Assembly (NCBI GenBank): GCA_023334545.1
Contig: JAADVB010000085.1
Span: 1-64,000, forward strand
Reading direction: 5' to 3'
Length of the DNA: 64,000 nt
From: Salisapilia sapeloensis CBS 127946
Taxonomy: Eukaryota > Protista > Oomycota
The notes under the pieces are model-generated. The model made no database searches. It saw only the letters and a program-made list of their open reading frames with translations, and was not told the origin of the DNA. Position 1 is the stretch's first letter, and each line of letters begins with the position of its first letter. Both the position numbers and the translations under genes were made by a program. Below are positions 1 through 64,000 of this stretch, piece by piece.

Positions 1-11
1 CATCTACGCAC

Positions 12-137
12 CGGATGCCATAGCGTATCATCCAGGTCAAACACCACAAGCTTGGGTACAGAAGAGTACTGTTTCACAAGAGCTGCTGCATCTCCTTGGG
101 ACGCACCCGGTCCTTTCGTCTTGCCTCCGCGACCCAT
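12..137 (-). CDS. MDP1: Magnesium-dependent phosphatase 1 (HAD family), first exon only; gene continues beyond window start
   Basis: Not in the ORF track. Minus strand from ATG at 137 reads MGRGGKTKG...VPKLVVFDLDDTLWHP, then a GTGCGT donor at 11. PKLxVFDLDxTLW is the MDP-1 HAD motif I. Confidence 0.75.
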
Positions 138-368
138 TCGATTACTTTGTTCTATCAAAAATTTCGAAGTAAAATTCCATTGTCAAAGATAATAAATCAC
201 CCATTGCCACACAATACGATCTACCTGCATGCAACCTAGTACTCGTCTACTATCTCCATGCAGTAGCAATCAATTCATGTACACTATAAGCTCCAATGCA
301 AAGCTCATTAATTCATGTTATCCAACGCGTCCTTCCTCTTAGCCATCTTCGATACGCAACTACCACTT

Positions 369-3300
369 CTACTGCTGCTGCATCTTCTTCAATCGCTCGC
401 GCAAGTTACTCGACGTCGTTCCTTTCGTCTTCAATCTCGACATAGTCTGTTGCAACGACGACATCTGACTCTCCACATCTCTCCTCTGCGCCCCAAATCG
501 ACTCTTACTCTCTTCCTCCACCTCCTCCTCCTGTGCAAACTCATACCCCATACCAGCAATCACCTGCCTTACTCTCGATCCAGCAGGTAAGTCCTTCACA
601 GATTTTTCAAACGTCGACGCACCAGAGTCAACCAGACTCTTCGCCATGGTCTTGAGCACTTGCTCCAGCGTCTCCTTTGCTATCTGACCACTAAACATGT
701 CGTTCTGAGGCAACGTATAGAAGGAATAGTGCACTTGCATCAACACGCCATACACATCGACGCTATCAAATGGCCGATCACTCGCTGCTTGTTTATCTGC
801 AAGCGACACCAGCAGTCTCCCGACGATCTGGTCGAGTGTATCTTTCTTCAACAAGTGTCGGTACTGACTACGACTCGTGTACTCCCCGACTTCATTCCGT
901 ACAATACGCTGCAAGGCTCCTAGGACTGACGGGAAGACGATACGAATCGCTAGTTTCTCCTGAACGACATGCAGCATCTTCAACAGCGCCTTGTACACAT
1001 ATACGAGCTGCTTCTCCTGATACGCCGTCGGGCCTTTCGGAGCGACCTCGGCAGCAGACTCAAGACGTTCATCGAGAACCTTGTGGCATAGCTCCAACAC
1101 CAGACGTTCCACTGCATACCGCTGCAGATTCTCTGCTTGTGGACTCAGTAGCACCGTGTTCAACGTCGCGAGACTTAGCGACAAGATGCTAAAGTCCAAC
1201 GGAGCATCAGTGTCGCCTCCAGAGAAACCAGCGTGGACACAAGTACACAGCGCTTCGACGATACGATTCACATGCTGCGCAACAAAAGTACGTTCCGAGT
1301 CATCACTTGGAGCTGTTAACAAGGCAAACAACGTCTTCATCGCATTCTTCCCATCGACAAACTCCTGGGACGAGTGATCCACCACGTGTGTCCCATCGGA
1401 TGTGACCATATTCGTCAGTGGGGTGAAGATCATGCCTTCCACTTGACTCATGAACGGGTCTTCTACGCTATCGACTTGAGGCTTCTCTGGTGTCGTAGCT
1501 ACCGGACGACGCACTGGAGATGGTTTCGGCGGACTTGGACGAGGAGGTGTCGACACCTCCTTGGTCTCCACGCCTCGCTTGCTCTTCATCCTCAACTCAC
1601 GTTCGATCGCATCAGCCAACGCCGCATTCGAGACGCCAATAAACTTGTGGAAAGCATCCACATCCATCGAGCTTTGGTCGTACGCAGCAACCACAAGGTC
1701 CAACGCTGCGACTCGAAGCGCGCTTTCCTTGGCGCCAGCCAAGTTGGCAGCATCTCGAAGTGTCTTGCGACCTAGAGCGTTCGTCCCGTGCGCATTCACA
1801 AGTTCCACACACAGACGTAGACACTCGACGCGACTGTTGATGCTCTTGAGCGACTGGAAACCTTCGTCCAAGTACCCTGACAGCTTCTCCGTCGAGTACA
1901 CTTGCGTCACGAGGCTCAGGACTTGTCGTATACGCACGAGGAAGCGCATCTTGGGCTGTCCACTCTGTTGCAATAGCACAGGGAGCAAAATCGCAGCTTC
2001 CGCATCCTGCATCTGCGTCTGTTCATCCACTAGAAGCTGCAGAAGCTTTACAAGCAAGTCCAGTAGCTTACCTAACGCCTGTGCATTCGAGTCCGCAAAG
2101 CGTAGAGCACACCATTTGAACGCCATGTCCATGACCGAGAGCATCTCTTGTGGTTGGGACGAAGCACAGCCTAATAACAAGTCGTTGCCTTCCATCAGCG
2201 ACTTGTCCGAGAAGAGTTTATCAGCCATCTCAGATGACAGCAATGGTCTCCACTCCGTCTGGAGTTCATTCCGTCGCTTCTCCACGTCACTTTGATCAGA
2301 CACATCCACCGTCCACTTGACATGCGCTCCTCGAGACATACGAGATGCTTTATTCGTGCTCATACGTAACAAAGTGTCTTTCGAAGCAGCATCCGATGGA
2401 CGCATCGACTGCGTCCGACTCTTCAAGCCAGGTGCCGGGATCTCTGACGACGCAGCTGCCTTGACAGGCATACTCGTCGTGCGCGTGATAGGCGAAGGTT
2501 TCTTATCCGGAGACGTCTCCAGTACCTTTTCTAGCATCGGCTTCAAGCTCCTCATCTGCGCAGGCTTCAGGTCTCGACACCCATCCATCACCGCCTTCTT
2601 CCCCACTGACGCTGCTACGATCTTGAGCACCGTCTGCGCCTTGCTTCTCGTATCTGCATTCTTATCACCTAACGACTGCACGGTCGGTGTCACAAGTACC
2701 GATAGATCTAGTTTCCCACACTTGTCCAAGTGCGTCGCAAGCCAACCAAGTAACTCGCCTCGACCAACGCTATTCGCTAGACCTTCACTAGTCGCTGGCA
2801 ACAAGCTTTCGACACATACAGACTTGGTCTCTTTGTCATGCGTCACCCACTTGTGGAGCGTATCGATCGAAGCTTGTTGCATCGACTTTTTATTATCTCC
2901 TACGCCATGGACAATGCTACTGCCAAGTGCTTTCGACGCTCGATGAATGTCCGGTCCGACAGACGTCGCGATGGACCCTAGCACCTGTGCTGCACGTACT
3001 TTAAGGTTCGCATTCGAGTCGTTCAGACGAGGTTTCATCGCACGAAGCAAGTCCTGGACGCTCTTACTAAACTCAATCGCTCCTCCAGCATCATCCAATA
3101 CGCTCTGGACGTTATCCATGGCGGCTGCACGTCTTTTCCAACTCGCAGGTCCGTTCTCGTCTTTCAATCGATCAAACAACTCTTTCGTCAAGTGCTTCGA
3201 GATATCCACACGACCAAAGACCGGTTCAGCGTCTGCTTTCGGAGGACCTTCCTCTCCCTTCACCTTCCGCTTCACACTCGCCTGTGCCTTCTCCGGATCG

Positions 3301-6188
3301 TACCCAACGCGCTCAAACTCTGCTTGCACGAGTTTCGCTAGCGCTGGTTTCCACGAATCTAAATTCAAGATCGGAAGGAGATTCGGACCGAGCTGCGTGT
3401 ACATGGCGCCTAGGAGAGAGATGGCTGCACCTCGGACCTTTGGATTCGAAGAGTCCGTCGCTTGTGGTCCTTTCGTAAAGTCCACGATGGCGCGAGGACC
3501 GCACTCGGTCAGTCCAAACTCTTCCACCACTTGCTTGATTGTCATAAGCGCTTCTAACTGCGCTAACGGAGCACGCACTTGACCTAAATGCTGCATCATA
3601 CAACCGAGCGTATAGGACGGACTCGTCGCTTCACACAGCGCGAGTTTCATGGACCGAATCACGTCTGCGGCTTTCTTATCGCCAGCTTTATCTGTCGCAA
3701 GTGGCACGACGAGCGTCACGACGGACTTGGGGAACTTGCCTGGCGTATTCTCTGCCAACGTCCCGATCGCTTGGAACGCACAGCGTAAGACATTGATGTT
3801 ACTTTCCTTAAACTGCTTCACGTTCTTTCCCAAGTACAACGTCAGTGCTTCAATAACTTTCGGCGTCAATTCCTCCGAATGTTCTCGAGCGAAAGACTCT
3901 AACGCTTCAATCGCAGCCTTGCGTTCCAGCCACTTGGAACTAGCCAATCCAGCTTGGACTTGAGCAAAGTCGGGGATACCAAGACCTTCGACGACTCCAT
4001 CCGCTTCCTCCGCTTCTGTCGACATGGCGATAGGAGAGTACTCTGTACTCCCACCGCCTCCACTCGTCTTAGTTGGTGCAGCAGACTTCTTTGCTGGTGG
4101 CTTGGAACCGAAACGAGATGACGGACCTTTCGGTTTTTTAATCTCCGGCGCTTTCGTCTCCGGCGTCTTGCTCTCCATGTCAACGTCTGTAGTCGCCTTG
4201 GCTTTTGTCTTTCCAGAACTCGGACGAGATGATGTGGAGCTAGCTGCAGATGCAGGACGAGACGTCGCAGGAGAAGAAGACGCGTTCCCATCCAACTGCT
4301 GCTTGACAGTCTTGAACGCACGTGCGTTGGAGGTCTGGAGTTTCTCCATCAACGGCTTGACAAGCTTCGGAGCATCCTCGGAGCTCTTCAAGAGTGCGAC
4401 AAAGGCTTCTTGTCCAGCCTTGCGTACCGTCGGATCCGTGTCATCTATACCTACGAGCATCAACTTGCCCAGATCCATTAGGACAGCCTTGTCGCTCACA
4501 TTGATCATAGGCACTTCGACGCATCGTCTCAAGAAGCCGAGCGTCTGGGCACGAGCCGGTGGCGCCTTGTTTTTACTACTATCCATGGCTACTTTCAAGT
4601 CGTCTAGCATGAGATCGATACCCATGCAATGCATCAGGAACATATCCAACGCTTTATTCGTCGGTTGCAAGACCGATACTTTTTTGTCCGAGAGTTTTTT
4701 CAATAGATCTGAGAACAACTGACGTGCATGTGGAGAAAAGTTCTTGCGCAATCCATCCGCCAAGACACTCATCACTTCAATCGCTTTACCCTGGACATTC
4801 ACATTCGAATCGCTTAACAGTTTCTTTAAAACACTCACGAGTTCATAGTAATCGCCATTCGTAAGCTTTGGCACTGGACCTGCTGCATCCACAACTGCCT
4901 GTAGTGCCTCCATACGGATACTCCACTTGGCTTCTTGAATCTGTTTGTAAAACTGCAGTTGAGAAAGTTTAGATAATAAATCCACTTCGGCTGTAAACTC
5001 TCGAGCGTCCATCACTGGTGCTTTCGTCTGTGCTTTCGTCTCCACTGCTTTTGCGCCACGAATAAACTTGGTCGCTTCAGCTTGTCCAGGTGTAATGTCC
5101 TTCGTTTGGTCCGCAAACTCTGTCTGTTGCGCTTGACGAAGGTTGTCAACAATGCCTTGGACGACGGCAGGTCCAATCCAACGATGGAGTTCCACCAGAA
5201 TCTGCATCGCGACTGGACGCACACCATTCACGGTCGATTCACACAGCTTTGGCAATGCTTTGACGATCGATTGCACCGGTACTACCTTTGGTCCGTACTC
5301 TTTTAAAGCGTCCAATACACACTGGAGACTAGCTGACGCTACTTTGGGTTTCTTCCCGCCTGCAGCTTCTAACAGTGCTTCGATCGTCGGGGTGGCGGCT
5401 CCAGCCGCTACGAAATTGTCTACTAACTCTGCACTGGCTGCCTGAACGCTGGATCGACCGGCTAAGCCTTTATCTGCCACGCGCTTGATGATAGGAGGAA
5501 TGATCGTTTCGTCCACATCCTGCACATTCTTCGCGTACGCTAAGACGGCTCGAATACCTGGCTCCAACGCACCTGCAATCGGGTCCTGGCACATCTTTAC
5601 GTAAAGTTCTAAAAGAGGTCGAACATCATCTGACTTGAGGTCTGGCCTGTCAGCTAGCTGCATGGCACTTTCATACGCGCTTTTACGTGTCATCCAATTC
5701 TTTTCCTTGACATTTGCAACGATTTCATCTAATGACATCATAGATGTGGTGTCTGTAGCAGATGCAGACTTAGCCTCCGTTGGTGGAGCTTCTGATGGTG
5801 GATCGGATGACGCAAGATCGAGCGAAGGCAAAGCACTAGGTGTGGACTGCACAGCTGGAGGAGAATTTGCGACTCGACTCACAGGTGCAGGTGGAGGAGC
5901 CTCCATATTAACGTCCTCTGTCTCTGTAGGCGCCTTACGTTGCGCTGGGATTGGAGGCGAGTTCGCGACCGCCGGCTGTCTCGCCGCAGGCAATGGCGGA
6001 GACCTCGGAATGGATTGTGCAGGTGGCTCTGGAGCTTGGCTAGTATCCTCTTCTTCCGCCGTTTCCTCATCATCATGATTAATTGTAGATTTAAACGCCC
6101 GCTGCACGTTCAAGAGGTCTGCGATGTCTTCACCCGCACAAAGTGGACAAGTGCAACTCATCGTCCGAAGACATGTTTGTGTGCTCAT
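369..6188 (-). CDS. CKAP5: XMAP215/ch-TOG/MOR1 family TOG-domain microtubule polymerase (1939 aa, single exon)
   Basis: Repeated TOG/HEAT blocks with the conserved WxxR tubulin-binding loop (NWMTRK, KWSIRM, KWLERK, SWKRRA), low-complexity basic linkers and a C-terminal helical domain. Confidence 0.93.
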   Translation of the reverse strand: MSTQTCLRTMSCTCPLCAGEDIADLLNVQRAFKSTINHDDEETAEEEDTSQAPEPPAQSIPRSPPLPAARQPAVANSPPIPAQRKAPTETEDVNMEAPPPAPVSRVANSPPAVQSTPSALPSLDLASSDPPSEAPPTEAKSASATDTTSMMSLDEIVANVKEKNWMTRKSAYESAMQLADRPDLKSDDVRPLLELYVKMCQDPIAGALEPGIRAVLAYAKNVQDVDETIIPPIIKRVADKGLAGRSSVQAASAELVDNFVAAGAATPTIEALLEAAGGKKPKVASASLQCVLDALKEYGPKVVPVQSIVKALPKLCESTVNGVRPVAMQILVELHRWIGPAVVQGIVDNLRQAQQTEFADQTKDITPGQAEATKFIRGAKAVETKAQTKAPVMDAREFTAEVDLLSKLSQLQFYKQIQEAKWSIRMEALQAVVDAAGPVPKLTNGDYYELVSVLKKLLSDSNVNVQGKAIEVMSVLADGLRKNFSPHARQLFSDLLKKLSDKKVSVLQPTNKALDMFLMHCMGIDLMLDDLKVAMDSSKNKAPPARAQTLGFLRRCVEVPMINVSDKAVLMDLGKLMLVGIDDTDPTVRKAGQEAFVALLKSSEDAPKLVKPLMEKLQTSNARAFKTVKQQLDGNASSSPATSRPASAASSTSSRPSSGKTKAKATTDVDMESKTPETKAPEIKKPKGPSSRFGSKPPAKKSAAPTKTSGGGGSTEYSPIAMSTEAEEADGVVEGLGIPDFAQVQAGLASSKWLERKAAIEALESFAREHSEELTPKVIEALTLYLGKNVKQFKESNINVLRCAFQAIGTLAENTPGKFPKSVVTLVVPLATDKAGDKKAADVIRSMKLALCEATSPSYTLGCMMQHLGQVRAPLAQLEALMTIKQVVEEFGLTECGPRAIVDFTKGPQATDSSNPKVRGAAISLLGAMYTQLGPNLLPILNLDSWKPALAKLVQAEFERVGYDPEKAQASVKRKVKGEEGPPKADAEPVFGRVDISKHLTKELFDRLKDENGPASWKRRAAAMDNVQSVLDDAGGAIEFSKSVQDLLRAMKPRLNDSNANLKVRAAQVLGSIATSVGPDIHRASKALGSSIVHGVGDNKKSMQQASIDTLHKWVTHDKETKSVCVESLLPATSEGLANSVGRGELLGWLATHLDKCGKLDLSVLVTPTVQSLGDKNADTRSKAQTVLKIVAASVGKKAVMDGCRDLKPAQMRSLKPMLEKVLETSPDKKPSPITRTTSMPVKAAASSEIPAPGLKSRTQSMRPSDAASKDTLLRMSTNKASRMSRGAHVKWTVDVSDQSDVEKRRNELQTEWRPLLSSEMADKLFSDKSLMEGNDLLLGCASSQPQEMLSVMDMAFKWCALRFADSNAQALGKLLDLLVKLLQLLVDEQTQMQDAEAAILLPVLLQQSGQPKMRFLVRIRQVLSLVTQVYSTEKLSGYLDEGFQSLKSINSRVECLRLCVELVNAHGTNALGRKTLRDAANLAGAKESALRVAALDLVVAAYDQSSMDVDAFHKFIGVSNAALADAIERELRMKSKRGVETKEVSTPPRPSPPKPSPVRRPVATTPEKPQVDSVEDPFMSQVEGMIFTPLTNMVTSDGTHVVDHSSQEFVDGKNAMKTLFALLTAPSDDSERTFVAQHVNRIVEALCTCVHAGFSGGDTDAPLDFSILSLSLATLNTVLLSPQAENLQRYAVERLVLELCHKVLDERLESAAEVAPKGPTAYQEKQLVYVYKALLKMLHVVQEKLAIRIVFPSVLGALQRIVRNEVGEYTSRSQYRHLLKKDTLDQIVGRLLVSLADKQAASDRPFDSVDVYGVLMQVHYSFYTLPQNDMFSGQIAKETLEQVLKTMAKSLVDSGASTFEKSVKDLPAGSRVRQVIAGMGYEFAQEEEVEEESKSRFGAQRRDVESQMSSLQQTMSRLKTKGTTSSNLRERLKKMQQQ

Positions 6189-6637
6189 TTTTGCAGTTGT
6201 AAAGGATCTAGTGACTAAACTAGGTAGTGTATATGGTAGCTTTCGTATAAAGCTTGATTTCCTGTGTGTTCTATCGGATCAACGCAGTACGGATGTGGTA
6301 GTACTCCTGACTAAAGTCTACCTTCTGCCTGGTCCCTCCCGCGCTTTCTTCTTGTTTTGAACCAATACGATCTTCCCGATCAAGTACGATGTACCATTAT
6401 CGTACCAACTTAAGAGAGGCATTATAGCCGTTGAGATAATAACGAAGTAGAACATACCATTCTTCATAAGCATGTACAAAAGATTATTCTTATGGTGGTA
6501 TCTTTTTCTTCCTTTTATAAGTTGGCTGGGTACGGATGGAATGGATTCAGGCTAAGAGAATACATAGTTAGAGTGTAACGGATCTTGAAAGGTACTTGAC
6601 GACGACACAAGAATCAGGCTTCAGAGTGAGATTCGAC

Positions 6638-8729
6638 ATGGAGGAGCGAATAGCTACGTTTATTGATGCAATACAGCAAGAATATGACTGCCCAAAGGAT
6701 GATAGTGGATGTACCGAGACGTGCTTACCTGAAGAAGTGGAGGAAGGCAATACGGAATATAAACTGCAGCTTCTGAACCCAGCTCCAGGTATAGACTTCC
6801 CATCTCCTTCACTGGAAGTCAATACGAACCTTGCTTGACGATACATGCAATACAGAACGACTGGTACAGTTAACGACACAGCTTCATTGGAGACTGAATG
6901 AAGGTAAGGGAGTCGCTTTCTATGAATTGGGCGTCCGAGACAATGGACAAGCCGTGGGTATCACTCAAGACGATATGGCTACATCCATCGCAACATTGTC
7001 CAAGTACGTTCTTGTGAACAATGCACATCAAATCCATCCAGCTCGTTGAACTAATATCGATATAGGATGTGCGAAATGGTTGAGGCTGAATTATCATTAA
7101 TTCGCTTTCGACGAGGCAAAAGTGAACACTTGCGGTCTGCAAGGCTGCAAATCCATCGCTTCGACGGTCAAAGGCAAACGTTTAAACAACTTCGAAGTAT
7201 ATAATAGCATACATTTCATCATCCGGGAGTAGAATTAATTTTTATGTGCTAGTATCTGTGACTGGGGACGTAGCAAGTGGTAAATCAACCTTGGTGAGCG
7301 TTTTGACCCACGGTCTATTAGATGACGGAGAAGGTTTGGCTCGAATGCAAGTCTTTCGGTACGTAGGAGGCAGTGCTAACATCGAGAGTGCAAATATAAT
7401 TTCTGTGCCCATATATTAGACACCGCCACGAGCTAGAGAATGGTCGAACATCTTGTCTAAGTGAACACACCATTGGTTTCTATCTTTTGTAGAATACGCG
7501 CTCGATTGATACTCATCCCGACAATAGGCGTGACTGCAGATGGTCAATTTCATAGTCTCGATGCGTTCGATACGGACGACTTCTGTGAAGAAGATGCACC
7601 GAAAGACTTTACAAGACTTATTACACTCAGCGATCTTGCTGGTCATAAGAAATACTTGAAAGTAACAGGTACTCCTATTCTACTTCCAATGCAAAAGTAT
7701 ATATATTTAATCATGTCTCTGTAGCTGCTGGATTGGCCGGTCAATTCCCAGACTATGCATTCCTGGTTATCGACTGTTGCAGTGGTGTCCAAGCAATGAC
7801 AAAGGAGCATCTAAAGATTGCAGCCGCATTGGAAGTACCGCTCATCATCGTTCTAACGAAAACAGACCTCGTATCCACAGATCGCCGAGAAGAAACTATC
7901 GCCGATATAATGTCACTTTTACACATTGTCTGTCCAGATAAAATCATTCTTACAGGAGAGCATGCGAAGCAAAGTATCCAGTGTATCCCGATCTTCCAGC
8001 TATCGAACGTTACTGGCGATGGACTTATCCGTCTCCAGCAATTCCTTTCCACATTGGAACCGACTAGAGTACGACATTCCACATCATTCCCATAGACACA
8101 CAACTAACGTAAACTAGTTATGGGCACACCATACTTCGACACCAGCAGAGTTCCACATCGGTAAAGCTTTTGAACTGGAAGACACTGGTACAATCGTCAC
8201 AGGCCTCATGCAGAGTGGGACGATATGGAGTGAAGAGACTTTGCTCCTCGGTCCAGATAGCTCTGGGCGATTTATCAACGTCGTTGTCGATAGTATCCAC
8301 GCCCAACATCGACCGGTGCAGTATTTAACGGCAGGAGAAGCTGGTGCCTTACTCATCCGGTTCTCGAATCCTGGTATGCAAGCTTCGTTCGTACGCAGAG
8401 GCATGCTGTTGCTCCATCCGAGTGTACGCCCGACAGCTTCGATGCAATTCGAGGCCGAAGTCCGATTCTTCGATGACTCGAAAAGGATACGAAAGAATCA
8501 TCAAGCTGTCGTGCATGTCGGACCTGTCCGTCAAATGGCCAGGCTAGTACAGATCGACGGAGAGGTCCCTCAACTACGCACAGCTCTATGTCGCTTTGAG
8601 TTCATGTACTATCCTGAATATTTACGACCAGACCTACCGCTTGTACTGCGTGACACCTACGCACAAGCGGTAGGAAAAGTGATACGAACGGTACCTACGT
8701 CTACTTCCAGTACGACGAAAGTCAAGTGA
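6638..8729 (+). CDS. GTPBP2: GTP-binding protein 2 (GTPBP1/2 translational GTPase), multi-exon
   Basis: Spliced reading gives PEEVEEGNTEYKLQL..ERLVQLTTQLHWRLNEGKG, G1 GDVASGKSTL, FRHRHELENGRT, DLAGHKKYLK, LTKTD and EF-Tu-like domains II/III. About 6-7 short GT-AG introns. Confidence 0.9.
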
Positions 8730-9094
8730 TGTCGAGAGTTTAAAGGTATGCAGCATGGTAGTACTAGTAAGCCTTCTTTTTCATTTGCACAATCAACGCC
8801 TAATGCAGGAGAATACACTGTTTCTTGCTCATTACTATCCGAATTGACCATGCTCATATAAATACCACTGACTGACGCACCAAATCATGCTGAAACGCTT
8901 TGCTAGGCACTCTTCGACTTCTTACCGATCTAAAAATATAAAATGCTGGACCTGCGTCTCAGCGAAGAAGGCAAGAATCGACAAGACTAGCATCAAGACA
9001 AGAGGTCAGCTTGTTTTGAGTTGAAGATACTCTCTCTGGCGCTTACATTAGACTGCTGAAAGTGCATCAAGTCGCAGTGGTAACTTGTAAAAGT

Positions 9095-11050
9095 ATGAGC
9101 GAAACGTGTGTGGACAGCACAACCAGCGCATCTTCAGCATCCAACATCAATGGCGACGGTCCTGTAGAAGAAAATGACTTAAGTCCAACAAACGGCCGCG
9201 TGAGCAAGTCCACGAACACTGCTCCATGCTCATTAACAAAGCGAAGAGTAGCTCGTGCTGTCAGTATTGAAGAAATTTTTGCAACTGTCAGCAGTGTCCG
9301 TAGCTCTGGTCTAGACGCACATTCCCCAACACGCATCGTCCTTAGCCCACGATCTGCTGAGGCATGCTTGAAAACCGGTATTAATCCAGAGACACTTCAA
9401 ATTCGAGATCTCGACTCGTTCTATGATCCACAGGTGAATGCTGCCGTCCAGCGCATGCGCCATGAAGCGTATTCTATGCGACGTCATGAGCAAATGAAAG
9501 CAGCTCGAGCTGAACGCAAGCGTCTGATTGGAGATGACGATGTTCCTGTCAGCCAATTTGCCAAGCCGTCTAAAAAAGCTTCAAGTGCTTCTGCGACGCC
9601 ATTAAAACCACAAGAGTCTACTTCTGCTCTCGAGTTGGAGAAGAAGAGGCTAGAGAAACTTCAAAAGCGACAAGAACGTGAACTGGCACAAATGCTTGAG
9701 TTTGAGATGAAGATGAGTCGTATTCAGACGGAGGCAGATGCGAAGGTTGAGCGAGAACGACAATTGCAAGAACGGCGGGAGCGGGAGCGTTTGAGGGCTG
9801 AACAGCAAGCTGCACAGGAAAAGCGGCGGAAGGAATTGGAGAAGAAGGCACAGCAAGACGCCGAGGAAGAGCGCCGAAGAGTTCTTGCTGCCGAAATGGC
9901 AGCACAGGACCGAGCCATCGCGGAACGGAAAGCTAGGGAAGAAAAGATACGAAAGTTGGAAGCAAAGCAGAAGGAAGAAGAGAGGAGGGCTAAAGCGGAG
10001 GAACATCGACGCGAGGCTGAAATGGCGGCAAAAAAGCAACAAGCGGAAATTCAGCGTCGCTTGCAAGACCTTGAACGTGCGGAAGAAGCACGGCAGAAAA
10101 TGGTGGAGGATCAGCGTCAAGAGCGTGCGGCAGCATATGAAGAAAAGAGGAAGGTGGTGACGCTGCGACTGCAACGAAACGTTCAAATGAGTAAGAGACT
10201 AGAAGCTCAGCGCAAGATAGAGATTAAGCAAAAGCAGCAGATGAGCGAAAAAAAACGGAGACAAATGGAGGAAGAGCGAGAGCGGGAGCGAGCAATCCAG
10301 CAGCAGCAGTTAGAACGAGCTGAACGGAAGAGGTTGATGGTGCTGGAGGAGACTCGAAGAGAGGAGGAGAAAAGAAAGCAAGAACTGCTCGCGAAGCAAA
10401 TGGAAATGGACGAAGCGGTTCGACAGACACAAATAAAGCAACAGAGACAGCGTGAACTTCGGAAGGAAGCGCGGCAGTTGCAAGCTCAGTTGAAGGTGGA
10501 TAAAGTGGAGCGAATGAAACGAGTACAAGAGTACCAGCGATTAGAAACCTTACGCAAACTTCAGGAGGTAGAGCGACGGACGCAAGAAATGCTCACACAG
10601 AAAGAGGAGCTTGTGAAACGAAGAAAGGAAATATCTGTGCAGAGTAAGATTAAGCGAGACGAGATCATGGTGGAAATGGAAAAGGTGAAGGCAACCAAGA
10701 AGTGGGATAAAGCGTCCAAGACGATCGCTAAAGTGATGAACAAGAGTCCGGGTAAAAGTTTAAAGCAACGACCAATATCAGGCAGTGTAATCACGAAGCA
10801 GAGTTCATTGCCCAAGTTACCAGCACCGAATTCAGCGAGTGCATCGATGAGCCGAGCGAGTCTGCAGTACTCAACAGCGGATGACAATGGCCCGAAATTG
10901 TCTCCTCCGCCCACTAGAACGGCATTCAAGTACACGAAATCTACGCAGGAAGAAGAGGAGGAACCGCAGCCATATGTATCGGTGTATGATCAACCTGTAA
11001 GCATGACACGGGCGAAGAAAAGCAAACACAGTCGATCCACGGTATTTTAA
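9095..11050 (+). CDS. Long coiled-coil protein with CCDC177/185-like N-terminal motif
   Basis: Motif LSPRSAEACLKTGINPETL..DSF...QRMRHEAY followed by ~400 aa of E/K/R/Q-rich coiled coil. First ATG at 9095. Confidence 0.6.
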   Translation: MSETCVDSTTSASSASNINGDGPVEENDLSPTNGRVSKSTNTAPCSLTKRRVARAVSIEEIFATVSSVRSSGLDAHSPTRIVLSPRSAEACLKTGINPETLQIRDLDSFYDPQVNAAVQRMRHEAYSMRRHEQMKAARAERKRLIGDDDVPVSQFAKPSKKASSASATPLKPQESTSALELEKKRLEKLQKRQERELAQMLEFEMKMSRIQTEADAKVERERQLQERRERERLRAEQQAAQEKRRKELEKKAQQDAEEERRRVLAAEMAAQDRAIAERKAREEKIRKLEAKQKEEERRAKAEEHRREAEMAAKKQQAEIQRRLQDLERAEEARQKMVEDQRQERAAAYEEKRKVVTLRLQRNVQMSKRLEAQRKIEIKQKQQMSEKKRRQMEEERERERAIQQQQLERAERKRLMVLEETRREEEKRKQELLAKQMEMDEAVRQTQIKQQRQRELRKEARQLQAQLKVDKVERMKRVQEYQRLETLRKLQEVERRTQEMLTQKEELVKRRKEISVQSKIKRDEIMVEMEKVKATKKWDKASKTIAKVMNKSPGKSLKQRPISGSVITKQSSLPKLPAPNSASASMSRASLQYSTADDNGPKLSPPPTRTAFKYTKSTQEEEEEPQPYVSVYDQPVSMTRAKKSKHSRSTVF

Positions 11051-11429
11051 GAAGATAAATGTGTTTTTAAACTTATCTATCTACATGTGTGCACGTCTTT
11101 TTGCCTCAAGCGTCAATGTTTCTACGTCGAAGGTCTACTAGGCGATGTGAAGTGACTCGACGTCTCTTGATAAAAATACCGCCATTCAAATTCCCACCAT
11201 TTCATTTAAATCGCATACATAGAAATATATAATTACACTTCAAACATATTATTTATGTAAAATAATATGGTATAAATGTACACAGATATTATTTTATAAA
11301 CCTTAATCCTTAAAAAATACATCGTTTTTTGTGTTAAATTGTAAACTGCAGTTGGTCGCATACAAAAAACCGCCCAAATCGCAAGACAAGGCGGGAGAAC
11401 GACCGCCTTGACCGTCTTTTCGAAGCATC

Positions 11430-12509
11430 ATGGCCTCTCCATCATCCAGCCTTTCTCAGTCCATACTTCTCCGAGAAGATATGGCCGCACGCGAAGAGCT
11501 AGAGCGTGAAAACTTTAATCTAAAAATGAAATTAACTTCCGTCGAAGAGCGACTTGCTCGATTCGTCAACGGGCAGGCGATTGTCGACCAAGAGCAGGTC
11601 GATCAGCTCATGCAGAACCTCAGGGATACACAGGAAGCTCTATACGAACAGAAGGAACTCGCTCGAGAAGCCAAGCGTGCTGCGTATCACGCCCAACGGG
11701 AGCTCGATCGAGTCCGAGCGAAGCAAGAGAAGAGCGAAAAGCTTTCCAACAGTTACGAGAATCTAGTTCAGGACAAGACCGATTTACAGGAAGAATTACA
11801 AAAGCTCTTGAAAGTAAATCATGAACTTCAGGCCAGTCGAGACGAATGGAAACGCAAGTATGAGGACCAAGTACTTGTGGAAAATGATTTAAAGCAAGTG
11901 ACAGAGGACCGAGATGAATGGAAACGTACTAGTGAAGAGCACTTGCGTAATCTTCGTCTGACAGAAGAAAAGTATACGGCAGACATAGAGGAGTTGCAGA
12001 CGAAACACCAGACTAAAGTTCAGTCCATACAGTCGAAACTTGACGACGCGACGTCGACATTGACCAGGACGGAGCGTCGTAATAAAGAGCTAGAGCAAGA
12101 GTATAAGGAGCGTCTAGACCAGGTTATATCGTCCTCGAACGACTTGTTTGTGGACTTAAAGCGACACAAGCGAGAGAAGGAGGAGTATAAAGTGGGTCTC
12201 AAGAGCTCGATGCGAGAACGAAAGGACTTGCTGCGTGAGTTGGAAAAGTATAAGAAAGCATATCAGGAACGCCGGGAGGAAAAGAAGACTCGTGGCAAGT
12301 CGATTGAAGGTCTGAAGGACCAGTTGAAGCGTCATTTAGAGGAAACCAAGTACATGCATGAAGAAGTCTACCATCGGTGGGTCGATGCAGGGTTTCCCAA
12401 TCGAGACGTGTCGAAAGACTATGTGACACACAATCAGATGAGTGCATTTAGAGACGCTGGTGATAGATGTCAGAATCATGTCGAGAAACTCGATCGACTG
12501 GCTGCCTGA
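11430..12509 (+). CDS. Coiled-coil protein with N-terminal centrosomin motif 1 (CM1), putative gamma-tubulin complex receptor
   Basis: LREDMAAREELERENFNLKMKLTSVEERL matches the CM1 consensus (LRE..EL.KENF.LKL+I..LEERL). The rest is coiled coil with an internal RDEWKR duplication. Confidence 0.7.
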   Translation: MASPSSSLSQSILLREDMAAREELERENFNLKMKLTSVEERLARFVNGQAIVDQEQVDQLMQNLRDTQEALYEQKELAREAKRAAYHAQRELDRVRAKQEKSEKLSNSYENLVQDKTDLQEELQKLLKVNHELQASRDEWKRKYEDQVLVENDLKQVTEDRDEWKRTSEEHLRNLRLTEEKYTADIEELQTKHQTKVQSIQSKLDDATSTLTRTERRNKELEQEYKERLDQVISSSNDLFVDLKRHKREKEEYKVGLKSSMRERKDLLRELEKYKKAYQERREEKKTRGKSIEGLKDQLKRHLEETKYMHEEVYHRWVDAGFPNRDVSKDYVTHNQMSAFRDAGDRCQNHVEKLDRLAA

Positions 12510-12943
12510 TAGGAGTACTTGGCACTGTATCTAGACCTATTGCGTCCGAGTGGGCATCTAGTAGCTATGTCGAAACGTCTGGAGCTGATATAATTTATCA
12601 AGATAACCTTTGCATCCTCCGTCTCATAATTACTCATATACACATACAGTTTAGGTACATTTGGAAGTAGCTAGGAAGACACGCACAGTCGAGATGGTAG
12701 CACCTAGCGCCCATTACGAGCAAGTAACTTGCTTTTTGTATGTGCTGGGTATCGATAAAGCACGACTAAAACGTATGTTTTAGCATCGAGGAACGACTAA
12801 ACACGCCAAAACTCCAAACGACGGCCGACAAAAAGCATCCAGTTATCAGATGGCACTAATTTGCGCATTTTAACAACAAAATAGGACGCGCCACGTCCAT
12901 TTAGACGAATTATATCCGTGACATTTGGCACAGCTTAGCGTTA

Positions 12944-14972
12944 ATGGCGCTTACCATGCAACGAAGAGAGGATAATACAACCTGTACGAGCCGTGCAATA
13001 GGACGAATCCTCTGGATATTTGCTCTGTACGCCTCGGTTTGTCGTGGCGAAGCACGCGACGCATGTCAAGGTGCGTGTCATTGGCGTCCGTGGTAGATCC
13101 CCTTCTCACGACCCGCTCGACCGGTTTATCTCATACCATTGTCAATCGTAGGCAGCTCTAAAGCATACGCAGCAGATGATAACAGTCAGCGGATAGCAGC
13201 TCGTGATACGAAGAATGATATCTCACCGGCAGACGCTCAAGCCGAACCTACTGTCGGTACGTTGCTAAATCGTAGATGGAGTAGCAAGATATCTTACTCT
13301 AGTGATACTAGAGAGTCTACTAGCGGACTTTGATCACGATGGTCGCGTTGGCAGAAATGAAATAGAGCAGATTAAAGAGAATCTGCATCAATTCTTTGAC
13401 GTGGATGACAGCGGAGATATCGATAGCAAAGAACTCAAATCCGTGCGTACTTGTGAAGATCCATTCAACCATTCCCAACCGTACTTAATTCCATTCCAGA
13501 TGAGCAATAACGACAAGGACGTCCGCTCTGCTTTCCAAAAACTAGATCGAGATCATGATTCCGTCATCTCGTTGCAAGAACTCGATGCTCGATGGGAGCG
13601 AGTAGGTGCCGAAATGACAGTCGATGAAGTCGCTGACTGGGTTTCTTTCACCGTCCAGCTGCCCCAATACGCACAAGCCTTCCAGTCCAACTCCATCAGT
13701 GGCTATACCTTTCCATTGCTCATGGATCACGATGGCAGTCGTTTAGCTGAAATAGGCGTCGACAGCCCTCTCCATCGACATCAATTAGCTGTCTTTCTAA
13801 AGAAAAAGTATCTCGGCATGGGACGAAAGCCACAGGCGCCTATATCCGTTACATGCAGCATGGACGCTTCGAGCTATACTGACCGGACGGCGGAGAATAC
13901 TAGACTGAACCTCGTGCAGCTCGAGTGGGAGCCTGCGGAGGATACACCTCAGCGCTTCCAGCTCCAACGTCGAATCGCAGGCAGCAGTGAATGGGAACTT
14001 GTCTATGTCGGACCGGATACAGACTTTATGGATGCCATCGGAGGCATGGAAGGCAATGCCCATCACATCATGTACAGAGTGACGGCGTGGAACTCATATG
14101 GACGCAGTCCTCGCATTAGCGTTCGATGCGACTCGGCACGTAACACGACACCAGAATCTTCCGCTTCTATCTTACCTCATGAAGGGCATCGGCACGTAGA
14201 AGCGTCGTGGACACCATCCGCAATCGCGACTGTCATCTCGATCTTTAAAATGTATTTGTGGTGGCTAGACGAAGCCATCGCACTCACTTTGTTCATCATA
14301 CTACCTATTCGTGGCTTCATCTACGGTGACGCTAACCTCGTCGTCAAGTGGATGCGCAAACTGCCACCGAACATGCCGACTCGCGTGACGGTGGAAGCTG
14401 ATTTGAACAAGACTTCCATCAGTGAAGCTGTTGCCGTGGTTTCGTGGGATAAACCGACTGATAACGGTGTTCCGATCGTCCAGTACAATGTACGTTGGAC
14501 ACGCCTAAAGACAGAGGAAGAGGAGTGTAAGGAGCTCCAGGCCAAGTCTTTGCCAACGAGTGTCACGGTTTATCATTTAAGACACGGGGAGACCTATCGC
14601 TTCGTCGTAGAAGCCGTGAACGAGTTCGGGCTTTCCTCGTTCTCGAGTAGGTCGACGTACATGGTACCGATGCCGGAGTTCACAGGTCGCATCCTGTCGC
14701 AACAAAAGTCGTCTATTGAAGACACCATCCTACGTAATCAGTGCTATCTGTGTCTTCGAGCAAAGCGACACAAGGTCCGGATGCCTTTGATCTCCAAGTT
14801 CGATCGCCAAGTGCTTCACTTTTGCTGTGTCTGCGACCGAGAGTTCTGTCACTATCATCGTGGCAAAGTGCATCATACGAAAGCGTTGAGCTGTCCAGCT
14901 GTGGATGGACGGTGCGTCTGTAAAGACTGTCAAGAAAATAATCGTCTGCCTAGAGCTGCGTCTGGGCAATAG
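12944..14972 (+). CDS. STIM-like EF-hand/SAM protein with FN3 domains, a putative TM segment and a C-terminal Cys/His-rich finger; 3 introns
   Basis: Upstream exons (ATG 12944) encode a signal-peptide-like RILWIFALYASVCRG. EF loops DFDHDGRVGRNE, DVDDSGDIDSKE and DRDHDSVISLQE. SAM MTVDEVADWVSFTVQLPQYAQAF. Two FN3 repeats (YRVTAWNSYGRS; YRFVVEAVNEFGLS) flank a hydrophobic segment. Confidence 0.75.
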
Positions 14973-15048
14973 GGAGAACATATAGACAAGTAAATGATCA
15001 ATACATTGGTAATTGCATACGCTCTTTCGTTTATACCTAACGTCCTAC

Positions 15049-17298
15049 TCAGTGCAGTGCCAACGTATCCCACTCCATCATGTCGTCGGGAGATAGATCC
15101 GAGTCTTCGTGCATCGACAGTTCTGGCAGTTGAAGCTGCAGGTCACTCGATCGACTGGCACATAGCTGAGCTTCGTTCACACAGATGAAACCAATTTTCC
15201 GTTGTACATCTCCTCGCACTTTATTTCGTCTTGTGGATGACGGAACGGATATAGGGTGTAGCATCTTATCTGGTGTGATGCTTGTAGGAGTAAGGGAGAA
15301 TAGTGTGAGCGCAAGAGCCTTCAGACGAGGCCAATCTTGGCCGATCGTATGCCAAAATTCGAGTGGAAACATATCACGTTTGTCCATTTCACGACCTTCG
15401 CCTTCGTTCCGATCATCTTGTGTGGCAAAGACGACGTACTCTTCGTATTCCTCTCCAATCGCATTCTTCTGCTCTTCCTCTACATCAACAGTACTTTCGG
15501 AAGGAGCGTGCTCGGAGATGTACTCTTCCATAAGCTCTCGTTCGTTTTTGGCAGTATCAACGTAGCGAGGATCGAGTACAAACGCTAGACGATGAGCATC
15601 TCCTACGACTGTCATCAGCCTGTCGATAACAATATCCTTTAACTTCTGTATCTCTGTGTCGGACAAGGAGAAGAGGTCATCAAAGGCGATCGACAAATGC
15701 TTTAGCTCGAAGTAGATGTCCGACAAGGTCGTTTGGTCCTCCATGAACTTTCGTTGTAACTTCTCAAAGACACTTGCGACTTCAATTCCTTTATCCAGTG
15801 TCATGCTGGAATTGAGTGAAAGCATAAAGTCCTTTGCCCACTGCCGTACCTTTTGATCAGTACGCCCCATCGCTGTCACAAAAGTTTTCTTGCTCACGAC
15901 AGACGAAAAGTGCTGCCTGTTTTTGGCTAAAAACTCGAGTCGACGACCTAAATCGACATACTTTTTCGTCCGACATGTTGCTGTCATCATGATTTGCACT
16001 GCTTTCCGGTCAAAGTGCTTGGACAGTGGTAGCGTGGTGAATAACGAAAGGAACTTGTCTGCATCAGACACAAACTCTACCAAGTCACATAAGGCATCAT
16101 CATCATGTCGATTCATATCTGTACGCAAGAGGTCATGCATGGCAAGCTGTAGTGCATGGGAACTGCAGCCGTAAAAGAATTTCGTTGGAAAATCTGTCTT
16201 TAGTAGCTCCCACGCATCCACGTACGCCTCATTCGCAGCCGTGACGACGCCACTCACGTTGTAGTTAACGCGAGTCATCATGGCACGAATGTCCGTTGCA
16301 ATAGTGTGTGCATCATGACATGTATGGGCACTCGGCTGTACTGCATCCAGAAGGAAGTACTTGTCGCTGCAAAGAGCAGTGTACATGACGCAAGGACTAC
16401 CTTCTCCATCTTTACTTTCGGTGCCCATTCTACAATGGCTCCAATCGTCTCGTTTGAGACAGATAGCGGACTGTGTCATCAAATAGCTACAGACCTGCAT
16501 CTGCACTTTGTCATAACATCGCTGCAACAGTTCATTTTCTAATCGTTTTCGATCAGGCACTCGGGAGCTAGGAAGTAGCACAGATAACGCACGCTGTAGA
16601 TAGGGCTTGCTATACATATCTAAAGAAGCTCCACTTGTATAGATATGCATCGCCAAATCTTCCTCTGCTCTGTCATAAGAAACGCTTTGGAGAAATGTCG
16701 TCGTTCGAGCACTCGTCGACTCTGTACGTCTACGTTTAGATGCTGGTTCGTCCTTGATACCATTGTGAAATGTTGTAATTGGATCCATCAAGTGGTCCGA
16801 TAGACCGTGATGAAGCGATAAGTGACCGATAGCACCGGACGGGTGAGGCGCGTCCAAGGTAAACGACGTGGAAACGTCTGGCGAAGGGATACTCGGTGGA
16901 GATGACGCAGTTGATAATCCTGCATTCGATCGCTCCTGAACTTTTCCGGTCTTGTTGCTGCTTTCCTGTGCAATCTTCATGTGGTAGAACGGAAGACTGT
17001 CCTTGTATTCGGCCATAAAGGCAGGCTGACGTTGAGCGACTTGGAACGGAGTGCAGCGTTTCAAGTGACGTATAGCCTGTTCGGATTTTTTATAGTAATA
17101 CACTATCTGATGACAATGCTTGCAAGTGGCCGAGTTACTTTTGTTCGGGTCTGGATCATCCGTTAGTAGTCGCCAGATCGGACTTCGACTTCTTCCAGCT
17201 TTCTTCTTCTTCTTTGTCGATTCTGTCATGAAACTAAACTCTTGACCGGGCGGATAGTCGTGCATCAAACTCCGCTTGGTCGTGTCGCTTGAAGACAT
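15049..17298 (-). CDS. BED-finger hAT transposase-derived protein (ZBED-like), probably domesticated and catalytically inactive
   Basis: BED finger (SPIW..TCKHC..IRHLKRC), RDDWS (first catalytic Asp region), GCSSHALQL (CxxH), LAFVLDPRY and a hAT dimerisation motif (PLEFW...WPRLKALAL.LF). Intact 749 codons. Confidence 0.82.
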   Translation of the reverse strand: MSSSDTTKRSLMHDYPPGQEFSFMTESTKKKKKAGRSRSPIWRLLTDDPDPNKSNSATCKHCHQIVYYYKKSEQAIRHLKRCTPFQVAQRQPAFMAEYKDSLPFYHMKIAQESSNKTGKVQERSNAGLSTASSPPSIPSPDVSTSFTLDAPHPSGAIGHLSLHHGLSDHLMDPITTFHNGIKDEPASKRRRTESTSARTTTFLQSVSYDRAEEDLAMHIYTSGASLDMYSKPYLQRALSVLLPSSRVPDRKRLENELLQRCYDKVQMQVCSYLMTQSAICLKRDDWSHCRMGTESKDGEGSPCVMYTALCSDKYFLLDAVQPSAHTCHDAHTIATDIRAMMTRVNYNVSGVVTAANEAYVDAWELLKTDFPTKFFYGCSSHALQLAMHDLLRTDMNRHDDDALCDLVEFVSDADKFLSLFTTLPLSKHFDRKAVQIMMTATCRTKKYVDLGRRLEFLAKNRQHFSSVVSKKTFVTAMGRTDQKVRQWAKDFMLSLNSSMTLDKGIEVASVFEKLQRKFMEDQTTLSDIYFELKHLSIAFDDLFSLSDTEIQKLKDIVIDRLMTVVGDAHRLAFVLDPRYVDTAKNERELMEEYISEHAPSESTVDVEEEQKNAIGEEYEEYVVFATQDDRNEGEGREMDKRDMFPLEFWHTIGQDWPRLKALALTLFSLTPTSITPDKMLHPISVPSSTRRNKVRGDVQRKIGFICVNEAQLCASRSSDLQLQLPELSMHEDSDLSPDDMMEWDTLALH

Positions 17299-17493
17299 TC
17301 AAACGGATCCGAGTTGAAATCGATTGCGTAACTAGGATGCAGATAGCTCCAATAAAACCTCGTTTACGTGGATAAAACCTCGCACCCAAGAGACGCTCTT
17401 CACTTGTATACGTAAAAAGGGTCGAACGACGGGAAGACTAGATACTATTCGACTGGTAAACAGGCGGGATGCAAGGACCGACTAGAGTCGTGA

Positions 17494-19459
<1,966 letters not shown>

Positions 19460-19508
19460 ATGTAAGTAGAGGAAAAGAAAGACATTGCATGGAAAAGATG
19501 GTTGGATT

Positions 19509-19964
19509 CTAGTCGTTCCACTGCTGCTTGCAGCTAACACATTTGTAAAAGGTTGTGGTCGGTTCATCAGCAGATCGGATCTGAATCTGCATAAAGTATG
19601 CGCGATCATGTTCACAATGCGGGCAACGAGCTACGAGTGCATCACAAGAATTAGTACGATGGGGATATGATAGTCTTTTCTTAGCAGCTTACTCTCCGTT
19701 TGATCGACATTTTCCCAAGCCTGTTCTCCTCCAAGCACGTCATCCACTTGCTTACGTTGCAATGGGACTCGGTTCTCCACTCGGTCTTCTATCTGGAATA
19801 AATACGGACATGTTTGACAGAAGAAGCGCATGCCATCCGTCTAGTACAGTATCGTATCGTCAGTCTTTCAATCTTCATCATAATATTAATCGTTAAAATT
19901 TATCCAGACTAATTACATCAGGTTCAATTAGTAAGATGTTGCCACAGGACGGACAAAAGTGCAT
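19509..19964 (-). CDS. POLR3K: RNA polymerase III subunit RPC11/C11 (2 introns)
   Basis: Exons reconstruct MHFCPSCGNILLIEP.../MRFFCQTCPY..VDDVLGGEQAWENVDQT/..RCPHCEHDRAYFMQIQIRSADEPTTTFYKCVSCKQQWND*, with the TFIIS-like RSADEP motif. Confidence 0.93.
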
Positions 19965-20118
19965 GTTGGCAGTCAGTAGGTGCACTCAAAGGAGCATGCA
20001 AGACCGGTAGAAGCTATTCTGTCAATAGTGGTCGTGTTTGGTGGCAAAGGCTGCGTGATGATTGGCAGAAATTAATGGTAACCCAGCCAGTCGATTATCA
20101 GTGGACATATCAGTGGAC

Positions 20119-23100
20119 ATGACGATGGAGCTACTGTCCAAGCTGCGACGCCAAGTCGATCGTGCATGGGCACATAGCAGTTTCCAGAACAAGAATACTA
20201 GTGTACAGGATGCTAGTGCTGTCAATAAATACGACACGCACAAATTTGTAGCGATTGGAGTCTTGGCTAGCTGGACGACGGACGAGATGGTGGCTTTGAT
20301 GGCCGAGTGTAGCACGGCGATTGTATCTGAGCTTTTGCTGCCGTTAAATGACCGGATGCTAGAAGATGAAAGCAAGTTCCACTTTACGCTTCTCCTCGTC
20401 ACGACGTTGTTGGAAGATGTACATCGTGTGATGGATGCCGAGGATAAAGCGCAGGACAAGCTGTCAAAATGCGTCGAAATGCTTTGTTGCAGCGTCCTCG
20501 TACCAGCTATACTTGATCCAAATTGCGTCCATGTACATCCATTAGCATCAAGTACTATTAAAAGCCTTTTAGCGCTGACACAAAATGCTCCTGCATTGGT
20601 GCACACGCTGTCCACTCAGTTACACTTGAATTTGACTACTTCCAAAGGTGCTGACGCAAGCAAAGAAGCAATAGCTTCTGCAATGCATAGTGATAAGGAT
20701 GAAAGTGCGATCTTTCGAGCTATTCGAAGTAGTTATCAAGTCCAAGCAGAGCTATGGACATGGTTTTACACGAACAAACACGACACAAATGATAAAGCGG
20801 ATGAGTGGGACGACGCTATGATTTCAATCTGTCAAGAGACGATTAATACCTTTTCTCCCGAACAGCCGTGGCAGCTTGAAGCCGTTGCCATTCACATGCT
20901 TTCGTCGTGCTCCATCTCATCACTGCCACAGCGTTGTGTGCAGCGTATTGAGGAGAGAGAACGCGACCAGCAAGCTGTGACTGGAAAGACTGTCGACCCT
21001 GCACCTGCCATGTTATTCCTACTCTGTCGCCTCGTACGCATGGACGTAAAAGTCGTGTTGTCAAGCTTAACGCTGCGAAGTATGATAGCACGTGGCCTAG
21101 CCTGTGAGAACGACAAACTCGTTCGAAAGCAAGCTCTGGCAGCTATGAAGACAGCTCTTGCAGCGTTCATTTCGTCGTCGAAACACCAGAAGAATGGATC
21201 ACAGAAACAAGCTTCTCCTTACTCGACAGAGACGTGGGAGAACTTCCTTGCTGCATGTGAAGTGATTCATATGCATCATGAACAGCATTTGATTGAACAA
21301 GTGTGGCCACAAGTGGATGCTTTAATCCAAATGGGTATCCAAGGTTTCCACAAACAAGATGAAACGCAGCTTCATGACACTGGCTGTTGGCCAGTTGCTC
21401 TCACATTCGAGTGGATGCAAAGTGTGCTCATTCGCATTTTATTGCATGAAAACCCAGTCGTTCGACGGTTGTTTGTCTCCCGCTTCATGCACTCTTGCAT
21501 CAAGTACTGGGAATCGACCGATTTGAAGCATTCGCTAGCATCTAATATCTCATCTTTTGTAGACGATCCGACCTTCCATTCTTTTGTCCAATATCGACTA
21601 CTACGATTCTGTAATGATCCACTGCTCTACAAGCCGCTCGCTGCAGCAAAAGAGTTTCAGCAGCTTCTCACTCAGTTCCTCACGCTCTTCCTGCGCACAC
21701 GTCTTTCATCTGCATCAACTGAACCTGGTAGTGGAAGTACTGCCGAAGACATCTTGTCAGCGTATGTGCATGTGGCATGTAACGCTGTCTTTGGACCTGA
21801 CACGTCGAACCATTCACCAGAAGCGTTCATCAGTATGCTACAAGTCTTTGAAAGCACACATTTGCAACAACTGGCATCTGCTTACCTATCCGATGGTCGT
21901 CCACTCCTAGGTGCTCAACCCATTGAGTCGCTCCGGTTCGTGCTTGACGTCTATATCATGCCATCGTTTGCTCAAACAACCAAGTTCATTTTGATGCGAG
22001 CAGCACAAGCTTTACTCACGACTGGTTTCTGTGACCAGGCGACTTTGCCCTTATCTGCTATTGCACGGCTGCTATGCATCTTCTCTCCAGAGCATTTGCT
22101 ATCGAACAACAGCGTAACGCTTGTCGCGCTAAGAAATTGGCTTCTGTTGTCGTCGTCTGCATCTAAAGAGCAACCGAAGAATACGTTTATGATGCGTCTA
22201 GCGGATGCTGTGCACAAGTTCTTGGCAGATGATCAAAATGAACAGCTATCTGTCGAACAACTTGCTCGTTTAATCGTGCTTACAGGAGATACACAGCATG
22301 TTGGCACGGAAGATGACATCACAGAGTTGGTGCTAGAATATCCGTTGGCTAGTCTACTTGATCACGTCTCAACTAGTGCTACGTTCGATGGAAAAGAGCA
22401 AACTCGTGCTGTGTGGCTGGTGGGAATGTTGGAGAAAGAGGTCGAGATACTCGTTCAAGAAACACCAGCCTCCTGTACCTTTAGCATTCGCATCAAGCCC
22501 GACCAGATATACAAGTCGACGCCTACTACAACCATTTTCTCTCGTGAAACGATGTTCACTTACGCTTACGATCTGTTAAACGCGTGGGTCGCAGCTCAAG
22601 CTACATCCAGTAAAAGCAGCAATACGAGTCTTGATGTAGATTCATGGGATGCTGAACCTCGGCGTGTCGATGCCATTGCCATGGTACTTGCTCGCATGGC
22701 AACGTACGCTATGGATCAGGAGGGAAATCTGTCGATTGTCGAACAGCTCAATCCGATATGCAAAGTACTGACAAAGATTGTATTCCAGCAAGAGCAGACA
22801 TCTAGTCCGACTGCTCAGAACATTGCTTTGCGGATGCTAGCGATTCTATCTAGTCAGACGCAAGTGTTGGACGTACTGGACATCTTTGACGCGAGTGATC
22901 TATTGCCACAACTCGTTCAAGTTTGCTTTGCGCCGGCGTCAGAAAGAGCTGCTCAGCAGATGCAGTCCAAGTGGAACATCACCATCTTTACCACTAGCAA
23001 ATGGGCAATCATTCATCATGTCATTCAGGCATCGACGTACGTTCCGAGAGAGACGACTAAACTCCTTTTGGAGACATGCGTGGATGCGTTTGGATCAGCT

Positions 23101-25197
23101 GGTACTGACCCGGATACTATCCTCCATCTCGTCCAATCTCTCGCTCGTTGCTTGCGTGACTTGGCTCCTCAGCTGCGTCATGAAGCCGAGACATCCGACG
23201 TGGAGGATGTCGACATGACGCTAGACGGATACTTTAAAAGTGTCTGGACGTCCTATCAAGACGTCAAGAATAAGCCGGATGACCTCACTAGAGGTGTAAT
23301 CTACTGTATCTTCCAGCCTGTATTGCTACACTGCAGCGGTCTGACCGACGACAACGACTCTCTGTTCAAACGATGGTACCGAACAGTGTGGGAGTTTGGT
23401 GCACTGCATCGCCCGAACGTCATTTTCCACTTGACGTCGCGATTCGTCCAGATCTGGCGGATGAAGCCTCGCATCGCACTCGCTTTCCAAGATGAGATAC
23501 TCGAGCTGCTCTTCTACAAGGAGCCTCAAGTGAGTGAAAAACAACGACTGAAGAATACGAATTGGCATGAAATGATTGAATCAATGCCAAGTGAACGCGT
23601 CGGGGTGTCTGTGAAAGACAAGTTTGTTCGTATATTAGTCCTCGGTTTCCTCGATGACGTCCCTATCACGAAAGAAGACGATGATCTAGAGACGTTCATG
23701 ACGACATTGCTAGAGCGACTGCTTCAGTACAACTTGACGGAAGATGGGAAGCGGCAGTACATGATTAACAGTGACGGATTCGGTCGTAAAGTGCGTTGTT
23801 GGCAAGCCATTTGTGTCCTTAGTAGACACATCACTTCGGGTACGGTCGAGTCTGTGAATCAAGTCTTCTGGCAGGCCTTTGGAGCGCTCAATCTTCCAGA
23901 AGTACGCTTCTACATGGAAGTTGTAGCGATGCAGCTAGCTGTACGCTTCCCAGCGACAACCGTGCGAAAGCATCTCATTCCGTCCCTCGGAAAGGTGAAT
24001 CAGTCTCCACAGATCGCGACGTCCTTGCTTCTTGTAGCTGGCTACCTTGTCACCCACGCACTAGACAGCGAGCTCTTGTCGAAAGAAAGCTGTGAGCTGG
24101 AGCTGTTTGAAGCCATGCTTCCGTGGCTGAGCAGTGGACATGGACATGCCCGCGTCTTGACGCAGTTTGCTGTCGGTCAGTTCCTACCAAGATTACTCGC
24201 ATACCCGGAGTTATCACTTGACTCTAACAATGTGAACAACGGAATGAACTTGCGCTTCCTTGAACACACCACTCGGTTCTTGAGTGAAAACAAAGAATGC
24301 AAACGCATGCTGCGTCGACAGCAGAAACAACTGTCTGACTTCCGACCTAGCTACGAATGCTCTCTCCTTGGTGTCCTCTCTTCCTCCATCGCAAATGAGT
24401 TTGATGAGCTCGTCCCGCATGCTGGAGCAGGACGTGCCACTGCCTTTACGGAAGAGCTCAAAGCAGCCATGAATGAGCTATATGCTCAATTCCAACGAGA
24501 GTACTTTAATGCAGACATGTCTCCAGATATATTAAAGACACCGTCTAAAGTGGACGACGCTGATGAAGGCAATCGAGCTGGAGGTCTGTTGGTCCAACGC
24601 AAAATCGATGTCCACTCTGTTTTACTCGAAGAAAGCGTTCTACCTGTTGCATGGCAACGGTCTGATATGCCAACCACGTCGCCACTGGACTTGAATGCTC
24701 GTCGACGACAGCGTCAGTCGGTCATCATGTGCGCTAGTCTCGTGGATAAAGCCCCGAACCTCGGCGGACTTGCTCGTACATGCGAAATTTTTAACGCAGA
24801 GAAGCTGATTGTCCCGGACGAACGCATTAAAAAGGATGAAACGTTCCAGACGATCAGCGTGACAGCTCATAAGTGGGTACCGATAGAAGAAGTCTCACCT
24901 GCCAATCTCACGCAGGCACTAGTCAAGTGGAAGCAAGATGGATATACAATTGTGGGTGTCGAGCAGACGGCCGATAGTGAAGATCTAAGCTCCTTTTCAT
25001 TCCCAGACATGGCTGTCATTGTCTTGGGTAAAGAGAAGGAAGGCATTCCGGTCGACGTGTTGCAGCTCGTCGATGTGTGCGTCGAAATACCTCAATTTGG
25101 CGTCATTCGGTCTTTGAATGTACACGTAAGTGGTGCTCTTCTGCTGTGGTCGTACACGCAGCAACAATTGCTGAAGGATAGTAGAAAGCTAGTATAG
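20119..25197 (+). CDS. TARBP1: tRNA (guanosine-18 2'-O)-methyltransferase, TRM3/TARBP1 (SPOUT family)
   Basis: Long helical N-terminus and a C-terminal SpoU domain: ASLVDKAPNLGGLARTCEIF, VGVEQT, LGKEKEGIP, IPQFGVIRSLNVHVS. Confidence 0.92.
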   Translation: MTMELLSKLRRQVDRAWAHSSFQNKNTSVQDASAVNKYDTHKFVAIGVLASWTTDEMVALMAECSTAIVSELLLPLNDRMLEDESKFHFTLLLVTTLLEDVHRVMDAEDKAQDKLSKCVEMLCCSVLVPAILDPNCVHVHPLASSTIKSLLALTQNAPALVHTLSTQLHLNLTTSKGADASKEAIASAMHSDKDESAIFRAIRSSYQVQAELWTWFYTNKHDTNDKADEWDDAMISICQETINTFSPEQPWQLEAVAIHMLSSCSISSLPQRCVQRIEERERDQQAVTGKTVDPAPAMLFLLCRLVRMDVKVVLSSLTLRSMIARGLACENDKLVRKQALAAMKTALAAFISSSKHQKNGSQKQASPYSTETWENFLAACEVIHMHHEQHLIEQVWPQVDALIQMGIQGFHKQDETQLHDTGCWPVALTFEWMQSVLIRILLHENPVVRRLFVSRFMHSCIKYWESTDLKHSLASNISSFVDDPTFHSFVQYRLLRFCNDPLLYKPLAAAKEFQQLLTQFLTLFLRTRLSSASTEPGSGSTAEDILSAYVHVACNAVFGPDTSNHSPEAFISMLQVFESTHLQQLASAYLSDGRPLLGAQPIESLRFVLDVYIMPSFAQTTKFILMRAAQALLTTGFCDQATLPLSAIARLLCIFSPEHLLSNNSVTLVALRNWLLLSSSASKEQPKNTFMMRLADAVHKFLADDQNEQLSVEQLARLIVLTGDTQHVGTEDDITELVLEYPLASLLDHVSTSATFDGKEQTRAVWLVGMLEKEVEILVQETPASCTFSIRIKPDQIYKSTPTTTIFSRETMFTYAYDLLNAWVAAQATSSKSSNTSLDVDSWDAEPRRVDAIAMVLARMATYAMDQEGNLSIVEQLNPICKVLTKIVFQQEQTSSPTAQNIALRMLAILSSQTQVLDVLDIFDASDLLPQLVQVCFAPASERAAQQMQSKWNITIFTTSKWAIIHHVIQASTYVPRETTKLLLETCVDAFGSAGTDPDTILHLVQSLARCLRDLAPQLRHEAETSDVEDVDMTLDGYFKSVWTSYQDVKNKPDDLTRGVIYCIFQPVLLHCSGLTDDNDSLFKRWYRTVWEFGALHRPNVIFHLTSRFVQIWRMKPRIALAFQDEILELLFYKEPQVSEKQRLKNTNWHEMIESMPSERVGVSVKDKFVRILVLGFLDDVPITKEDDDLETFMTTLLERLLQYNLTEDGKRQYMINSDGFGRKVRCWQAICVLSRHITSGTVESVNQVFWQAFGALNLPEVRFYMEVVAMQLAVRFPATTVRKHLIPSLGKVNQSPQIATSLLLVAGYLVTHALDSELLSKESCELELFEAMLPWLSSGHGHARVLTQFAVGQFLPRLLAYPELSLDSNNVNNGMNLRFLEHTTRFLSENKECKRMLRRQQKQLSDFRPSYECSLLGVLSSSIANEFDELVPHAGAGRATAFTEELKAAMNELYAQFQREYFNADMSPDILKTPSKVDDADEGNRAGGLLVQRKIDVHSVLLEESVLPVAWQRSDMPTTSPLDLNARRRQRQSVIMCASLVDKAPNLGGLARTCEIFNAEKLIVPDERIKKDETFQTISVTAHKWVPIEEVSPANLTQALVKWKQDGYTIVGVEQTADSEDLSSFSFPDMAVIVLGKEKEGIPVDVLQLVDVCVEIPQFGVIRSLNVHVSGALLLWSYTQQQLLKDSRKLV

Positions 25198-25273
25198 ATA
25201 GGGTATATCTAGGTGTTTCTAACAAGTTGTTTCAAGTTTGAAATGACAACAAGTCCTGGACACGAAAAGCGTG

Positions 25274-27004
25274 ATGGAGGGAGTCGTCGGTCGGGCTTTG
25301 CGAGGCGGCGTCTACCTTTTTCTTCAACGTATATTGACTTTCTCATTGCAATCGGTTGTTCTGCGCAAGTTACACCTTAGTGTGACCGGCGTCGTTTCTG
25401 TTCAACTTGAGCTGGCGCTTGCGTCGTGCTTCTTTTTACGTGACGGCTTTCGACTTGCATTCCTTCGTGCTCCGTCCCTGATACGAGATACCACAAAAGA
25501 AAACACAAAGGTTAAAGTAGTGTCTGAGACCACCATCCAGCAACTTGTCAATGTTACTTGGCTGTCGACTGCTGTGACGTGCGTTGTAGCAATGGGCATC
25601 ACTGCATACACATTTATCGTAAACGACAACTCCTCCGCTAAAGCAGATGAGTTGGACCAGCTTGCTGCTTTCCCTTACACAATGGCACTTTATTGTCTAT
25701 CAGCGGCGATAGAAGCTGTGGGTGAACCGCTGTATTTGTTGGCACACTGCAGCTTGCTAATGTCAGTGCAAGTGTCTGCGCAGTCCATGGCACTAATCGT
25801 ACGCAGCATTGCCCAATACTTTTGCATCATCTACTTGGACCTAGGACTTTTGGGATATGGTTTCGCGGAGGTAGCTAGCGCATGCACTATCCTGCTTGTT
25901 CTAGTCCTCTACTTTTCTCGTCAACTACAAGATGAAGAGTCAACCTTTGCGCTTCAATCACTACGTCAATTTCTTCCTAACATACCCAAGAACCGAAGCG
26001 ATGGTATATTTGACCGTAAGCTACTTACGATCTTAGGTGCTCTAAGTCTGCAAAGTGGAGTCAAATACCTGTTAACAGAAGGAGATAAGTGGGTCCTATC
26101 GTCTTTTGCTTCGCTTGAGAACATGGGTGTCTACGGCATCGTCTTTCACCTCGGATCCCTGGTTCCGAGATTACTCTTCCGACCAATTGAAGATGCAGCA
26201 AAGCCAATCTTTAGCAAATTGGGAACGACACACGGGAATGATAATGCATCGACCCAAGCGGTCCATCGCATTTTGATTGTGCTCCTACGTGGAATGCTAT
26301 TGCTAGGTCTGACTTTTATCACCTTTGGCTACCACTTCACTTCTACGCTTGTACTTCTTTTATACGGACCAGAAAAGGTTCGTCTTCACGTCTCATCTGC
26401 ACTCTCGACTTACTGCATTTACATCCTATTCCTCGGATTCAACGGCGTGTGCGAGTCTTTCGTGCATGCAGTTGGAAATGAAAAGCAATTGATGAAGTTA
26501 AACCAGTGGCTGATTGCGTTCTTTGTCATTTATGCAATGACTGCTGCTTTGCTTGTAGCCGGAGAAGAGGATGGAGCTAAGGGTATTATCCTCGCTAACT
26601 GTGTCAATATGGGCTGTCGGATCTTGTATTGTATGCAGTTCATGGGCGCATTTTTCATACAGATAAACGAGCCCGATACTTCTCAATCTCCTACCGTCTT
26701 GGAAAGTATATCATCAATCATGCGCACTATTTTGCCTAACCGCTGGGTGCTCGCATCATTTGCAATTACTGGTGGAGTATTGCGTCAATCCTACCAAACG
26801 CTTGTATTGCCTTGGGAGAATCAAATGGTGGAGCAAGAGATAGACATCGTAAATTTGAGTGTCTGGAAGATGCATGCGATGCATGTTGCCATTGGAGGGG
26901 TAACTTTCATCTTGACAGCAATTGTTGTTTACGTAATGGAAAGGAAGTCAATAGTTGCGCAGGTTCAGGCGGTTCGTGAATCCCAGAAGTCGCATAGCGA
27001 GTAG
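25274..27004 (+). CDS. RFT1: RFT1, Man5GlcNAc2-PP-dolichol translocation-associated membrane protein
   Basis: Multi-TM protein with motifs FLRDGFRLAFLR, EAVGEPLY, KYLLTEGDK, GSLVPRLLFRPIED, NGVCESFV, ILANCVNMGCRI. Confidence 0.9.
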   Translation: MEGVVGRALRGGVYLFLQRILTFSLQSVVLRKLHLSVTGVVSVQLELALASCFFLRDGFRLAFLRAPSLIRDTTKENTKVKVVSETTIQQLVNVTWLSTAVTCVVAMGITAYTFIVNDNSSAKADELDQLAAFPYTMALYCLSAAIEAVGEPLYLLAHCSLLMSVQVSAQSMALIVRSIAQYFCIIYLDLGLLGYGFAEVASACTILLVLVLYFSRQLQDEESTFALQSLRQFLPNIPKNRSDGIFDRKLLTILGALSLQSGVKYLLTEGDKWVLSSFASLENMGVYGIVFHLGSLVPRLLFRPIEDAAKPIFSKLGTTHGNDNASTQAVHRILIVLLRGMLLLGLTFITFGYHFTSTLVLLLYGPEKVRLHVSSALSTYCIYILFLGFNGVCESFVHAVGNEKQLMKLNQWLIAFFVIYAMTAALLVAGEEDGAKGIILANCVNMGCRILYCMQFMGAFFIQINEPDTSQSPTVLESISSIMRTILPNRWVLASFAITGGVLRQSYQTLVLPWENQMVEQEIDIVNLSVWKMHAMHVAIGGVTFILTAIVVYVMERKSIVAQVQAVRESQKSHSE

Positions 27005-27070
27005 CAACTACCGATCGTAAAAGCTAAATATAGAGTTGAAATCGGTTATAACACTCTTGCTGTGCGAAAT

Positions 27071-29579
27071 ATGAAAGATCGTTGGATAGAACATATTCCC
27101 GAGGAAAGCGAGACAAATGCTGTTGATCCTACAAGCAATGCGAAAGATAAGAACTCAGATGAACCAAATATACGCGATGAGCTGCTTCGAGTAAGTTTTA
27201 ATCAGTACATGAAAGCTAAACAAACTTTATCAAGTTCTTTCAGTGGAGATTGCTATCCCCATGGACGATGTACGTTGTTAGCGATCCAACTTTAAGCGAG
27301 AAAGAAAACCAGTATAACACCTTTGGTTTCATTAATCTTTATTGAGCTTTAAAGATAAACGAATATAGACTACTGACAACAAATGTGCGAGATCAAGTAC
27401 TGGTCGAATTGGAAGTCATCTTTAAGCGACTACGAAAGCAATTGAAAAGTCGAAATGCATCTGGTATCATGTCTAAAGATGCCAGCGCAACGAGGTTGGA
27501 ATGTCAGCTACTCGTTGAAGCAAAGAAGTTGATTAAGCTGTCCAAGCTCACTAATGAGGTAATCTTTATAAACATGCACACGTCTGAATAAACTTAGCAT
27601 CACTTGATATAGGCAAAAAATGTTATAATAGCGAGTCGTTTTGCGACCTTGACGACCGCTTCATCTCCTCTGACGAGTCCTCAGCCTCAAAGTGGTGGAA
27701 ATCGACATTCTACAAGACGAAGGACCAACGCAATTTCACAAAAGCCTCTTACTGGTACACAATCATTTATACACTGCTATCACGAACTATATTCACCGTT
27801 CATATATTCGCAGAGAAGATAAAATTTGGCAAAGATTTGCATTTGGAGGAAGTAGAAGAGTGTCCAAACGAAAGTGAACAAGTTGACTCGATCCAACTCC
27901 AGCTTCCAAAACGACAGGAAACACTTCATCAAGTGATGGATGAACTTGAACGTGAGGATGGTGAGCAAGAAGCAGTAAGTCAAAATCATATAACGAGCTT
28001 TCGAAAGCGTCCCACGTTAGGCCACTTATCACCATCAGCTTCCACCGATCAATCTCCTGGAAAATTACCAGCCAGAGTTCGCTACATTATGTCATCACGA
28101 CCCGGTGTATCGGCACCTATCCAAGCAATTTTGGATGAATATGCCATTCCGAAGGAAGTTATAGAAGCCTTGGAAACCCATCGCCACTTCCACGTCGATG
28201 AAAGCTCTTTACTCTCGTCTTTTGACCCAATTCCAATCTCTAGCAACCAAGTTACTCATTCGAGTGAAGCTACTTCTCCGAAACATGATCGTTTTCCGTC
28301 TGCAGCTCATGACAGTACCGCATACTTCCGTCGCTCTGTCCCACTGGAAAGATCTCCAGTTTCGTTTGTGCTCCAGTCTCTTGACATAGCTCCTGTCCAA
28401 GCGCAACCTGGTCCTATCGACATTTATCAGCATCAAACGAAGGAAGCATATAGCAGCGAAACACATCTACTCACGGAAGTACAAGGGCTATTCGATCATA
28501 CATACGACGCGATCAATGCATTTCGAAAGAAGTTGCACAAGAATCAAGACATATCGGAAGTCGTTAACTTCGCTATTCGAAATTCATTGCATTCGTTGGC
28601 ATATTTCATGGTCCAAGATGGTGATAATACCTTTGCATCGTCTATCAGCAGCGATGGCAATGCCACTGGGTCGGATGCTGCTATCAGTCGTGGTCGTTCG
28701 AAGATACCAATCAGGTTGAGACGTACATCGGGAAGATCGACAACCATTGTAAGGAGAGGTGGTACGAAAGCAACGGCTGCATTGCAAAAGTGGCAAAATG
28801 CTTCGGACCAAGAGGTGAATGGAAACAGACGACGAAATGGCATTACCTTGGCATTTCGATCTCCTCAAGTCCTCAGGTCACAGTATGTAGACCTAATAGA
28901 CCAAATGTGTACGTTCGAGCCGGTGGAAATCGATCTCATGTCCACATACGCTGAGGCAATCAAGAAAAACGAGGAAGAGGAAGAGAGGATGGAGGACCCG
29001 ATTCCCATTCCGCCGGATCTCAGTGCTCGCTTTGAACGTGTATGGAGGCAGCTTAAAATCGACCCTCATATCCGTTTAGACTTGGCAATCAAGTACAGTG
29101 AAAACACTCGCATGGCTGCTATCTTGCCCGAAGTTGTGGACATGTGGGAAGTTGTTGCGGCTTTAATTTTGGAGCGAGAGGAGTATGTAAACGTGCTTCG
29201 ATCGATTGTCGAGCAAGTTCCACAAGTTCAGATGAACATGACCGCTGCAGTCGTCGCCGAGGAGGTTCATATACTCCAGGAACTAGCTATTACGACTCAA
29301 GATGTGAAAGAAGCCATACTTCTTGCTCACCATCACTACAACGACTTTGTAGGTTTATATATCGCTTACGCAATGCATTATCGTACGACTCATGGCATGT
29401 AGGTTATGCTAGGAAGCGACTTTTACCTCCATCGGATGGAACGAGACGCAACGGCGCTTAGGTACGTCGTCTCCGTTTACCCTCTTTTGCGCATGTCTGA
29501 AACACGAGATAGACAAGCATTGCTGAAAAGAATGGAAAGCATGGCAGACAGCAAATTTGCGAGTCATGAAAAGGTCTGA
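27071..29579 (+). CDS. Multi-exon hypothetical protein with CCDC87-like C-terminal helical domain (exon limits approximate)
   Basis: Exons chain via GT-AG introns into the 27837 ORF. The C-terminus RFERVWRQLKIDPHIRLDLAIKYS..MWE resembles the CCDC87/MAP65-like signature. Confidence 0.5.
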
Positions 29580-29765
29580 GAACGAAAGAACAACCTGGTA
29601 GACAAGATGGCGTGTGCAGCTCTCAGTCATCAAAATGTATTTCTCCTAATCCTCTCCTATAACCATGTTTTCAATGGTCAAGGAGCGAACTAGGCACACT
29701 ACAGTTTTCTGTTATTGAGCTTGTTGGTTCCGTTCGCTCCAGCTTTCATCCGATTCTGATACAAC

Positions 29766-30198
29766 TTAGGCGCTCGCCTTTTCGTCGTTCGAACGACGGA
29801 TACGGGCCAACGTGGAGCGGACCGTAGCAGCCGAAGGGGTGCTATAAGAATAAGAGATGAGAATAGGCGTGGGGTATAATAATAATAGCCTGAACGTACT
29901 TGAGGAGGTAAGCACCACCGGCCATGGTCTTGTAGCACGAGCCACAACGCCAGATGCCGACAACCGTACGCTTAATGCTGTCCTTGCCGCAGAAGGCACA
30001 GTTGTACTTGGAGTGCTGCGAAACTTCGATCTTCTTGACGATCTTACGCAGCGACGAACCGTAGCGCGTGCCGTATTTACCACAGATGCCAACCTTTTGT
30101 GTGCGACGTCCCTACAGAATGGCAATCACGTAATTAGTCTATCATACACGGAGCATAGGGAGGTTCATGAAAGACATATAAGAAGATGCACGCACCAT
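29766..30198 (-). CDS. RPL37A: 60S ribosomal protein L37a (eL43); 2 introns, first exon is ATG only
   Basis: M|[66 protein letters not shown]|[17 protein letters not shown]. Introns at 30195-30112 and ~29900-29840. Confidence 0.96.
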
Positions 30199-30289
30199 TT
30201 TGAACTTGTGACCTGACTGAGAGCGAACGAATCGACTTTGTGCAGGACCGAACGCTGTTTCCGCGTATTTGAATGGACGAAAGCCATCA

Positions 30290-31660
30290 GATATTTTTAG
30301 CCAATAGAAGTGGTATAAATATCATTTTATCCAATACAATCTGAATAATAAGATGCTGTGAAGCGACGTTGAAGCCATCTGGGACGGACTTGAATAAACA
30401 AGGTTGTCTAGGCAAGGACGTTGGAATGACCATCGACCTACATCTCTCATTGTGAATGCCAATTGGGCTTCTTTCTGTTGAAACATCACTATACATTTTT
30501 GTACAAATTCTGATGTATGACAGTAGTTTCGCTTTTTGAAAACTTGCTTTTTTAAGACCTTGAACAACGTTGTCGAGGCGCACTTTAATCCATGTTGCAA
30601 GTCGAGAGCTGGTCTATAGTACGATATACGAGACGCATTGGTCAAATTAACTATATTAAAGATTGCATTTGCCGATCTAGGTATAAATACAGCTATGTCT
30701 GTGGGTAACTTTGGAGTACACATCAGACTAAATTGGCAACAATACACCACAGAATATTGGCAGCGTCCATACCGATACATTAGCCAAATTCATAGTTTAA
30801 ATGTGTGTTGGTGATCTTCCGCTTAGCTTAGGTTGGATTTGGATCTACTTAGTCCTTGTTAATCTAGGGTGGTCAGATTCATTATAAATATGCAAATGAA
30901 TTTGACACACTGTACTTTGCCAGAGGGAGTTCTTTTGAGCACACCAAATTTCATGAAGATTTGTATTGATTCAACTATGTAGAAGGCATCGATCTGCAAT
31001 GCAATTTTACTCGTACTTCACGTCTAAACCCATTTTTGCTTGTCGAATAAGTGACCCTGGGCTTGTGTTACATCCGTATACCAACTCCCTACGTTCCTAC
31101 ATTCAGATCTCTTCTACATGTCATGCCATAGCTGGGCAGGGAAATTTCGTTTTGGACAAACGAAGGGATGTAGCTGTCCATTAAAAAACAAAAAAGGGTA
31201 TAACCCTTTTGAGAGCTGTAGTTATTATGCCTCTTTCTTTTCATAGCATCCACCGTGTGAATCATAGAACAATCTTCATAGCTTATGACAAATCCCTTTC
31301 ATGTACTCGATATATAATTTTAAGACATTAGAGCTCCAAGAGTACATTTCGGTCAACCATCTCATTTTCATACCGCGTGCCATGGCAATCCAGAAGAAAT
31401 TTATACATGAATATTTATATATGACATAAATTGAGCATTATACACTAGATGGAGCGTCATAATTATTGCTCTACTTCCCAATGATAGTCTGCTCTATATC
31501 TAGCTATCTTTACTTTTTCTTAATAAGATGTCCTTCAGTTCGCTCAGTTCAACTATCAATGTTCCGTTTCGCACTTTCATCATCTAAATCAACTCTTTAC
31601 AACCTATTTTCAATATGCTCAGTATTCTCTTATAATTCTACTCAGCTCCATGTTATTTTG
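30290..31660 (-). mobile_element. Degenerate pogo/Tigger-like (Tc1/mariner superfamily) transposase relic
   Basis: AT-rich frame with many stops. In order it reads ELI*MMKVRNG.LIV.L (HTH-like), AMKRKRHN, ...IWL, QFS, LPTDIAVFIPRSANAIFNIVNL (cf. pogo NTDxAVIPGGxTxxLQxLDV), then YYR. No TIRs found. Confidence 0.4.
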
Positions 31661-31797
31661 AATTGACTCGAAAATTGTGTCCTTTGCCCAGATTCAAGTT
31701 CCAACTTTCGTTGCCCGATTTGTTGTCAGAATTTGTTGTTCGAAAGTTGTTTGTATTTTCTTAATGTTGCTCGTTCTGGTGGTAATTTGGGATCAAA

Positions 31798-34700
31798 ATG
31801 TCCTCGAAGGCGAAACTTCCCAAAAAGCTTTCCGAAATGAACAATAAACCACGCAAACGTAAAGTCTTCACCTCATAGTCTTTTTCATCTTCTTTTGCCG
31901 ACGTTACTATAGGTGTGGTGTACATTGATGGCATTCCAATCGAGTCTGAAATTATTGAGGTGCAGCAAGAGTCGCCAGAGACAGAAGAGGCTGGGAATGC
32001 AAATGGACTGGCAGGACTAAAACCACGTGAAGTCGGACATCCTTTGTATACTTTAATCGACTTTAAATTAATTGATTCTTGATTATAGCTTTTTGATAAA
32101 TATGACGTGGATGGGTCTGGCGATATCGACTTCGAGGAATTTAAAACGCTGCTTCAAGACCTCGGTGTCCATTTAAACGAACCAAAAGCCTTGGCTTACT
32201 TCAAAAAGTGTGATACAAGTCACCGAGGCGCAATCTCTTTTGAAGAATTTCGAGTTGCGCTCTATACATGTGATCCTAAAAATCCAAATCGAACAGAAGG
32301 CTTTGCTCCAGGGAGCTCCATGACACCGAAAGACGTTTTTAATATGTTTGATTCAGAAGAGGAAGGTGGGATTGATCGTGAAACATTTTTGCAAGTACTG
32401 TCATTTATGGGTCGCCCCATGCCGCTGTACCAAATGGAAAGCATATTTCAAGCAAATGAAGACGTACGCTTGTCAAATAACCATACTCATCCATGTTCTA
32501 ATGTGAGCTCGTATAGCCAGAAACAGAGATGATGCAGTACCCAAAGTTTAAAAAAGTATGGCTGTCACTTGTAGATGTAAGAGCTGAATTGAGTAATCGG
32601 AAAGAGCGATTTAATCGATTCTTGCCTCACGCAACTCTAGCGAGGCAATTAGAGAGGGTATTGGACTTGGAAGAGCGTAAAGAAGCGAGAACGCTTGCAG
32701 AGGCTTCAGCTACATTAAATATTGAAAAGTTGCTGCAACAGCGTCGTCGGATGGTATCCAATGCCCGAATGATGGCAGATGTACTCTTATCGCAGGCATT
32801 AGATGCTGCCGGTCATGTATATGTGTTTGGTAAAGGTCCTTTAGATCGCTTTAAGGATGAGAATGAAGACGTCGTTGAACCGGACTTTGCCGATTTTCTA
32901 GAATTTGATACGATTAAAAAGCTGTGGAAGTCTCGCGTAAAGCCTCAAGAGAAAAGTGATGAAAAGGACGCTCCTGTGGACACTGAAATGTCTAAGCGAA
33001 TACGAAGGGACTATCAGGCAGCTCGCAGGGCGTTCATGAACAGACAAGTATCGCTGGTAACTGGATTCTTATGGGCAAGAAGAGTTCGCAAGGTAGCTTG
33101 CGGTGCTTCGGTCCTCTTTGCACTCACCGATGGCGGCGAGTTATTCACATGGGGAGGAAACAAGCGCAAGTGGAATTATTTTTACGACGAAAATATGTCT
33201 CCTGAAAACGTTGCGAACGAAGTGGCCCAGATTTCCAGCAAGGATCGTTTAAATCCATTTGATAGCGTACCTACTACTCGTGTCATGACGGCACGAACGG
33301 AAATGTTAAAATTGTCGACTCCGTCTCAAGCAGACAAAAGCAGGCAGCGTCGCAAAGAGGATTCAGTTCGACTCAAGTATTCGGGTGTATACAAACGTCC
33401 TGAACGGCCAGTTGAGGATGATGAATCGAAGCGCTACAAGCTAGAACTCCTTGCGCGCTATTACGACATCTTACCATCTCTCAGTACAGAGAATGGTGAA
33501 CCGATAGCTCCACAAGCAGTGTCGTTGACCCACCTCGTGACAAAGGTTGAGCCTGAGCTTCAGCTAGACGAAATGATCCTGTCACTTGTACTTCGTGGTG
33601 TATACGCTCGAAAAGCAAATCGAATGCAGCTGGTAAAATTACTTAGTGATTGTCTAGCACTGGAGGTAGAATGTGTAGGAGATTCTTTTCATTCTTATCT
33701 TAAAGAACAAGATCGTGTTGCGCGTCATCTCAAGCAACGTCGGGAAGACCATAAAGTCCGCCGTATCGTTCAGAAAACGAGTTCATTATGGTATGAGCTT
33801 CGGAACTTACAACTTCGAATCGAAGCGATAGAGATGGAAGAGTATAATAAAACACTAGGGGAGTATCTTCAGATTAAACAATCTATTGTCGACGCAAAGC
33901 AAAGACGGGATCGAAGAGGAAAAGAAGGAGTGCATCTCTTTCCTGATGAAGGTGACTACAAGGACTCTGAGCTGTTACATCCAAGTGGACTGACAGCACG
34001 AGGTCCAGGTTTCCAAACATTTCAAGGGTCTGAGGCAATTGCAGACATCGCTTTAGGTTCACGACATGCCGTTGCTATCCACCAATCCGGCAAGCTATAT
34101 ACATGGGGAGTAGGGTCCTACGGAAGACTAGGTGGGGCAAACACAACAGAAAGTAGTAAAGACGAGAGTACAAGGAAGGCACTAAGGAAGAAGTTGAATA
34201 GCAAGAGATCAAACAACCACGATATAGCGACCGTAAAACCAGATAACGATCCGCATGCTTGGCATCGTGACGCTCGCGAACCTTTCGTTATTGAAGCACT
34301 TAGGCAAGAGCGCTTTCGTAGTGTGTGCTGTGGGTATGGCCACACGTTAGCACTCACCTGCAATGGTCAAGTTTACACATGGGGATCTGCGACATTAGGT
34401 AAACTTGGGATTGGTCCTGTGCAAGCGAATGAAAGCTTTACTTTGTTCCCTATGGAGATCAAGGTACCTGGTAATCTATCTGTTCGACAAATATCTTGCG
34501 GCGCTTCTCATTCAGCCCTCGTGACAATGGATGGAAAGCTATTTATATGGGGCGACGGCGATGGTGGAAAACTGGGTTTGATATTTCCAGACACGATAAA
34601 GAATGGAAATCCATTGTCAGCGATAGTGGCGCATAGTCCCACAAGAGTGGATCAGCCATTTGATGATAACTATTATGTGCTCCAGGTTTCTTGCGGTGCT

Positions 34701-36191
34701 GCACACACCGCTGCCATTGCCAATAAAGTAGGGAGTGAATCTCCTGATGTTTATGTAGCTGGTAGTGGACACGCTTTAGGGCAAACGACACGTAGGTTTT
34801 GTCCTATTATATCGACACTTAGCAAGGAGCTTCGCGAGAATCCTCATGATGTACCAGAGTTTCCGGTCAAGGTCAGTTGTGGGAACGGTCATACGGCTAT
34901 CGTCACGAAGGCAGGAGAGTTGTTCACATGGGGTAAAAATACAGGTGGATGTACAGGACACCGTGTGGACCAACTTGACATTCCGCATCCTACTCGAGTC
35001 CATTCTTTCTTTCAGCGATCTAGAAACCTGTGTTGCGAAGCTGACGTCAAGGTGATGCAGTGCAGTCATAATGCCAATTGCGCTGCCGAAAATGCTCTGA
35101 ATCCTGCGAGTAGTTTATACGCGCAAACTCAACGAGAGAGGAATCCATTTTGGCAAATATCATTTCCAATGGAATGCCGATTCGAACGAGTAAGACTTCG
35201 ATTTCATAATCGACCGTCGTCTGCTGCCAGCACAGAAATGTCTTCGCGACGCTTAAGCGTATCTAGTACCACTTCTTACCAGCCAATGCAATCTGCACGC
35301 TCAATTACCTATTCTGTACTCATTAGTACTAGTCCGTTCTGTGAAGAAAAGAGAGGGAAATTTTCTCTCCAAGAAGCGAGGGCACAAAGTATATATTCGA
35401 ACCATACGCTGTCCCCAACAGAACAAGAAAGAAATTGGGACGTGCCACTGGATACTTACGGAGCATACTTGCGAATTCAAGTTGCAACCGAATCGCCTTT
35501 GATGCTGGGTTTGGAAAACGTACAAATTTGGGGCCGACCTACAAGCGAATATGAAGGTCCAAAAGTAGATGACATTGTCTGTGGTGATAATCTCACCGTA
35601 GCAATCTGCAGGCCACTTGCTTCTCATGAACATTTAGAGATGAAGTTTCTGCGAGCAATGCGTGCGGACCCAGAGCATCGATGGGTACTTCAGCAGATCA
35701 CCACCTTCCATCCATTCTTACCAGCTATCTCGTCGACTCTGTTGCCAGAACCTATGAACCAAAAGAAATGTGTTCTATGTAAACCTCGCGAAAAGTGCCC
35801 CATTTGCATCGTCGAGGAAGCTTATGCACATGCAAAGAGCGAGAGGAAAAGAGGGCAAGCAGATGATGTGGGTTCTACAAATGAACAGCTTTCTCTTGAA
35901 GAACTGTCCGAGAGGCTTTTGGCTTACACGAGCCGGGACGATGAAGAGGATGATGAACTAGATCATCCAGTAGGGTCTCTCCAGCAGCAACAAAAGCACA
36001 GTATCAATTCCGTTTTAATGAAAGGTAAACAGCAAGCTATCTCCTCTCTTCAGCAGATAAAGGCACAGTCTGACAAAGCACAGATACCAAAGGCATTGCG
36101 TTCGAAGCTACTGAAGAAATTTACTGCTCATTTTGTTCGTCCAAAGTTAATAAAAAGATGGACGAGAAACAAAAAGGAATATACGAATTGA
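31798..36191 (+). CDS. EF-hand + RCC1-repeat protein with an inserted discoidin/galactose-binding-like domain (3 introns near the 5' end)
   Basis: EF loops DVDGSGDIDFEEF, DTSHRGAISFEEF and DSEEEGGIDRETF. RCC1 repeats (IALGSRHAVAI..GKLYTWGVGSYGRLG; VCCGYGHTLAL; ISCGASHSAL; VSCGNGHTAI). NAL..YAQT..ERNPFWQI segment before the last blade. Confidence 0.8.
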
Positions 36192-36281
36192 GATATAATT
36201 TCTTTGTTCGGTACTTGCACGCACTGCACTCATTTCTTGTACCTTTGCACTCAAGGTTGAACAATATGACTACACATATGC

Positions 36282-39155
36282 CTAATTCGGACTTGCCATG
36301 TATTTGGCTTGCTGCATCAAATTAGACGTGTGATTCGCGCGTTCCAGCAGCGATTGAATCGTCGACATTGTAGATCCACCGGGTGTCGCCATGGGTGGGG
36401 AGATATCATCCACAACATCGAATTCTGCATCGAAGGAAGGACACGCGATCGAGTCTAGACTCAAACGGTTAAAGCCATACGTATCCCTCAAATCCGATTC
36501 TTCAAACTCCGGAACGGGGCCATCTGCTTCGTTCGCGATAGCCGCAACATGATCCAGCACACTTTCAATCGTCTCTTGTAAGCATTTCCAACTGTGCTCA
36601 CTCACCACTCCCTTCGCTTTTCTCTCTTTCGTTGTATAGAAATCCAATGTGCCAACGATGTGTGTATCGATCCAGATGGGGATACTCAAGTACGATCTTG
36701 CGTCCATGTCGAAGAGAATCGGATGACCGCGTAGTCGATCGTCGCTTTCCAAATCTTGCACGAAGAACGATTGACGGTAGTACAAAGCGTATCCCGACAA
36801 AATTTCCTGTCGCCTCTTCGCAAACTGATGATGCTTGAGGTTTTGCTCGTTCGATGGTGGCATCGACGTGTCTGCTATCAAATATCCTTTCTTATCGTCA
36901 ATCAACGCCACGGAGCATACTGTCCACCGCTCATTTGCATCTTCAATATCCGCATTGACCACTTGCAGCGCATTATTCGCAAGTACATGCGTAATTCGAT
37001 GCAGACGCGCCTTCCTAGCCACCGTTTGAATATCCCTATCCGAAGATGTGGATTTAGAGGTACCCTTGGCTTTGCTCTGATTCAGATATGCCGATAAACA
37101 GTTAACACGCTGACGTTCCTCATGCGGAGGTGGCAACGGTATCTTCGGGAATGGATTTCCCCAATCAAAGTCCAGTTCGTAGTCTGGAGGTGGTGCCTCT
37201 AGCTTTCGCATACCCATTTGCGATGCATCCTTGTTCACTCTCGATGCACCATTTGTACCTCTGTGTTCTCTTCTCTTTTCATGTACAAGACCAGAGAAGC
37301 TAATTCGACTCGGTACGCCCGATTCATCTTCCTCCGCCCTCCTTTCCACTCTCTTCTTTCGAGTACGTCTCGACTTAAGGGCATTCATTTGATCATTGCT
37401 GGATGTTATGGCAGTATTATCACCGCCTTCACCCTCGGAATTGTCCGTAGACGATCCGGATGTGCACTGTTCATCATCTGAAGTTTTGATACCAGGTGTT
37501 TGTAGATTCTCGCGGACGTGATTTGGACGTCTAGTTGGTACAGACGTGATCTCCTTTCGTACAAACACTTCATTGGATCCTTCGGCACTATCAACTGATG
37601 GTGTCCGACGTCTATGTGACACTGGTGTCGGTGGAGGCATGTCCATTCCTTCAAAGTACACTTGATTCTGATCTGCACATGCTCTACAAACCTTGTATCG
37701 ACCTGTTGTCAGCGCTCGACTCGTATCCGATTGATAAGTACGAGTGACACACGAGCTACAGACATCATGATGACACTCCTGGCACCGGTGCTTTCGTCGA
37801 AAGGTTGAAAAGCTCCGAGAGCAGACTGCACAGCCGACGACATGGGGTAGGATGTGGCCATACGCTTGTTTCGGATTCACGTCCATGGTCTTCATCCGAC
37901 TACGCGTATATATCGCGTCATCTCCAGACAAAAAGGTATTCGTAACTGGACTTGGACTTGATCGTAGATCCGCAGCATCGATAGGTCGTAGGCTACTCAT
38001 GTTCATTTGAGTTTTATACTTCTCTTCCGTACGACTGCGAGCTAGCCCAGGGATACCAGTGGCTTTAACGACATTATCAGAAGAAGAAGAGCTTGGCTCG
38101 TATGGAATCTCGTCCACGGACAAAGATCTCCTTCGTTGTCTCACCTCTGGCTCTGCTTTCGATGGAGTACCACGACTTGGTTTTATTTCTCCCGCGACGC
38201 CACGGGACGAGGTAATCACATCGGACCGCATCGTAGATTTATATGACGGAAGCATGGCTTCTAGATGAGCAAGGCGCTGGACGTCACGCATCATGCGCTG
38301 GCGAACACGATCGCTCTGCTTCTTTACTACTCCTGCGTTGTCGTCTTGGGCCATGTGGGACCTCCACCTCAGCTTCTGGCCAGGGTACACTTTCATTGGG
38401 TCGATCCCAACAAATTCACAAGAGCACGTCAACTGCACTTCGACGTTTAAAACCCCAGGCTCCACCTCCTGGACGACGTATGTGACACTAAATTCATTTC
38501 TAGACAAGTGCTTGGACTGGAGGCTTGCATGACGTCCACTAGCATTCGGATAAGCGATCGGCCAGAGGAGATGCATTAACGTGGGCACAGGCATCTTCCG
38601 AATCTCTCTTGACGACGTACGAGACTTTTGGAAGCGAGTGACGAGGGAATAACCAAGTAGGATGTGGCGTTCACCAAAGCCGATACCTTCCCCATTTGCA
38701 GCTGCCGGCTTTTGCTTTCGACGACTATTTGCATGGGAAGACTCTTTCGCATAGGCACGAAAATCTGCGGCATGCACTCCGACGTGCTCTCGTTCGTCCG
38801 TCGCATCGTGGAAGACGGACTTAAACGCGTCGACTAGACCACCTGCTCGAACGTTTTCCGGCACAAGTGTCGCAAATAGATCACGTCGCCGAGATCCGAG
38901 CGTCATTTCTACTTCGGTCAAGGATGCGTGGAGACGTCGACATGCCTTGATGGCGTAGCAAGTACCTCCCCGGGAGACTAATCCCTCATATAACTGAACG
39001 CCAGCCGAGGTTTCTACATTTGCAGGAAGGCTCGGTTCATGTCCTTCTAGACGTTTCCACTCGATGTGCTGGGAAACTTGGCGGCAAAAGGCTCGACCAG
39101 CAGTCAGTGCGTCTTCCCGGTCCTCCACCACGTGCAGTTTCGCGAGACCTGCCAT
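36282..39155 (-). CDS. START-like + FYVE + GAF domain protein (957 aa)
   Basis: FYVE CAVCSRSFSTFRRKHRCQECHHDVCSSC..KVCRAC. C-terminal GAF-like ERQRV..FFVQDLESDDRL.GHP...RSYLSIPI..VGTL. N-terminal START-like region. Confidence 0.8.
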   Translation of the reverse strand: MAGLAKLHVVEDREDALTAGRAFCRQVSQHIEWKRLEGHEPSLPANVETSAGVQLYEGLVSRGGTCYAIKACRRLHASLTEVEMTLGSRRRDLFATLVPENVRAGGLVDAFKSVFHDATDEREHVGVHAADFRAYAKESSHANSRRKQKPAAANGEGIGFGERHILLGYSLVTRFQKSRTSSREIRKMPVPTLMHLLWPIAYPNASGRHASLQSKHLSRNEFSVTYVVQEVEPGVLNVEVQLTCSCEFVGIDPMKVYPGQKLRWRSHMAQDDNAGVVKKQSDRVRQRMMRDVQRLAHLEAMLPSYKSTMRSDVITSSRGVAGEIKPSRGTPSKAEPEVRQRRRSLSVDEIPYEPSSSSSDNVVKATGIPGLARSRTEEKYKTQMNMSSLRPIDAADLRSSPSPVTNTFLSGDDAIYTRSRMKTMDVNPKQAYGHILPHVVGCAVCSRSFSTFRRKHRCQECHHDVCSSCVTRTYQSDTSRALTTGRYKVCRACADQNQVYFEGMDMPPPTPVSHRRRTPSVDSAEGSNEVFVRKEITSVPTRRPNHVRENLQTPGIKTSDDEQCTSGSSTDNSEGEGGDNTAITSSNDQMNALKSRRTRKKRVERRAEEDESGVPSRISFSGLVHEKRREHRGTNGASRVNKDASQMGMRKLEAPPPDYELDFDWGNPFPKIPLPPPHEERQRVNCLSAYLNQSKAKGTSKSTSSDRDIQTVARKARLHRITHVLANNALQVVNADIEDANERWTVCSVALIDDKKGYLIADTSMPPSNEQNLKHHQFAKRRQEILSGYALYYRQSFFVQDLESDDRLRGHPILFDMDARSYLSIPIWIDTHIVGTLDFYTTKERKAKGVVSEHSWKCLQETIESVLDHVAAIANEADGPVPEFEESDLRDTYGFNRLSLDSIACPSFDAEFDVVDDISPPMATPGGSTMSTIQSLLERANHTSNLMQQAKYMASPN

Positions 39156-39949
39156 GCTTGCTGCTCTTACGCTTTATGAAGACAAACTGAACGTAGGAGT
39201 TGTGATGCTACAATCGCAATTGGAATATTGCTATCGGAAGTGAGAAAGCGCAACAGTGCCGAGCAATCTGTGACTAACACAAGATGCGCTTTCAGCTGTC
39301 AAGTTGCGTGATCGCACCGAGGTTGACTGATTATATGAAGATGCGCTGGAACACCATTATTAATCTAAAATTTTGTATTAACGTAGTTGATGCGAAGTAT
39401 CCGCAAAGATACTTGTGAGTTATAGCGCTTTACGTTGGTAGAGAGCATACTCATGGAAGTAGAAATACACTTAGTCGTAGTGACGTGCATTACAGCTGGC
39501 ATATAAATGGCGCCAAGCTGAGATTTTGGTTTAGTACAGTGGCACATGCAGCTATCAGCTATGACTGCGTTAGCCAAGACTAGAGTGGGTGGATACTACG
39601 ATTCCTTGGCCACAGTACAATTGAACAGAAGCCATTAAGTTTCATGTCGCTCTTGACGGAAGAGAGGTTTAGAAAAATTGGAGCGGAATACGAGATAGGC
39701 ATGCCCTTGATCGAAAGTGGTCTTGTCTGACTACAAACCGATTACACGAGTTCGTCTGAGATTAGCACTATGCATGCAGGCGGCTGGCTAACATATCGCT
39801 TCACTTGTGACGACCACGACAGTTCACGTTACGCCTAAATGAAGGCCTGCTTCTTGGCCTATTCGTAGCCAAGGTAGATGCACATCCTCTTGAGCGCATA
39901 TCCTTCCTCTACTATTGTTCGTCAGCTATCAGCCTTCAAGATTCTTTTT

Positions 39950-41500
39950 AATCTGAGAAGCAGTGTTCGTGGAAACTTGACCTCACCTGTCCACTGTAAC
40001 GAGTATTTCCAAATCGAGGAGTTACTAGTCCGATAAAGTTTTAGTCGCCAGTGGCGGTAGCTTATGACAATACGAAGACTTGGTTTCGAATGTTAAAACT
40101 TGAACCAATACTGTCGATATTCCAAATCGAAAAATTGGTCTAGATGAGCGCGACGACGCAAAAGGAAGACTGGACTTAAAGGAAGCAAGAGCGGAGAGAT
40201 ACGTAGGAAATATTCTTTTGTCTCTTTCATGTGCAAACTGGCATACAGGTAGTTGTTGGTCGTGGTTCTGGGAATGCAGGCAGACGAAAAGTGCCATCGG
40301 AGATGGTAATGGAGGTCTCGAAAATCCAAACAACTTATGGGGCGGACGAAATGAGTGTGTACATTTGTGATTGAATCAAAGCCAAACTTATTTTATACAC
40401 ATAAACTTGTTTAAGGTGGCAAAAGACAACGATCGAGCGATAGCAAGTGCTCGCAAAGGTTCATGCTTATACAAAATTTGAAATGTACTATGGTCAACTC
40501 AAGTAGTGCTTTCGTGGAGTTAAGCGAAGCATTACACGCTAGAGGAGTCAAATTTGACTTTCGTGGGTACCGGACGGAATGGGAGAACGCAGGTAGACAC
40601 TTTCGCTCTAGCGTGCTTTGCTCTGGAGTATCTATTTTCACGAAGACACGTCCTTCCCTCTATACTGGTAGAGAGAATTTAAACATCCATCGCTAGAAGT
40701 TAGGGAAGTAGTTCCCTCTTCTCGTGTATGTGTTGAAGCAATGCATATGATAGCTAGATAAATCTGGTTAATATCAAGCGGCTTAGGTCTTTGCACACGA
40801 CCAAATACCTTGATGGAAGTTCCCATCGTCCAGACACAATAAATTACATCGAGTGTTCTAAATCAGATAAAAGTAGGCGAAAAGTTTAATAAAAAGTTGC
40901 GATCATGGATGAGATCGTAAGTGTTATGTGTCGCGATTTCTAGATATAGAAGCACAATGCTGTAGTTTGTGTGAGCTCTTAGGCGCTTTTATCCGCCTTA
41001 GCAGCTTGCTGTCGAACCAGGATTTTCATCGTTGATCTATCACTTTAATTGCCACTTACTTCTCGTCTACTCAGCTAGACTCTGACCTGTATCGAATTCA
41101 ACCATCTTCGTCCATTACGTCAGCTGCACAAGGAATGATCCGAATATGAAGCATTTGGAGGATCGAGTATTGAGTGATAATACTTCTCTCGACTATAAGT
41201 AAACTTCAATTTTATTTATAGTACGAAATCTTGAAGGCTTGTACACATTTGCTGGTTTAATAGTCATTTAAACTAGCACACAATCGATTTATTGTCAGGG
41301 AAGCGACTGATTACAGCCCAAACACGTTAAATTCCTCTAAGATGAGCACAACTTGGTGCTTTCAGTACATGAAGGCGCACCGTTATCAGCGTAAAGCAGA
41401 GAGCTGGTATCCAGTATGATTAGCAGTACAAGATTTTCACAGCCTAAGCAATGGTACGCCTCTGCAAGATGTCCACTTGGATACGATATCATTGGCTGAT
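39950..41500 (+). mobile_element. Possible highly degenerate Ty1/copia gag-pol relic
   Basis: Weak motifs in copia order across broken frames: SL*QYEDLVSNV (~40060, gag), ELSEALHARGVKFDF (~40520-40560, protease end), CSLCE (~40961), LDSDL (~41075). No LTRs seen. Confidence 0.3.
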
Positions 41501-41760
41501 TGGTTTTAAACGCATAGATCCCTATATCCGTGCAGTAAGACAGACTACCCGTACTACCATATCTTCAGACGTGAGATGTGATTAAGCTAGTATGCATGAG
41601 GACTTTCGTAGCTCCAATGAATTCGGCATGGTCGATTTTACTCGACATTGGACCTTTTCTGACTTCCCTCCTTGATCGTTCAAATCCGCTCTGATCACGG
41701 CTTTTGCTCCCCAGCTCACAAAGCATCAGCAAAAGATACCGCGAGCTACTTGATACAACT

Positions 41761-42468
41761 ATGAGCACTGAGAAGACCTGCCTCATTACAGGAGCAAACC
41801 AAGGTATCGGCCTCGGCCTCGCCGAAAAGATGATTCAAGCCGGCTGGAAGGTCATTGGTACCGCCCGTCAGCCGGACAAAGCGGACAAGTTGAAAGCGCT
41901 GAACCCGCTAAAGGTCATCCAACTAGACGTCACGGACGAAGATTCTATTCAATCTGCCGCTGAAGCTTGTAAAGGGATTTCCATCGACATTCTTGTTAAC
42001 AATGCTGGTATGGGATATGGAAGCAACGTCAGCGACTCCACGAAGCAGCAAATTATGGAGTCGTTCGAAGTAAACGCTGTTGGTCCATTTCTGGTGGCCA
42101 AAGCTTTTCGCCCAAACTTAAAGGCAGCGGCGGAGAAGTCAGGCGACGGTCAAGCGTACGTGATGAACACGACGAGCGGGTTTGGGAGTCTCAATTGGCA
42201 CGTGTTTCCTGATGTAGCGATACCATACCGTGCATCCAAGACTGCATTAAACATGCTCACGTTAAGCCTCTCAGCGGACATGAAGAACGACAATATCAAT
42301 GTCTTCCTTTTGTGTCCGGGCTACGTGTCTACCAACATAAACGCCTATATGGGCACCCTCAGCGTTGATGAAAGCTCGAACGCCATTATGACGAACCTGC
42401 TAACGAAATTGACACCTGATATCAATGGCAAATGGTACACCCACGAGGGAAACGTCAATCCGTGGTAA
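41761..42468 (+). CDS. Classical short-chain dehydrogenase/reductase, C-factor/CsgA-like (235 aa, intronless)
   Basis: LITGANQGIG (TGxxxGIG), LDVTD, LVNNAG, VNAVGP, Ser (TTSGFGS), YRASK (YxxxK), LCPGYVST, terminal PW. Confidence 0.92.
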   Translation: MSTEKTCLITGANQGIGLGLAEKMIQAGWKVIGTARQPDKADKLKALNPLKVIQLDVTDEDSIQSAAEACKGISIDILVNNAGMGYGSNVSDSTKQQIMESFEVNAVGPFLVAKAFRPNLKAAAEKSGDGQAYVMNTTSGFGSLNWHVFPDVAIPYRASKTALNMLTLSLSADMKNDNINVFLLCPGYVSTNINAYMGTLSVDESSNAIMTNLLTKLTPDINGKWYTHEGNVNPW

Positions 42469-43049
42469 GATTGGAGCGGAAAAGTAATCGTACACTCTTT
42501 AGCGTTCGTGTGTACGGCTCCAATCTGCACATATTCTGCAGCGGTGACAAATATCTGCGCTACAGCTTTCTGTAGGCAATCTTTTGAACTGTGGACGTTG
42601 GATTGACCAAGAATCAAGATAGTAAAAGAGAAATGAATGAACATCAGAGCTTCGAACAAAGATTTGTAACAATCGTTTCCTTTTATTGACGTATGGAGCA
42701 AGTAGCATACCCTGCCTCCAGTAATGCTTGTCAGATTATTTGCCAATTATCTATATTTTGCTACGATTACATTTCAGTCAGGCTTACCATTTCTCATACG
42801 GCAACGCAGAGTACTCCATACAATCGTTTCGATATACATTGGATAAACGTATTCAGTGTGTGGTACAGGTTATCTTAGTCCATCTTGTCAGCTTCCAACA
42901 GCTTTCTAGCCGTCATACAAAGCTCGCACTTTGGTCTTAAGCTGATTGTATAAAGCAAGCGTCTAGTTGAGTGGGCTTTAAACCAGCTCAGCTTCATTTG
43001 TGCCTGTATGCCCAACCTTTCGCTTGAGTATTAAATACCTACATGGTGT

Positions 43050-43800
43050 TTTTGTAGGCAAATGTATTTATGACATGAGCTAAACTATGAGTCGAAGCCA
43101 TGGACCTTCATCCTTTTAAGGTGTATGACCCAATAAAAAGAAGAGTGAGTAGTTGAGCATCTCATCAATAAAATACAGGAGCTTCAATCGTGGACGTCAA
43201 TCTTTGGCTTACAATGTATGCATCGATTGCAGTGACCTGGTATAGTAATTTCTTCTATTTCTAAATCTAGAAGTTGATTGTTAGAGTGTGCTTTCAATTG
43301 TTATCCATACAATGTGATTATGTCACTTGATGCTGTATCATTACGCTTCTACAACTTTACAAATACAAAGCAGTCTATGCTTCTTAGTTTTAACTTCTTC
43401 GCTTTTATCATGTATCCATGCACGCGAAGCTCCAGTTGCCATTTAACATCTCGACAGTATTCTCGAACACGTACCGACACGCATGAATGACCACCCACAA
43501 ACCCAAACGCTTAATAATCGAAAGAATCGTGAAGCTTTTACGAGTTGTCGTCAAGAGCAATGAGAGCTTTCGCGGACTTATTAATATCATGAATAAAGGG
43601 TAAAAGTAAATAAATAAGTTGTCGAAGCAAACATCTCTGTTGACAGTAAGTGGCCAATGCTCAAGTTGAAATTTCATCGCATTGTAGAACCAATGTCGTT
43701 AGCCTGCTCTTATGAAAGAGCTTACGCAGCGATGTTGACTCGATACATCAAAACTGTGTTTGTACTTTAGATTACTGGTAATCTAGAAATATATGTTGCG
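43050..43800 (-). pseudogene. Decayed trypsin-fold (S1) gene, copy B (limits approximate)
   Basis: Broken frames give QHRCVSSFI, VWVCGWS and EAPVFY. It shares TAAAATACAGG (43169-43179) with copy A (44597-44607) at the homologous APVFY codons. Confidence 0.45.
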
Positions 43801-44415
43801 TGAGTACATTTAAAAAAATAAGTCTATATCTTACACAAATGTATAATCTCAACGTGCTGTGCTACATAGAAAGATGCAAACCGGTTCGAGTAATTCATAA
43901 GGCTAAAATCCTACCACAACGACATCCCTATGCCCCCATATCGAGCGTACATTGCTTCTAGTGCTTAGCTCATCAGCACGACATGAGCTGGAGGTAAGCG
44001 TAGGAGAGCAGTTAGGAAACGCAATAAGTTTGATTTACAGTAGAATTAATTTCGATGTCGGTCATACAAGGTAAAAGACCTCAATATATGGTAGGATGGT
44101 CCTTGCTGCTCCGAGAGGATTCATTGTCGAAACAAGAGGCATATCACAAGGATCTAGTACAACCAGAATTGAAAATCCTTCCTTTGGTAAGCATTGTCCT
44201 AAACTAGCGTCGTACTGGATCAACTACATCACCATGTTAAAAATCCAACTCCTAAAAGCTTTGTTAAACTCTAAACTCTCCGTTCTGCAGTGAGCTACAG
44301 CAAGTTGGTCCACGAAACTAATCCAAAAACAGAATGGAATGGAAACAGTTTGCATGATTGTATTGATTAAAGACAATTAAAGCATTCTTTTGCTTACCAA
44401 TTGATTTTTGTTGCC

Positions 44416-45264
44416 TTATCTTAGTGTCAGTTTGATCATCATTGTTATCTCATGGATGAGTTGGATGCTAGAGATCTGGACCTTGGGATGTGATTTCGCG
44501 AAGTTCCATATATGATGCATTGGAATATTGATCACATGCCACTGCGCTCCACATACTAGGTCATACCAGATAGTCATTGCTATCAGTTTACCATCGTAAA
44601 ATACAGGTGCACCAACATCACCCAGGCAAGGAGGGGTCAAAATTGCCTTGATCCACATATTGCGATCCGTTACGTTAGACAGTGCCTCGTCGGGGTAAGA
44701 GCCTACGTACTGCAGCATATTCCACTCCATTTTGCAATCTTTCTAATCAGATACTTTCATCTATCCAATTCGAAGACGATGCTTCTCCTTCTGTACTGAT
44801 TCGATGCCGTATCCGGTATGTTCCAATCTCGCGAAAAGCGAAAGACTGAACTCTTCCTCAATGTGAGCTGGTGGAGTGAATATATATATTCTCTGACTTC
44901 AAAATAACTTCCAGCAGAGCAAAATCAGTCCCTGTATCGGCTTTCACGTCGAACGCTGGGCCAAACAGCACACGAGCTACTGTGCTGCTGCGTAGGCCTT
45001 CGTTGTTACTAAAGGTTTTTGTTTGTCTTGCAAAACACTAATTGATTTGATGGGTATGAACTCTTTCACATTACTATTGTACATCAATACATAGTGTTCA
45101 GCAGTGACTACGCACTTCGAAGACATAAAGAAGTCAGTGCAAACGCGTTTTCATTCCCTCGGATGAAATGCAACGACGGAAATTACATAACGTATATTGT
45201 CATGGGACTGGATTGCTTCTCCGTTTTGAAATCGATTCTCATCGCTTCGACTCATTTTTCCCAT
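44416..45264 (-). pseudogene. Decayed trypsin/chymotrypsin-fold (S1) serine-protease homolog, copy A
   Basis: Ordered S1 motifs across stops and about 2 frameshifts: RVCTDFFMSSKCVVTAEHYV (His), GTDFALLEV (Asp), TGYG, KDC, PCLGDVGAPVFYDGKLIAMTIW..C (catalytic Ser position reads Val). Confidence 0.7.
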
Positions 45265-45439
45265 CAAGCCCTTCGCGTCGAATGCTTAAATTTAGCTATC
45301 AAAAGCAAAAAATGGTTTGTTTCTTGAATGGTACAGACGAAGATAGCAAGATGCCAGTGACTATGAAGAAGGTAACAACCGTCAAGATTGATATGTGTCA
45401 ACGGAACATGTAGACGCGATAGCTTGTAGGCTTCTTGTC

Positions 45440-46010
45440 GTAGAAGCAAAACGGAGAATGGCGAGTGTTTTATGCCAACACTCAATGACGATACACTCGA
45501 GCGGTAAATGCAGCATATCTCGTATAATGTGTTGACCACCGATTACCTATGATGTTTGTTGCTAAAGAAGCATGATCTAAACACCTACAGCATCTCCTAT
45601 GAATGCTTCGACTACACATCAAACTGGTGAAGACCAAGGTCTTTCATAAAATCAACGCAGTGCTCGGTATTCATATCAGCTGTATAGCTTTATACCCCGC
45701 AATGAAGGAAAATAAATCGTGCTCGAGTGGTTTAGCTCTTCATAAGACGCCATCACTTTGATACCAAGATCTACCTTGCAATGTATCGATTTCGAAAAGC
45801 AGAGTAGACTTCTTCGAATTTAGGCAGTTAATGATGATAGGTGGTTGCCCATTGGCTTCTCCTGGTCCTCCTGTAGCTTACTAGTGTCTTCTATTCGAGT
45901 GTCTTGACGCAATATTCGGTAACTAAATCTACCGGATCACCGACTGAAGATCTTGGTATCATCAACGGTATTTAATACAAGAGCCATGCATGTTAATTCG
46001 TGGGTTTCTC
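45440..46010 (-). pseudogene. Decayed trypsin-fold (S1) gene, copy C (limits approximate)
   Basis: Ordered remnants TCMALVL, LVTEYCV, STLLFEI, FIAGY, EAFIGDAVG, IIGNRWS and AAFTARV, in the canonical S1 order. Confidence 0.4.
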
Positions 46011-46259
46011 TGGTGGAGACATGCAAAATATCTTCGATTGATATATTCGTGAAACTGAAGATCTATCCCATAGTTGCTTTGTGTAGTGGTCTAAGCAAAT
46101 AAATGCTCATCATCGCTCTATTATAGGCGCACGATTGCATGCTTGTCATGACTTTCACACTGAAATCACTAGACGCGATGGTCTTACGTACGGACACTTA
46201 AACTGAGTAGGCAGCCTACGAGTTACCATAGTTCATTTCACTTATCAAGTCGCTTCAGA

Positions 46260-47045
46260 TAAACTACAAACCTTATTAACGATCAGCAGCATGATCTCGT
46301 AGTGCGTTCCCCCCTTGTTCACCATGTCTTCAATGAAGTTGTACAAGAGCTCCATCAGCTCCTTGGCAAAGTATAATACCAACGCTTCTTCCTTTCATAG
46401 TCAAAGTCCAACTTGTAGATGAAAGCGTGCTTGGTGCGATACAATAAGCTGTTAAAAAAAAGGTAAAGCTATCGGTCAATGCGCCGTTAAGCAAGTTGTC
46501 TGCGTTAAAGGTTTCGTGGCGTATGGTCGAACAATCACACTCGCTCATATTAACAATTGTATCGAGACTAGCTTATGACTCCACATCTAGAAAGCCGAAA
46601 GTTATAGTGGTAGCGGATATTTTTAGTTTGGGAAGTCGAAGCTCGATTCTGTCAGACATAAAGCAAGCTCGTTGTTCAGCTCGATCGCCAAAGGCAGGTG
46701 ATTGTCTATATATAACGCCATGATGAAGTTCGTGTCAAGGACCAGCTCGTTCGCGATCAAACTATGATGTGTTCAAGCAGCAATGCCGCTGATACCCTTC
46801 AGGAATAGCTCATCAATCTTAGACAAGGTCGTGGAGTCCTAATTAAGGATAATAAAGTCGATGGCATCGACTCACTTGTCTTCATATTGAAAGAGTTCAG
46901 AAGAAGCTACTAAGCAAACCTCTAATCATGTTAATACTATCAACATGTTTGGCATCGCTAAGCCCACGGTCTTCATCATGGTATCTATCGGTTCTTTATC
47001 TTGGACCGAGACCAATTCAAGCGCTGCTGTCTCCGGGAACATGAT
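46260..47045 (-). pseudogene. Unidentified decayed coding sequence
   Basis: Codon-like frame (MFPETAALELVSVQDKEPIDT...LFFNSLLYRTKHAFIYKLDFDY...YFAKELMELLYNFIEDMVNK) rich in C/G-ending codons, with about 11 in-frame stops and about 2 frameshifts. Confidence 0.4.
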
Positions 47046-47199
47046 TCAATTAAGCATGTAGTAGATTTGGAGGGTAAAGTCACAGGCTAGTATGGTCTTC
47101 GGTCTACTTAATCCAAAATGAAGAAACATTCCGTTTATAAATTCTTGATATAGTGTACTGCAGATAAATTTAGTAAGAAACAAAGATCTCATTTGCATT

Positions 47200-48850
47200 T
47201 CGTTTTGCTTGGTTCATTACCTTTGTCTAATTTCCATGGAGCTGCTTCAATTTACTTGATGGAGATAGGAAGTGGATAGTAGTAGTACTTCAAAGTGGTA
47301 CTTCAAAGAAAGATGACATCCCTTCTTGTAGTTGAATATCTACTTCATATCTATCTCCAGTTTACGAATGCTACCTTGAAGGCGTTATAGCCTGTGCTTC
47401 CATAACCGTCTTCCACTTCTTCTCCTTCCGCATCAAAGCTGCATTCTCGGCCTGTAGTAGGATGGCACGCACGCAAGACCGCTTTACTTTTACTTGTCTG
47501 ATCCTACGATCATGTGACGATTTCGAAGTTCAAGGCTTCACCTATGCTACGAGCGGCAACGACTAGTCACCTATGCTTTAAGCATGTGCAAGGCCTACAT
47601 AAGAGAATTGTCTGCTTTCAATGCATATCTGCGAGAAAATAGACAAGTCTTTAAAAGTTTCTACATTGGAAGAGGGTGCTTTCTTCCATTTTCGCATGCA
47701 AAGTTTTCTAAAGTTGCTAAGAAGACATTATATCGATCTGTGAAGCCTTCTTTGGACCCTCAAACCGAGCTGCAGTGGTACGCGGGTACATCAATCAGGT
47801 TTCCTGAATGAATCTGATCAAACCAACAGATGCAAGCAAGTACTTCAACGCTTGCGCTGATTAGATGTCCTGGTTGCAGGAGTGAAAGAAGGATCAAGCT
47901 TTAGCTTGACTGTATCTGCCTCAGAAACGAATTTTTTTAACGTCGTACACAGCAGCGTTCTATTACTGTAAACTTTTACGCATCGTTGTCGAGAAGCATG
48001 ATTCGTAGACAACTACCCCTACTTGCTCGCCCTACCTTGTGATATTGATGCTGACGTGCGAATGCAGTTTGCTTGAAGAAGTACTGCATTTCTGAATGTC
48101 AAAAGGGATTCTGAGGGTCACAGAGTCGAAGTTGAAGTACGGAACCGCCAGGTCCGACATGCTTTGTACACTCTACGAACCGGCATCACATAAACTCGAT
48201 ACAAATCCCAGACGCTCGATCCTGTCAAGATTCGGGGGATACTTTTAGCTAGTCATCCGTGGCGTGTGTACGTACATGGTTTCAGCGTACTTCTTTTATC
48301 CTGGTAGAGCCCAGCAGGTATGGTGCAGGCACAAGAGTTCAGAAGTGGTTGAACTTTGAAACATCTGTCGGAAATCTTGCTCATGTCGTGGCTATGCGCG
48401 ACCAGGCAAGGAAACTGTCAGCGATAGGCACCTACTTTTGGAAGAAAGAGGAGACGAGAGCGTAGTTTCAGAAGAGCTATTGGCTGAAACCATAGCTTCT
48501 TCTCATTGCAATCGGATGAAACTGAAAAAAGATGTTCCGGTGCCGGTTCTTCAGTTCTGTGCTACCTTGCCCTTTACCCACAATCTTTCCTTCTTTCCGG
48601 AAATTTAGATACGTCTATACCTTACTTGGAATCCCATGTCTTTGCAAAGGCAATCATTCAAGCAGTTTGTCGAATGTACTTGCCACAGGCACCGCAGCAA
48701 GATTTCTTTTTGCTGCACGCAAGCCTGATCTCGACAAAAAAGTTAACGTCGATCGTGTCCACGTCCGACGTGGCTGCAGACACCCCAATCAGCCGTTGAG
48801 TCAGCTTCGTTGTAGAGAGCCGACTCGAGCTTTTTTGTCATCTAGCCTTC
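47200..48850 (-). pseudogene. Unidentified decayed coding sequence(s), co-oriented with the 46.3-47.0 kb relic
   Basis: Broken frames such as MSDLAVPYFNFDSV, EMQYFFKQTAFARQHQYHK, RLVYFLADM and EGEEVEDGYGSTGYNAFKVAFV, with many stops. Confidence 0.3.
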
Positions 48851-49297
48851 GGCATCTACTCGATCACAAGTACCTGAATTCCGCCGACGAACACGAGTAC
48901 AATCGTCGGGATACCGAATGAAACCCATGTCGCCACCCGTGTCCTCGTCTTACTTCTAAATTTAGCAACTTCAAAATTGCACTTCCTGTACCCGGTTGAA
49001 ACGAAGACACATGGTTGAACCACGGTGACGTGAATCGTCTCTGTATTCCAAGACATCGGCGGAAATCCTATGGTATCTCTATCGTCCCGCATTAACCTGC
49101 CGCATTGAAGTAGCTTCATGCCACATCTTCAACCAGGAGTAAGCGCCCGGTTGTGATTTGCCCATTTTAAGTTCGAACGCTTCTTGCACACTTGCCAGAC
49201 GACGTTCCTGTCGGCAAGCACCGGTTTCCGATAAACACGATACATACCACGCGTCTCCTTCGTGTGCACACCATTAACCTTTCCAATCGACAAAGCC

Positions 49298-50614
49298 ATG
49301 ACGTCGCTTGCTTCCAATGCGGCAGCGTTGCCACCACCGCCGCCATCTCTCCTCCGTTCGCCGCAGCTTTCCACATCCGCTGCCCCGAACAATGCGCCTC
49401 CGACACTCCCAAAGCTCCAGCTTCCGCTTAAACTCGATGCAAGCTCGCCTCTCCGCGCATCTTCGACGCACTTCTCTGCCTCGTTTCCGACTTCCACCTC
49501 GATGGTACAACAGGGGTACAGTAGCCAATCACCGTCTTCCCCGAACGGATTCTCGCAGCTCCTCCAGGCCGTCGAGTACGCGCAGTACCGTCAATCGGCA
49601 TCCCAAGTGCTTCCGACGGGCAAACGCAGTCGATCCGAGTCATATCCGCTACCATCACTCTACCGCGACTCGAGTTCCAGTGAGCGCTTGTTTAAGTATG
49701 CTCGAACGACGTTGCCTTCCATGAACATGATCAGTTCCTTGCCGCGCCAGTCCATGTCTCTCTCAGCACCGTTGGAATCCACTTCCTCTGCCGTCGCGCC
49801 ACTCCCGCGTCCGACTTCTCCGACGGAAACGTCCAGTGGATCGGTTTGGGAAACGGTTCTTCGAACGGGTGAGTTTCCGTCCGAGCTGTGCCTGTCCGAG
49901 AACAACAGTGGGCAGGACGACTCGTCAGAAGATCGCGACGGCAGCCCTCGCGACATGGTCCGTGGACGATGGACCTTCCAAGAAACGGAGCGAGCGCAGA
50001 CGCTCATTCACCAAGTCGAAAGCGGACTTGTGAAGCTTCCGGTTGGCATGTCTGCACGTCAGTACTTGGCCGACCACTTGAACTGTGATCCGATGCGCGT
50101 AACCAAGAAGTGGGGAAACCTCCAGTACCGACTCGGCGGTGCTGATGAAACGAACGATGCGCATCCGCACATGAGTATTCGTCATATTATGAATGAAAAC
50201 GGTGAGCCCCAGACATCCAAAGAAAAGAAGCCGGCTGTGCGAGCACTCAAGCGGTCAGACTACTCGCAACACCGAGTCGTCCGCAGCGGCAGATGGTCAA
50301 GCGAAGAAGAGACGTACGCGAAAGCGATGATCGAGGCCTTTAAGTCCGGATACCTTCCTCTCCACGGGAATGTCAGCCTTCGCAAATTTTTATCAGAAGT
50401 ATTAATTTGCCATCCCATGCGTATCAGTAAGAAATTCGTCGGGTATGTCCGAAAGTATCATTGGTACCGCATCGCCGCGCGCGAGTGTGACCCGTCCGCT
50501 CGGCGGGAGGCGCTAGAGCATTTGTGCCAGTTGGAGCGCAAGTTCTGGTCAAGTTTACAGCAGACGGGGGAGTTCCCGCCGGCCCCTCGATCGCCCAACG
50601 TCCTGTACAAGTGA
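49298..50614 (+). CDS. Putative transcription factor with two Myb/SANT-like 'GRW...LxCxPMRxxKK' repeats
   Basis: S/P-rich N-terminus. Repeat 1 RGRWTFQETERAQTLI..YLADHLNCDPMRVTKKW and repeat 2 RSGRWSSEEETYAKAMIEAFKSGYLPL..FLSEVLICHPMRISKKF. Confidence 0.65.
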   Translation: MTSLASNAAALPPPPPSLLRSPQLSTSAAPNNAPPTLPKLQLPLKLDASSPLRASSTHFSASFPTSTSMVQQGYSSQSPSSPNGFSQLLQAVEYAQYRQSASQVLPTGKRSRSESYPLPSLYRDSSSSERLFKYARTTLPSMNMISSLPRQSMSLSAPLESTSSAVAPLPRPTSPTETSSGSVWETVLRTGEFPSELCLSENNSGQDDSSEDRDGSPRDMVRGRWTFQETERAQTLIHQVESGLVKLPVGMSARQYLADHLNCDPMRVTKKWGNLQYRLGGADETNDAHPHMSIRHIMNENGEPQTSKEKKPAVRALKRSDYSQHRVVRSGRWSSEEETYAKAMIEAFKSGYLPLHGNVSLRKFLSEVLICHPMRISKKFVGYVRKYHWYRIAARECDPSARREALEHLCQLERKFWSSLQQTGEFPPAPRSPNVLYK

Positions 50615-50789
50615 GCTCATGGGTCGAGTGCCTTACATGTTGTGTATGGAGGTGAATAATAATGTAGTGTCTTTGCATCTTGGTATTTGTATGTGGTGCG
50701 TTTTTGCAATTTACAAAGGACCTGTGACGATTTGTAGAATCAGACACTCAGGTGCGAATTTGTAAAGCTTGTTCCTTGTGCGTCGGATA

Positions 50790-53786
50790 ATGCGGATGCA
50801 CCAGGTACATCGATCTCGATGGCGAAAGAGATTGGTGCTAGTGTCCGTTGCAGGTGGAGTGTCTGCATTAGGCTACTCTCACTGGCATGAACAGTTTGAT
50901 ACGAACTCTCAGGCATCGAGCATGCCGTTAATGCTTCGATCGACTCGTGTGATCGCGAATGGCATGCAGCGTCGATTGCCACAAGGAGAAAACTATGCAA
51001 GTAGAATGGTACAACAAATACAGGAGATGCCATGGGATGAGATCTATCAGAGACCTCGCGCGAAACTCACTGCTCTTGCAGCAGAACACATCACAGACAC
51101 GATCTACGATCAGCAGGAAGGTACTAGATGGACGGAGCTCTTACGATCCCTAGTCTATCAAGGTGCTATCGAGATTCTATTCCAGCACTTTGCATTGAAT
51201 CAACCGACGGACCGGTTGCAGCTACAGCGTCAAGTAGCCTGCTTGACGTGGTTGCTCGGCGTGACAAGTAAATGGGAGCCGGATGATGTCACTAGATCCC
51301 GCTCCTTGCATATTCCTTTAGCATCCGTAGGCTCTGCTTTATACCATCTAGATCAACAGAACACACTTGGTGCCTCTGACTGGTTAAGACTCGGTGACTT
51401 GCTCATGCGCCTACAAATTCGTACTGAAGAGGAGGATTCTCTAGCATTTACTACCTCCTCTCGATCGAGTCTTCCGTTTGAACTAGGTGCAGAAGGTTTC
51501 ACGCACTTGCTGTCTTCGTCCTTACCACCTTCTATTCAACAGTTTAGTCTCTGGGCCTTGTCCTACATGCTGCAAGGCGTCCTATCGTCTAAACATGGTC
51601 ACAGTCGCCACGTCTCTCCTTTCTTCGCTCCTGAAACAACAGCCAACGTCCTGAACCTTTCTCCATCTAACATGCGACTGCAGTTGAGAGCAGCAGAGTT
51701 GCTCGATCTGATCTTACAAGCCGTAGCTCAGAACGCAGCATCAGCTACATCCGATATGCTAGATCACTACTTGGACAAGATCCAAATATGGATGCAAAGC
51801 GATCGTTCTGACCTGCAGCTCGCTGCCGCTAAGTGTCTTCGAACGATGACAGAACACCCAGTCTGTCGCAAAGCTCTGTTCGACTCACCAGAGACCATGC
51901 AAGCACTCTTCCACTGCACCCGTAGCCTCCACGAACGTCAGCAGACACTAGCGAAAGAAATATTGCTATCCAAAGACCTCGATATTCAAGAGCAAGTTTC
52001 TCGTGTTTTTAGAAACTTGTGTTTATCGACCAAAGATGCAGACTATCTCATGGAAGCCTTTCGAGACGACGATGGTGAAGAAGCGACGGCCGTGTGGGAA
52101 TCGAAGCGGACGCTACCAATGTCCAAGGCACTACGTGGTGCTCAAGACGTGACAGATCTGCCTGTCATCGGTGCAGATGAATATAACGCCAGTACACAGT
52201 TCGGATGGGTCGACATCCTCACGTCTTGGACAGGTAGCGACCGACCCTGCATCAGGTCCGACGCGATCGACAGTCTCTACCATCTCGCAGCACCGCCCCT
52301 CTCCGATGTCGCTCAAGGTGACCACGTTACGTTAGATAATAGACAGTTACATATCTTGCAGGCTTGGCTCATGAGTATGCTCCAGCGTGTACGTAACGAG
52401 TCCGAGGGAGGTGAACTGCTTGCTGTCCAACAGCTCGAAGCTATTGCACAAGTCTCGGACGACTTCACACCAGGAAATGAGCGCATTCTCTTTAACCCAG
52501 CAGTTGTCGACGCCGGTGTTGATGCTCTCGCGACTCTGGCAGAGACACATCATGACCAGTTACTTCGGGAAGGAGCTGTTCCTCTCTTAGCACTACTAGG
52601 TATCTCAGCTCCACGTTCACCAGAGGATGGATATGACATTCGAACGCAATGTGCTCGTGTCCTGGCGAATTTGTCTGCTTCGAGCTGTCATCAAATAGAA
52701 CAAATATCGTATAAGAGACGAGAGGAGGATGAAAAGGATATTGAGGTGCAGCTACAGCAGACTGTTAGTGGACGACGCTTTTGGCATTTGATGCAGAGGT
52801 GGTGGGATCTAGATTTAGATCCGATCCGTCGATCCAACTACTTTCGAGCAGTACAGAATACAGAAGCGTATGTGGATGGAAAGAAGCGTGGACATGTCGT
52901 TAAAGACGTGTACCATGAAGGCGTCCATCCTATCTTGTCACCGACGATGATCGCTCGGAAGCAGGTCGAACAAGATGCAAGTGACGAAGAGCCATCGGCA
53001 GACTTGGATGTCGTCTTTGTCCATGGACTTCGAGGTGACCCGTTCGGTACGTGGCGTACAGATATGAACGAGCCGCTTTCATCTACTAACGACGTATGGC
53101 CGGATACACTATTATCGCCTGACTTGGTGGACAATCACGGTATTGAAACGAGGATCGTGACACTTGGATATGAAGCAAATCTAGTTAGTTGGTCCAGTCC
53201 ATGGCCAGCGTTGACACTACAGGAGAGAGCGGGTGTGATGTTAAATGCTTTATCTGCTGCCAACATCGGCAGTAGACCAGTCGTCTTCGTAGCCCACTCG
53301 ATGGGCGGTCTCCTGGTTAAGAAGATGCTACTACTGGCTGCTCAGAGTCAAGATAGAAACCTAACGTCTTTGATACACAACACACTCGGCACCGTTTTCT
53401 TAGCCGTCCCGCACTTTGGATCGGATCTCGGTGGCTACATGGGTGGCTCCGAATCCGTTCGATCGATGCTGCGAGCGCATCCGGCATTAGAAGATCTGTG
53501 TGCGCCACGTCACGACGGTCGTCTGGAGCAACTGAACGACTCATTTGCAGCACTGAATATTAGTTGCATTAACTTTGGTGAAGAGAAGGCATCTCCGTTG
53601 GGTTTTGGTATCTCCGCCATGGTTGTCAAGCCAGAATCCGCCGATCCAGGTATCGGCAGCTTCCGTACGATACCTGACTCGGACCACATGACTATATGTA
53701 AAGCCAAATCAGAGGATTCGCCGTTATATCAAGAAGTACGTAACTACATACTGAAATGTGTGGATAATGCACGCAGACAGCAATAG
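50790..53786 (+). CDS. SERAC1: SERAC1-like protein (ARM-like region + alpha/beta-hydrolase)
   Basis: DVVFVHGLRG, WPDTLL, RPVVFVAHSMGGLLVKKML (lipase-type nucleophile), TVFLAVPHFGS, ESADPG, DHMTICK. N-terminal basic and hydrophobic targeting-like segment. Confidence 0.85.
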   Translation: MRMHQVHRSRWRKRLVLVSVAGGVSALGYSHWHEQFDTNSQASSMPLMLRSTRVIANGMQRRLPQGENYASRMVQQIQEMPWDEIYQRPRAKLTALAAEHITDTIYDQQEGTRWTELLRSLVYQGAIEILFQHFALNQPTDRLQLQRQVACLTWLLGVTSKWEPDDVTRSRSLHIPLASVGSALYHLDQQNTLGASDWLRLGDLLMRLQIRTEEEDSLAFTTSSRSSLPFELGAEGFTHLLSSSLPPSIQQFSLWALSYMLQGVLSSKHGHSRHVSPFFAPETTANVLNLSPSNMRLQLRAAELLDLILQAVAQNAASATSDMLDHYLDKIQIWMQSDRSDLQLAAAKCLRTMTEHPVCRKALFDSPETMQALFHCTRSLHERQQTLAKEILLSKDLDIQEQVSRVFRNLCLSTKDADYLMEAFRDDDGEEATAVWESKRTLPMSKALRGAQDVTDLPVIGADEYNASTQFGWVDILTSWTGSDRPCIRSDAIDSLYHLAAPPLSDVAQGDHVTLDNRQLHILQAWLMSMLQRVRNESEGGELLAVQQLEAIAQVSDDFTPGNERILFNPAVVDAGVDALATLAETHHDQLLREGAVPLLALLGISAPRSPEDGYDIRTQCARVLANLSASSCHQIEQISYKRREEDEKDIEVQLQQTVSGRRFWHLMQRWWDLDLDPIRRSNYFRAVQNTEAYVDGKKRGHVVKDVYHEGVHPILSPTMIARKQVEQDASDEEPSADLDVVFVHGLRGDPFGTWRTDMNEPLSSTNDVWPDTLLSPDLVDNHGIETRIVTLGYEANLVSWSSPWPALTLQERAGVMLNALSAANIGSRPVVFVAHSMGGLLVKKMLLLAAQSQDRNLTSLIHNTLGTVFLAVPHFGSDLGGYMGGSESVRSMLRAHPALEDLCAPRHDGRLEQLNDSFAALNISCINFGEEKASPLGFGISAMVVKPESADPGIGSFRTIPDSDHMTICKAKSEDSPLYQEVRNYILKCVDNARRQQ

Positions 53787-53959
53787 ACGCAGTGGTAGTT
53801 TTGTCATCTTCCTATTAAGCTTCCACATAACTTCAATACTACCAACCAGTTTGTTTATTTTAATACAAGACAAATACTCTATATTTGTATAGTTGATGTA
53901 TGTAGTATTTTAGTGGAACTTGGCATACAGAATCATTGGCCGGTGGACACTTGGGCACG

Positions 53960-54556
53960 ATGACAGCGGATGCAGCAGTGGCGATGCCGCTCATGGGAAA
54001 GAAGATGAAGCAACAGCTTGGTGGACGTGCCAATGAGGCAGCTGCAGCGGCAGTGTCCGACTTTGCGAAACGTCAGATGGCCAAGATGGGCTGGACGGAT
54101 GGCAAAGGCCTTGGTAAGAATGAGCAAGGGATTAAATCCCACGTGCGTGTCAAGCAGCGTGAACAGAATGCTGGAGTGGGTGTGGAAAAAGTCGCTGTAG
54201 AGGAACAGTCCTCCCAGTGGTGGTATGGCGCGTACGACAAATTGGCTGGTAAAATCCAAATCGATGCGAGTGACGAGGAAGGCGAGACGAAGAAAAAGAA
54301 GGATAAAAAGAGTAAGAAGAAGCGCAAGCGAGAAGCAGAAAGCAGCTCAACCAAGTTCAGCATTCCAACAGATGAAGAGCTCTTTGCAGCGACAGGTGGA
54401 AAGCTCTATGGCCGACGTGCCTATGGCTCTTGCACTGGCAAGCTAAAGCGCGATGAGATGCACGTCGCCGGTGTTTTGATCAAAGAGAAGACGACAAAGG
54501 TCGAAGGTGACAAGAAGGAGAAGAAGAAGAAAGCCAAGAAAAGCAAGTCGGCATAA
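53960..54556 (+). CDS. G-patch domain protein, GPATCH4/PINX1-like (nucleolar)
   Basis: G-patch FAKRQMAKMGWTDGKGLGKNEQGI..NAGVG, WWYGAYD, DEELFAATGG and lysine-rich tails. Confidence 0.85.
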   Translation: MTADAAVAMPLMGKKMKQQLGGRANEAAAAAVSDFAKRQMAKMGWTDGKGLGKNEQGIKSHVRVKQREQNAGVGVEKVAVEEQSSQWWYGAYDKLAGKIQIDASDEEGETKKKKDKKSKKKRKREAESSSTKFSIPTDEELFAATGGKLYGRRAYGSCTGKLKRDEMHVAGVLIKEKTTKVEGDKKEKKKKAKKSKSA

Positions 54557-54639
54557 AGTTGTAGTTTACTTTTGAATATAGGTATGTTTTGTCCCATCAA
54601 CTTTCCAAATGTATTTATATATCATGCATCTATCCTTCC

Positions 54640-57600
54640 TCAGCGTTGGTTCTCCAATCGTTCAATGGCAAATCGAATCATATAGATCCAATTTTCCACC
54701 TCTGCCTCGCTCTCGACAGCCACATAGAACGCTCGTCGCTGGCTCATCAAAAACCGACCTTTAGTCCACTCCACCACCTCTACTTTGAAGCAGTGGTCCC
54801 GTCCTGCCAGCTCTGGGTCACAAGCTTCCACTCGTGCATGATGTAAGAATAGAGCTGTGCTTCTTCCTAGTTGAGACCCGCTCATTTCTTCCGTCTGCAG
54901 CAACAGCCTCGAGTCTTGTAGCACTGCGTATCGACGTTTCCACATCTTGGCATTCGCTAGTCCCTTGACATTAAGTTTCGCGAAGAAACTGCGGAACTTG
55001 CGGACGTTTACATGTCCAGACTTGAGTCGTTGGAACGTCGGTAACGTTCGTACAGGTGATCGTGACGTATGAGTTGCATTCAACGCCTCAGGAGACGACG
55101 TTCCACTACGGGACGAGTCAATCATCTGGATATCAACACGCAAAGCAATGTGCTTCTTGGCGTTCATCCGTTCACTAAAGAGCATTCGCAACTGCTTTTC
55201 ATGCTGCTCTCGCGCATCCGTCACGCGCGCCTGGAGCTTATCTACTTGACCACATAGCATCTGACCTCGCACAGCATCTTGCATGAACCCATGACCAAAC
55301 TCGAATTTACGTCGAAGGCCAGTAATCGCATGTGCCTCTCGCTTCACTGGTCGTATCATGCCGAGTCGCTCCAACTCTTCCAAGTCCTCTGAGAATTTGT
55401 TCGCATGCGCCTTGATCGGACACGCTTCACGCAGTATCTCGTCATCAAACACAGGTCCGATGACACTCGCTGTCTTCATCAGTATGCGTTGGGAAGCCGT
55501 CAAAGTGTCCAGCATACTCGCCAGTATGCTCTTCACAGCCGCAGGTGGATGCAACGCGACACAGTGCTTTAGGTCAGGTGAAGCGACTTGAGTGTGTGGT
55601 AAGAACAAGGACAGAACTCGATGCTTGTGCTTCCCGTCCTTACTCTTCGTCGGCGTGCTGCATCCAGTCGTGTGTTCCAAGCTAGGTTTCCGCGTCGCCG
55701 AGAGGGCGTAGCATCCACAGCAATGCCGCACTTCATGTGCCGATCCACCAGCAATCTTACGACGGCAAGCCTGCGGCGTACACGCTTCACAAAAGACATA
55801 TCCACAGCATTTACATCTTCTCTTCTCCTTCGTTTTCAAAGGAACGTGACAATGGAAACACGAGTGAGCTCGATGCTTATCTCCCCATGGCTCCTGCACT
55901 ATCAACTTACAAGTCTGTCGCTGTTCATCTACTTGGACGACTCCTTGGTTCCGCAAGTCGTTCACCACCTCCTTCAAGAACAAAGGACTGCCTTGACATC
56001 TAGATACAAGCAATTTCAAAAGATCAGCAGGGACACTCTGTACATCCAAGAGTTCTCGTGCTAGATCTTCCACTTCAGCTGAACATAAGGCTTCGAGATA
56101 GACGTGCTCACTCGCATGCAACTGCCGCAGTGCACGTAGTCTCTTGCCGAATGAACTAGACTCTGTATGTTCATTCAACGCTCGAGCTGGTGGACGTGTT
56201 CCGAGGACCACGAGGCAATTGGTAAAGTACCTCGCGACGATCGTTGCGACTGTCCAGGATGCAGCATCCAAGTGCATCGCGTTATCCAGACAAAAGATAG
56301 TCACTCGTTCCCGAGACATGGCATGCAGAGCACACAGGAAGAGGACACCTCGGAGGTCTAGATCGTCTGGTGTCCAGTCCAAGTCGTCCTGGTTCTCATC
56401 CGAGACAGACCTCTCTCTCCTCCCTCGTTCCAAGTCCGCTTCCAACAACTCCATAAACCACGAAGCTAGCTCTCCTTCTGCTTGACTAGTATCCCTCTGG
56501 TTACCAGAACTCGACTCTCCTGTCGTGTCCTCCATGTCGCTTCCAAAGATAGGAGACAGGACATGCGCGTACTGGATGAGCGTCGTATTCGGAGCAGACC
56601 CACTGATGATCTGTCTCTTCATGAAATTCGCGACACGTGCTTTCCGCTGAGCTTCCGTTTCTTCCTTGAGCTTCCTTGGAGACCTCTTATTGGGAACCTC
56701 GCTCTCTTCCGTTGCTGCTTGTGCCACAAGTTCAGCCCAGACAGCGTACGGCTGTCGAGTGGAGAACGCACTCGCTGTAGCTTGGAAGACACGATACCCT
56801 CCTGCCTCTGGACTCGCCAGGGTCGATCGCAACAGGACGCTCTTGCCAATACCTGCTCCGCCCTCTAGCACAAAGGCTCCTCCAGGACTATACCGATTGA
56901 TCCGAGAGCTCTTATCAAGTAGAGCTCGCCGGACGTTGAGGAAACTATCGCTCATGATAATAGCGTCCGCATCTAACGACGTCTGCTGCTGCGTACGACG
57001 ACTGAGCTTAGTTTGAGCTTCGCGCACTTGGATGCAGTGCATGGCTTCCAATAAATTACTGATCTGCTTCGGCTTGCTTTGGGATGCTGGAAGTGCTACG
57101 GCAACGCTCCTATCTCGTACGTTCGTCTTGGACGCAACGAGGTAGTCGACGAGGATGGACATACGAGGGTATGGTCGATGGATGTTAACGCTGTCGTTCT
57201 TGCCTTTCACCATGATCTGCGGACGTGACTCGAAGAGAAGTGCGTGAGACGACCGACGCTCGGTCGTTTCGTCTGTGATCACACCGCCATTCTCCGTCTT
57301 GGCCTTTTGCATCAAACGAGCACTTAGATTGACAATGTTGCCTAGGATCGTGTACTCTCGTCTGTTGCCTTGGTGTCCGACGATCCCACAGAACGCAACA
57401 CCAGTTGTGACACCAACTGACGCTCGGAGTTGGAGTGGCGCTAATGCGGCTCGGATAGCGAGACTTGCCAAGATGCCACGTACAGGATCATCTTCGTGTG
57501 CGACTGGTGGTAATCCAAAGGCAGCGATGACCGTGCTGCCTTTATCGTCCACTAGGAACTTATTTATCGTGCCTTCATACTCATATACGCACGCTTGGAC

Positions 57601-58611
57601 ACGTCTGAAGGCTTCATGCAGCCGATGGACACCTGCGACGTCTAGCATATCCGCTAGATCTTCATCGCCAAAGCCAAGATTAATAAAAAGGACCGTCACG
57701 TCTCGTATTTCCGATCCCCAGAACTCGTCCTGAGCATCTAGATATGGCCACACAGCTCGAGGGACATACTGCTGCATTCGTAAGTGTAGCTGAGCATCGT
57801 CACGTGTGAAGGACGCACGCCGAGAACAGATTTTTATAGCTTCACGCACACTTTTGATCTTGTAAAAGTTTCCAGTGGATGCCTGGATGGCACTCGCATC
57901 GACAAACTGACGTAGATGGTTCCAGCAAGCAGAGGAACAGATGACGTCACCAGGTTCTGCCTGGTGCTCAGACTGGAACGCTTGCTCTAGTGCTGGACCG
58001 ACGGCAATGCACTCGATACGATTGATTGCACTATCGGACTCACCTCCGAGGTGAGCAAACGTTGCGGCACCGAGACCGATGCCCATCTTGACACTCAGGA
58101 CGACACCTGGTGCTAAGTCCGCTTCGTGCAAGTAGCTCTGAACTTTTAACGCTGTCTGGACACACCGTCGTAAGCACGTTTGCAATGAATCGTGCTTGTT
58201 CTCTCGCCAAAAGACTAGGATGGCATCTCCTGCGAACTTGAAGACGTCTCCACCGGCACTCGAGATGAGACGTAGGAGCTGCTCAAAGTAGGAATTCAAG
58301 TGCTTGCTGAGCATCTCTGCGCCGACGGGACCTCTTGCAGCGAGTGACTCAGTCATGGCCGTGAAGCCTGAAACGTCAGCAAACATGGACACGACTTGGG
58401 CAGTGTGAGTTTCTGGAAGTTGCGGCGTTTGCGTCTGTTGCTCCAAGTGACTGCGGACGATTGCTGGTAGGTAGGCCGTGAGACGCATGTCGAGCTCTTT
58501 GTGCATTCCTAGCGAGTGACTAAGCGGACTGGACGACTTGACAGGAGACTTGGCCGTCGTCCGTGGCTGTATCGACACTGGGGACGGTATGGATATGTCT
58601 GAGGCAGGCAT
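54640..58611 (-). CDS. Soluble (ADCY10-like) class III adenylyl cyclase fused to P-loop NTPase, FYVE-like finger and C-terminal PH domain
   Basis: C1: MFADVSGFT, VFKFAGDA. C2: LFINL, INKFLVDDKG, EYTILGNIVNLSARLM. Walker A GGAGIGKS, GSPLFL, Zn finger CFHC..CKCCGYVFCEAC..CCGC, PH WKRRYAVL..HCFKV..ENWIYMI. First ATG at 58611. Confidence 0.88.
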   Translation of the reverse strand: MPASDISIPSPVSIQPRTTAKSPVKSSSPLSHSLGMHKELDMRLTAYLPAIVRSHLEQQTQTPQLPETHTAQVVSMFADVSGFTAMTESLAARGPVGAEMLSKHLNSYFEQLLRLISSAGGDVFKFAGDAILVFWRENKHDSLQTCLRRCVQTALKVQSYLHEADLAPGVVLSVKMGIGLGAATFAHLGGESDSAINRIECIAVGPALEQAFQSEHQAEPGDVICSSACWNHLRQFVDASAIQASTGNFYKIKSVREAIKICSRRASFTRDDAQLHLRMQQYVPRAVWPYLDAQDEFWGSEIRDVTVLFINLGFGDEDLADMLDVAGVHRLHEAFRRVQACVYEYEGTINKFLVDDKGSTVIAAFGLPPVAHEDDPVRGILASLAIRAALAPLQLRASVGVTTGVAFCGIVGHQGNRREYTILGNIVNLSARLMQKAKTENGGVITDETTERRSSHALLFESRPQIMVKGKNDSVNIHRPYPRMSILVDYLVASKTNVRDRSVAVALPASQSKPKQISNLLEAMHCIQVREAQTKLSRRTQQQTSLDADAIIMSDSFLNVRRALLDKSSRINRYSPGGAFVLEGGAGIGKSVLLRSTLASPEAGGYRVFQATASAFSTRQPYAVWAELVAQAATEESEVPNKRSPRKLKEETEAQRKARVANFMKRQIISGSAPNTTLIQYAHVLSPIFGSDMEDTTGESSSGNQRDTSQAEGELASWFMELLEADLERGRRERSVSDENQDDLDWTPDDLDLRGVLFLCALHAMSRERVTIFCLDNAMHLDAASWTVATIVARYFTNCLVVLGTRPPARALNEHTESSSFGKRLRALRQLHASEHVYLEALCSAEVEDLARELLDVQSVPADLLKLLVSRCQGSPLFLKEVVNDLRNQGVVQVDEQRQTCKLIVQEPWGDKHRAHSCFHCHVPLKTKEKRRCKCCGYVFCEACTPQACRRKIAGGSAHEVRHCCGCYALSATRKPSLEHTTGCSTPTKSKDGKHKHRVLSLFLPHTQVASPDLKHCVALHPPAAVKSILASMLDTLTASQRILMKTASVIGPVFDDEILREACPIKAHANKFSEDLEELERLGMIRPVKREAHAITGLRRKFEFGHGFMQDAVRGQMLCGQVDKLQARVTDAREQHEKQLRMLFSERMNAKKHIALRVDIQMIDSSRSGTSSPEALNATHTSRSPVRTLPTFQRLKSGHVNVRKFRSFFAKLNVKGLANAKMWKRRYAVLQDSRLLLQTEEMSGSQLGRSTALFLHHARVEACDPELAGRDHCFKVEVVEWTKGRFLMSQRRAFYVAVESEAEVENWIYMIRFAIERLENQR

Positions 58612-59646
58612 CTTATCACCGGTGCTTTGCGTAGTATGTGAGAAAGATGGCAAGTGTGGTGCTTCCTCAAGTGCTAGATCGACAATGTGCTCAGATGATC
58701 TGGGCAGTATGACGAAAATACTTCTGAAAGTCGTGAACGGAACCACAGTTCAAACGGAATTTTTTCAGCGTTCGTTTTCGTTTTTATCGACTGAAGATGC
58801 AGCTACTTGCGGCGCGTTCAGCAGCGACGGGATGTTCGTAGAGCTGAAAAAAGATTATAGCGCTGCCCAGGACAGTCGAAAATAGAAAATGGAAGCTTAA
58901 GCGTACGTTCCTCGTTGCTCGATCGCCTTTTGTTTCTTGTCGGAAGATGCCGGGGACTGTTTAACGCTTGCAAGGGCGTCGAAAGATGGTGCTTGATGGC
59001 GTGTAGCAATGTCGAAATCTCCTTTGTGTGGCTTTCAGTACCCAAGTGTAAGTAGCTGCTGTCGTCCTTATCTCAATGCTACGTTCAGATGGCGTTGACC
59101 GGTCGATGTACCTTCAGCTGGTACAGTGCACGGGGATGGAATAAAAGGAATCGAAGGAATGCTCCGTGAAGGGGCACCAACGCACTTCAAGAACGAAAGG
59201 ATCGAGGAGACTTCCGATTCACTTAAGTTCAGTATAAACGTCTAAAGTGAACCCATTCAAGTCAGTACCACGCATGTCAAGCGCGAATGCAAGCTTTCGG
59301 AAGGACATATAGCGTCCTCTACACGCACTTAAAAGGCTACATGCTATTAGGATAACAGCTATGTCCTAGAAGAATAATATAATGAAACGGAAGTAGCAAT
59401 AGCTTCAGCTATTCTTTCGTTTAGTGTCGTCACTTTGCATGCAGCTTTCGAGTGTCGGAGCTTGATCTTCGATATCCGTTCAGTCATGTCTGGGCATACC
59501 TTGACGTTTGGCCTTCCAACAAACATCTACGGAAACCTTGCAAACGAACGACAACGAAAGGCGACGATCGACATAAAGTAGATCTTGATAATCCAACGCC
59601 ATACGAACGCAAGTCAATACTCGCCAATTCTGACTTGTTCCTTATC

Positions 59647-60612
59647 TCAACTACGTCGCCATGCAGATATCTCGTCCTTGGCTTCTTGCGAAGGTCCAAC
59701 GTGCTCATGCTCGAACTCGTACCGGATGCGACAGCCTTGTATCCCACAGTCAAAGTCAGGTTCCTCCGGTTCGACATCCGCTTTCGGTGTTTTAGGAGCT
59801 TTCGGAACGCCCGCCTCCACTCGCGTTTTCGAAAGGACATTGCACATGTGTAGCCAAGGTAGAACACGAGCTTCGTAGAATGTGCTCGCTTCTTCTGAGA
59901 AAGCGGTTGGAGGCACAGAACATGTATCAATGAGCCTTCCATCTCGAAACGCAGCTACACTAGGTCTACTATGCACTTTTAAATCTCGCAATTGATCCAT
60001 GTCACGACTATTCTCAAGACGAGTAGCAACTGTATAGAACTTTGTCCCGAGGTGTGTACGAGCTGTGGCTGCGATGCAATCATGGAGAGATTTGAGCTGT
60101 CCGTCCGAGAGTTCATGACTGTGAATGACACAGATACGAGGGATGGAAGGCTTTTGTGTCAATTCTTGGACGAGTTGGTCCACAGATAAAGAAAGGATGA
60201 TGCCATACCCTTCTGAAGCATGCTGGACTGCCTCTTGCAACTGCGCACGGCGAGCAGCCATGAGCTCATCCATGCCAAAGTCATCGTCACTAAAGTCCGA
60301 GTCGCTGTCTTCAATATCCAGCGTGTTCAAAGCAAGACTCGCAGCCTGTACAACATCCGTATGTGGCTGTTCGACCGTAGTAGGAGGTTCAAATAGCTGT
60401 TGTCGCTGTCGAACGGCACTAGAGGACGGATCATGCTTTGTCAATAGACTCTTGAGTTTCATCGCTTTATGGTACTCGTGCTCATCCCGTTCGCAGCAGG
60501 AAGCTAGCGTCGGGTCGAACGCCAAGTACTCTGCGTCATGCTCATGCCTATGTTCGTCTGAAGACGCTCGTGCCGCCGCCGACGCACTTGACCCCGGTAA
60601 CGTCGTTGCCAT
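59647..60612 (-). CDS. Phosducin-like / thioredoxin-fold protein
   Basis: DSDFSDDDFGMDELMAARRAQL, GYG, RICVIH, ARTHLGTKFY, PSVAAFRDGRLID: the phosducin-like helical plus Trx layout. Confidence 0.7.
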   Translation of the reverse strand: MATTLPGSSASAAARASSDEHRHEHDAEYLAFDPTLASCCERDEHEYHKAMKLKSLLTKHDPSSSAVRQRQQLFEPPTTVEQPHTDVVQAASLALNTLDIEDSDSDFSDDDFGMDELMAARRAQLQEAVQHASEGYGIILSLSVDQLVQELTQKPSIPRICVIHSHELSDGQLKSLHDCIAATARTHLGTKFYTVATRLENSRDMDQLRDLKVHSRPSVAAFRDGRLIDTCSVPPTAFSEEASTFYEARVLPWLHMCNVLSKTRVEAGVPKAPKTPKADVEPEEPDFDCGIQGCRIRYEFEHEHVGPSQEAKDEISAWRRS

Positions 60613-60913
60613 CCTTCTCCGGACGCGCAGTCTGTGTCAGTATATCATCGATTACGCGATCTTTTCTTTTTCCTATCATTGGCCAAAATGCGTCGAAAAG
60701 AAGCGAAATGGTTGGTGGAAAAGACTCGATAGCTCTCCATCCAATCGACATTCTGTCTGCTGGACCGAGTACGAGTGGAAGCTGTTGGTCGTGAGCATCC
60801 ACGAAAGCACATTGTCCATTTCGCTACGGGTAGAGGTGTCGTAGCTGCATTTGACAAGTCAACTTGCTGGTGTAGTTTGTTGGAGTAGATAGATAGAAAT
60901 TCATCGAAACATC

Positions 60914-63900
60914 ATGGCTATGACGCGCCAGCTACTGCGTATGCGAGTCCCGACGTCATCGGCGCGCATGCTGCAGCTCCAGCGAGCTACGTATCGACCA
61001 AAGACATCTTCAATTGAAACTCGCTCACTCCTTCGTCCTTGCATCCAACAACGGTGGAAGAGCTCGATGCCACAGTACATGCATGACGAAGAAGCTGGAC
61101 AGGATGCTCCAGTACGTCGGCTACAAGTCGCCGACTGGGCAGACCGTGCACGTACGATGCCACCTCGGTCAAAACTCCAGCCTCAATCGAGCGATTTAGT
61201 CTTCACAGAGGAGCTCGGTAGCATTGAGAAGGTGTCTAAGCCAGCTCGAAACGGCATGACGAAGGAAGAAGTGGATGAATGGTTAGCTGAGTACGAGATT
61301 CCGGAACAGGAGCTAGCGAAATGTAAGACGCAGGATGAAATCGACCACGTACGAGAACTTTATGCTCGTCAACTACGTCTCGAATGCTCCATCTATGAAA
61401 TGGCGATGGAAAAACGAGAAATGGCGACGAATAGAATGAAAGAGATCGGTCGATCGTCTGAGTCTGCACCTGGCCAGCGACTGATTCGAAGCTGGATGGA
61501 ACCTGCGCGGGACTTTATCGCGAATGAACAGAAGCGGATTAAAAATGGTCTGCGCAGTACCGACAGCAACGTCTACGGTGCAGCGCTCATGCTTCTACCG
61601 CCCGACATTATCGCCGCCACTGCCATGAACGTGATGCTGAATCTCTGTCTAACGGAGCCGAATGGCGTCAAGTTCATCAAACTAGCATTGGGCATGGGAA
61701 AAGCTGTGCAGGATGAAATCATTGTCAAGAAGGAAGCAGCAGCGAAGCGGAATGTCGTGGCACGCAATTTGCAAGGAGAAGATCCGAGCGAACGGCATTA
61801 CCTCGCGATGACGAGGAACATGGAGAACGACAAGTTGATAAAAAAGATGTATGAGTACAACGAGGACGTTGGTGGATGGGATAAACGCATTAGTCTCAAG
61901 GTCGGTGCAGCTATCATCGACTGCATCCAACGCTCGTGCTTCGTCCCGAGCTCGGGCGATAAGAAGGAGCTGGCGTTCGAGCATGACTACGTGTTCGAGC
62001 GCAACCGTCGGTCTGGTATCATCAAGATCCACCCCGAAGTCCCAGCCATGATCCTCGGTCGATCCGTCGGTCGCAACGTCTTACCCTGGACAGCACGATA
62101 CCTTCCGATGCTCGTGCCGCCAAAGCACTGGGATGGCGTCGTGAACGGTGGGTACTTGAAACTCCACACGAAGGTGATGCGGCAGCGAGACCAAGCGTGG
62201 CAGATGGATTGTGTCAAGCGCGGCCACATGCCCCAGCTCTATCGCGCGCTGAACGCACTAGCGGAAGTCCCGTGGGTCGTGAACAAAGACGTCTTGAACG
62301 TCGTCCTGCAGGTGTGGGAAGACGGAGGTGGATTCGGTGACTTGCCGACACGTACGAACATGCCACAACCAGAGTGGAAGGACGAATATGCAAACGATCC
62401 GGTCAAGCGTGAAGCGTTTGATAAGAGACAGAAAAAGGTATTTATATCTCTTTTTTATTTCAGAGAGCATCATAATCAAGCCCAGGAGTTGCTCTCCTAC
62501 AGCTTCTGGGTTCAAACTGTATGCTAAAGCAATGGACGAGTGGAGATATGACAAGAGGATAGATCCTTTCAACTCGCTAGTTGGGTATCTGGCTCTTCCT
62601 CCACCTTCCGACATGCCTCCATCTCTTGTATATTCATTCATTAACTTTATCCTTCTATAGGTTCAACAACATAATGCTGAGCTCCATTCTCTCCGATGCG
62701 ATACACTCTACAAGCTCCAAGTAGCAGAAGAGTTCCAAGATGAAGAAGCCATCTACTATCCGTACAATATCGACTTTCGAGGTCGAGTGTACCCCGTGCC
62801 TCCGAATCTTAATCACCTTGGCTCTGATCTCTCTCGCTCGCTCCTCATCTTCCGCGACCGGAAACCTCTGGGAGAACAAGGTCTCCGGTGGCTCAAGATC
62901 CACCTTGCCAACGTCTTTGGTGTCGACAAGTGCTCCTTTGATGAACGAGTGCAGTTCGCGGAAGAGTCGATGCACAAGGTGAAGCAAGCTGCCGAGAATC
63001 CGCTTGGAAATGACGAGTACAGTCGGTGGTGGCAAGAAGCAGACTATCCGTTCCTTGCCCTCGGCGTCTGCTTTGAACTGAAGCGAGCGATGGAGTCGCC
63101 GGATCCGACCAAGTATGAGAGCAACATCCCGGTCCACCAGGACGGATCCTGCAACGGTCTACAGCACTACGCCGCCCTCGGTCGAGACAAACTCGGTGGA
63201 GAGCAAGTCAACCTTGTCCCGGGAGAACGACCTGGAGATGTCTACGCCGGAGTGGCGAGACAAGTGGTGGAAAAGGTCGAGAGAGATGCGAACATTGAGC
63301 TTCCGTTCGATGGTCCACCACCAAAGGCCGAGAAAATTACCGAGCTAGACACAGAAGAAGAGAAGGAACGGAAACGGAAAGATAAGGAGCTTCTGGATCT
63401 CTACAACAAGAAGGAAGCAGCGAACTTTTTACTCGGCACGATCACGCGTAAGGTCGTGAAGCAAACGGTCATGACGAGTGTCTACGGCGTGACGTACATT
63501 GGTGCTCGAAAGCAGATCATGGCTCGATTGGAAGAAGTGTTTCTCGATAAGGATGAACTGCTCGATCAAGAGATGGAGCAGAAGATCTACCAGGCAGCAT
63601 GCTACGCGGCGGACTTGACCATGCAGAGTATGGGCGACTTGTTTACGTCGGCAAGAGGCATCATGGCGTGGCTCGGCGACTGCGCTGCAAAGGTCGCACA
63701 GAATGGTCAGGCCATGTCCTGGGTGACGCCACTCGGTCTGCCGGTTGTGCAGCCATATAAGCGAAACTCATCGCTACAAATCCGTACCAAGGTCCAGAAC
63801 GTCCTGCTCGTCCTTTCGGAACAATTGCCGGTGGCGAATGGCCGACAGAAATCTGCCTTCCCACCGAACTACGTCCACTCTCTGGACTCGACACATATGC

Positions 63901-64000
63901 TCTTGACGGCACTGCGGTGTCTAGACGAGGACAAGATCACATTTGCAGCTGTCCATGATAGTTATTGGACCCACGCAGCGGATGTGGACACGATGAACGA
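60914..64000 (+). CDS. POLRMT: Phage T7-type mitochondrial RNA polymerase; intron 62438-62660; truncated by window end
   Basis: Targeting-like N-terminus, PMLVPPKHW, YPYNIDFRGRVYP, HLGSDL, PVHQDGSCNGLQHYAALGRD (motif A), RKVVKQTVMTSVYGVT (motif B), FPPNYVHSLDSTHM, VHDSYWTH (motif C). Confidence 0.97.
62466..62616 (+). ncRNA. Putative intronic box H/ACA snoRNA
   Basis: Hairpin 1: AGCAT(62466-70)/ATGCT(62521-25) lower stem, internal pocket, AGCCCAGGAG(62479-88)/CTTCTGGGTT(62503-12) upper stem. H box AAAGCA at 62526-31. Hairpin 2: GTGGAG/CTCCAC, AAGAG/CTCTT, AGAT/ATCT, CAAC/GTTG. ACA at 62611-13. All within a 223-nt intron. Confidence 0.72.

Follow-up and report, generated by a model that had tools for sequence, protein, structure and literature searches.

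A conserved box H/ACA snoRNA in an intron of the oomycete mitochondrial RNA polymerase gene, with a predicted pseudouridylation target in large-subunit rRNA

In Salisapilia sapeloensis, an intron of the gene for mitochondrial RNA polymerase appears to encode a box H/ACA snoRNA of about 150 nt that would guide pseudouridylation of large-subunit (LSU) rRNA at the position numbered U2999 in the rDNA unit used here (L055). We place the probability of this reading at roughly 85%, and the snoRNA most likely directs this one pseudouridine in LSU rRNA. A first-pass annotation of the analysed DNA (64,000 nucleotides, hereafter the window) had proposed an intron-encoded box H/ACA snoRNA at this place, and the proposal now has strong support from covariation and conserved boxes in 11 orthologous introns. 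This comparison with relatives, made at the level of sequence, is the decisive evidence for the predicted snoRNA. The features of the intron and of the RNA are collected in Table 1.

Table 1. Features of the host intron and of the predicted snoRNA (window coordinates)
Feature	Positions	Strand	Basis
Intron of the mitochondrial (T7-like) RNA polymerase gene, snoRNA host	62438..62660	+	GT..AG; transcript contigs; relatives' introns
Predicted mature H/ACA snoRNA, about 150 nt (predicted ends)	62465..62616	+	Conserved block, from first lower-stem base to ACA + 3 nt
5' hairpin lower stem, 5' strand (62466-70, extended by 62471-72)	62466..62472	+	Pairs with 62518-19 and 62521-25
Pocket 5' strand AAUCAA, predicted to pair with rRNA 3' of the target U	62474..62479	+	Invariant 12/12; complements UUGAUU, LSU 3001-3006 (L055)
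5' hairpin upper stem (62480-91 with 62500-11) and apical loop	62480..62511	+	Covariation
Pocket 3' strand UCAA, predicted to pair with UUGA just 5' of the target U	62512..62515	+	Invariant
5' hairpin lower stem, 3' strand	62518..62525	+	RNAalifold, covariation
H box AAAGCA (ANANNA)	62526..62531	+	Same position in relatives
3' hairpin, conserved in shape not sequence, without conserved pocket	62533..62609	+	Ortholog folds
ACA box, followed by UGC to the predicted 3' end at 62616	62611..62613	+	ACA after 3' hairpin in 11/11 complete sequences
Likely branch site CAUUAAC, 16 nt upstream of the 3' splice site	62639..62645	+	Predicted by reading the sequence

The host intron follows codon 508 of an open frame that starts at 60914. 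Exon 1 of this frame encodes the N-terminal domain of a T7-like mitochondrial RNA polymerase, and Pfam RPOL_N is found in all relatives. Past codon 508 (62437) the frame is meaningless; from 62661 it is in frame again and encodes the conserved polymerase domain. Transcript contigs of 3.2-3.4 kb from four public runs, representing two organisms, carry the exon junction 62437/62661 with exactly 223 bases absent. They confirm the 223-nt intron that had been placed in the polymerase gene by the first-pass annotation; it has GT..AG ends and is real and spliced. One of the two transcript organisms is identical to the window and the other is ~3-4% different over the compared bases. The differences in this second organism (runs X5 and X6, window positions 61400-63700) are mostly synonymous-looking transitions, and it has the same exon junction.

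An intron is found at the same codon in 11/11 relatives. These orthologous introns are all long, measuring 225-327 nt where recovered whole; the Phytophthora megakarya contig ends inside the intron. Motifs of the form CUAAC, CUCAC and CUGAC in the relatives' introns resemble the likely branch site of the window. As a separate observation, gene order upstream of the polymerase gene is shared between the window (54640-60612) and the loci L002, L006 and L009, from Phytophthora and other relatives. Two genes are conserved there: one encodes a guanylate/adenylate-cyclase domain together with FYVE and PH domains, and a small one separates it from the polymerase gene.

Folding the intron reproduces the hairpin-hinge-hairpin-tail arrangement described from the window letters alone. 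A 5' hairpin with a large internal loop is followed by a single-stranded AAAGCA, a second hairpin, ACA and then UGC, so that both the ANANNA box directly after hairpin 1 and the ACA triplet after hairpin 2 are found where they had been reported. In the window fold the upper stem of the 5' hairpin pairs 62479/80-91 with 62500-11/12 and the lower stem pairs 62466-70 with 62521-25. Between the upper stem and the H box there are 14 nt in the window; in relatives this spacing is 13-16 nt. The stability of this fold is within chance on the plus strand (z = -1.66, with 12 of 200 shuffles as stable), and the minus strand gives z = -0.87; the comparison with shuffled controls that had been suggested for the intron does not set its fold apart, and it is conservation, not fold energy, that validates the observation.

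For the comparison, orthologous loci were fetched by homology to exon 1 as the sole query (34-57% identity). They come from Phytophthora megakarya, P. kernoviae, Saprolegnia parasitica, several Logan assemblies and two metagenome scaffolds. The same element is present in the orthologous intron of 11 other loci, oomycete or related, extending from Phytophthora to Saprolegnia and to a more distant relative. Two strands, AAUCAAG and UUCAAACU, are invariant across the orthologs. The upper stem, by contrast, differs in almost every lineage yet always pairs; 10 of the 13 counted pairs are changed on both sides across species, with 87% of cells paired. At the fourth pair of the lower stem, lineages have U:A, C:G or A:U, and the extension of this stem, in which C62471-A62472 pairs with U62518-G62519, is C:G to U:A in L008 and A:U to G:U in L131.

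Over the whole 5' hairpin alignment (11 sequences), 89.9% of cells pair, a share that drops to 30-38% once partners are shifted by 1-3 columns; 11 of 19 pairs are changed on both sides, and the covariation score is 0.343 versus 0.126. None of 500 shuffles reaches the observed values. RNAalifold, unaided, recovers the same 5' hairpin stems. A covariance model of the 5' hairpin and H box yields one match per locus and none elsewhere in 229 kb, and it matched a twelfth ortholog, left out of model building, at E 4e-18. The alignment of orthologous introns proposed as a check by the first-pass annotation thus finds both covarying stems and conserved H and ACA boxes.

The H box position in relatives is occupied by AAAGCA, ACAGCA, AGAUCA, AGAGCA, AAAGUA or ACAGUA. 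The ANANNA consensus is satisfied in 10 of 12 sequences, and L001 and L010 carry AGAGCG, with G as the last base, a deviation that is tolerated in these two lineages. The ACA lies 1-5 nt past the 3' hairpin in all 11 complete sequences, the window included. We further note that the apical loop of the 5' hairpin (window 62492-62499; L001-L011 and L131) holds a CC(C)YAC-like motif in nearly all sequences above a variable stem, with one alignment column invariant. This motif could be a protein contact or provide extra complementarity.

The comparison also redraws the guide pocket. The first-pass annotation had assigned the pocket strands to 62471-78 and 62513-20, which is right in part; 62471-72 pair with 62518-19 as an extension of the lower stem, and this extension is conserved and compensated. 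This leaves AAUCAA(G) as the 5' strand of the open pocket and (U)UCAA as its 3' strand. The longer pocket that includes the CAG/CUG bases finds no such site in rRNA, and CAG/CUG is better explained as lower stem. The target of the form 5'-ACAGUUUG-Psi-N-UGAUUAUG-3' predicted earlier is likewise absent from the rRNAs of the oomycete-like rDNA unit L055.

Oomycete rRNA was found by scanning metagenome contigs for the oomycete 18S/ITS1 junction motif, and the choice of rDNA contigs rests on a 19-nt motif that we take to be the oomycete pattern. L055 is a complete SSU-5.8S-LSU-5S unit, confirmed with Rfam, and carries the oomycete-type 5.8S motif; it belongs to a metagenome relative and is not Salisapilia's own rDNA. 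In the oomycete-like metagenome rDNA the intergenic spacer contains two 5S genes, which share the strand of 18S-28S (5447-5565 and 6082-6200 in L055; 6212-6330 and 6847-6965 in L017).

We scanned SSU, 5.8S, LSU and 5S rRNA in the manner of snoGPS, with an upper stem, a distance of 13-16 nt to the box, and contiguous pairs flanking an unpaired UN. By number of pairs, LSU U2999 is the top site, alone or tied, with nine of ten guides; with L008 it comes second. No other site was recovered with all ten. U2999 lies in domain V in the context UUGA-U-U-UUGAUU, which in longer form reads CUUGA-U-U-UUGAUUUUCAG and also CUUGA-U-UUUGAUUUUCAG. In the predicted duplex UUGA pairs with UCAA and UUGAUU(UU) with (AG)AAUCAA around the unpaired UU, giving 4+6 to 4+8 bp. 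The consensus guide, with the geometry supported by covariation, forms 12 bp with U2999, a count equalled by 3.4% of dinucleotide shuffles. The window's own guide forms 4+6 = 10 bp, which is not significant alone (29% of shuffles equal it). Position 62473 is U in the window and G in its nine closest orthologs, and the guide of the window species is the weakest of the set because this U breaks both a G:C pair of the lower stem and a G:U pair with rRNA. All eight stramenopile LSU contigs that reach the U2999 site have it unchanged, and the pocket bases that never vary coincide exactly with those pairing with invariant rRNA bases. A weaker recurrent match, SSU U688 (4+5 bp), is found in eight of ten orthologs. 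The match UCAUUUGAA-UA-UUUGCUAC, which recurs 25-fold, was dropped and is read as the antisense strand of the LSU gene.

Placing U2999 in other organisms depends on its distance from the A-loop. It lies 206 nt 5' of the A-loop G of UGUUC in L055; we take the human A-loop G to be Gm4499, and the spacing from 4293 to 4499 is then 206 nt. By count, we presume that the yeast equivalent is 2716. Human Psi4293 is visible in a 60S structure (PMC11724314) and is Psi4263 in the older 28S numbering, which is the first target of SNORA2A/ACA2A (28S-4263; PMC6466398, Table 1). Pocket 2 of Arabidopsis snoR97-2 is assigned to 25S Psi2707, given as homologous to human Psi4263/ACA2 (PMC2685112, Table 3). U2999 of L055 thus corresponds to the position of human 28S Psi4263 and Arabidopsis 25S Psi2707, in a mapping that rests partly on the position assumed for the human A-loop. 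The yeast table lists Um2724, Um2729 and Psi2735 and nothing at 2716 (PMC5699541). The modification at this site is therefore known in human and predicted in Arabidopsis, whereas yeast lacks it. A review of Arabidopsis, human and yeast modification and its supplements (PMC8351944) did not list the site under any of the numbers and names tried.

The 3' hairpin presents a different picture. It forms in all ten orthologs folded, from different sequences, with shuffle z of about -3 to -5 in five of ten, weaker values in four including the window (-1.37), and 0.03 in L001. Between L004 and L005, compensatory changes can be read by eye in its basal stem. The first-pass annotation had called the pocket of hairpin 2 ambiguous; the orthologs show no conserved pocket there at all, as the basal 10-14 bp are nearly continuous in most species and leave no pocket at the canonical distance. 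A scan of rRNA with the 3' hairpins gave no site predicted by more than three orthologs and none that is convincing.

Two candidate targets of the 3' hairpin were considered, of which the first is rejected and the second is given a low probability. In H/ACA guides the target U lies 14-16 nt from the H or ACA box. The hairpin was considered as a guide for the second SNORA2 site (U3018 in L055), and the UUCGU present in some orthologs is only ~10 nt from the ACA. The 3' hairpin of the window can also form 7+9 bp (16 pairs) with SSU U1314, equalled by 2% of shuffles; here the distance to the ACA is 12 nt, the two strands pair with each other in the minimum-energy fold so that a 6-bp stem must open, and the other orthologs lack the match. 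We take U1314 to be yeast U1298, 8 nt from the known Psi1290. The count starts from the yeast landmarks Um1269, Gm1271, ac4C1280 and Psi1290 (PMC5699541). The 3' hairpin probably serves RNP assembly and stability only. It is a remote possibility that it has been re-aimed lineage by lineage, in the window at SSU U1314, which would amount to rapid guide turnover on a fixed scaffold.

Comparison with known RNA families yields likeness in the pocket without family membership. Rfam at gathering thresholds gives no match anywhere in the window, so that the Rfam check proposed for the intron returns no family at its gathering score. Under permissive settings the window gives weak full-length matches to SNORA14 (the best, E 0.38), SNORA2 and SNORA44, and the orthologs L002 and L009 give no match to an H/ACA family at E <= 10. 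Membership in SNORA2/SNORA34 (RF00410) was rejected, with 16.9 bits for the window against a gathering score of 70 and no match in these two orthologs. The 5' pocket strand of the Rfam SNORA2 consensus is GAAUCAAG, as in the oomycete RNA, and this shared strand explains the weak SNORA2 match in the window.

The resemblance to SNORA2/ACA2 extends to box class, intronic location, the combination of the GAAUCAAG 5' strand with a UCAA(G/A) 3' strand in the 5' hairpin, and the LSU uridine predicted as target, human 28S-4263 (PMC6466398). SNORA2 differs in its host gene and in having a second target, 28S-4282, 19 nt downstream, for which the oomycete 3' hairpin has no matching pocket. The likeness of the pockets may reflect homology or may merely be imposed by the shared target. 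Arabidopsis snoR97-2 is likewise an H/ACA RNA with a pocket assigned to 25S Psi2707 (PMC2685112), and is likened here by target assignment, not by sequence; the plant RNA comes from an intergenic cluster and has its pocket in the second hairpin, whereas the oomycete RNA comes from a single intronic gene and has it in the first. Within oomycetes, intronic H/ACA snoRNAs have been predicted with snoGPS in ribosomal-protein genes of Phytophthora infestans (PMC4696810). These are also intron-hosted pseudouridylation guides, but they lie in 5' introns of ribosomal-protein genes and not in the polymerase gene. In the literature searched, no H/ACA snoRNA is described in a mitochondrial RNA polymerase gene. 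The CAB box UGAG is absent anywhere in 10 of 11 sequences, the window included, and a role in Cajal bodies is unlikely for lack of this box.

Intron-encoded H/ACA guides are the rule in many eukaryotes, and the known pathway suggests how the RNA would be made and used. After splicing of the host transcript, exonucleases would trim the debranched lariat down to the snoRNA, with dyskerin/Cbf5, Nop10, Nhp2 and Gar1 on both hairpins and on the H and ACA boxes presumably protecting it. The 5' pocket would then pair with LSU rRNA on both sides of U2999, and this pairing would place the uridine at ~15 nt from the H box, where it would be isomerised to pseudouridine. Across the oomycetes sampled, the RNA has remained in this single intron of the polymerase gene.

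Three other explanations bear on this interpretation. That the structure is a chance fold in an unusually long intron might be read from the modest energy of the window and from Rfam matches that stay below threshold, the best at E 0.38; conservation with compensatory change over 12 sequences and the out-of-sample match of the covariance model speak so strongly against it that we give it next to no credence, and the comparative sequence data already refute it. The element could instead be a conserved intronic structure that regulates splicing or expression of the polymerase gene and never becomes a stable guide RNA. Its retention in one intron in every sampled lineage would fit such a role, as would the fact that the RNA runs found provide spliced transcript contigs only. 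A regulatory element would, however, have to mimic by accident two hairpins, an ANANNA hinge and an ACA after the second hairpin, together with an internal loop 13-16 nt from the H box whose invariant bases are complementary to rRNA, which makes this explanation very improbable.

The remaining alternative accepts a genuine H/ACA RNA and questions its target: the 5' pocket would guide another substrate (an snRNA, another rRNA site or an mRNA), with the match to LSU U2999 being coincidental. The insignificant pair count of the window guide leaves room for this, the target scan covered rRNAs only, and the recurrence of SSU U688 in most orthologs supplies a competing rRNA site. Against it, the best site of the consensus guide is a position with a known modification in human and a predicted one in Arabidopsis, where the guides have the same pocket sequence; the exact correspondence between invariant pocket and rRNA bases would have to be fortuitous, and there is no CAB box to send the RNA to Cajal bodies. 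We consider a different substrate unlikely, though the least improbable of these alternatives, and retain guidance of LSU U2999 as the preferred reading.

The first-pass annotation had also suggested that the snoRNA links modification of cytosolic ribosomes to mitochondrial gene expression. This suggestion rests on co-location, and intronic snoRNAs occur in many kinds of host gene. It is very doubtful that the snoRNA is held in the polymerase intron because its output is coupled to host transcription. Were such coupling true, modification of a uridine in the peptidyl-transferase region of cytosolic ribosomes would track investment in mitochondrial transcription.

The arrangement itself is ordinary, and the finding leaves the understanding of snoRNA function unchanged; what is new is this particular RNA, the target predicted for it, and the finding that from Saprolegnia to Phytophthora it has kept its place in the gene for the mitochondrial RNA polymerase. 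The presence of the snoRNA would account for an intron length put at three to five times the usual, and gene predictors should not take this intron for coding sequence or for an assembly error. Oomycetes include major pathogens of crops and fish, and to our knowledge their snoRNA repertoire is barely described. The RNA reported here adds a well-supported, previously unannotated H/ACA snoRNA family to this group, and the specific rRNA pseudouridine that it predicts bears on the age of a modification present in human, predicted in Arabidopsis and absent from yeast.
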